This document shows, one piece after another, positions 1-37,910 of a DNA stretch of 37,910 nucleotides. Below the pieces are notes generated by a model that had not been told where the DNA came from, did no database searches, and saw only the letters and a program-made list of their open reading frames with translations. The stretch's first letter is position 1, and every line of letters starts with the position of its first letter. The DNA comes from a virus (lineage: Duplodnaviria; Caudoviricetes). The translations under genes and the position numbers were made by a program. The DNA lies in the IMG/VR virus record IMGVR_UViG_3300011971_000004, positions 1 to 37,910 of that record; one strand, given 5' to 3'.

Positions 1-1
1 G

Positions 2-99
2 ATATAATAGTGAACCAAACAAATGTTCTGAATATAAAAGAACGGATGATCTGTAAGGGGGAAATAACATGGCAAAGAACATGAAGGAAGAAGATAGTT
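2..99. repeat. Terminal direct repeat, left copy (identical to 37813-37910); circular assembly overlap
   Basis: 98 bp exact match to the window end; base 1 (G) differs from base 37812 (T). Confidence 0.95.
17..51 (+). promoter_or_regulatory. Two putative LexA (SOS/Cheo) boxes
   Basis: AAAC-AAAT-GTTC (17-28) and GAAC-GGAT-GATC (40-51), each one mismatch from the Firmicute GAAC-N4-GTTC consensus, lying between the promoter and the RBS of ORF 69-344. Confidence 0.6.
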
Positions 100-344
100 T
101 TAAGAATGAATTCCTCAATGAGGAAGATGTACTAGTAGAAGTCAAAGTCAGTGACGATGAAGGAGAGGTATGGACCAGGCGAAAAATTAGTATGGTCGCC
201 GGTTTAAATGAATCAGGGCTTATGGCTGGCGAAATGTTTCAGTTTGGTGGCGAAAAGTATAGGGTTTTAAACGGTGAAGATGGGTTAATAGCTGAGCCGC
301 TAAAAGCCCCAGTTAGCGAGAAGAGATCGTCGAAGAAAAAGTAG
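69..344 (+). CDS. Hypothetical acidic protein, probably SOS-regulated
   Basis: 91 aa ORF, RBS AAGGGGG, preceded by LexA-like boxes. Confidence 0.75.
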   Translation: MAKNMKEEDSFKNEFLNEEDVLVEVKVSDDEGEVWTRRKISMVAGLNESGLMAGEMFQFGGEKYRVLNGEDGLIAEPLKAPVSEKRSSKKK

Positions 345-346
345 GG

Positions 347-467
347 AATAAAAAGCAAGGAAGCCCGCCCACCCCGACAAGAGTTCGCGGACTTCCTTCT
401 AAAAAACACACTTCCAAGGAAGAGGTTTCTATACTTCATTATATCCAAAATTAACCTCTTTCAGCAA
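347..467 (-). ncRNA. Putative antisense sRNA with its own sigma-A promoter
   Basis: Minus-strand TTGCTG-18-TATAAT (467-438), 12-bp hairpin (357-368/387-398) followed by a U-tract on the minus strand. Confidence 0.45.
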
Positions 468-492
468 GTGGAAAATGAAGGAGAATTGAGAT

Positions 493-687
493 ATGTTTGA
501 GATTACATTGAAAGACGCTAGGGAAAAGAAAGGGTATAGCACCGTGGTAGTAGCAAACCATTGCGGGATTAAAGAAGAACGTTACAGGGAATATGAGGAC
601 GATTTTGGAAAAACTCCGGCAAGGATTGCCTTTGCAATATGTTCCTTATTGAGAGTTAGTTTAGACAGTATTTATATAAGTGAATAA
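493..687 (+). CDS. XRE-family HTH protein
   Basis: LKDAREKKGYS..VANHCGI..YE..P...IAFAICSLLRVSLDSI pattern; RBS AAGGAG. Confidence 0.85.
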   Translation: MFEITLKDAREKKGYSTVVVANHCGIKEERYREYEDDFGKTPARIAFAICSLLRVSLDSIYISE

Positions 688-688
688 G

Positions 689-727
689 AAATAAGAACCG
701 AAGCCCTAAAGCCTCGGTTCTTATTTT
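689..727. terminator. Intrinsic terminator, probably bidirectional
   Basis: AAATAAGAACCGA ... TCGGTTCTTATTT inverted repeat. Confidence 0.8.
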
Positions 728-735
728 ATCATTTA

Positions 736-975
736 TGTGTGTAAAAATGTGTGTACGGTAATTTTTAAAGTGGTGCGGTCGAGAGGACTTGAACCTCCAT
801 GCCCTTGCGAGCACTAGAACCTGAATCTAGAGAAGTGTCATAGCTGACCCTGCATTATAGCCGATATCTTGTTTCTTCCTATATATTTAAGCACTCATTA
901 ATTTATACTTAGTTTGTATATATTTATGACACTAATTCACTTCTGCTACCTACGTGTGTGTGTATAATGTGTGTA
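736..975. mobile_element. attP region with integrase arm-type repeats
   Basis: Paired TGTGTGTA repeats at 736/748 and 957/968 flank the tRNA-derived core, immediately downstream of the integrase. Confidence 0.75.
771..830 (-). pseudogene. 3' portion of tRNA-Leu(CAG) = attachment core (attP)
   Basis: Minus strand reads CTAGA-TTCAGGT-TCTAG (anticodon CAG), a long variable arm, a GGTTCAAGTCC T-arm and ACCA end; D-arm and 5' acceptor strand are absent. Confidence 0.9.
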
Positions 976-1005
976 TATACGGACAAAAAAAGAAGCTCGG
1001 ATATC

Positions 1006-2172
1006 TTATCCTAGCTCCTTACCTCCTGGCTTTTCAGCTTTCTTGGAGAATACTCCTTCGATAACGACGGATGCCTGGCGATCCATGTCAGTGAGTACGT
1101 GTTGATATATTTCCCTAGTTGTTTGTACTTGGCTATGCCCCAATCTCCCTGAAGCCACCTTATCCGGAACTCCGTACTTCATCATGATAATTGCATTGAA
1201 GTGTCTTAGGTCGTGAAAACGCATATGAGGCAAGTTGTGTGTATCCAGGAGATTGCTAAAGTGTTTACTATAGGCATCGGGTTGAAACTCACTGAAAATC
1301 AATTCCGGCACAACCTTAAGGGTTGTTAGATATGTACTGATCGCGTCTGTAACGAAATTTGGAACAGAAATTGTCCTCGCACTTGTTTCGTTCTTTGGTT
1401 TTTTAATTATCCATTTTCCGTTAAATCTAACTTTAGTCTGGAAAATTGTTAATCTGTAGTTTATCGTATCAACATCAATAAATCTTAGGCCAAATATTTC
1501 TCCCCTTCGTAAACCACAGATACCAGCTAGTAAGATGAGGACTCCATCAAGCGTTGCCTTTGTCCCTTCCAGCAAAGCCCCAAAGCTCTCCTCCGTACAA
1601 ATAACCGGCTTGTATTTCTTTTTCTTTGGCTTCTTAACGCCTTGGCATGGATTATATTTTATAGTCCGGTTATTGATAGCGTCCTCAAATGCTCTATTGA
1701 GGAAACAATGTAATTTACCTATGGAATTCACTGACAATCCCTTTTTGGTCTTGCCATTTCCAAGATCAATGTCTTTCATTTTTTCGTTGTAAAACTCTTG
1801 AATCTGCATAGGCTTTATTTCTTTTATTTTAAAATTACCAAAGAATGGGTTAACGTGTACTCTTGTATACATTTCATAAAGTTCGCGAGTGGTTTCTTCT
1901 AAATTCTCATCGGCATATACCTTTAACCATTTTTTTAGATATTGTGCCATCGTATCATTAGATTCGTTGAGATATAAGTTGTTGTTTATTTCATATTCCA
2001 AATCTGTAATCTTAGCCTGGAGCTCTTTCCTTTGCTGAGCTGGTGTTTGGGTAGGGTCTCCGTAAAAAGGTTTTTGTCTACGTTCCCCGCCTGGGCCCCT
2101 TGGAAGTTCGACCACACCCCGATAACGCTTCCAAGCGTATGGGCCAGACTTTTCGACAAATATACTTCCCAT
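1006..2172 (-). CDS. int: Tyrosine integrase (prophage integrase)
   Basis: GLRRGEI, HDLRH, LGHS and terminal Y catalytic motifs; N-terminal arm-binding and SAM-like region; adjacent to attP. Confidence 0.95.
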   Translation of the reverse strand: MGSIFVEKSGPYAWKRYRGVVELPRGPGGERRQKPFYGDPTQTPAQQRKELQAKITDLEYEINNNLYLNESNDTMAQYLKKWLKVYADENLEETTRELYEMYTRVHVNPFFGNFKIKEIKPMQIQEFYNEKMKDIDLGNGKTKKGLSVNSIGKLHCFLNRAFEDAINNRTIKYNPCQGVKKPKKKKYKPVICTEESFGALLEGTKATLDGVLILLAGICGLRRGEIFGLRFIDVDTINYRLTIFQTKVRFNGKWIIKKPKNETSARTISVPNFVTDAISTYLTTLKVVPELIFSEFQPDAYSKHFSNLLDTHNLPHMRFHDLRHFNAIIMMKYGVPDKVASGRLGHSQVQTTREIYQHVLTDMDRQASVVIEGVFSKKAEKPGGKELG

Positions 2173-2175
2173 TAA

Positions 2176-2508
2176 TTACTCTCCCTCCTCTTCTGGTGAA
2201 TTCAAGAAGTGTAAATAGCGAACAGCCTCCTTTTTCTTGTTTTCATCCAATGTAGAAAATAACTCTTGAATTTTTTCTATCACAATCGGTTGCCTATCAT
2301 CCGTAAACCCGAACAAATAATCAAGGGATACTCCAAAATGGTCAGCAAGTTTCTTCAATACCCTCAATCCTGGCTCACTAGCACCGCGTTCGTATTTTGA
2401 AAGAAGAGATTTTGAAGAGCCAATAAACTGTGCAACCTCTTCTAGGGATTCATTTTTCTCTTTGCGAAGATCCTTTAATTTGCCTCCGATGTTTTCCAAC
2501 AGTTCCAT
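2176..2508 (-). CDS. CI/ImmR-like XRE repressor (110 aa, no peptidase domain)
   Basis: HTH_3 pattern (LKDLRKEK..SLEEVA..LSKYERG..EP..LADHFGVSLDYL); AGGAGG RBS supports the ATG at 2508. Confidence 0.9.
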   Translation of the reverse strand: MELLENIGGKLKDLRKEKNESLEEVAQFIGSSKSLLSKYERGASEPGLRVLKKLADHFGVSLDYLFGFTDDRQPIVIEKIQELFSTLDENKKKEAVRYLHFLNSPEEEGE

Positions 2509-2532
2509 TTGTAAGCCCTCCTTATATATATT

Positions 2533-2651
2533 ATTATACCTATAAAGTGTCATAAGTAAACACTTTTAATAACAAAAGTGTCATAAAGCATAAATATATT
2601 TATTGACATAATTCGCAACGAGATGTATTATAAAGGTGTCATAGGTGACAC
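2533..2651. promoter_or_regulatory. Divergent lysis/lysogeny promoters with GTGTCA-N4-TGACAC operators
   Basis: Rightward TTGACA-17-TATTAT (2603-2631); leftward TATAAT (2538-2533); operator-like sites at 2547, 2578 and 2636 (perfect). Confidence 0.8.
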
Positions 2652-2670
2652 AGAGAGGGGGGATGAGAGA

Positions 2671-2892
2671 GTGGCAATCAAAAAGAAACGGCCTAATGCA
2701 AGCCTTAAGGCGTTGCGGGCTTCATATGGTTTATCAATGTTAGCTATGTCGAAAATACTCGGTATTTCTGAAACATCTTACATGGCTAAGGAAAACAACA
2801 AGCGGGATTGGAGATCTTCAGAAATGTTCATGATGAGGAAGTTTTTTAAATTATCACTGGATGCAATTTTTTTTGGAGAAGAAGTGTCATAG
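2671..2892 (+). CDS. Cro-like XRE HTH protein
   Basis: LKALRASYGLS..MSKILGISETSYMAKENNKRDW..FFKLSLDAIF; divergent from CI; GTG start at 2671 after a G-rich RBS. Confidence 0.88.
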   Translation: MAIKKKRPNASLKALRASYGLSMLAMSKILGISETSYMAKENNKRDWRSSEMFMMRKFFKLSLDAIFFGEEVS

Positions 2893-2899
2893 ATGACAC
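2884..2899. promoter_or_regulatory. Perfect operator GTGTCA-TAGA-TGACAC overlapping the cro stop codon
   Basis: Same palindrome as 2636-2651. Confidence 0.7.
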
Positions 2900-2950
2900 A
2901 AATCGCCTAGTTTGCTAAAAAGAGAGCAAGGAAAAAGGAGGGCATATGAA

Positions 2951-3118
2951 ATGGAACAAGTCGAAATTAGGACAGATAAAGTAAAGGGACCTTGCCAGCG
3001 CTGCGAGAACAAGGAATGCGCATCGAACAAGGTCCCTCAAACGGAATGTGACTGTTGCATTATAACAGCGAGTCAGCCATTAGGAAAACAACTACTGGCA
3101 TACGGGGAGACTAATTAG
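2951..3118 (+). CDS. Small Cys-rich hypothetical protein
   Basis: ORF with AGGAGG RBS and a CxxC...CxCC pattern. Confidence 0.5.
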   Translation: MEQVEIRTDKVKGPCQRCENKECASNKVPQTECDCCIITASQPLGKQLLAYGETN

Positions 3119-3377
3119 CAGTATAACGCTTCCAAGGTATTCTACCCGGATCAGTATTAGCAAGGAACCCAACTATATCTTTTCTTCCATAATATTTTGG
3201 CGTGCCGCTTGAATCTTGAGACATTAGAATAATCGGCATACGTGGAAAAACGGTGCTAAAAGACCTTTGGGCACTTTCCCTATCAGTACTATTTTGTAGA
3301 ACATGTTGTTTTACAACAACGATAGCAAAAGTGATTCCTTGTTCCTTAATAACGGCACCATCAATTTGATAACTCAT
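3111..3377 (-). CDS. Hypothetical protein, counter-oriented moron
   Basis: 88 aa, GAGGTGA RBS, own SigH-like promoter. Confidence 0.75.
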   Translation of the reverse strand: MSYQIDGAVIKEQGITFAIVVVKQHVLQNSTDRESAQRSFSTVFPRMPIILMSQDSSGTPKYYGRKDIVGFLANTDPGRIPWKRYTAN

Positions 3378-3425
3378 AACATTCACCTCTCTTCGCATCG
3401 ACATAGTTAGTCTGGACAACTACCA

Positions 3426-3452
3426 TTTCGACACGATAGAGGGAAAACCTGT
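3426..3452 (-). promoter_or_regulatory. SigH-like promoter overlapping a Spo0A box
   Basis: ACAGGT-17-GAAA on the minus strand; TGTCGAA at 3433-3427. Confidence 0.5.
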
Positions 3453-3473
3453 AAATATTTCAAGGAGGAACTT

Positions 3474-4241
3474 ATGAGCAATTTAATTCCAATCGAATAC
3501 CAAGGCCAAAGGATTCTAACCACCGAGCAATTAGCTAAAGCGTACGAAACGGATAACAAGCACATTTCAGAGAATTACAGCAACAACGCGAACAGATATG
3601 TTTCCAACAAACACTTCTTTAGGGTTTCAGGAGAGAGCCTGATTAAGTTCAAAGAAGGGTATCCGAAAATTCCCGATACCCTTAAATTCACATCAGTCCT
3701 CTACCTCTGGACCGAAAAAGGAGCATGGCTCCATGCCAAATCTCTCAACACTGACAAGGCGTGGGAAGCATACGAAATGCTGGTTGATGATTATTACGCG
3801 ATAAAGCAATCAGTCGCCCCCATCCAAAACCTCAGCCCCCAACTTCAACTACTAATCTCCATGGAACTCAAGCAAAACGAAATGCAAAAGGAGATAGCTG
3901 AAAACAAAGAAGCAGTGCAAAGCATCCGCGATGTCGTATCCCTCAATACCACCAGCTGGAGAACCGACACCTCAACCCTGATCACTAAGATGGCACGGTC
4001 GCTAGGCGGGCTTGAACATATCAGTGATCTACGAAAAGAAAGCTACAAACTCCTAGATACCAGGTTTGGAGTAAGCCTTGAAATCAGATTAACGAGAAAG
4101 CGCGAAAGGATGGCGTTAGAAGGGGTTCGTAAGTCGAAGCTCAATGCACTCAACCACCTGGACGTGATCGCAGAGGACAAGAAGTTGGTAGAGGGCTATG
4201 TGGCGATTATCAAGGATATGGCGATTAAATACGGGATTTGA
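3474..4241 (+). CDS. ORF6N-domain antirepressor-like protein
   Basis: IEYQGQRILTTEQLAKAY...LYLWTEKGAWLHAKSLNTDKAW signature. Confidence 0.9.
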   Translation: MSNLIPIEYQGQRILTTEQLAKAYETDNKHISENYSNNANRYVSNKHFFRVSGESLIKFKEGYPKIPDTLKFTSVLYLWTEKGAWLHAKSLNTDKAWEAYEMLVDDYYAIKQSVAPIQNLSPQLQLLISMELKQNEMQKEIAENKEAVQSIRDVVSLNTTSWRTDTSTLITKMARSLGGLEHISDLRKESYKLLDTRFGVSLEIRLTRKRERMALEGVRKSKLNALNHLDVIAEDKKLVEGYVAIIKDMAIKYGI

Positions 4242-4285
4242 GTTTATCCGGTGCTGGTCGCCGAGGATTCAGTAAGGAGGAAATT

Positions 4286-4444
4286 ATGAGCTGTAAATGT
4301 GCTACCTTCAATCCTGATGATGGACGCTATGAATGTTCGGTTAGCGGTAGCGGATGTATGTATTTAATGCCTAACTCTAAAAGATGCGCCAAGGAATACG
4401 GAGAAGGACCTGACGTAAAAGATCAAGCAAGCGGGGAGGAATGA
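4286..4444 (+). CDS. Small Cys-rich phage protein
   Basis: AAGGAGG RBS before ATG 4286; CxC...C..C pattern. Confidence 0.65.
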   Translation: MSCKCATFNPDDGRYECSVSGSGCMYLMPNSKRCAKEYGEGPDVKDQASGEE

Positions 4445-4450
4445 ACCCCA

Positions 4451-4639
4451 ATGATCAAACAAATCCTCGAGCGAACCACCGGCCCGCTAACGACATCCCA
4501 ATTCCACGAACTCATGGATCTAACCACCACGGACATCCTTGTCAACGGCATCGGCTTCGGGAGATTGACCAGCCTTGGCAATGTGCTCCAAGTGGCAGAG
4601 ATTAGTTTTCGGATCCTGGAACGGTGTAGGGCAGCTTAA
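4451..4639 (+). CDS. Hypothetical protein
   Basis: ORF in the early operon, GGAGG RBS. Confidence 0.7.
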   Translation: MIKQILERTTGPLTTSQFHELMDLTTTDILVNGIGFGRLTSLGNVLQVAEISFRILERCRAA

Positions 4640-4661
4640 GAATTTGAGGGGAGGCTAACAA

Positions 4662-4934
4662 ATGTTAGAACCAGCGTTAACTCCAACTTGCAAATGCGGA
4701 CAACCAATGACCTTTAAAAAAGGCGTAATCAAAACCAAATGTACTAACCGACAATGCGGTATGACGTGGGAGCGTAGGCCAGACGGATTTTGGGCAATCG
4801 GAAACTTAACAACTTTATTTACCCCAATTTTCTCAAAGGAAAAGGTTTGTTCGGTCAGATCGCGCAAAGATCGCTACTCGAATTACCCAAAGGCCAAGCG
4901 CAAAAATGGGAGAAAGGCGGGATCAAGATGCTAA
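4662..4934 (+). CDS. Hypothetical zinc-ribbon protein
   Basis: CxC...CxxxxC, basic tail; GGAGG RBS. Confidence 0.65.
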   Translation: MLEPALTPTCKCGQPMTFKKGVIKTKCTNRQCGMTWERRPDGFWAIGNLTTLFTPIFSKEKVCSVRSRKDRYSNYPKAKRKNGRKAGSRC

Positions 4935-5233
4935 AGAAGATCGCAAAGGTTGTTCTCCAGCAGCTGCTTAAAGTTGATTGGCTCAAGTCCAAAGTAGGAT
5001 CACTCAAAAAGGCTCAGGAAAAGCGTCAAGATAACATTCTCTTTGCAAAGATCATGCACGCTGGGAGATCGGTCAGAGACCTCGATTCTATCAACCAAGA
5101 CACTTGTGACATCTTAAGAATCGTGGAGAGTGACGGGCTGTTTGTGGATTACCTGGGCGGGAATGTGGTTGGCCAAGGGTATGTAAATCCAGCGTTCATA
5201 GATTCTGTAAATTGGGGAGGGATGAAGAATTGA
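4928..5233 (+). CDS. Hypothetical protein
   Basis: ATG at 4928 overlapping the upstream stop. Confidence 0.6.
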   Translation: MLKKIAKVVLQQLLKVDWLKSKVGSLKKAQEKRQDNILFAKIMHAGRSVRDLDSINQDTCDILRIVESDGLFVDYLGGNVVGQGYVNPAFIDSVNWGGMKN

Positions 5234-5382
5234 AAAATCCAAAAGCACCAACCAAATCCCAAAAACTCCGCATGAAGGCACTTGGTCTAATCCCCGAAAA
5301 CTGGCTCATATCCAAGAACAGCACGACAGAGTTTGTTGTTGTGCATCGGGTGAGCGGAGAAGTCCGGAGGCTGGGAGCATGA
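5230..5382 (+). CDS. Small basic phage protein (DUF6906-like), absent from the ORF track
   Basis: TTG start with GGAGG RBS; MKNPKAPTKSQK..GLIPENWLISK..VHRVSGEVRRL. Confidence 0.75.
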   Translation: MKNPKAPTKSQKLRMKALGLIPENWLISKNSTTEFVVVHRVSGEVRRLGA

Positions 5383-5939
5383 ATCAAATATATTGGATCG
5401 GTTTCGCTAGAGAAGCAGGAAGAAGCAACCTACACCATCTATTCACGGCAAACGTAAAGGTCATAATGGGCGATCTTAGCACCACATCGGACGAAAAGGT
5501 AATCGAGATTGCCAGGGAGTTGATACGCATGGATAGGACCGAGATGGACGATTCCTTACCGATGGACGTGAAAAAGCCCCTGCTGCAAACAGAGGCCCCA
5601 AAAGAAAATTATCACCTAGATTGTAACATAGATTGGACCGAAATTAAATCATCTGAGAAAGCGTGGACACAAGAGGCATTAGACAATGCGATCATTGGCA
5701 TAGATTTGGCTAAAGTTGAATCCCTACTAGACTTCCCGCTGATCGAACGTGGACCATCGTGTAAAGAATGTAATTGCTTTAAGTGCAACAAGATGCCTGA
5801 TTGCCACATTCTATTTCCGACCGCTCAACACTTTTGCGAGAAGATATGCGGCGGAAAGATCGGTGTTGCCAATTGCGAGTATAGACCAAAAACAGAACCT
5901 ATGTGGACCTTGGATGAAATTATGAAGAGAGAGGGTTAA
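5379..5939 (+). CDS. Hypothetical protein with Cys-rich C-terminus
   Basis: 186 aa, coupled ATGA overlap. Confidence 0.7.
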   Translation: MNQIYWIGFAREAGRSNLHHLFTANVKVIMGDLSTTSDEKVIEIARELIRMDRTEMDDSLPMDVKKPLLQTEAPKENYHLDCNIDWTEIKSSEKAWTQEALDNAIIGIDLAKVESLLDFPLIERGPSCKECNCFKCNKMPDCHILFPTAQHFCEKICGGKIGVANCEYRPKTEPMWTLDEIMKREG

Positions 5940-5941
5940 GT

Positions 5942-7579
5942 ATGTTTGTAAAACACGTTGCGGTTAAAACATTTTGCGGAATAACTGAGCGAACAGTTGA
6001 CCTTGGAAAAGTTAATTATATATCAGGACGAAAGGGATGTGGCAAAACATCACTCGTGGAGGCGATTCAAAAAGCCTTTACTAACAAATCTGAACGAACC
6101 GAAATCGTCCATCACGGTGAGGAAGAAGCGACGATCTTCATTCAAACCGACACTGGGCTTGAGATTGACCGCAAAATACGCAGCGGAGGAAAGGCCGATT
6201 ATTTCAAGCTTAAGAAGCCTGGTGAAGCCATCCCCAGCACAGAGAAATATCTTAAGCAGTTTACCAGTGGCGATCTTTTCAAGCCCCTTGAATTTATAGG
6301 AAAGAGTCCAACCGAACAGGCAAAAATAATCCTTAATCTCTTGGAGATTCCCTGGACCATGGCCGACATATCAAACTGGTTTGGAGAGATCCCGGACTCT
6401 GTTAATTATTCAGCTCACATCCTCCAAGTGCTCGGGCAAATCGTCGCTTATTACTACGGCATAAGGGCCGCTAATAATCAAGAAATCGATGTCCTTAAAG
6501 CTCAGATCGCTGGCTATCGAAACGAACTCCCTCCGAACTATGACGGCGAGTTCTGGCGCGAACAAAAGGTTGCTGAGGCTTATAAAAAGGTAGCTGATGC
6601 CGAGCTGATCAATAAGCAGATAGATAGTGCCAAGAACCTGATTGAAGGGCTAGAAAGCCGTATTGCAATAATCAGGGCGGAGGCTGAGACAGAGAAGCAA
6701 AGCAAGATTAATCAGATGAATCAAAAGCGGAATGAGATCAAGGAGTTTAAGGCTTTTCTTGAAAATAAGATCGTTACTGCGCGGGAAACTATTGCCCAAT
6801 CAGATGCAAAAATAAAGCAATCTGAGGATGCTTTAGACTTGGAACTTGAACGCAAATTGCAACAATTAAAAGATGAATATGCAATTAAAAAGCAAGTAGC
6901 GAAGAGTTTAGTTAATGATGAAATAAACATGGCAGAACAAATAATCGTTAATTATCAACAATCTATAGCCACCAAAGACCAAGAGTTTTCCAACATTGAC
7001 GAACTCGAAGAACAATCATTGACCGCCATTGACGAAAAAGCGGACGAGATGGTCAAGACTGAAGATGCCAAGGTGGGGAATGCTCAAAAAACACTTGACG
7101 GGATTGAACGAGTCGAAGTTGAACCCCTCCGTATTGCGGCAGATGAGGTCGCTAAGATGCAAAGCTATCTGCGAGATTGGGATTTGATGTCGAGTATGAT
7201 CCGCGAGAAGTTGGCACCAAAAGAAGAGCTGTCCAAAACCCTTACTGCTCGAATAGAAAAGGGTCGCGAATTACCCAAAGAATTACTCAAGATTGCGGCG
7301 CTGCCAATCCCGGGAATCACGGTCGACGCTGACGGAAACATTCGGCAGGATGGAACGCTGATTGATGGGTTAAGCGAGGGAGAACAACTTGAATTAGCGT
7401 TTAGGGTTGCCAAGGCTCAGGCTGGAGAATTGAAACTTATTTGTCTGGACGGATGGAACAAGATTAATCCAAGTGACCGTGAGTGGATTGAGAAGGAAAT
7501 TGCTGAGGATGAGTACCAGTATATTTTGCTTGAGACAACTGATTCGGACCTGACTATTAATATTGAGGGGGCAATTTAG
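5942..7579 (+). CDS. SMC/SbcC-like ABC-type ATPase
   Basis: Walker A GRKGCGKTS, long coiled coil, LSEGE signature, Walker B LICLD. Confidence 0.88.
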   Translation: MFVKHVAVKTFCGITERTVDLGKVNYISGRKGCGKTSLVEAIQKAFTNKSERTEIVHHGEEEATIFIQTDTGLEIDRKIRSGGKADYFKLKKPGEAIPSTEKYLKQFTSGDLFKPLEFIGKSPTEQAKIILNLLEIPWTMADISNWFGEIPDSVNYSAHILQVLGQIVAYYYGIRAANNQEIDVLKAQIAGYRNELPPNYDGEFWREQKVAEAYKKVADAELINKQIDSAKNLIEGLESRIAIIRAEAETEKQSKINQMNQKRNEIKEFKAFLENKIVTARETIAQSDAKIKQSEDALDLELERKLQQLKDEYAIKKQVAKSLVNDEINMAEQIIVNYQQSIATKDQEFSNIDELEEQSLTAIDEKADEMVKTEDAKVGNAQKTLDGIERVEVEPLRIAADEVAKMQSYLRDWDLMSSMIREKLAPKEELSKTLTARIEKGRELPKELLKIAALPIPGITVDADGNIRQDGTLIDGLSEGEQLELAFRVAKAQAGELKLICLDGWNKINPSDREWIEKEIAEDEYQYILLETTDSDLTINIEGAI

Positions 7580-7759
7580 ATGAATGAAAAACTTAAAAGA
7601 CTCTTGGAATTGATTAAATTATTCAACTCAGCCGGCGCGCTTGAGGCTGAGTTCGAAGCCTTTATCGGATATGAAGACCCAATCGAAACCGTCGATGAGC
7701 TAATCGAGGCCATGGAAGACGAAATTAGTTATTGGGAAATTGAGGAGGAATCCAAATGA
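7580..7759 (+). CDS. Small acidic protein (59 aa), absent from the ORF track
   Basis: MNEKLKRLLELIKLF...EDEISYWEIEEESK; fills the gap with coupled start/stop. Confidence 0.7.
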   Translation: MNEKLKRLLELIKLFNSAGALEAEFEAFIGYEDPIETVDELIEAMEDEISYWEIEEESK

Positions 7760-8661
7760 GTAACAATGAATTCGAATTATCCTTACAGAAGTCAAGCCCA
7801 CAGGCCCAAAGTACAGCCGTCCAAACCACAGTAGGAAGACATACCCAGGACATTCAGGGTCTAGTATTTATGGCTAAACAATACCCGCGTAATCAATTCG
7901 ATTCGTGGAAGAGGATCAAGGAGGCATGTTCTCGCAAAACATTGGCCGAGGTAGCATCTTACACTTACCCGCGAGGCAATGACAGTATCACAGGTCCATC
8001 AATCAGGCTTGCTGAGGTCCTGGCGCAAAATTGGGGCAACATGTCCACTGGTGTAATCGAGCTTGAACAGAAAAATGGAGAATCCACCTGTATGGCCTTT
8101 GCTTGGGATCTCGAAACTAATTTCAGGGATGAGAAGATATTTACGGTGAAACATGAGCGTTGGGTTAAGAACTTCAAAACCAAGAAGCTCGAACCCAAGA
8201 AGCTAGAAGATCCGCGCGATATTTATGAGCTAGTGGCCAATATGGGGGCGCGCAGGAAGCGAGCTTGTATATTGACTGTAATGCCAAGGGATGTAATTGA
8301 TTCAGCCATCGAGGAGTGTGACAAGACATTATCCGGCAACAATGCAGAACCAATCGCTGACCGCATAAAAAGGATGTTGGATAAATTCGCAACTTATGGC
8401 GTAACTCGCGAAATGGTTGAAAAGAGAGTTGGGCGCAAATCTGATTCCTTCACAGAGAAGCATATGCTTGAACTATTTAAGGTTTTTAATAGCATGAAGG
8501 ATGGCATGGGTAAGCCAGAAGACTATTTTGAGGTGGGTAAATCCCCTGCTCAAGAAAGCGAAATCGATGCCGAATTTAGGGCAGCGCAAGAGCTTAAGGC
8601 CGAGAGTTTGAGGCTAGACGCTGAGCTTGCAGCCAAGGAGGAAGCTGATGCAGCTAAATAA
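7756..8661 (+). CDS. Putative single-strand annealing/recombination protein
   Basis: Conserved-looking YPRG..ITGPSIRLAE..AQNWGN motif; position between ATPase and nuclease. Confidence 0.55.
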   Translation: MSNNEFELSLQKSSPQAQSTAVQTTVGRHTQDIQGLVFMAKQYPRNQFDSWKRIKEACSRKTLAEVASYTYPRGNDSITGPSIRLAEVLAQNWGNMSTGVIELEQKNGESTCMAFAWDLETNFRDEKIFTVKHERWVKNFKTKKLEPKKLEDPRDIYELVANMGARRKRACILTVMPRDVIDSAIEECDKTLSGNNAEPIADRIKRMLDKFATYGVTREMVEKRVGRKSDSFTEKHMLELFKVFNSMKDGMGKPEDYFEVGKSPAQESEIDAEFRAAQELKAESLRLDAELAAKEEADAAK

Positions 8662-9436
8662 AAGTAATTACTTTTCGCGGGAGGCCGAGCATGAATTCAT
8701 GTCTCGGTCCCAGTACAAAGGATTCCTTGAGTGTGAGGCTAAACAAGTCGCTAAGTTAAACGGTGAGTGGGTTGACGAAGTTGGTATTGCGTTAATGGTC
8801 GGGAGCTACGTGCATTCATGGAATGATAATTCCAGAAGTGAATTCATTGCCGAAAATCCTGGTATGTTCAAGAAAGACGGGTCGCTCAAGGCTGAATATA
8901 TAGGCGCAGACAAGATGATTGAATGCCTAAGAAAAGACGATTTCGCGATGTATTGCCTAGAAGGTGTGAAAGAGCAGGTAATGACGTTTGAAATGTTTGG
9001 GTGCTGGTGGAAAATCATGCTTGACGTACAGAACAATGAGCGCCGGAGGATAGTTGACTTAAAGACCACGCGCAGCATTACTGAGAAAGTTTGGGATGAG
9101 GAAACACGTAAAAAAGTATCTTTTGTTGAGGCTTATCAGTATCCGTTACAATCCGGTTTATACACAGAGGGCGAGAGGATATTCATGGGTAGGGCACCCG
9201 GAGATTGGTCAGAGTTTTTGATTGTGGCCGTTTCGAAGGAAAAATCGCCAGACAAGGCGATTATTAATATGACCGATCATGAGCGATTGGTTGAGGAGCT
9301 TGGCAAGGTTGAGGCGAATATGGCGAGGATTATTGCGGTGAAGGCTGGGATTGAGGAACCGATTAGGTGTGAGGATTGTGATTATTGCAGATCGACTAAA
9401 GTCTTAACCAAGGCAATCCATTATTCAGAGTTATAA
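8648..9436 (+). CDS. PD-(D/E)XK exonuclease (DUF3799/RecE-like)
   Basis: NYFS..MSRSQYK..CEA, IVDLKT, YPLQ..LY, C-terminal CxxCxxC. Confidence 0.85.
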   Translation: MQLNKSNYFSREAEHEFMSRSQYKGFLECEAKQVAKLNGEWVDEVGIALMVGSYVHSWNDNSRSEFIAENPGMFKKDGSLKAEYIGADKMIECLRKDDFAMYCLEGVKEQVMTFEMFGCWWKIMLDVQNNERRRIVDLKTTRSITEKVWDEETRKKVSFVEAYQYPLQSGLYTEGERIFMGRAPGDWSEFLIVAVSKEKSPDKAIINMTDHERLVEELGKVEANMARIIAVKAGIEEPIRCEDCDYCRSTKVLTKAIHYSEL

Positions 9437-9453
9437 AGGAGTTTAAAATTGTA

Positions 9454-9795
9454 ATGAGCAACTCAAGTAAACCTTTATTAGACTCAGAATGGAAACCGGA
9501 GATTCATTATTGCGAGTTCAATAAGCACGAGTATTATGCCTTGATCGCGGTAAAAAAGACGCGACACTTTACGCAAGTTTACCAAAAAGCATATAAATTA
9601 TATGTTGAAATTGTGGCTGGCGAGAGTGTTAACGAAATTAAGCAAGAAGGTCTATTTGACGAATTAACAAAAGATCAAGCATCGCTTAAATTCATGCTTA
9701 TCGAAGAAAACCAAGGCAGAATCGTGAAGGAACTTGTTGAAATGTTTGAATCCATTGAGGACGCGGTTGTGTTGATTGATAGTTCTTTGATTTAG
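9454..9795 (+). CDS. Hypothetical protein
   Basis: 113 aa ORF with AAGGAG RBS. Confidence 0.7.
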   Translation: MSNSSKPLLDSEWKPEIHYCEFNKHEYYALIAVKKTRHFTQVYQKAYKLYVEIVAGESVNEIKQEGLFDELTKDQASLKFMLIEENQGRIVKELVEMFESIEDAVVLIDSSLI

Positions 9796-9831
9796 ATTTA
9801 GTAAATACCAACCAATAAAGCGGGTGCAGCA

Positions 9832-10662
9832 ATGGCAGACGTTCAAATCGACTCAGGTGAGTTTACGAGGATTGCAAATATCCTTCTTGAGAAATCCGCA
9901 CAACTTCACCTGAACGGTACCCAGTATTCAATCATCTTGACTGTGTGGAGATTTACCTATGGATTTCAGAGGAAAGAACACGATCTATCGATTACCTTTA
10001 TTGCTAATGCTACAGGAACCGTAGGAAGGGTAATCCGGAGGGAATTGAAAGTTCTCATTGACCGAAATATCCTTTTAGTCACAAAGCAAAGTACTAAGGC
10101 AGAATCCAGAATTTTGAAATTCAATAAGGATTTTGAGACATGGAATGAGGGGACTAAAAAGACCCCTCAAGAGCAGGGGACTAAAAAGTCCTCAGAGGAC
10201 CAAATGGTCCCCTGTGAGGGGACTAATCAGTCCTCTCAGGAGGGGACTAAAAAGACCCCTAAGAAAGAAAGTAAAGAAAACTTAAAGAAAGATATATATA
10301 TAGTCTTTCAACACTGGAATTCAAAGAAGATTATTACGCATAAAACACTCACTGATAAAATCGCAGGTCACATAAACGCGAGGCTTGAAGAAGGGTATTC
10401 GGTCGAGGAAATTATTGAGGCGATAGACAACTATCAGATTATCCTTACTGACAACATTCTTTACTTCTGGAGTTACAAATGGGGGCTGGGAGATTTCCTT
10501 GTTAGGGGGTTGGACAAGTTCAAGGGAGAGAGTGACCCATTTAGTAATTATGCAAACAAAACCAAAGGAGGAGCCAAGCATGGCAGCGGATCCAATGAAG
10601 TCGATAAGGGAAATCTTAAACCTTGGGAAACAGACCCCTACTGCATCGGACTCAAAAAATAA
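9832..10662 (+). CDS. Replication initiator (lambda O-like N-terminus)
   Basis: ADVQIDSGEFTRIANILLE...IILTVWRFTYGF...FNKDFETW; internal iterons. Confidence 0.9.
   Translation: MADVQIDSGEFTRIANILLEKSAQLHLNGTQYSIILTVWRFTYGFQRKEHDLSITFIANATGTVGRVIRRELKVLIDRNILLVTKQSTKAESRILKFNKDFETWNEGTKKTPQEQGTKKSSEDQMVPCEGTNQSSQEGTKKTPKKESKENLKKDIYIVFQHWNSKKIITHKTLTDKIAGHINARLEEGYSVEEIIEAIDNYQIILTDNILYFWSYKWGLGDFLVRGLDKFKGESDPFSNYANKTKGGAKHGSGSNEVDKGNLKPWETDPYCIGLKK
10148..10303. repeat. Replication origin: five ~20-bp iterons followed by an AT-rich tract
   Basis: AGGGGACTAAAAAGACCCCT-type repeats at ~10148, 10175, 10194, 10217 and 10241. Confidence 0.85.
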
Positions 10663-11416
10663 GTTCGGCACTTATTACACCGGCGCAAACTACAGCCTCA
10701 AGCCTATCGAAAAGATTCACAACTGCGATAAATGCCAGGACACGGAAATCGTAGTTGTAGGTCAAGATCCTCATGGGTTAATGATTTACGCTGAATGTAC
10801 TTGCAAAGCTAAGAAGAATGCTGAGAGGAAGTTGAAATCATCGGGACTGAAAGCTCAGCAGCTCAAATACACGCTTGACGGATATATCGTAAACCGTGAA
10901 AACAAAGAAATGTGGTTAGGTGTAAAAAGATATCTGAGAGCATGGCCTGAGCTACTCTATTCAGATTCAGAGTCTAAGGGGTTCTGCCTCGTTGGAAATG
11001 CTGGGATCGGTAAGACAATGTTAGCTTGCATCATCGCGAAGGACATGCTGGATAAAGGCATTCAGATTGTATTCGTTTCCTCTGCTGACCTGCTCGCCGA
11101 ATTGAAGGACGCAATGTTCAGCAAAAACGACGAGGGCATTGAAAAGAAGATGGATTATCTAGCAAAAGTGCAAGTACTGGTTTTGGATGATATCGGCAAG
11201 GAGAAGCCAACAGAGTGGGTCCAGAGTATGTATTACCGATTAATTGATATGAGGTACCGGAATAACTTGCTCACAGGATTCACGACCAATTATTATCCGA
11301 AACAGCTCGAGGAAAGATTGGGAGATTTCGGAGAGGCCACGGTGTCGAGGATTTTGGGAATGAGTAAGGAACATTTGCTTTATGCTAAGGATTTTGATCA
11401 TAGGACGACGAGATAA
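10580..11416 (+). CDS. DnaC/IstB-like helicase loader ATPase
   Basis: CxxC..CxC, Walker A GNAGIGKT, LVLDDIGKE, TTN; GGAGG RBS before ATG 10580. Confidence 0.9.
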   Translation: MAADPMKSIREILNLGKQTPTASDSKNKFGTYYTGANYSLKPIEKIHNCDKCQDTEIVVVGQDPHGLMIYAECTCKAKKNAERKLKSSGLKAQQLKYTLDGYIVNRENKEMWLGVKRYLRAWPELLYSDSESKGFCLVGNAGIGKTMLACIIAKDMLDKGIQIVFVSSADLLAELKDAMFSKNDEGIEKKMDYLAKVQVLVLDDIGKEKPTEWVQSMYYRLIDMRYRNNLLTGFTTNYYPKQLEERLGDFGEATVSRILGMSKEHLLYAKDFDHRTTR

Positions 11417-11422
11417 GGAGGC

Positions 11423-11827
11423 GTGATTGTGAAAAGAGAGATTAAATTCAGGGGTAAAAGGATCGACAATAGCGAGTGGGTTTATGGATGGCTAGTCGTA
11501 GAATCAAACGGTACAGCATGGATAAGTAGATATTTCCATAAAGGGGAATGGGAACAAGTAGATCCTGAAACGGTTGGGCAATTAACTGGACTTAGGGATG
11601 ATAGAACAATAAACGAATCAGACGTTCAAGATGTTTACGAAGACGACATTGTGCTTATTGTGGACGTAGGTGAACAGGGAACATCCGCGGTAACGTTCGA
11701 AGATGGACAATGGAGCGTTGAATACTGGGGAGAAAAAGAGGATTTATTTTACTTTATGGAGGAAGCCAGAGTTTGGGTTATTGGTAATATTCATGATAAT
11801 CCTGAATTATTGGAGGTGGAGAAATGA
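11423..11827 (+). CDS. YopX family protein
   Basis: REIKFRGKR..WVYG..VGQLTGLRD..VYEDDIV..VIGNIHDNPELLE. Confidence 0.9.
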   Translation: MIVKREIKFRGKRIDNSEWVYGWLVVESNGTAWISRYFHKGEWEQVDPETVGQLTGLRDDRTINESDVQDVYEDDIVLIVDVGEQGTSAVTFEDGQWSVEYWGEKEDLFYFMEEARVWVIGNIHDNPELLEVEK

Positions 11828-12363
11828 GCATCGAAGTAAAAGCCTGGAAATGCGAAAAGTGTGGTAAATATTATCTAAATAAAGCTGCCACTGATGATTG
11901 CTGCAAGGATAAACCAGAGGTAGAAATAAGGACTTGTCGAGTCTGTGGATGTGTGGTTGAAGGACACGGGGTTATATGCCAAATCTGCCTTGATCAAGAA
12001 CGCTTTACGAAGGCCAAAAAGGTCAAATACAGCGAGTACAAAGTAGGGTATCTATGGGATGAAAATACAGATAAGTACTTCGAGAACAAGGAAGCGCTTG
12101 AAGAAAAATATCTCGAAGATGCCGAGGACAGTGAGGACAAATTAATACCTGAATTTCCTACTTGGTGCTATGGATGTACGGAAACATTTTTCAGTATCGA
12201 CATTGATTCTGCTATCGAGAATGCGCTAGAAGACATGTATGAGGATTTTGACGAAATTACCGACGAGAAGGAACTGCAGGATTTCGTCAAAGCATGGAAC
12301 GCCAAGCAGAATGGAAAAACGTATAATGTCGATTACAAAACGGTGGTTTTGCTGAATGAATAA
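11824..12363 (+). CDS. Hypothetical Cys-rich acidic protein
   Basis: 179 aa, coupled ORF. Confidence 0.75.
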   Translation: MSIEVKAWKCEKCGKYYLNKAATDDCCKDKPEVEIRTCRVCGCVVEGHGVICQICLDQERFTKAKKVKYSEYKVGYLWDENTDKYFENKEALEEKYLEDAEDSEDKLIPEFPTWCYGCTETFFSIDIDSAIENALEDMYEDFDEITDEKELQDFVKAWNAKQNGKTYNVDYKTVVLLNE

Positions 12364-12727
12364 TCATAAAGAAAGCGACGAACAGCAAGCCCTCTTCCAG
12401 TGGGCAAAAATGATGCAAGGCCAATACCCAGAACTTTCCCTGCTCCACGCAATCGGCAACGGAAACGGAAAACGAAATGTGATTCAAGGGGCCAGGATGA
12501 AGCGCGAAGGGGTTTTGGCAGGGGTATCCGACATAATGTTACCAGTTGCGCGGAACGGATGGCATGGGCTATATGTGGAGCTTAAGGTTAAGGGCGGTAG
12601 ATTGTCAGATAGCCAGAAATGGTGGATAGCAGAAACGACCAAGCAGGGATATTTAGCGAAGGTTTGTTTTGGATGGGTTGAGGCTAAGGATGTCATTGAG
12701 AGGTATTTGGAGGAGGAAACAAAGTGA
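12356..12727 (+). CDS. VRR-NUC domain nuclease
   Basis: ESDEQQALFQWA..GVLAGVSDI..GLYVELKVKGGRLSDSQKWW. Confidence 0.9.
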   Translation: MNNHKESDEQQALFQWAKMMQGQYPELSLLHAIGNGNGKRNVIQGARMKREGVLAGVSDIMLPVARNGWHGLYVELKVKGGRLSDSQKWWIAETTKQGYLAKVCFGWVEAKDVIERYLEEETK

Positions 12728-13281
12728 CAAGGCATCATCTTAAAACGTGGACAGAACCTTTTCGGGCAACAAAATCAGGCCTTAAGCCATATGAATTACG
12801 CCTTAATGATCGAGATTACAAAGTTGGCGATACCTTGATATTGGAGGAATATTATCCTCATGACGGATCATACACTGGTGATCACTTGGAGAAAATAGTC
12901 ACCTATATATTGGGTGAACCATTTGTCCAGAAGGGATATGTAATCATGTCTGTAATTGATGTGGATGTGAATGATTCTATCTCCCTCAAGCGAATGAACG
13001 GACTAACTCCAATAATCGAATCATGTACTATGAAACTGATCGAAGAATTAGGTGAGCTCCTTCAAATCATTGGCAAGGGAAATCAAATGAGTGGGGAATT
13101 ACCAAGATTAAAGACAGGTGAAAGAAACCCTTTAAGACTAATCGAAGAAGCCTTTGACGTAGCCCAAAGCGCGGTAACGATGATTTATACTGTTGCGGAT
13201 AAGTGGGAAATATCGGTTGATGAACAGAGGATGCTACATGAGAAAAAGCTGGTAGAAAAGGGGTATATGTTAAATGTTTAG
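12724..13281 (+). CDS. DUF3850 (ASCH/PUA-like) domain fused to a MazG-like NTP pyrophosphatase domain
   Basis: HHLKTW..GLKPYELRLNDRDYKVGD.LILEEY, followed by KLIEELGELLQ...EEAFDVAQ. Confidence 0.75.
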   Translation: MTRHHLKTWTEPFRATKSGLKPYELRLNDRDYKVGDTLILEEYYPHDGSYTGDHLEKIVTYILGEPFVQKGYVIMSVIDVDVNDSISLKRMNGLTPIIESCTMKLIEELGELLQIIGKGNQMSGELPRLKTGERNPLRLIEEAFDVAQSAVTMIYTVADKWEISVDEQRMLHEKKLVEKGYMLNV

Positions 13282-13999
13282 GCCAATCTATGAGCCAAGG
13301 ACACGAGCTAAGGAATACTCTGATCTAGCAATAAACATCTATACCGGCTGTAATCATGGATGTTGGTATTGCTACGCTAAGAAGATGCATGATCGTTGGC
13401 ATCCGAATGAGGATTTTGCGAACGTTAAACCGCGTGAGGGAATCGTCGAAGCAACTAAACGGCAGTTATCGGGTGGTAAATACAAGGATAAAAAGATCAT
13501 GCTTTGCTTTACGTGCGATCCTTATCCAGCACTCATTGACACGATGCCTACACGAGAAGTGATCATGGCCATCAAAGAAGCGGGAGCCCACGTTCAGATA
13601 CTCACCAAGGGCGGGGATCGGGCGAGAAGGGATTTTGATTTACTTGGTTCTGGTGATAGTTTTGGAATAACACTGTCATGCTTATCGGATGATCTTGCAG
13701 AAATCAACGAACCATTGGCGGCATTGCCTAACGAAAGAATTGGAACACTTCAGAAAATATCAAAATTGGTTAATACTTGGGTAAGTTTTGAGCCAGTAAT
13801 TGAACATGGCGAAGTCTTGCAACTCATAGAACATATTCCAAAGGTAGTTTCAAGTGGAACACTTTTAAAAATCGGAAAACTAAATCACCACAAAAGCAAT
13901 ATCAACTGGAAAGAATTTGGCCTTGAAGCAGAACGAATCTGTAAAGAAAAAGGTTGGAACTATTACATCAAAGAGGATCTAAGGGCTGAGATGGAATGA
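13274..13999 (+). CDS. Radical SAM protein (SplB/SPL-like family)
   Basis: GCNHGCWYCYA CxxxCxxC motif, CDPYP, QILTK, WVSFEPV. Confidence 0.85.
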   Translation: MFRPIYEPRTRAKEYSDLAINIYTGCNHGCWYCYAKKMHDRWHPNEDFANVKPREGIVEATKRQLSGGKYKDKKIMLCFTCDPYPALIDTMPTREVIMAIKEAGAHVQILTKGGDRARRDFDLLGSGDSFGITLSCLSDDLAEINEPLAALPNERIGTLQKISKLVNTWVSFEPVIEHGEVLQLIEHIPKVVSSGTLLKIGKLNHHKSNINWKEFGLEAERICKEKGWNYYIKEDLRAEME

Positions 14000-14092
14000 C
14001 TAAAGAACAGATTAATTATTTAATCAAAATACTCCGAGAGAAGTACATTCCTATGGTTGACGTGAACGATCAGAAGAAAGGGGAATGAGGTT

Positions 14093-14431
14093 ATGGACAT
14101 TAAGTTATCGAAGCATATCTTGAGCAGAATAGAGAAAATCCATAGAAACATCGAAGAAAATGCTAAGTATGCAAAAGAAATAAACAAATGGCTTGAAAGG
14201 TTAGATCAAGAATTTAATGACCATGAATTGTATCGCTCTAATATTGTGAAAGGAGAAATCGTCAAGAAAGGAGATAAGGAATACTTAAAAGTAGATGGAC
14301 AATCCTTGGCTGAATCCCAAAAGGACGGAACATACTGCCATCAGATTAATGACTATGAGGATTGTTATCACGGAGAGTATTACTTCAGGATTGACGATGA
14401 AAGATTTTTACAGGTGTTCTATGATTGCTAA
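14093..14431 (+). CDS. Hypothetical protein
   Basis: 112 aa ORF, GAGG RBS. Confidence 0.65.
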   Translation: MDIKLSKHILSRIEKIHRNIEENAKYAKEINKWLERLDQEFNDHELYRSNIVKGEIVKKGDKEYLKVDGQSLAESQKDGTYCHQINDYEDCYHGEYYFRIDDERFLQVFYDC

Positions 14432-14451
14432 TCGTGGAAGGGTGATGCGAA

Positions 14452-14850
14452 ATGAATTGTCCTAAAGAGCTACGCCAATGCCCGAACGGGTGGACTGATT
14501 GCTCATTCTGTGCCAATAAGCAAAGGTGCGATGATGGAACGTATGAGCCAGAGCCAGAACCAGAGATAGAAGAGCACGAACTAGAGGTTGACCTAGGGAT
14601 TGTGATTGAAGTAGTCGAGGAGATACGACAAGAGAGTGTGCGCTGTACATGGGCGGAGAAGTTAAGCCAGATGTCCGAGGCTGAGCGATGGGCAGAGTAT
14701 CGAAGATTTAGGCCACCAAACTTACTAATCAAGGAACCGCTTACTTGTATGGGTGGACCATCTGCTCCAGGTGGAGGGGGAAAGGTTAAGACTAAGAAAG
14801 ACACTAAAGGGCATAAGCCAACTGCGTACAAATGGGGAGAATTCAAATAG
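14452..14850 (+). CDS. Hypothetical protein (Cys-rich N-terminus, basic C-terminus)
   Basis: 132 aa ORF, last gene of the early operon. Confidence 0.65.
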   Translation: MNCPKELRQCPNGWTDCSFCANKQRCDDGTYEPEPEPEIEEHELEVDLGIVIEVVEEIRQESVRCTWAEKLSQMSEAERWAEYRRFRPPNLLIKEPLTCMGGPSAPGGGGKVKTKKDTKGHKPTAYKWGEFK

Positions 14851-14867
14851 TTAAGCATATCATATAC

Positions 14868-14983
14868 TTGCAACGTTTGACAAGGTAGTGTATACTAGAG
14901 GTAACGGTTGTGCCCTGGACTATTTTTGGTCCAGGGCTACTTTCATGCCCAATCAGGCGCTCCATGAGGAGTGTCTTTTCTTA
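14868..14983 (+). promoter_or_regulatory. Sigma-A promoter followed by two hairpins
   Basis: TTGCAA-17-TATACT (14868-14896); GCCCTGGAC/GTCCAGGGC and GGCGCTCC/GGAGTGTC-TTTT hairpins. Confidence 0.55.
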
Positions 14984-14991
14984 TGCAGGAT

Positions 14992-15018
14992 GCAGGTATT
15001 CCTCTTTCTTTCGCGAAT
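14992..15018 (+). promoter_or_regulatory. SigH-like promoter
   Basis: GCAGGT-17-GAAT upstream of the moron at 15047. Confidence 0.55.
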
Positions 15019-15046
15019 CAGTAAAAGGTAGAAGGGGGAACCTTTA

Positions 15047-15532
15047 ATGGAAATAACGGCGTGGATAGGATTATTAAGTGCTGGAGTTGTTTTATTTAGC
15101 GGACTATTTGGGGCATGGCTTGGTGCTAAAATTCAGAATAAAGGGGCCATGGACGCGATAGGGAAGCAAATTGAAAAAGATGAAGAAAAAAGAGCAAAAG
15201 ATAAACGGGAACAGGATACATTTATTGGCCAAGTCATTACGAATTATTTATTATCCGAAATTGAGTGGAATTATAATATGCTGGATATATGGGGTAGCAA
15301 GGACTTGCCCATAGGACACAAGGTAGAATTAGGATATACTGAGTTTGAACAAGCAAAATATCTTATATTGAAGAATCCTAACGATCAGGTAAGACAAATT
15401 ATTAAACTTTACGGCTTGTTTAAGGATATACAAGCAGCTAATCCAGATAGGCGTGATCCTGGAAGATTAAAGATATTGAGCCAGATAATCGAACAAAAAA
15501 AGATAATTGAAGATTTAACAAAAATAATGTAA
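15047..15532 (+). CDS. Membrane-anchored hypothetical protein (moron)
   Basis: N-terminal TM helix with GxxxG; AT-rich; own promoter and terminator. Confidence 0.75.
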   Translation: MEITAWIGLLSAGVVLFSGLFGAWLGAKIQNKGAMDAIGKQIEKDEEKRAKDKREQDTFIGQVITNYLLSEIEWNYNMLDIWGSKDLPIGHKVELGYTEFEQAKYLILKNPNDQVRQIIKLYGLFKDIQAANPDRRDPGRLKILSQIIEQKKIIEDLTKIM

Positions 15533-15551
15533 GAGCCTTCGGGCTCTTTTC
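15531..15551 (+). terminator. Intrinsic terminator
   Basis: AAGAGCC-TTCG-GGCTCTTTT. Confidence 0.85.
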
Positions 15552-15582
15552 TTATGCCCGAATATAAGTGGAGGTGATCGCA

Positions 15583-15735
15583 TTGGCTAAAAGAAAGAAA
15601 ATAGAGTACGAACATAAATGTGAATCGTGCGGCTATATGCAACAACCAGATAAGGAACAGAGTAATGAGAATTGGACGGTTTATTTAACCACGTGTAGTA
15701 AGTGTGGAGGAAGGGTAAAGATGTCCATTATTTAA
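15583..15735 (+). CDS. Small zinc-ribbon protein (50 aa), absent from the ORF track
   Basis: GGAGGTGA RBS, TTG start, CESCG...CSKCGG. Confidence 0.7.
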   Translation: MAKRKKIEYEHKCESCGYMQQPDKEQSNENWTVYLTTCSKCGGRVKMSII

Positions 15736-15752
15736 TAAGTGGAGGTGCAGTT

Positions 15753-15932
15753 ATGGAGAAGGAGAACCGATCGTGCAAGGAACATAAGCCAAGGTACAAA
15801 GGCGCTCTGCCTAACTGCGCCACATGTAAGAGATATGTAAAGGGTAAGTTGGCTAATGATGATTACGAAGAGAGTATTGCGTTTCATGCGTTTGATCGGA
15901 TGATGCGGAGTAATCGAGGGGTTAGGATATGA
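15753..15932 (+). CDS. Hypothetical protein
   Basis: GGAGGTG RBS before ATG 15753. Confidence 0.6.
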   Translation: MEKENRSCKEHKPRYKGALPNCATCKRYVKGKLANDDYEESIAFHAFDRMMRSNRGVRI

Positions 15933-16048
15933 CAGGACCAACCATAACGGGGTGGATGTATCTGCATCCCTGGATGACGTTCTTTGTTCTGTTGGCGGTG
16001 GCTGATGGAGTGCCTTATCTGTTCGGGAAGAGACAGGGTAATGGCTAA
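15929..16048 (+). CDS. Possible 39-aa membrane peptide
   Basis: ATGA coupling upstream and overlap with the HNH start; hydrophobic WMTFFVLLAVA. Confidence 0.4.
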   Translation: MTGPTITGWMYLHPWMTFFVLLAVADGVPYLFGKRQGNG

Positions 16049-16358
16049 GGAATGGGCACAGAAGTTCTATAAGGGTAAGGCATGGAGAGAGTGCAGGAAA
16101 GCTTATATTGCTGGTGTGTATGGATTATGTGAGACATGTAGGAAGAATGGGTTGGTTAATCCTGGCAAGATATTGCACCATACGATATACCTAACACCGA
16201 TGAATATCAATGATCCTAATGCGTCCCTTAATCATGCGTTACTTAGATTCGATTGCCAAGAGTGCCACAATAAGGAGCACATGAGGGTTGATGATGCGGT
16301 TAGAGAGGGGTTAGCCTTCGATAATGAGGGTAACTTAATCCGGATATCCCCCCCATAA
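16041..16358 (+). CDS. Terminase-associated HNH endonuclease
   Basis: FYKGKAWRECR..GLCETC..ILHH..N..CQECHNKEH. Confidence 0.9.
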   Translation: MAKEWAQKFYKGKAWRECRKAYIAGVYGLCETCRKNGLVNPGKILHHTIYLTPMNINDPNASLNHALLRFDCQECHNKEHMRVDDAVREGLAFDNEGNLIRISPP

Positions 16359-16435
16359 AAGGTGGTGGGGGTCGTTTTCCTTGGACCGTAGGTTGAACCA
16401 TAAATACATACACAGGTCGCTCTATGAGGGGGTGT
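16340..16435. other. Candidate cos/packaging site region
   Basis: Non-coding C-run/G-run region between HNH and terS, the usual location in HNH plus HK97-type cos phages. Confidence 0.45.
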
Positions 16436-16439
16436 AGTC

Positions 16440-16841
16440 ATGGCAGAAAACGAGATAGACGAAGAAACAAAGAAGTTTCTTAAGATAGAAAAAGATGCAA
16501 GGATCAAGAAAGAAATAAACAAACTTAAACGCTTATTCAAGGATATGGATAAAAGCACAATGGACACCGTTTCTTCGCTTATTAAGAACGCTGCATTCAT
16601 GGCGATCACCCTTGATGACCTGCAAGAGACAATAAACCTCGAAGGGGCCGTGTCCGAATACAAGAATGGCGAGAATCAATTTGGCACAAAGAAATCCCCA
16701 GAGGTGGAGATTTACACCAGTATGATTGAAAAATATATGAAAGCAATCAAACAACTATCTGATCTGCTCCCGAAACAAGAACAAAAGCCCAAAAGCGATG
16801 GGTTCAATGAGTTTGTGGCGGGGCGTGAGGATATTGATTAA
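16440..16841 (+). CDS. terS: Terminase small subunit
   Basis: AAFMAITLDDLQETIN.EG...YKNGENQFG..KSP pattern; position. Confidence 0.85.
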   Translation: MAENEIDEETKKFLKIEKDARIKKEINKLKRLFKDMDKSTMDTVSSLIKNAAFMAITLDDLQETINLEGAVSEYKNGENQFGTKKSPEVEIYTSMIEKYMKAIKQLSDLLPKQEQKPKSDGFNEFVAGREDID

Positions 16842-18519
16842 GTATCCTAAAGACTACAACCCCATAAGGGAATACTGGGAGCTAATCAAAAGCGGTAAAG
16901 AGATCGTCCCGGATAAGATCCGTAGAACATATAAAAAGCTAGTTCAAGATTTAGACACTAAAGTAAGTGAGTATTTCTACAGTAATTCAAGAGCGAACCA
17001 CTTTATTGAGTTTACAGAGAACTTCTGCAAACACTCTAAGGGAAAAATGGGCGGCAAGCCCGTCATTCTAGAGTTGTGGGAAAAGGCTTTGCTTGCCACG
17101 GTGTTTGGATTTATAGATATCGAGGGAAACAGGAAATACCGAGAAGCAATCCTAATCGTAGGCAAGAAAAACGGTAAATCATTAATCGCTTCATGCGTTG
17201 GCCTATATCTCCAAGTTGCAGACGGAGAGGCGGGGCCGGAGGTTTATGCAGTAGCAACCAAGCGCGATCAAGCAAAGATCATTTGGGGAGAAGCAAAACG
17301 CATGGTGCGTAAATCTCCCGCACTTCAAAAGAGAATCAAGACATTGGTAGCTGAGTTGGTTAGTGATTTCAATGACGGTATATTTAAGCCCCTGGCGAGT
17401 GATAGCGACACGTTGGATGGCCTGAACATTCATGGGATTCTAATGGATGAGTTCCACCAATGGAAGAACGGAAAGCCCTTATATGACATCATGGCTGATG
17501 GTGTATCCGCTAGAGAGCAACCATTAAACTTTATGACCTCCACGGCGGGAACTATCAGAGAGGATATATACGACCAAAAATATGATGAGGCAACACAGCT
17601 TATAAATGGATATTTCGACGAAGCGGGCTACAAGGACAACAACCTTGTAGCTTTTATTTATGAGTTGGATTCAAGAAAAGAATGGACAGATCCTAAGTGC
17701 TGGAAAAAGGCAAACCCAGGGCTAGGAACAATCAAGAATGAGAAGACACTAGCCGCGAAAGTTAATAAAGCAATGTCAAACCCTATGCTAGTCAAGAATC
17801 TTGTGTGTAAAGAATTTAATATTCGAGAAACTTCGTCCGAGGCATGGCTGACCTTTGAGCAGCTAGATAATACAGAAACGTTCGACATTAAAATCTTGAA
17901 TCCGAAGTATGGAATAGGCGGGGCCGACCTATCAAGCACAACTGACTTAACCGCAGCATGTATTTTGTTCATGTTACCCAATGATCCAAAGATATACGCC
18001 ATGTCCATGTATTGGTTGCCGGAGGATCTACTGGAGAAGAGGGTAAGGGAAGACAAAATAAGGTACGACCTTTGGCAAGAACGAGGATTGTTAAGAACTA
18101 CGCCCGGAAACAGCGTCCATTATAAGTACGTGGTGGAGTGGTTCTTAGAAATGCAGAATGAGTCCGGAGTTTATATTCCCTGGACCGGATACGACTCTTG
18201 GAGCGCTAAGTATTGGGTGGAAGAAATGAAAGCGAACTTCGGAGAAGAATCCATGCTGCCTGTTATCCAAGGAAAAAAGACATTGTCTGGCCCAATGAAA
18301 CTACTAGGTGCCGACTTAGAGAAAAATATAATTATCTACAACAATAACCCAATCACAAAATGGTGTTTGAGCAACACGATGGCAGACATCGACAGAAACG
18401 ATAATATCCAGCCAATAAAGACAAGCCATCAGAAACGTAGGATAGATGGAATGGCGGCAATGCTTAATGCCTATGTAGTTTTGCAGGATAAGCAAACGGA
18501 TTACGGCAACATGATCTAG
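16834..18519 (+). CDS. terL: Terminase large subunit
   Basis: VGKKNGKS Walker A, MDEFH, GGADLSSTTDL, RIDG motifs; exact start uncertain. Confidence 0.95.
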   Translation: MIKYPKDYNPIREYWELIKSGKEIVPDKIRRTYKKLVQDLDTKVSEYFYSNSRANHFIEFTENFCKHSKGKMGGKPVILELWEKALLATVFGFIDIEGNRKYREAILIVGKKNGKSLIASCVGLYLQVADGEAGPEVYAVATKRDQAKIIWGEAKRMVRKSPALQKRIKTLVAELVSDFNDGIFKPLASDSDTLDGLNIHGILMDEFHQWKNGKPLYDIMADGVSAREQPLNFMTSTAGTIREDIYDQKYDEATQLINGYFDEAGYKDNNLVAFIYELDSRKEWTDPKCWKKANPGLGTIKNEKTLAAKVNKAMSNPMLVKNLVCKEFNIRETSSEAWLTFEQLDNTETFDIKILNPKYGIGGADLSSTTDLTAACILFMLPNDPKIYAMSMYWLPEDLLEKRVREDKIRYDLWQERGLLRTTPGNSVHYKYVVEWFLEMQNESGVYIPWTGYDSWSAKYWVEEMKANFGEESMLPVIQGKKTLSGPMKLLGADLEKNIIIYNNNPITKWCLSNTMADIDRNDNIQPIKTSHQKRRIDGMAAMLNAYVVLQDKQTDYGNMI

Positions 18520-18537
18520 CTGAGAGGGGGTGAAAAC

Positions 18538-19695
18538 TTGGGATTACTAAGCAGGTTCTTCAACAAAAGCGCAACGACAACACGGTTTGAATTGATAACC
18601 GACAAGGGCAACGGCTTCTATAACTGGAATGGAAACTTATACAGATCCGATGTCATAAGGGCATGTATTCGTCCTAAAGCAAAGGCCATAGGGAAGTTAG
18701 CAGCAAAGCACATAAGGGAAACATTAGGACCGGACGGTGCAACACTGGGACTAAAGGTTAATCCTGACGCTTACATGCGCTTTTTGCTAGAAGAACCAAA
18801 TCCCTATATGACAGGTCAAATGTTGCAGGAAAAGGTCACAACTCAGTTGCAGCTCAACAACAATGCGTTTATTTACATCAACAGAGATGAAAATGGATAC
18901 GCAAATGAGTTATATCCTATACCTGCCATGAGCGCAGAGGCTATTTATGATTCCTCCGGAGAACTGTTCCTAAAATGCACCATGAGAAATGGAAAAACGG
19001 TCACATATCCATACGCTGACATAATCCATTTGCGACAGGATTACAACGAGAATGATATTTTCGGGGAAAGTCCGAGAGACGCGCTTCTGCCACTTATGGA
19101 GATTGTGAACACCACTGATCAAGGGATAGTTAAGGCTATTAAAAATTCTATGGTCATTAAGTGGCTAATGAAGTTCAAGAGTGTGTTAAGGCCAGAGGAT
19201 CGCGACATGGAGGTTAGTAAATTCGTCGAAAACTTCCTGAGCGTTGACCGGGGAAGTGGGGTTGCCGCCTCTGACCCTAAGTATGATCTTGAGCAAGTAG
19301 AGGACAAGCCATACGTCCCGAACGCAGCACAAATGGACAGGACAATTACAAGGCTTTACAACTTTTTTGGAACCAACGAAAAAATAGTTCAATCTAAATA
19401 CTCAGAGGATGACTGGAACGCTTATTACGAGTCAGAGGTCGAACCTTTAGGACTTCAAATGGGTGGAGAGTTTACGAGAAAACTATTCAATCGGAGAGAA
19501 AGAGGATTCGGAAACTCAATAATATTTGAAGCGTCTAACTTGTCTTATGCGAGCATGTCAACAAAGCTTAATCTTGTTCAATTTGTCGATAGGGGAATGA
19601 TGACACCAAACGAGGTCAGGAGAGTAATGAACCTCGGTCCGATAGATGGCGGAGATCGTGTGCTTCTCAGGAAAGACACTGGAGTTGTAGCGTAG
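18538..19695 (+). CDS. HK97-family portal protein
   Basis: LLEEPNPYMTG, DIIHLR, GMMTPNEVR..NLGPIDGGD. Confidence 0.95.
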   Translation: MGLLSRFFNKSATTTRFELITDKGNGFYNWNGNLYRSDVIRACIRPKAKAIGKLAAKHIRETLGPDGATLGLKVNPDAYMRFLLEEPNPYMTGQMLQEKVTTQLQLNNNAFIYINRDENGYANELYPIPAMSAEAIYDSSGELFLKCTMRNGKTVTYPYADIIHLRQDYNENDIFGESPRDALLPLMEIVNTTDQGIVKAIKNSMVIKWLMKFKSVLRPEDRDMEVSKFVENFLSVDRGSGVAASDPKYDLEQVEDKPYVPNAAQMDRTITRLYNFFGTNEKIVQSKYSEDDWNAYYESEVEPLGLQMGGEFTRKLFNRRERGFGNSIIFEASNLSYASMSTKLNLVQFVDRGMMTPNEVRRVMNLGPIDGGDRVLLRKDTGVVA

Positions 19696-19712
19696 GGAGG
19701 TGATAACAAATA

Positions 19713-20387
19713 ATGGCTAAGATAAATATAAAAGGACCGATAATTTCTAGCCAGCAACAATGGATTTATGATTATTTTGGCATTGAAGCAACATCCCCGG
19801 CTAAAGTCAGCAAGATCCTAGATTCTATCATGAGCAATGAGGACCTAGAAATTGAAATCAACTCTAATGGTGGAGATATTTCAGCTGGGAGTGAGATTTA
19901 TACAGCCATAAGAGGATACAGCAAAGGTAATAAGAAAGCCAATGTTGTCGGTAGCGCCTTTAGTGCTGGATCCGTCGTTGCAATGGCCTGCGAGTGTTAT
20001 ATGTCACCAACAGCAATGATGATGGTCCACAAGGTATCCACAGGAGCCGAGGGCAACAGCGACGATATGGATAAAATGTCACAAGTCCTAAAAGTGGCAG
20101 ACCAAACCGTTGCGAACGCTTACATTGCAAAGTCGGGAATGTCCATGAAAGACGCCTTAAAGATGATGTCTGAAGAAACGTGGCTCACGGCTCAACAGGC
20201 TAAAGACAAGGGGCTGATTGATGGGATCATGTTCGAGGGAGAGCGAAGCACACAACTTGTCAACTCGTTCGGTAACGTGATACCTCTCGAAATCATAAAT
20301 AAAATGCAAAACGAGAGGCTCCGCAATTTGAGCAAAGAAAAATTGCAAAACAAATTGAATTATTTAAAATTGAAAGGCGTTGAATAA
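19713..20387 (+). CDS. ClpP-like prohead protease
   Basis: INSNGGD, SAGSVVAM, MMMVH, ETWLTAQQAKDKGLID. Confidence 0.92.
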   Translation: MAKINIKGPIISSQQQWIYDYFGIEATSPAKVSKILDSIMSNEDLEIEINSNGGDISAGSEIYTAIRGYSKGNKKANVVGSAFSAGSVVAMACECYMSPTAMMMVHKVSTGAEGNSDDMDKMSQVLKVADQTVANAYIAKSGMSMKDALKMMSEETWLTAQQAKDKGLIDGIMFEGERSTQLVNSFGNVIPLEIINKMQNERLRNLSKEKLQNKLNYLKLKGVE

Positions 20388-21609
20388 CTTGAAATTCGCA
20401 AACAAACAAGACTATTTAGACCAAAGATCCGTACTTATGAACTCTATCCAAACCATGATGGACTCGGCAACCTCTGAGGAAATCACAACCAAGATGTCAG
20501 ATGTTGAAACGATGGATAACGCATGGGGAGAACAGGCTAAGGAACTTGCTAATAAAGCAGCTTTAGAGAATAAGCTGAAAGTGCTTAATCTCGAAAACAA
20601 GGGAGTGAATATCGTGGGTAAGGTTATCGATTCAACAAATTCAGCCACAAGTGACGACATGTTCGCGTCCGTAGACTACAGAAAAGCCTTCATGAACAAT
20701 GTAATCAAGGGAACCGCGATTCCTAGCCAATTCTCCAACGTGGATGCAAGCACAACCACAGGAGATGTCGGAACAGTGATCCCGACAACCGTAATGGAGA
20801 AGATCGTTGAGAAACTAGAAGCAACCGGGATGATCCTCCCGTTAATAACTCGCACAGCCTATAAAGGTGGAGTAGCAATTCCCCTTTCCACGGTTAAGCC
20901 AGTAGCAACATGGGTGTCGGAAGGATCAACGAGCGACAAGCAGAAAAAGACAACCGGGAGCATCACTTTTACTTACTTCAAACTTCGTTGTGCCGTATCA
21001 GTCAGCCTTGAAGTGGAAAACATTACCCTGGCCATCTTTGAAAGCGCATTAATCAACAACATCACAGAGGCAATGGTTAAGACTCTTGAGCAATCTATTA
21101 TCAGCGGAGTTGGCACAACTCAGCCACTTGGTATTCTAGCCGAAACCCCAGCAGCAGGACAAGCGCTGGAAATTGCAAACGCTACAGCATTAGGATATAG
21201 CCATTTAATAGCGGCAGAAGCAGCATTACCCCTAGAATACGAACAAGACGCTGTATGGTGCATGTCCAAGAAGTCATTCATGGCATTTATCGGAATGGTT
21301 GACACACAGAAGCAACCCATTGCCCGTGTAAATTATGGTATTAGTGGCAAACCGGAACGGACTCTGTTGGGAAGAACAGTAGTTTTAAATAACTATGTAG
21401 GTTCTTATCTTTCAACAGTGGCGGCGGATACATTATTCGCCTTTCTATTCAACTTCAAAGATTATATCCTAAACACCAATTACCAAATGACTCTCAAGAA
21501 GTATGAGGACAATGAAACTGACGATCAAGTCACTAAGGCTATCATGTTGGCTGACGGTAAGGTTGTTGACAAGAATTCACTCGTAACTATCACCAAAACA
21601 CTGGCATAA
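20380..21609 (+). CDS. HK97-fold major capsid protein
   Basis: N-terminal delta-like coil, VIPTT..KIVEK, ATWVSEG, GVGTTQPLGI, TLLGRTV. Confidence 0.92.
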   Translation: MNNLKFANKQDYLDQRSVLMNSIQTMMDSATSEEITTKMSDVETMDNAWGEQAKELANKAALENKLKVLNLENKGVNIVGKVIDSTNSATSDDMFASVDYRKAFMNNVIKGTAIPSQFSNVDASTTTGDVGTVIPTTVMEKIVEKLEATGMILPLITRTAYKGGVAIPLSTVKPVATWVSEGSTSDKQKKTTGSITFTYFKLRCAVSVSLEVENITLAIFESALINNITEAMVKTLEQSIISGVGTTQPLGILAETPAAGQALEIANATALGYSHLIAAEAALPLEYEQDAVWCMSKKSFMAFIGMVDTQKQPIARVNYGISGKPERTLLGRTVVLNNYVGSYLSTVAADTLFAFLFNFKDYILNTNYQMTLKKYEDNETDDQVTKAIMLADGKVVDKNSLVTITKTLA

Positions 21610-21650
21610 TATAGGGGCCTCGGCCCCTTATCCTCATAAGGAGGGATAGT

Positions 21651-21941
21651 GTGATACTAGATAAGGTTAAATTAGTGCTTAGGATTGATGATACTATCTT
21701 GGACGAGGATATCCAGGAAACGATTGACGCTGCAATGGCTGATTTGAAACTATGTGGCGTGCTTGAATCAAAGATCGTCGAAACAGATATGTTGATTCTG
21801 AGGGCAATTAAGACATTTTGCAAAGCTGAATATAGTTCAGACGATAAAGAATATGCCAGGTATAGCGAATCATACGCCATGATCAGAAATCACCTAACCA
21901 TGTCGATTGATTACAATTCAATTCCGGTGGTAGTAGTATGA
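21651..21941 (+). CDS. Head-tail connector (gp6-like)
   Basis: LDKVKLVLRI..LDEDIQETIDAAMADL. Confidence 0.85.
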   Translation: MILDKVKLVLRIDDTILDEDIQETIDAAMADLKLCGVLESKIVETDMLILRAIKTFCKAEYSSDDKEYARYSESYAMIRNHLTMSIDYNSIPVVVV

Positions 21942-22273
21942 GGATTGGAGAGTTAATCAACAGAATCGATATCCAGAGTTATACCCGAACTGAAAATGAA
22001 GTTGGGGAAGAAGTTAAGCAATGGCAACTTTATGTTCCCCTATGGTCAAAGTTTTTTAATAGTAGTGTAAAGGATCAACTCAAAGCGGGCAAAGACGCAC
22101 CGAGTATCGTGTATGAAATCGTAATAAGGTACAGAAACGACATTGATACAACTATGCGCGTAGTTTACAAAGGCAAAAACTACAACATAGATCATGTCGT
22201 TAACTGGAAAGAGCAGAACATTGAAACGCACCTATTTTGTACCTTGATTGAAGAAGGTGTCTACAATGAGTAA
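21938..22273 (+). CDS. Head closure/head-tail adaptor
   Basis: GELINRIDIQ..IVIRYRNDIDTTMRVVY. Confidence 0.88.
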   Translation: MRIGELINRIDIQSYTRTENEVGEEVKQWQLYVPLWSKFFNSSVKDQLKAGKDAPSIVYEIVIRYRNDIDTTMRVVYKGKNYNIDHVVNWKEQNIETHLFCTLIEEGVYNE

Positions 22274-22685
22274 CAGCGACTTTGAGATAACAGGATTAAC
22301 CGAATTCGAGAATGATCTATTGAGGGTTATCGGTAAAAAGTTCCCCGCTGAGGCTAAAAAGTTTTTAAGGAAACAGGCCAATCTCGTAAGAAAGCAAGCA
22401 AGAGCCGACACCCCAAAGGATAGCGGGTACACCAGAAAGCACTGGAAGGTATTTGCTAAGGGCAAGAGGACGGTAACGGCTAACTTTATCGAGGCTAAGG
22501 TTACTAACGATGGTCAATTATCTCACTTGCTAGAAAATGGTCATCAGATTGCAAATCAATACGGCAAGTATGGATTCCAGCCAGGCATACACATGCTTGA
22601 AAAGGCTGTGACTAAATTGGAAGCAAGATTCGACACCGAACTAAGTGCCTTTATTAGTCAGGTCATGGAGGAGTTGGCCATATGA
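22266..22685 (+). CDS. HK97 gp10-like neck protein
   Basis: TPKDSG..W...HLLENGH..PGIHMLEKA. Confidence 0.85.
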   Translation: MSNSDFEITGLTEFENDLLRVIGKKFPAEAKKFLRKQANLVRKQARADTPKDSGYTRKHWKVFAKGKRTVTANFIEAKVTNDGQLSHLLENGHQIANQYGKYGFQPGIHMLEKAVTKLEARFDTELSAFISQVMEELAI

Positions 22686-23161
22686 TCGGATACGTTGACA
22701 TTAAAAAGTCAGTAATCGATGTCCTAAAACTTAAAGCCAGCTCCGTAAAAGTTGTCGCCACCGAGGAACTAAGTGGGTTTGATAAACCTGCTTTTTTTGT
22801 GCAAATGATGCCCATTAGTGATATATCCTCCATCGACTACGAGGAAAAGCTCCTATCCATTAACATCCATTACTTTTCAGAAGAAAAGACGGATCTGGCT
22901 AACTTAAAAATGGTCGACCAATTAAACAAAGCTTTTTTCAACACTCTGAAAATCGGGGATCGGGTAATTACCTTGAGCAACAAGAGGCACCAAATCACAG
23001 ATAACGTCCTACAATTCAAGTTTGATCTTGAATTACTTAATGACCTTGACGCTATCGAAGTCAACGGCGAATGGGTAATGCCTACGGTGCTCGATGAATC
23101 ATTAGGTTACACCGAGGTATCAGTCGAACTCATGCAAGAACTAGAAATCAAGGAGGAGTAA
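22682..23161 (+). CDS. Tail terminator/completion protein
   Basis: GFDKPAFFV..INIHYF..VLQFKFDL; position before the sheath. Confidence 0.75.
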   Translation: MIGYVDIKKSVIDVLKLKASSVKVVATEELSGFDKPAFFVQMMPISDISSIDYEEKLLSINIHYFSEEKTDLANLKMVDQLNKAFFNTLKIGDRVITLSNKRHQITDNVLQFKFDLELLNDLDAIEVNGEWVMPTVLDESLGYTEVSVELMQELEIKEE

Positions 23162-23163
23162 AC

Positions 23164-24228
23164 ATGGGATTACCTCAAATAAATATTGCGTTTCAAACCC
23201 TAGCAGTAACGGCCATCGCCAGAAGCGCAAGGGGGATCGTTGCTTTAATCTTAAAGGACTCAACGAATGTAATATTCGACACTAAAATCTATACAGATGT
23301 TATCCAAATAGATCCCGATGATTGGACAGTTACAAACCTCGATTACATCAAGAAAGCTTTTTTAGGAAGCCCAAGGATGGTAATTGTAGAGAGGTTAGCG
23401 GTGGACGCGGTGGATTACAACGCGGCTCTGGCGAGATTGACTAATAAAAAATGGAATTATGGCGCTATACCTGGCATTGTCACGGCAGACGTAGCAACAA
23501 TTTCTACATGGGTAAAGACACAGCGTGACACAAACAAAAAGACGTTTAAATTTGTACTGCCTAATAGTATTTCGGACCACGAAGGCATTATCAACTTCGC
23601 CACGGATGATTTAGCCGTAGGCGCTAAGACCTACACAACCGAAGAGTATTGCTGCAGGATCGCGGGTATCTTGGCAGGTCTCCCATTCACTAGAAGCTCA
23701 ACCTATTTTGTCCTGGACGAAGTCGAAAGCATCACCGAAACTTCCACTCCGGACGCTGATATCGACGCTGGGAAACTCATCTTGATCAACGACGGTGAGC
23801 ATATCAAGATTGGTCGAGGCGTGAACAGCCTTACAACGACAACTGTAACCAAGGGTTCTAAGTTCAAAAAGATCAAGATCATGGAAGCAATTGACCTCAT
23901 GCGCGAAGATATTCGAGACACCTTTGACGCTGAATATGTCGGCAAGATCAACAATTCTTATGACCATAAAATTCTATTTATCACAGCGGTCAATGCTTAT
24001 TTCAAGGGCCTCCAAGGCGATGAAGTCCTAGACCCTAACTTTACTGCGTTGGCTGAAATCGACATCGATGCTCAGGAGTTATACCTCCAATCAACCGGTA
24101 CTGATACTAGCTTATTAACGGCAGCCCAAATCAAAGAGTACAACACCGGCAGCAAGGTCTTTATCAAGGCGAGTGGCAGTCCGTTGGATGCGATGGAGGA
24201 CTTAGACTTCACAATGTTAATCGTATAG
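23164..24228 (+). CDS. Contractile tail sheath protein (XkdK-like)
   Basis: MGLPQINIAF..RGIVALILKD, RIAGILAG, KIGRGVNS, DAMED. Confidence 0.93.
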   Translation: MGLPQINIAFQTLAVTAIARSARGIVALILKDSTNVIFDTKIYTDVIQIDPDDWTVTNLDYIKKAFLGSPRMVIVERLAVDAVDYNAALARLTNKKWNYGAIPGIVTADVATISTWVKTQRDTNKKTFKFVLPNSISDHEGIINFATDDLAVGAKTYTTEEYCCRIAGILAGLPFTRSSTYFVLDEVESITETSTPDADIDAGKLILINDGEHIKIGRGVNSLTTTTVTKGSKFKKIKIMEAIDLMREDIRDTFDAEYVGKINNSYDHKILFITAVNAYFKGLQGDEVLDPNFTALAEIDIDAQELYLQSTGTDTSLLTAAQIKEYNTGSKVFIKASGSPLDAMEDLDFTMLIV

Positions 24229-24239
24229 GAGGGTGAAAC

Positions 24240-24683
24240 ATGGCAAAGCTCAGAGGTAACAACCAGATAAACGGTTCGTGGGGCCAAGTTTGGATGGACG
24301 GAGAATTAGTATTTGAAGTAGAATCCTTTGAAGCAAAGGTAACTGCTAATAGGGAAACTGTAATTATCGGTATGGATGAGGATTCCAAGCTTACTGGCCT
24401 AAAGGGTGAAGGCGCAATCAAGGTCAAGAAAGTATTCGACAGAGGCAAGAAGGCATTATTGGAAGCGTGGAAAAAGGGCGAAGATCCACGGAGTACACTT
24501 GTCGGGAAGTTGAAAGATCCAGATACGGTTGGCAAACAATCATCGCGGGTTTCCATCGGTAACGTATGGTTTGACGAACTGACATTAATGCAATTTGAAC
24601 AAGCTAAAAAGCTTGAAGACGAGTATAAATTCGGCTTTACTCCGAGCGATGCCGATTACCTTGACACTATCGACGTTCAATAA
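24240..24683 (+). CDS. Tail tube protein (XkdM-like)
   Basis: INGSWGQVWMDG..FEAKV..LKDPD..NVWFDEL..FTPSD. Confidence 0.93.
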   Translation: MAKLRGNNQINGSWGQVWMDGELVFEVESFEAKVTANRETVIIGMDEDSKLTGLKGEGAIKVKKVFDRGKKALLEAWKKGEDPRSTLVGKLKDPDTVGKQSSRVSIGNVWFDELTLMQFEQAKKLEDEYKFGFTPSDADYLDTIDVQ

Positions 24684-24699
24684 GAAGGGATGATTCACC

Positions 24700-25077
24700 A
24701 TGGAAGTAAAGAAAAAGTTAAGCATAAGTGATTTGATTGCCAATGCAGAAAAGATTAAGAGCAAGAAAGCGGAGACTAGGGAACTTTACGTTAAGTCCCT
24801 GGATGCCACAGTTACGATCACTAAGCCAACGCGGTCCGTTATCCTTGACAGTAATGACCTGGGCAACGAGGGCGCAAACCTCTTCTTGACTTATGAGTGC
24901 GTAACCGATCCTAGCTTCAAGGATTCTGCATTACAGAACACATATGGTGTTACAGGATATGAAGTATTAGAACAAATATTAGAACCGGGAGAAGTTGACA
25001 ACATAGCGAAGGAAATAATTAAATTTGGTGGATATACTGCCGACAATATAAGTATTGTTGATTCTGTAAAAAACTAA
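24700..25077 (+). CDS. Tail assembly chaperone (XkdN-like, G)
   Basis: PSFKDSALQ..ILEPGEV..GY...VKN ending; position before the tape measure. Confidence 0.88.
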   Translation: MEVKKKLSISDLIANAEKIKSKKAETRELYVKSLDATVTITKPTRSVILDSNDLGNEGANLFLTYECVTDPSFKDSALQNTYGVTGYEVLEQILEPGEVDNIAKEIIKFGGYTADNISIVDSVKN

Positions 25078-25256
25078 TAAAGGGTAATTCAGACGTTTAT
25101 CTTGTGCATTATTTTTTCAAAAAAGGGCATTCGCTGGATTACCTTTTGAATTTATCAAATCAAGAGAAGATTTTCCTTGAAGCAAGTATGATGTTGAGCT
25201 TTGAGGAAGATCACGAAAAATGGAAGCAAGGTCACTTAGTCTATTTTGGCAAGTGA
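25068..25256 (+). CDS. -1 frameshift extension of the tail chaperone (GT-like)
   Basis: Slippery A-AAA-AAC at 25068-25074; the -1 frame is open as LIKGNSDVYLVHYFF...YFGK to TGA 25256. Confidence 0.8.
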   Translation, partial: KKLIKGNSDVYLVHYFFKKGHSLDYLLNLSNQEKIFLEASMMLSFEEDHEKWKQGHLVYFGK

Positions 25257-25284
25257 CCTAGCTCTTTTTTAAGGTGGTGAGACT

Positions 25285-27216
25285 ATGGCAGACCACGAAA
25301 TAGGTGCCATCCTGACACTCAGGGACAACATGAGCGCCACCCTTAGGGGTGTTAGGGGAGAGCAAGCGGCATTCAGACAAGATACGACGGATACGCAGCG
25401 AGTTGTTCGTGAACCTATGAATTTTAGGGTTAATGCGGCGGCTGCGGCAAAGGCAATCACAGGAATAGCTTTGGCAGCAGGGGCGGCGGTCTTAGCGGCT
25501 GGAGGACTTGCGGTTGCGTTTAGTGATGATCTGCAAAAGTCCATTAACGGAGTACAGTCAGCCACGGGTGTAGCTGACGAGATGATGGGTGATATGCGTA
25601 CCGCAATGTTAGCTATCTATAACGATAATTTTGGGGAGAACTTTGAGGAAATAGGAAAAGCAATGAGTCTCATTAACCAACAAACCGGATTAGCTGGGGA
25701 CGCCTTGAAAAAGACAACAGAAGACGCTCTTGCACTGAAGGATACCTTTGGGTTGGAGGTAGCTGATAGTATCAAGGGCGCTAATCAACTAATAAAGCAA
25801 TTCGGAATGGATGGGAACACAGCCTATAACCTAATAGCCCAGGGAGCGCAATGGGGGCTGGATTCCAACGGAGATCTACTCGACACCCTGAATGAGTATA
25901 GCGGGACATTCCAAGCACAAGGATTCAGTGCAGAAGAAATGTTTAACATGATTTCTAATGCGTCACAGTCTGGGATTAGGGACTTGGATCTTGCCGCTGA
26001 TGCGATAAAAGAATTCGGTATTAGGTCTAAGGACGGAAGCACAACGTCGGCAGCTGGGTTCGAAGCGTTGGGATTAAATGCGGCTAAAATGACTAAAGCC
26101 TTCGGAGCGGGTGGAGATACGGCAAAAGCAGCCTTCGACAAAACAACTAAGGCACTTTTCGCAATGGAAAATCCGGTAGCACAAAACGCCGCAGGGGTCG
26201 CATTGTTTGGTACCCAATGGGAGGATATGGGGGCTAAAGGTATTGAAGCCCTAACTAATACTCAGGGCGAAATAAGCAAGTCCGTTGACGCGCTAGGTAA
26301 AATAAATGCAGTGAAATACAATACCTTTGGCGAGGCAATGGAAGGTATTAAACGTAATTTGCAGACTGGTTTGCTTGTCCCATTAGGGCAACAATTACTC
26401 CCTAAGATGAATGAACTAGCTGGATGGGTAACAACTAACATGCCTAAAATACAAAACGAAATTTCGTTTTCATTTAATACCGCAGGGGATGCCATCAAAG
26501 CAACAGGCACAGCGTTAACGGAAACAAAAACATTCTTTCAAGCCCATTGGAATGTCGTATCCCCAATACTTGCAGGTATAGCAGCGGGGGCCGGGGCGTT
26601 TTACCTGATTACAGGGGCTATGAAAGTATGGAAAGCTGTAACCGAAGCGGCAACTATTGCTCAAGGAATATTTAATTTCACTTTATCTGCAAGTCCCATT
26701 GGTAAAGCGGTTGTGATAATAGGATTATTGGTAGCCGCAGGAGTGCTTCTATATCAAAACTGGGATTGGTTATCTGCTAAAGCTGGGGAAGTAGGAAAAA
26801 CAATCGGAAATGCTTTTAAGTCAGGCGTAAATGTAGCTGTCGATGCTATTAATTGGCTAACAGATAAACTAAATGTGGTCCTTGGTTTAATTGGAGTAAA
26901 AATCCCTAGTGTAGCTCATGTTGCATTAGACACTACCAATACCACTGGGGTTGGCAGTAATCAGCGGATCGGCGGAAACGCAAAGGGAACAGACAATTGG
27001 CGCGGCGGTCCAACATGGGTTGGTGAAGAGGGGCCAGAGATTCTCAATTTACCAAGCGGTAGTAAGATAACACCTAATGATAAAATCCCAACCGGCGGTA
27101 AATCTAGCGGTGTAGTCATTCAAATGAATGGCACTATCATCAGAGAAGAAGCAGATATCCATAAACTTGCAAGCGCAATCGTAACCCAACTTGACGCAGC
27201 GGCCTCGAATATGTAG
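25285..27216 (+). CDS. Tape measure protein
   Basis: Ala/Gly-rich helical repeats, DLLDTLNEY, ADAIKEF, LFGTQWED, C-terminal WVGEEGPE. Confidence 0.93.
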   Translation: MADHEIGAILTLRDNMSATLRGVRGEQAAFRQDTTDTQRVVREPMNFRVNAAAAAKAITGIALAAGAAVLAAGGLAVAFSDDLQKSINGVQSATGVADEMMGDMRTAMLAIYNDNFGENFEEIGKAMSLINQQTGLAGDALKKTTEDALALKDTFGLEVADSIKGANQLIKQFGMDGNTAYNLIAQGAQWGLDSNGDLLDTLNEYSGTFQAQGFSAEEMFNMISNASQSGIRDLDLAADAIKEFGIRSKDGSTTSAAGFEALGLNAAKMTKAFGAGGDTAKAAFDKTTKALFAMENPVAQNAAGVALFGTQWEDMGAKGIEALTNTQGEISKSVDALGKINAVKYNTFGEAMEGIKRNLQTGLLVPLGQQLLPKMNELAGWVTTNMPKIQNEISFSFNTAGDAIKATGTALTETKTFFQAHWNVVSPILAGIAAGAGAFYLITGAMKVWKAVTEAATIAQGIFNFTLSASPIGKAVVIIGLLVAAGVLLYQNWDWLSAKAGEVGKTIGNAFKSGVNVAVDAINWLTDKLNVVLGLIGVKIPSVAHVALDTTNTTGVGSNQRIGGNAKGTDNWRGGPTWVGEEGPEILNLPSGSKITPNDKIPTGGKSSGVVIQMNGTIIREEADIHKLASAIVTQLDAAASNM

Positions 27217-27221
27217 GAGGT

Positions 27222-27629
27222 ATGAAAGTGGAATTTTGGTTAAAGCAAGGAAATAATAGCCTCCAACTCCCCGTGCCTCCTCCTAGTTACACAATCAAGA
27301 AAGCTTTGAATAACAGCACTGTTATAGTTGAAGGATTGGGCGAAGTAAGTTTCATTGGAAAGCCAAAACTAGCGGAGATACCAACAATTCAATCATTCTT
27401 CCCAAAGCGGATTTATAGCTTTTGCCAGTACAAAACGTTTCCGACACCCAAAGAATGTACGGATCTCATTGAAAAGTGGATGGCAAGCGGGAAACCGATA
27501 AGATACCTAGTAACTGGCGCCATAAATACGGAGTGTACAATTGAGAGTTTTGAATATGGTGTGCGTGATGGCACAGGAGATGTCTATTTTAGCCTTGACC
27601 TTAAAGAGTACAAGGTGATTGCCTTATGA
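27222..27629 (+). CDS. XkdP-like tail tube initiator (no LysM)
   Basis: LQLPVPP..GLGEV..SFFP..IESFEYG..GDVYFSLDLKEY. Confidence 0.8.
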   Translation: MKVEFWLKQGNNSLQLPVPPPSYTIKKALNNSTVIVEGLGEVSFIGKPKLAEIPTIQSFFPKRIYSFCQYKTFPTPKECTDLIEKWMASGKPIRYLVTGAINTECTIESFEYGVRDGTGDVYFSLDLKEYKVIAL

Positions 27630-28612
27630 TTCAATTGTTCAGTCTCTACAATGGGGCCGTAACCAACATAACAAACGTAGTTAAAAGTATAAGTTGCTCG
27701 GGAGACAAGGCACAAGCGGCAAGAAAGCTAGACGTAACGCTGGCGTATCCAATTTGGGACCGTAACCAACCAAGAACGCAGATAGCACCAGGAACCAAGG
27801 TGTGGTTGCTGTTTGATGGAAAAGAGATATTCAGAGGGATAGCATGGGAACGAGAAATAAACTCAGCCAGCGAGGAACTAACCTTCCCGGCCTACGATTA
27901 TTTAATCTATCTGACCAAATCAAAGGTTACCTTTAATTTTTCAAACATCACTCCCGAAGATGCAACGAGAGAGATATGTGCAGAACTTGGGATAGATATT
28001 GGCGATATTGCGTCCGCTGGAATCAAGGTAAACAGGCTCATTGCCCAAAAGACAGGCTATGAAGCCATTATGGAAATGTATACTCAAGCGTCGAAAACGA
28101 ACGGCAAGCAATACATTCCTATCATGGATGGAGCAAAAATATCTGTGATCGAAAAAGGCAAGGTTGTTGCTGATTATACCCTGCGTTCTAGGCTTGACGG
28201 AATTGGAAATAACATCTTGAGTGCAAGCTATCGTGACACGATGGATGGCATGATCAACAAGGTTAAAATCTACGACGACAAAAACAACTATACCGGAGAA
28301 GTCAGCAATGACGGTCAGATAAGTGATTACGGATTACTCCAAGACAACTACACCAAAGAGACTGACAAGGACAGCGTTACGGTCGCTAACGGAATGCTGA
28401 CAGGAATAAAGCAAGACGTGACTATTCCAGCTCTAGGGAATTGGGATTGCCGTACAGGATATGCCGTGAACACGGAAATATTTTATGTTAGCACCTTGCA
28501 AAATGCGGTGATGTTTATCAATGGAGATACCCACACGTGGGAGCCAGGAACTGGAAAGTATACGATGTCCTTAAACTTGAGTTTCGACAACAAAATGGAT
28601 AGTAAGGGGTGA
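27626..28612 (+). CDS. XkdQ/YqbQ-like baseplate hub
   Basis: SGDKAQAARKL..AYDYLIYL..NKVKI..YGLLQ..HTW..YTMSLNL. Confidence 0.88.
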   Translation: MIQLFSLYNGAVTNITNVVKSISCSGDKAQAARKLDVTLAYPIWDRNQPRTQIAPGTKVWLLFDGKEIFRGIAWEREINSASEELTFPAYDYLIYLTKSKVTFNFSNITPEDATREICAELGIDIGDIASAGIKVNRLIAQKTGYEAIMEMYTQASKTNGKQYIPIMDGAKISVIEKGKVVADYTLRSRLDGIGNNILSASYRDTMDGMINKVKIYDDKNNYTGEVSNDGQISDYGLLQDNYTKETDKDSVTVANGMLTGIKQDVTIPALGNWDCRTGYAVNTEIFYVSTLQNAVMFINGDTHTWEPGTGKYTMSLNLSFDNKMDSKG

Positions 28613-28613
28613 T

Positions 28614-28982
28614 ATTATCAAGAACCCATACAGCGGACTAATTAACCACATGAGAGAGCAAGGGGGAAAGAATAACACCCCTTATGTCCAAGAGGGAGTA
28701 GTTATTTCGGTAGACCCACTGACCATAAAACTGGGCGATTTGCAGATTGGCAAGGAAAACCTTTTAATTGCAGATTATTTGCTTCCTAACTATACGCGTA
28801 AAATAAGTATTCCGGCAACCATAGCCACAGGAAGTACAACTGAAGAAAGTATCACAAGCGTAGGTATACCGGACGGCGAAATTATTCTAACCGATGGTCT
28901 AAAAGACGGTGAAAGTGTGGCCTTAATACCAACGCTAGATGAACAGAAATATTTCGTGCTGGCAAGGGTGGTTAAGTTATGA
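28614..28982 (+). CDS. DUF2577 (XkdR-like) baseplate spike-region protein
   Basis: GVVISVDPLTI..LKDGESVALI..QKYFVL; the RBS suggests a start at ATT/ATC 28614/28617 rather than ATG 28650. Confidence 0.8.
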   Translation: MIKNPYSGLINHMREQGGKNNTPYVQEGVVISVDPLTIKLGDLQIGKENLLIADYLLPNYTRKISIPATIATGSTTEESITSVGIPDGEIILTDGLKDGESVALIPTLDEQKYFVLARVVKL

Positions 28983-29416
28983 GCATATTCCCCTTGGAAA
29001 CTATAACGGTAAGTGGTGCGATTGCATCAACAGTGACTACATTGACCGAGTTACCACTCGCTAAGGAATACGCATGGGACTTTGAAAACAATGATTTCCT
29101 TCTTGTCGATGGAAAAAATGTGTTTGTAACGGGTAAAGAAGCGGTCAAGGTTTGGATATGGAACGTACTGCAGGTACCCTTGGGTAGATACAAAGCTTAT
29201 ACCTCTGATTATGGCCATCAATTCGAGACGCTAATAAACTACAACCTTTCAAAATCAGCATTAACCTCAGAAGCCGAACGTTTTTTGAAAGAAGCGTTGC
29301 TAATTAACCCATATATTACGGGTATTAAAAATATCGAGGTTAGCATTGATGGAAGCAAAGCAGATGTCAGCTTTACGGCAGACACGCTCTACGGGGAGGT
29401 GATTGTTAATGTTTAG
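28979..29416 (+). CDS. DUF2634 (XkdS-like) baseplate wedge protein
   Basis: EYAWDFE..EAVKVWI..RYKAYTSDYG..EALLINPYI..TLYGEV. Confidence 0.9.
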   Translation: MSIFPLETITVSGAIASTVTTLTELPLAKEYAWDFENNDFLLVDGKNVFVTGKEAVKVWIWNVLQVPLGRYKAYTSDYGHQFETLINYNLSKSALTSEAERFLKEALLINPYITGIKNIEVSIDGSKADVSFTADTLYGEVIVNV

Positions 29417-30470
29417 CGAACCAAGCCCGACAATATTAAACAGAATGCTGGGCAATGTTCCTTCTGACGTTGACATTTCTCAGGGATCTGCAGTCTATAA
29501 TGCTCTTTCTCCTGTAAGCCAAGAGGTCTCGCTAAGCGAATTGAAACTTGATGAAGTACTCAAGATAGTGTTCGCCGAAACCGCAGCAGAGAACGGTTAT
29601 TCAGCAGAACTCGAATTGAAGTGTAGCGAGTTTGGGGTAACGAGAAAACCCGGAACATACGCAACCGGGCAAGTTACTTTCTCAGGAGTAGAGACAACCC
29701 CTATTCCACTAGGGACAACGGTTCAGACTCCTGGCGGATCTCGGCACGCTACTACAACGGCTGGTGTAATTACAAGTGGAATTGCAACGGTCTCCATACA
29801 GTCCGTAGGAGTTGGAGTGTCTTACAACGTCCCATCAAATACAGTTATTCAAATCCCAACAGCGATAAGCGGAATCACCGGAGTTAATAACTCAAGCATT
29901 ATTACTGGCGGTACAGAAGTCGAAACGGATGACGCCTTGCTCCAAAGACTATTGGTCAAAGTTCGTAACCCTGCAACCTCTGGAAACTCGGCTCACTATT
30001 TACAATGGTCCCTAGAAGTACCGGGAATAGGATCGGCTAAGGTATTTCCCTTGTGGGATGGAAGCGGAACAGTCAAGGTGTGTGCCATAGATAGCGATAT
30101 GCAACCACTTTCAGAGCCATTGGTTACGGCTCTAGGTACCTATGTAGAGAGTGTTCGTCCCATTGGGGCAACGGTGACCTACGAGAGTGCAGAAGCATTG
30201 CCTATCGATCTGAGCGCGAACGTCACAAGGGATACGGCATATACCGAGGCGCAAATTCAGGCGGCGGTAATAATTGCAATTACGAACTATCTAAAAAGCA
30301 TTGCATTTAAACAAAGCTATGTAAGTTATGCAGTCATCGGCTCCGCTATTCTTGGCACTTTTGGAGTCTTGGATTACGACACGTTAGTTGTGAATGGTGG
30401 CACGGCTAATGTAGTAATCGGGGATGAACAGGTAGCGATAATCGGGACGGTGACAGTCGTTGCTCCTTAA
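29409..30470 (+). CDS. Baseplate J (XkdT-like)
   Basis: GVTRKP..ATG.VTF, GGTEVETDDALLQR, SGNSAHY..W, RPIGA. Confidence 0.93.
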   Translation: MFSEPSPTILNRMLGNVPSDVDISQGSAVYNALSPVSQEVSLSELKLDEVLKIVFAETAAENGYSAELELKCSEFGVTRKPGTYATGQVTFSGVETTPIPLGTTVQTPGGSRHATTTAGVITSGIATVSIQSVGVGVSYNVPSNTVIQIPTAISGITGVNNSSIITGGTEVETDDALLQRLLVKVRNPATSGNSAHYLQWSLEVPGIGSAKVFPLWDGSGTVKVCAIDSDMQPLSEPLVTALGTYVESVRPIGATVTYESAEALPIDLSANVTRDTAYTEAQIQAAVIIAITNYLKSIAFKQSYVSYAVIGSAILGTFGVLDYDTLVVNGGTANVVIGDEQVAIIGTVTVVAP

Positions 30471-30987
30471 AGATTACCTGCCACCAAATTTAACGAGTAC
30501 CGATATTTTCAAAGCTATCTTAAGCCAAGAACAACTAGAAGTTGATGGTATAAATAATTCTATCCGAGGCATTATTGATCAATGTTTTGTAGATACAGCA
30601 ACGTGGGGCCTTGACTATTGGGAGAGTTTTCTCGGGATTGTCACGGATCACGCCAAGGACGAAGCTTATAGACGGACTGTCATTAAGGCCAAGATCAGGG
30701 GATCTGGTACTGTAACCGTCCAATTAATCGAGAATGTTGCAAATAGTTTTGCTAATGGTTCGGTTGCAGTAATTGAGCATTCAACAATTTACAGCTTTGA
30801 GATTAAATTTACAAGTGCAAAGGGTATCCCTCCTAATTTGTTGGATCTCCAAAACGCAATTGAGCAAATAAAACCCGCTCATTTGGCGGTTACTTATACA
30901 TTTACTTATAACACAAATGCCATGTTAAGCGCCTACACTCACGACCAATTAAGCGTCTATACCCATGACCAATTAAAAACAATCTAG
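30460..30987 (+). CDS. DUF2313 (XkdU/YmfQ-like) baseplate protein
   Basis: QCFVDTATWGLDYWE..RR..IKAK.RG.GT..IKPAHL. Confidence 0.9.
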   Translation: MLLKDYLPPNLTSTDIFKAILSQEQLEVDGINNSIRGIIDQCFVDTATWGLDYWESFLGIVTDHAKDEAYRRTVIKAKIRGSGTVTVQLIENVANSFANGSVAVIEHSTIYSFEIKFTSAKGIPPNLLDLQNAIEQIKPAHLAVTYTFTYNTNAMLSAYTHDQLSVYTHDQLKTI

Positions 30988-30998
30988 GAGGTGGTTAG

Positions 30999-32561
30999 GT
31001 GTCTGATATTACAGTTAATTATGGCCTTGTGAAACCTTTGGGGACAGAAAACTATGACGTGAATATACCAAACGCGAACATGGATATTATCGATGGGCAA
31101 TTAAAAACTAATTCAATCGCAATTGCAACCAAGGCAAGCGCCTCTGATTTAGTAGCAACCAACGCTGACCTTACTGCGCATTTGGCGGATTCTGCGTATC
31201 AAGTCGCAGGAGGAACGGCAACCGCTATAACGCTAACAACCGCAGCTTTAACTGATGGGTATGCTAAAACTTTTGTTGCTTTAGCCAACAACAGCGGATC
31301 AGCAACAACCATAAATACTAAACCACTGTATAAGCCAAACACAACGACTGCCCCAAATCTCATCGCCGGAAAAGCGTATACAGTCTGGTACAACTTAGCA
31401 GGTAATTGTTTTTTTATCAAAGCTAGTGCAGAGGGAAATACCGTTGTTGGACATGTACTAGCAGGAGATACGTTCAGCAACGACAGTGACACTGGGTTAG
31501 TTGGAACGATGCCAGAACAAGGCTCACCAACAATCACGCCATCCAGCGCAGGTGATATAGCTATTACGGCAGGGCATTACACAGGAGGGACTGTTAAAAA
31601 GGCATATGCTGTGGGCTCTGCAATTACAGATAATAGTTTAGTGATTACTTCTGGGGGGTTAGGTGTTCAAGTTTGGGCTTTAACAGATGTAGGGTACGGT
31701 CAATCCATAGCGGTTGATTCGTCTGGTAATGTATATGTAACTTATGGCAATTCGGCAGGGACAACTGTTGTAAGAAAACTGAACTCATCGGGTGCTCAGA
31801 TATGGGCGCTAACAGATGTTGGCACACCTACTGGCATAGCGGTAGATACTTCTGGTAATGTATATGTGGTCTATCAGGCAGCGAATGTAGTTAGAAAATT
31901 AAACTCATCGGGAACTCAAGTCTGGTCATTAAGCGATGTAACAAAACCCACTAGCATAGCAGTTGATTCATCATTTAATGTCTATGTGGCTTATTATAAT
32001 GTAAGCGGGACAACAACGGTAAGGAAAATGGACTCAACAGGCGCACAGATATGGGCATCCAGTGATGTAGGATATGGTCAATCAATATCCGTAGATACTT
32101 CTGGTAATGTATATGTGGCTTACAACAATACAGCAGGCACAACTAGCGTAAGAAAACTGAACTCATCAGGAACTTCAGTTTGGTCTATTTCCGATGTGAG
32201 TACCCCCAGAGGCATAGCGGTTGATTCGTCTGGTAATGTATATGTAACTTACTACGGCTCAGGGAAAACGGTGAGAAAGTTAAATCCATCTGGAGTTGAG
32301 ATTTGGTCATTGAGTGATGTGGCGAATGGCCTAAATGTCGCTGTAGATTCATATGGTAGTATTTATGTCACGAACACATCAAATTCGGTAAGAAAATTAA
32401 ACTCATCAGGAACTAAAGTATGGGGGTTAACAGATGTTGCAAGTCCCGTTGGTATAGCAGTAGATACTTCGAGCATTGTCTACGTCGCATATAGTAATGG
32501 CGTGGGAACAACTAGTGTAAGAAAGCTGTATGGCACAATCAATTATTCTGTAACTTCATAA
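30999..32561 (+). CDS. Tail fibre / receptor-binding protein with a C-terminal 7-bladed beta-propeller
   Basis: N-terminal NYGLVKP..ENYDV..NANMDIID, AHLAD junction, seven W.L.DV....IAVD.SGNVYV....VRKLNSSG repeats. Confidence 0.88.
   Translation: MSDITVNYGLVKPLGTENYDVNIPNANMDIIDGQLKTNSIAIATKASASDLVATNADLTAHLADSAYQVAGGTATAITLTTAALTDGYAKTFVALANNSGSATTINTKPLYKPNTTTAPNLIAGKAYTVWYNLAGNCFFIKASAEGNTVVGHVLAGDTFSNDSDTGLVGTMPEQGSPTITPSSAGDIAITAGHYTGGTVKKAYAVGSAITDNSLVITSGGLGVQVWALTDVGYGQSIAVDSSGNVYVTYGNSAGTTVVRKLNSSGAQIWALTDVGTPTGIAVDTSGNVYVVYQAANVVRKLNSSGTQVWSLSDVTKPTSIAVDSSFNVYVAYYNVSGTTTVRKMDSTGAQIWASSDVGYGQSISVDTSGNVYVAYNNTAGTTSVRKLNSSGTSVWSISDVSTPRGIAVDSSGNVYVTYYGSGKTVRKLNPSGVEIWSLSDVANGLNVAVDSYGSIYVTNTSNSVRKLNSSGTKVWGLTDVASPVGIAVDTSSIVYVAYSNGVGTTSVRKLYGTINYSVTS
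31170..31202 (+). repeat. Putative recombination site L inside the tail fibre gene
   Basis: CTTACT-gcgcatttg-GCG-gattct-GCGTAT-cAA; inverted counterpart at 33030-33062. Confidence 0.55.
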
Positions 32562-32574
32562 AGGGGGAAATAAA

Positions 32575-32895
32575 ATGATATTTTTGGGAAATTTGACAAT
32601 TATTTATTCAACAAAATCACAAGTAGGAATGATCCACAATATGCCGTTAGACCCCGTTAATGGAATGAACATGACTCAAGCACAATTAGAGGCCATAGGT
32701 ATCTTGGTCGATTCAATTCCAGAGCCACAACCCCCAACAGGGGAACAGGTTTCAGGGATGTTTGTTGACCCAACCACAAAGACTGTAACTTATGAATACG
32801 CAACTCCACCCGCTACACCTGAACAACAGCTTGCAGATTTGCAGTCTCAGAACGCTCAAATGATTCTAGATCTTGTGACAGGAGGTTTGATGTAA
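32575..32895 (+). CDS. Tail fibre-associated protein (XkdW-like position)
   Basis: 106 aa, ends in a PEQQLADLQSQNAQMILDL coil; lies between fibre and xkdX. Confidence 0.75.
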   Translation: MIFLGNLTIIYSTKSQVGMIHNMPLDPVNGMNMTQAQLEAIGILVDSIPEPQPPTGEQVSGMFVDPTTKTVTYEYATPPATPEQQLADLQSQNAQMILDLVTGGLM

Positions 32896-33033
32896 ATGGA
32901 TTGGGTTAAAATTTGTACTAACTATTATAAAGCTGGATACTACAATGACACATCGTTAAAAACTTTCGTGGTAAAAGGCAAAATTACAGAAGCAGATTAT
33001 CTAGCAATTACAGGAATTACTTACGTTGCTTAA
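32896..33033 (+). CDS. XkdX family protein (45 aa), absent from the ORF track
   Basis: MDWVKICTNYYKAGYY...FVVKGKITEADYLAITG; GGAGG RBS. Confidence 0.88.
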   Translation: MDWVKICTNYYKAGYYNDTSLKTFVVKGKITEADYLAITGITYVA

Positions 33034-33062
33034 TACGCTATAGACGCATGTAGTTGAGTAAG
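33030..33062 (-). repeat. Putative recombination site R, inverted relative to site L
   Basis: Minus strand CTTACT-caactacat-GCG-tctata-GCGTAT-tAA. Confidence 0.55.
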
Positions 33063-33080
33063 CAAACCATAAAAATGGCA

Positions 33081-33106
33081 TAAAAAGAACGCCCCGAAAG
33101 GCGTTA
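33081..33106 (-). terminator. Intrinsic terminator of the recombinase gene
   Basis: AACGCC-CCGAAA-GGCGTT with an A-tract on the plus strand (U-tract on minus). Confidence 0.7.
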
Positions 33107-34111
33107 TTGGACTAAGTATTGGTGATGAGATTGTTTCCGTTTTTCGTCGGTCAGGTTTGTATAAATCATAGTCGTGGCTGGATCAGAATGGCCTAGTAGT
33201 GCCTGTACAGCTACCAACTCAGCGCCGTTATTTAACATCAAAGTTGCGAAGGTGTGTCTAAATATATGGGGATGGACGTTTTTCACTACTCCGGAACGAC
33301 CCGCAATGATCTTAATTGATCGCTGGATCCCATTGCCCGATAGCCTCCGATAAGGCTGTCGCTCGGTGATAAACAATGCGTCTACGTTGTCCGTTCTCCG
33401 CATGAGGTATTTTCGCAAATGATACATGGCTTTAAAACTAAAATATACTGCCCGCTCCTTATTTCCCTTGCCAACCACCAAAACTGACATAGCTTGATAG
33501 TCTATGCTGTTACGGTTCATTTGCTGTATTTCAGATAGCCGGCCACCTGTAGCATATAGGACCTCGACCAAGGCTCTTTCTCTTGGCGTGATACAAGCTT
33601 CTCTTATCATTTCTAGTTCTTCGATAGTCAATGCCTTAGGAACTCGTTGTTCCTTCCTTAATGGCCTGATTCTCTTAGTAGGATCTCTGAGGATAATCTC
33701 CTCGTTGGCAAGCCAGCCGAACATGCTTTTGAGAACAGATAAGCGGCGCGAGAGTGACGATGTTTTAAGATGTCCGAACTCGCCCAGGTAGATGCGGAGA
33801 TCCGCTGTGGTGATTTCGCTAGTCGCTTTTTGAACGTATTTAGCAAGGATCTTTAACTCCAATGCGTAGCTATCCAAAGTTATTTTGCTTAGACCCTCAA
33901 GACGTTTTCCGGCTAGGAATAGATTAATCTTTTGCTGTAAGTCGGGGTTCCCACTGGCTATCAAGGCGGGTTTAATATCGTATTGAGTAAGAATTATGGA
34001 AAGAGCTTGTTTAAGTTCTGACTTGTCGTCTTTAGTACTAAACGTTGCAATGGAGCTCATCGTCTGATCTAGTAGGACTTCGGCGGTTGAGCTAAGGGGA
34101 TGTTCTAACAT
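33104..34111 (-). CDS. Second tyrosine recombinase (XerC/D-like), tail-fibre associated
   Basis: Intact R (TGGRLSE), K (GKGNKER), HxxR (HIFRH), H (LGHS), Y (TMIY). Confidence 0.93.
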   Translation of the reverse strand: MLEHPLSSTAEVLLDQTMSSIATFSTKDDKSELKQALSIILTQYDIKPALIASGNPDLQQKINLFLAGKRLEGLSKITLDSYALELKILAKYVQKATSEITTADLRIYLGEFGHLKTSSLSRRLSVLKSMFGWLANEEIILRDPTKRIRPLRKEQRVPKALTIEELEMIREACITPRERALVEVLYATGGRLSEIQQMNRNSIDYQAMSVLVVGKGNKERAVYFSFKAMYHLRKYLMRRTDNVDALFITERQPYRRLSGNGIQRSIKIIAGRSGVVKNVHPHIFRHTFATLMLNNGAELVAVQALLGHSDPATTMIYTNLTDEKRKQSHHQYLVQ

Positions 34112-34133
34112 AAGTACGCTTCTTTCTTTTGCT

Positions 34134-34222
34134 CGGAGCGCCTGTTATAATATCAATAAGACGCTCCGGCGTTTTACTATAAGCACTCGTTCAATGCTGG
34201 CCGGCGGAGACGAGTGCTTTCC
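34134..34222 (+). ncRNA. Putative antisense sRNA in the recombinase leader
   Basis: Extended -10 TGTTATAAT (34143-34151) inside a CGGAGCG/CGCTCCG inverted repeat; 10-bp hairpin AAGCACTCGT/ACGAGTGCTT. Confidence 0.4.
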
Positions 34223-34380
34223 TGTTGCTCACAAACTCGATGAGTAAACATCCATTTTTCTAAGGGCTTTGAGTAGTAGTATTCCTTGCCACATTTACTA
34301 CAAATGCAGTTATAATATTTTTGATCCTTTGCGGTAATTCCGCAGCAAGTTAATTGTTTCAAGCCAATCGTTCCCTTCAT
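34177..34380 (-). CDS. Possible small Cys-rich protein
   Basis: CC..CxCxxC ORF; no clear RBS. Confidence 0.3.
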   Translation of the reverse strand: MKGTIGLKQLTCCGITAKDQKYYNCICSKCGKEYYYSKPLEKWMFTHRVCEQQESTRLRRPALNECL

Positions 34381-34408
34381 GCCGATATTAGCCCAGGACG
34401 GCCTATAA

Positions 34409-34696
34409 TTATTCGGGCTTAACTTTCCTTGGCCTTCCGCCAAGCTTTCCGTTTTCTCGGGACGCTGAGGACTTTGCTTCTGTTTTGGCAGATCCGCCAA
34501 GTTTGCCCATTTTAGATGCGGTAACATTGAGGTTACAACCTATTAGGTATCTAGGATCAGCATCCAATTTTTCAATCATCAAATCTAATACTTTTTGAAA
34601 TGAACGAATTTGGGTATCGGTAAATCCTTCTGTTGGATCAGTCGTCCAATCTTGAAGAATGCCCATAATGTGACTGTACAATCTTTCGTAATCCAT
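34409..34696 (-). CDS. Hypothetical protein with basic GKLGG...GGRPRK (AT-hook-like) tail
   Basis: AAGGGGG RBS; own consensus promoter. Confidence 0.8.
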   Translation of the reverse strand: MDYERLYSHIMGILQDWTTDPTEGFTDTQIRSFQKVLDLMIEKLDADPRYLIGCNLNVTASKMGKLGGSAKTEAKSSASRENGKLGGRPRKVKPE

Positions 34697-34729
34697 GGCG
34701 TTTCCCCCTTGTTTTTTTCATCTTAACTT

Positions 34730-34758
34730 ATTATAACCTAAACGCTTAGGTTATTCAA
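34730..34758 (-). promoter_or_regulatory. Sigma-A promoter with a palindromic operator in its spacer
   Basis: TTGAAT-17-TATAAT on the minus strand; ATAACCTAA-ACGC-TTAGGTTAT at 34733-34754. Confidence 0.75.
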
Positions 34759-34834
34759 TAGCTAAAAGAGAATATTTCAAGTTTATTTTACCGTCAATAC
34801 GACGGCTATTTTTATGCCTAAAAGGAGAGAGTAG

Positions 34835-34975
34835 ATGATTAGTTCAGAGCGTGATCCGCCATTGAGCCGCAGAGGCTTATTTTTTATGGGTTTTATGAAG
34901 AGGGGCGAAGGCCAGAGAGAAGGTGGATGTCCATGGATGCAGATACAGCAATTGCGGTACTCCAAGAGCGTGTAA
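34835..34975 (+). CDS. Putative leader peptide (MISSERDPP...) upstream of the lysis genes
   Basis: AAAAGGAG RBS, ATG 34835; RDPP codons directly precede a terminator hairpin. Confidence 0.4.
   Translation: MISSERDPPLSRRGLFFMGFMKRGEGQREGGCPWMQIQQLRYSKSV
34863..34885 (+). terminator. Terminator/attenuator upstream of the lysis cassette
   Basis: TGAGCC-GCAGA-GGCTTA-TTTTTT. Confidence 0.6.
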
Positions 34976-35163
34976 AGTTTTTAGAGGGACAAATTAGTGC
35001 CATCCAATGTGATGTCCGAGACAAATTCGAGCGAGTGGAGGCCAAGCTAGACACAGCCCTTGCAGCAATACAGGCCGGCAGACCTACGTGGTCAATCGCT
35101 TTGCTTATAGCGGGCCTAATGACGGTCTGCACAGGCTTGATTGTTTACATGGCCACGCATTAA
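34927..35163 (+). CDS. XhlA-like holin/lysis protein
   Basis: N-terminal coiled coil and one C-terminal TM helix; upstream of the endolysin. Confidence 0.7.
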   Translation: MSMDADTAIAVLQERVKFLEGQISAIQCDVRDKFERVEAKLDTALAAIQAGRPTWSIALLIAGLMTVCTGLIVYMATH

Positions 35164-35180
35164 AGGAGGGGTGAAATTAA

Positions 35181-35930
35181 ATGAACAAGCCTGATATGAC
35201 ATGGATCGGATCACCGAATCATTACGCTGCATCCGATAAGCAAGAGACTGTAGCGATTGTCGATCACATCATGAGCGGGACATTAGTGGGCACAGACTCG
35301 TGGTTTTTGAATCCAGCAAGCAAAGCCAGCTCTCACTACGGAGTAGGAAAGAACGGAGAGATCCATCAATACGTTGACTTAGATTGCCCAGCATGGGCTA
35401 ATGGTGTGGTTAATAATCCCGATTGGTCATTACTCCCAAGCAACAACCCAAATAAGCACACAATCAGTATTGAACACGAGGGAGAAAGCGGGGACGTAAT
35501 GCCCGAAGCTCAGTACCAATCGACGCTTGCCCTGCATCGGTGGTTGATTTGGGTGACAGGATTGCCCGTGAACAGAGACAGGATAATAGGCCATTACCGC
35601 ATTGACTCGGTAAACAAGGCCAATTGCCCAGGCTCTGGATTTCCATGGGACCGATTGTTTAAGGATTTGGAAGGGGGTGAGGATGTGTTAGCAAAGGCAG
35701 TTTTATTAAACACCGACGAGGATTATTGGGCAGGAAAAGATGTAATAGCCGTAAATGGTAATTGTGCGTTCTTTGTACGAGGATCCGATCGATCAGTACC
35801 AGCCGATGCGGAGAGTGCTAAGCAATTGATCGTGATCGGTGGGGGAACAACTGGTCATGGGAACGAAGTACTCCTCTCGGGGAACGACAAATACGACACA
35901 GCTGCAGCTGTTAAAAAGTATCTAGGTTAA
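35181..35930 (+). CDS. Endolysin, N-acetylmuramoyl-L-alanine amidase (Amidase_2)
   Basis: IVDH, ASSHY, AWANG, ISIEHEG, IIGH, CPG; C-terminal LIVIGG..LLSGNDKYDTAAAV cell-wall-binding repeat. Confidence 0.92.
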   Translation: MNKPDMTWIGSPNHYAASDKQETVAIVDHIMSGTLVGTDSWFLNPASKASSHYGVGKNGEIHQYVDLDCPAWANGVVNNPDWSLLPSNNPNKHTISIEHEGESGDVMPEAQYQSTLALHRWLIWVTGLPVNRDRIIGHYRIDSVNKANCPGSGFPWDRLFKDLEGGEDVLAKAVLLNTDEDYWAGKDVIAVNGNCAFFVRGSDRSVPADAESAKQLIVIGGGTTGHGNEVLLSGNDKYDTAAAVKKYLG

Positions 35931-35970
35931 ATTGGTAAGCGCTTGCCAAAATGAAAGGAATTGATTTTAA

Positions 35971-36504
35971 ATGACTCAAACAATGATTAACTATCTGCAA
36001 TCCTACTGGGGGATCATCGCCACTATCCTCGGGTTTATCGTCTACGCCGTATTCCAGCGTGAGAATGCAAAAAAGATTATCCTGTCAATCATGCTCAGGC
36101 TTGAAAAAGAAGCTGAAAATCTCGCGCTAGAGACTGGCGACGCCAAGCTTGAGTTTATCTCCGAAAAAGGTTACCTGTTGTTACCAGCCAACGTGAGATT
36201 ATTTATCACAGAGGCATCTTTCAAATCCCTAGTTAAGAGCCTTTATGATAAAGCTAAACAATATCTCATCGTCGCAAAGCCAAAAGTGGTCGAGGTAATT
36301 GCACCCGTTGAAACAGTAGCTATTGCCGAAACTGTCACACCAGATACAGTCGCGGTTGATTCTGTTGTAGTAACTGATCCGATTGCCCCCGTTTCCGTTC
36401 CTAGCCCAATACAACCCATTCTAGACGCTGCTACGGCGGCAGGACAGATTGCATATCAACAAGTTTTGCAAGATTCCATACAAGCTCTGTCAGTAACTAA
36501 ATAA
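35971..36504 (+). CDS. Holin-like membrane protein
   Basis: N-terminal TM helix, GDAKL motif, Pro/Val-rich tail; in the lysis cassette. Confidence 0.6.
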   Translation: MTQTMINYLQSYWGIIATILGFIVYAVFQRENAKKIILSIMLRLEKEAENLALETGDAKLEFISEKGYLLLPANVRLFITEASFKSLVKSLYDKAKQYLIVAKPKVVEVIAPVETVAIAETVTPDTVAVDSVVVTDPIAPVSVPSPIQPILDAATAAGQIAYQQVLQDSIQALSVTK

Positions 36505-36510
36505 AGAAAT

Positions 36511-36544
36511 AAAAAATAGCCCTCGGTTTGCGCCGGGGGCTTTC
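36511..36544. terminator. Bidirectional terminator between convergent genes
   Basis: AGCCCTCGG/CCGGGGGCT stem flanked by A- and T-tracts. Confidence 0.8.
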
Positions 36545-36557
36545 TGTGTTTATGGGG

Positions 36558-37166
36558 TTATTTAACAACTTCTATGATCGTTGCCTTGACTGACGGTATT
36601 GTTGCCTCTGCTCCTAAAACAGTCTTGTAGGTAAATAACCCCTGAGAGTTTCCCCACAAGTTTATTATGTCATCATCCAGTATTCTGCCCTCGCCGGCCT
36701 TCTTGGTGTATGTTACGTACATCGTATCTTTATATCCGTTAGACGTTTTCGTGACATCAACTCTCAGGGCTATCTTATCACCAGATTCCTGCACCTGGAT
36801 AACCTTGCCTGTATACTTTACTTTCTGCCCATCGTTAGCATCAGGAGTCCTGGCCATAGTCTCATAGGGGATGTTCTTCGCATCATCTTTCATTCTTTGG
36901 TCTTTAGCCGCCGTGACTGCCTTCTGATCTTCTGCAGCCTTAGCGTCCGCAATTACCTTGTCTGCGGCTACTTTATCCGCATCGGCCTTAATCTCCGCAG
37001 AGGTCTTTGCTGCAGGTTGCACTGCTGGATATGTGGCAGAGGTAGCAACCGAGTCTCTACTATTTTTTATTCCGCCATATACGGTCAATGCGATAACCAA
37101 ATACACAACTGTGGCGATTACCTTTTTCCACGTCTTACCGGACCTGAATCCTGGGACCTTACTCAT
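36558..37166 (-). CDS. Membrane-anchored TcdC-like OB-fold protein
   Basis: TM helix, Ala/Lys coil, then YETMARTPD..GQKVKYTGKVIQV..RILDDDII..G..TY.TVLG...TIP, resembling the C. difficile TcdC C-terminal domain. Confidence 0.8.
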   Translation of the reverse strand: MSKVPGFRSGKTWKKVIATVVYLVIALTVYGGIKNSRDSVATSATYPAVQPAAKTSAEIKADADKVAADKVIADAKAAEDQKAVTAAKDQRMKDDAKNIPYETMARTPDANDGQKVKYTGKVIQVQESGDKIALRVDVTKTSNGYKDTMYVTYTKKAGEGRILDDDIINLWGNSQGLFTYKTVLGAEATIPSVKATIIEVVK

Positions 37167-37205
37167 ATTTACTTAAACCTCTTTCCTCGAATTTATTGAT
37201 AATCT

Positions 37206-37233
37206 ATTCTATCACATAGCAAGACTTTCCTGC
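37206..37233 (-). promoter_or_regulatory. SigH-like promoter
   Basis: GCAGGA-18-GAAT on the minus strand upstream of the TcdC-like gene. Confidence 0.6.
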
Positions 37234-37267
37234 GTTACGACATTAATAATCGTTTTACGACAAACAG

Positions 37268-37296
37268 CAAGACCTTAGCAAAATGCCAAGGTCTTG
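37268..37296 (-). terminator. Terminator-like hairpin downstream of the HTH gene
   Basis: CAAGACCTT/AAGGTCTTG stem. Confidence 0.6.
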
Positions 37297-37521
37297 TTAA
37301 TGGAAATAGTCAGGCCAAAGATAATCAACCTTTTCGCCCAATGCCTCCGCAATCTCCTGAGCGGTGGACAAGAGGAGGTCTTTCCCATTCGAGATTTGAG
37401 ATATATGGGATTCTGAATAACCAGTTATTTCCCTTAGCTCTCTTTGGTTTATTCCTTTTTTAATCATAACATCATATAATCTACATCGTTTGTGCCGTTT
37501 AGGTTTCCTCAAATTCATCAC
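37297..37521 (-). CDS. XRE-family HTH protein
   Basis: GINQRELREITGYSESHISQISNG..LSTAQEIAEALG..VDYLW. Confidence 0.85.
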   Translation of the reverse strand: MMNLRKPKRHKRCRLYDVMIKKGINQRELREITGYSESHISQISNGKDLLLSTAQEIAEALGEKVDYLWPDYFH

Positions 37522-37783
37522 CGATGATTTAAGTTCAACAAAAATGGCTCTGTTCCTTCGGAAAGAGGTGTATTATGGTAAATTTATACTCGAATGAAAT
37601 AATTGTGTTATATTGGCAGAATACTTATAGATAATTCGACATTATTTTCACGCATTCGACTAATGATGAAGTATATACTCTAAATTATATAGAAGAGTTA
37701 ACAAATTTATATCCTCAATCCTAGTATAGGTAGCTATCAGGAGAGGTGATTATGTAATTTTAAGACCATCGACAGTTTTCCCC

Positions 37784-37812
37784 TTGATAAAACTTGTCCA
37801 TCAATCTATTAT
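37784..37812 (+). promoter_or_regulatory. Sigma-A promoter reading across the circular junction into ORF 69-344
   Basis: TTGATA-17-TATTAT. Confidence 0.55.
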
Positions 37813-37910
37813 ATATAATAGTGAACCAAACAAATGTTCTGAATATAAAAGAACGGATGATCTGTAAGGGGGAAATAACATGGCAAAGAACATGAAGGAA
37901 GAAGATAGTT
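37813..37910. repeat. Terminal direct repeat, right copy (identical to 2-99)
   Basis: 98 bp exact match. Confidence 0.95.

What the first reader, a model, noticed from the sequence alone, without database searches (positions are those of the whole stretch)
31170..34111. Receptor-binding cassette flanked by inverted, heterotypic 33-bp sites next to a dedicated tyrosine recombinase
Seen: site L (31170-31202, encoding LTAHLADSAYQ at the junction between the tail-fibre anchor and its distal part) reads CTTACT-gcgcatttg-GCG-gattct-GCGTAT-cAA. Site R (33062-33030, minus strand, starting exactly at the xkdX stop) reads CTTACT-caactacat-GCG-tctata-GCGTAT-tAA. They share 17 nt in conserved blocks with no gaps. 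Together they enclose exactly the distal fibre, its chaperone and xkdX, and an intact second recombinase ends 41 bp away. Known: shufflons and invertases switch tail-fibre C-termini between alternative cassettes. Here there is only ONE cassette and the inner spacers differ. Inference, two models: (a) an ON/OFF inversion, since crossover in GCGTAT gives GCG-TAT-TAA, an immediate in-frame stop that truncates the fibre; (b) natural recombinase-mediated cassette exchange, where mismatched spacers block inversion but let whole host-range modules swap between co-resident phages or prophages.
Basis: partly seen in the sequence, partly recalled or inferred. Interest (0 to 1): 0.85.

Follow-up and report, generated by a model that had tools for sequence, protein, structure and literature searches.

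The report
Swappable phage tail-fibre tip cassette
A soil phage keeps the outer, probably host-binding part of its tail fibre between two short DNA sites at which related phages have changed to other tips, and the recombinase gene beside it likely does the swapping, which would be a dedicated way of trading host-range parts between phages.

Summary
The sites are real but were misread. They are dif-type 28-bp sites (11-6-11): L at 31173-31200 inside the fibre gene (spacer GGCGGA) and R at 33032-33059 at the xkdX stop (spacer GACGCA). Family data show them as direct repeats with two fixed spacer differences, not inverted; the 19/33 inverted match is chance-level. Relatives of the recombinase (nearest named: Desulfosporosinus, 76%) give 33 L..R modules with 29 different cassettes, never flipped (31 of 31 loci). 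Homology between phages stops at L or R (20 of 189 ends; null 0.05), sometimes to the base, always like with like. One soil run holds two forms of this phage that part at the first base of the R spacer; the left junction is unresolved. Best reading: like-with-like exchange between co-resident phages by the Xer-like phage enzyme (0.7); ON/OFF inversion is not supported. No activity is shown, this phage's R site is degenerate, and L-like sites also occur without a neighbouring recombinase. Ten literature searches found no description; this scan noted similar systems in other genomes before.

The parts
31173..31200 (+). Site L: 11-bp arm, spacer GGCGGA (31184-31189), 11-bp arm; in frame in the fibre gene at the end of the predicted N-terminal helix
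   Evidence: 36.7 bits with a profile trained without it, next best in window 8.9; helix 48-66 then beta domain from 67 in the model
33032..33059 (+). Site R: 11-bp arm, spacer GACGCA (33043-33048), degenerate 11-bp right arm; direct with respect to L
   Evidence: Commonest family spacer (22 of 46); 9 nt after the last stop as in 13 of 33 modules; branch point of two contigs at 33043 in run X1; but not among the top five window hits of the held-out R profile and the only one of 46 right arms starting TGTA
30999..31183 (+). Fibre anchor (residues 1-62), outside the cassette
   Evidence: ORF 30999-32561 follows baseplate J and Mu gp48-like genes
31190..32561 (+). Distal fibre: shared beta linker domain (about residues 67-154) and a beta-propeller (about 215-510); receptor binding is inferred from position
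   Evidence: Pfam SBBP/NHL; model mean pLDDT 75.5; propeller fold matches only generic propellers in PDB and BFVD
32575..32895 (+). 106-aa ORF in the xkdW position (chaperone role inferred)
   Evidence: PHROG 3834, unknown function
32896..33033 (+). xkdX-like gene, last gene of the cassette
   Evidence: Pfam Phage_XkdX 1.5e-9
33088..33105 (-). Terminator-like hairpin behind the recombinase gene
   Evidence: the same hairpin follows many relatives
33104..34111 (-). Xer-like simple tyrosine recombinase, 335 aa, separate from the phage integrase at 1006-2172
   Evidence: Best PDB hit XerD 3.9e-36; below the XerC, XerD and integron-integrase cut-offs; R191, H282, R285, H308, Y317 invariant in 33 of 33 intact relatives

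Best explanation
The distal tail fibre, its two small partner genes and two direct dif-like sites with unlike spacers form a cassette that differs between related phages at exactly these sites, and the adjacent Xer-like recombinase likely exchanges it between phage genomes by recombining L only with L and R only with R. Shown: site anatomy, fixed direct orientation, two spacer classes (L GGCNGA, R GACNCA or GGACGA), many unrelated cassettes, breakpoints at the sites. Inferred: the enzyme binds the 11-bp arms and cuts at the spacer ends; an L x L or R x R crossover between two co-resident genomes (superinfecting phage, induced or resident prophage) makes a cointegrate or hybrid, and a second crossover at the other site completes the swap; the fixed differences at spacer positions 2 and 5 block L x R in cis and so protect the tip from deletion; the free position 4 is the wobble base of the Ala codon; because L is in frame, any tip fuses to any anchor. 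Extra R sites behind the module would let cargo genes enter and leave by R x R. A change of host range is inferred, not tested.
For: Sites enriched beside close recombinase relatives: hits in 64 of 71 loci at 65% identity or more (146 hits, 5 in shuffles), 19 of 36 at 45-65%, 4 of 55 below 45% (redundant loci and training sites included); 1 L-like and 1 R-like hit in 70 control loci picked by the gp48-like gene. Spacer identity L x R direct 1, 0, 1, 0.37, 0, 0.97; L x L 1, 1, 1, 0.26, 1, 1; R x R 1, 1, 1, 0.52, 0.87, 0.93. 33 modules, 29 distinct cassettes of 1.0-3.5 kb. 20 of 189 internal alignment ends lie at a site in both loci (null mean 0.049, maximum 2 in 1000), 17 R-R, 3 L-L, 0 L-R. L021/L022: 99.9% identity starts at base 1 of the R spacer; L020/L040: identity starts at spacer position 5 of L, 49% upstream; L004/L006: identical 1127-bp cassette between flanks of 75% and 80%; L080/L089: shared anchor, unrelated after L. 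Run X1: a 59.5x contig and the window's 8.9x contig both join the 79.7x flank at 33043; the other form ends in the same tail as fibre cassettes of L018, L030/L111 and L167. DNA-level constraint at L in loci picked by the linker alone: the codon before Ala/Ser/Thr-Asp/Glu ends in G in 32 of 35, and 26 of 27 Leu codons are TTG against 16% in the background (related phages, not independent). Recombinase intact in 33 of 42 representatives, dN/dS median 0.04 over 6 usable pairs. Two R arms equal XerC arms in Table 1 of PMC13141974.
Against: No binding or recombination assay. This phage's R right arm is degenerate. In run X1 the contig across L (to 31735) is unbroken at 76.4x and no alternative end was listed at L, so on face value the major form shares the first 550 bp of the cassette and parts inside it. 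8 module pairs share the cassette start but not its end, so ordinary recombination also acts inside cassettes. Only 20 of 189 homology ends are at sites. Of 52 loci picked by the linker, 18 have an L-type site but only 1 has R and the recombinase in the DNA held; L167 has L, R, R and lysis genes with no recombinase between them; 0 of 5 fragmentary contigs carry it. 5 of 42 recombinase genes are broken. Several breakpoint pairs come from metagenome assemblies and could be chimeric. R spacer class follows the recombinase tree but also the host lineage, so this does not separate phage enzyme from host enzyme.
Confidence: 0.7

Rival explanations
1. Integron-like route: cassettes travel as excised circles (L x R deletion, or R x R for cargo) that are then inserted, rather than by double crossover between whole genomes.
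For: Sites are direct; several loci have arrays of up to three R sites with cargo genes between them; an R-bounded secreted-protein gene is found both in phage L167 and in a host chromosome stretch, 81% over 832 nt.
Against: L and R spacers always differ at positions 2 and 5; no L-R breakpoint among 20; single crossovers at L alone or R alone are seen; the enzyme is far below the integron-integrase cut-off. It may still hold for R-R cargo.
Confidence: 0.1
2. Ordinary phage mosaicism: homologous or microhomology recombination at a conserved protein hinge motif and at a gene end, with the recombinase a bystander.
For: L-like motifs without a neighbouring recombinase; internal cassette mosaics; the unresolved left junction in X1; clean fibre-plus-chaperone replacement without a dedicated enzyme is described for syringacins (PMC6331570, passages).
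Against: R is non-coding yet conserved with a dif-like palindrome; L is constrained at synonymous positions while the residue varies; breakpoints fall on the spacer to the base; sites follow the recombinase.
Confidence: 0.1
3. Host XerC/XerD act on these dif-like sites, as on Acinetobacter pdif sites, and the phage enzyme does something else.
For: Arms resemble XerC/XerD arms; sites occur in phages without the enzyme and in host chromosome stretches.
Against: The enzyme gene sits next to R in both orientations across two host groups and is conserved; the sites are near-symmetric, as suits one enzyme. The host dif site was not identified here.
Confidence: 0.07
4. ON/OFF inversion between L and R that truncates the fibre.
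For: An in-register inversion would stop the fibre at 67 aa; phage tyrosine invertases for fibre variation exist (Rin, PMC6109161, passages).
Against: One relative orientation in 31 of 31 loci; inverted spacers mismatch at both ends; no silent inverted tips in the window or in the loci mapped (output partly cut).
Confidence: 0.03

Closest known systems
dif modules of Acinetobacter plasmids (pdif sites, XerC/XerD; PMC13141974, abstract and passages read)
   Same: 28-bp 11-6-11 sites with like arms; recombination needs identical or nearly identical spacers; a single module is replaced through a cointegrate formed at one site pair and resolved at the other.
   Different: pdif sites flank modules in inverse orientation and use the two host enzymes; here the sites are direct, one lies in frame inside a virion gene, there are just two spacer classes, and a phage-encoded single enzyme is adjacent.
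Rin shufflon of Bifidobacterium prophages (PMC6109161, passages read)
   Same: Arm-less XerD-like phage recombinase next to the receptor-binding gene; one site inside the gene and one directly oriented site just after it.
   Different: Rin has identical 11-bp rix sites, inverted copies and stored silent tips that switch by inversion in one genome; here there are no inverted sites or silent tips, the two sites differ, and variety comes from other genomes.
Integrons (IntI, attI, attC cassettes; subgroup description in PMC8138268, passages; the rest recalled)
   Same: Tyrosine recombinase beside an array of genes each ended by a site (the R-R cargo arrays).
   Different: No IntI-type enzyme (104 bits against a cut-off of 265), no attC hairpins, and the key cassette is a gene fragment fused in frame at L.
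Engineered recombinase-mediated cassette exchange with heterospecific lox or FRT pairs (recalled)
   Same: Two sites with incompatible spacers bracket a cassette that is exchanged by two like-with-like crossovers.
   Different: That is a laboratory design; this would be a natural version serving phage host recognition.
Localized replacement of receptor-binding protein and chaperone in R-type syringacins (PMC6331570, passages)
   Same: Tip and chaperone are swapped together with an anchor point inside the gene.
   Different: There the downstream breakpoint varies and homologous recombination is proposed; here both ends are fixed sites beside a recombinase.

Membership tests
Phage tail-fibre shufflon or invertase system (Rin, Gin, Min) | Recombinase adjacent to the fibre gene | tested here: met
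Phage tail-fibre shufflon or invertase system (Rin, Gin, Min) | Inverted copies of one crossover site | tested here: not met
   direct, unlike spacers; one orientation in 31 of 31 loci
Phage tail-fibre shufflon or invertase system (Rin, Gin, Min) | Silent alternative tips stored in the same locus | tested here: not met
   one L site in the window; tandem modules in L001 and L013 are whole genes on one strand
Phage tail-fibre shufflon or invertase system (Rin, Gin, Min) | Inverted states in reads | tested here: inconclusive
   only contigs of one run were available; no strand-change joint listed
pdif / dif modules | 11-6-11 sites with XerC-like and XerD-like arms | tested here: met
   against Table 1 of PMC13141974
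pdif / dif modules | Modules bounded by inversely oriented sites, alternating C and D type | tested here: not met
   L and R, and successive R sites, are direct
pdif / dif modules | Catalysis by host XerC and XerD | not testable with these tools
   the adjacent enzyme is neither XerC nor XerD by NCBIfam cut-offs; which enzyme acts needs an assay
pdif / dif modules | Replacement of a module at like-spacer site pairs | tested here: met
Integron | IntI integrase with its catalytic-domain insertion | tested here: not met
   TIGR02249 104 bits, cut-off 265; aligns to XerD without a long insertion, and to IntI4 only over residues 258-323
Integron | attC hairpin sites | not tested
   sites are 28 bp; no folding was run
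Integron | Array of genes each closed by a directly repeated site | tested here: met
   R-R cargo arrays in L043/L078, L025, L036, L004, L018, L167; absent from the window itself
Tyrosine recombinase, simple Xer-like type | Core-binding plus catalytic domain with R, H-x-x-R, H and Y | tested here: met

The most novel reading that the evidence does not exclude
Bacillota phages share a natural recombinase-mediated cassette exchange system: one phage enzyme and two orthogonal spacer classes make every fibre tip in a host community interchangeable, in frame, across unrelated tail types, with phages lacking the enzyme served in trans and R-bounded cargo genes moving between phages and host chromosomes.
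Probability: 0.5. Interest if true: 0.9.

Novelty: new variant of a known kind. Interest (0 to 1): 0.78.

Why it matters
How phages acquire new receptor-binding tips is usually put down to chance homologous or illegitimate recombination, or to inversion among tips stored in one genome. A dedicated enzyme with two orthogonal sites would make between-genome tip exchange a programmed, testable process, would explain a short hinge motif seen in many Bacillota fibres as a DNA site rather than only a protein motif, and would offer a natural single-enzyme cassette-exchange pair for genome engineering.

Tried and rejected
De novo repeat finder did not list the pair among its longest repeats. No RNA holder listed for the stretch; only one DNA run holds it and it may be the source; runs X2 and X3 laid nothing. 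The other form's cassette was not found in viral contigs by its end motif, nor other assemblies of this phage by the R flank. Cultured phages hold no close recombinase relative (2 records, 35-39%) and only weak fibre matches. Family-wide genome search gave 4 of 69 genomes with the enzyme, one new. Arms alone cannot orient the sites. The promoter scan was at chance level (5 found, 4.3 expected). Fold searches gave only generic propellers. R as the prophage attachment site was rejected: a separate integrase lies at 1006-2172 beside a repressor-like gene, and lysis genes lie beyond R and the recombinase. No R-type site was found behind the Clostridium-type L sites with these profiles; they may use another motif. 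The host dif site was not looked for. Papers checked by passages without finding this system: PMC9881135, PMC8138268, PMC9703825, PMC4909266, bioRxiv 2025.04.19.648921; their supplements were not read, and the tables of PMC9881135 and PMC8138268 could list such loci.
Full report
Setting. The window is a 37.9-kb virus record with an integrase and repressor-like gene at the left end and a contractile-type tail module (baseplate J, Mu gp48-like gene, fibre, 106-aa ORF, xkdX), then a second tyrosine recombinase on the opposite strand and the lysis genes. The nearest named relatives of the second recombinase lie in Desulfosporosinus genomes (71-77%), then Anoxybacillus and Paenibacillus (52-66%).

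The observation. The two 33-mers, their coordinates and the genes between them are as stated. Their likeness alone proves little: 19 of 33 positions, a level reached by 310 of 600 random window 33-mers within 3 kb, and the direct and inverted alignments score 19 and 20 of 34. The evidence that they are real comes from relatives.

Site anatomy. Loci fetched by the recombinase (47 viral, 30 genome, 80 metagenome loci) carry a conserved site behind the fibre module. It has the dif layout of two 11-bp arms around 6 bp; two arms are letter for letter XerC arms in Table 1 of PMC13141974. The same layout lies in frame in the fibre genes. Read on the fibre strand, L spacers are GGCNGA (36 distinct sites) and R spacers GACNCA or close variants (40 of 46) or GGACGA (6 of 46, Bacillales) (the site lists were filtered by spacer class). 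With 12 L and 30 R sites the spacers fit in direct orientation (29 of 30; 12 of 12), matching at positions 1, 3 and 6 and never at 2 and 5, while inverted they fail at both ends; arms do not tell the orientation. Position 4 varies in both classes and is the wobble base of the Ala codon in L. Profile hits occur in 64 of 71 loci whose recombinase is 65% or more identical, 19 of 36 at 45-65% and 4 of 55 below (these loci are redundant and include training sites); 70 control loci picked by the gp48-like gene gave one L-like and one R-like hit. The window's L scores 36.7 bits when held out; its R is degenerate in the right arm and is not among the top five hits, but has the commonest spacer at the commonest distance from the last stop.

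What lies between. From the 107 loci at 45% or more I picked by hand 42 representatives (window included; duplicates and most loci without sites dropped; L015 and L094 are one phage). They give 33 L..R modules of 1.0-3.5 kb and 29 distinct cassettes on anchors of several tail types. L and R have the same relative orientation in 31 of 31 loci that hold both, whichever way the recombinase points. In 25 of 33 modules R lies within 25 nt of the last stop. In the model of the window fibre, L falls at the end of a helix, before a beta linker domain and a propeller.

Breakpoints. Of 189 internal ends of alignments between representatives, 20 fall within 20 bp of a site in both partners (null mean 0.049, maximum 2 in 1000 shifts): 17 R-R, 3 L-L, none L-R. 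L021 and L022 become 99.9% identical at base 1 of the R spacer; L020 and L040 become identical at L spacer position 5 and are 49% alike before; L004 and L006 share an identical 1127-bp cassette between 75% and 80% flanks, and L011 has the left flank of one and the right flank of the other; L080 and L089 share the anchor and part at L. Single crossovers at either site therefore occur. Against a simple picture, 8 module pairs share the cassette start but not its end, and metagenome chimeras cannot be excluded for every pair.

This phage in its sample. One soil run (X1, possibly the source) holds the stretch. The right flank is at 79.7x; two contigs join it at 33043, the first base of the R spacer: the window's own cassette end at 8.9x and a 1118-nt contig of other sequence at 59.5x whose last letters resemble the ends of fibre cassettes in L018, L030/L111 and L167. 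So two forms share the degenerate R arm, which suggests it was used in that state. The left junction is unresolved: the contig across L runs unbroken to 31735 at 76.4x and no alternative end was listed at L; on face value the major form parts inside the cassette. Contigs cannot show rare inversions.

The enzyme. It is a simple Xer-like recombinase (best solved relative XerD), below the XerC, XerD and IntI cut-offs, with R191, H282, R285, H308 and Y317 invariant in 33 intact copies; 5 of 42 are broken and 4 cut by contig ends; dN/dS is 0.04 over the 6 pairs not saturated. R spacer class splits with the enzyme tree, but also with host lineage. Sites are not always beside it: of 52 loci picked by the fibre linker, 18 have an L-type site and one has R and the enzyme in the DNA held, although L is constrained at synonymous positions there too; L167 has L, R, R and no enzyme before its lysis genes. 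Action in trans, or by host Xer, is open.

Mechanism. That tyrosine recombinases need spacer identity next to the cut points is established knowledge (recalled; for pdif sites, passages of PMC13141974). The spacer pattern then predicts L x L and R x R but not L x R, which is what the breakpoints show. I infer exchange between co-resident genomes through a cointegrate, as proposed for single dif modules in that paper, with extra R sites carrying cargo genes; one such R-bounded secreted-protein gene has a homologue between two R sites in a Desulfosporosinus chromosome stretch. No step has been shown biochemically, and a change of host range is inferred from gene position.

Known systems and novelty. 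It works like pdif module replacement and serves the role of the Rin shufflon, but fails defining features of both and of integrons. Ten searches of the held library found no paper describing it; subscription journals are mostly missing, and I saw listings and abstract starts for most hits and passages for eight papers. This scan has noted similar arrangements in other genomes; those notes are unchecked and are not counted as support. Verdict: new variant of a known kind, interest 0.78.

Noticed in passing
L299:4852-6900 (G002:C254); L301:7424-8610; L167:4995-6463; L018:4685-6154: R-bounded or R-ended genes for secreted proteins (BspA-type LRR, Ig-like or SPRY domains) occur in phages and in non-phage chromosome stretches; G002 has 6 R-type sites on 5 contigs.
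   Followed up: partly
L300:7243-7548 (G002:C229): An L and an R site only about 250 bp apart, followed by the recombinase-type terminator, next to TIR and ThsB-like genes: probably a decayed phage remnant in a defence island.
   Followed up: partly
L004:4070-4321, L006, L036, L042, L043: A small gene of about 60-80 aa with no Pfam hit (tested for L004) recurs just after R, preceded by extra arm-like palindromic boxes; possible regulator or accessory sites.
   Followed up: no
L001:7903-12305; L013:7007-11114: Two complete L..R fibre modules in tandem in one phage, which would allow exchange within a genome.
   Followed up: partly
L024:6001-10489 (L105): The recombinase gene is split by an insert with further tyrosine recombinase genes.
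   Followed up: no
L181-L220, at the linker start: Many phages picked by the linker have an L-like site with another spacer (GTCAGA) and no recombinase in the held flanks; their low-GC codon use and protein types suggest clostridial hosts, which was not checked.
   Followed up: partly
window 34409-34696 (-): 95-aa ORF upstream of the recombinase, no Pfam or PHROG family; a homologue lies near the recombinase in L030.
   Followed up: no
window 31706-31744 and 32213-32251: A 39-bp exact repeat inside the propeller that splits the assembly graph.
   Followed up: yes
L101:2587-3570: The propeller has a 36% homologue in a related locus just upstream of that locus's called L site region, without the linker domain.
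   Followed up: no
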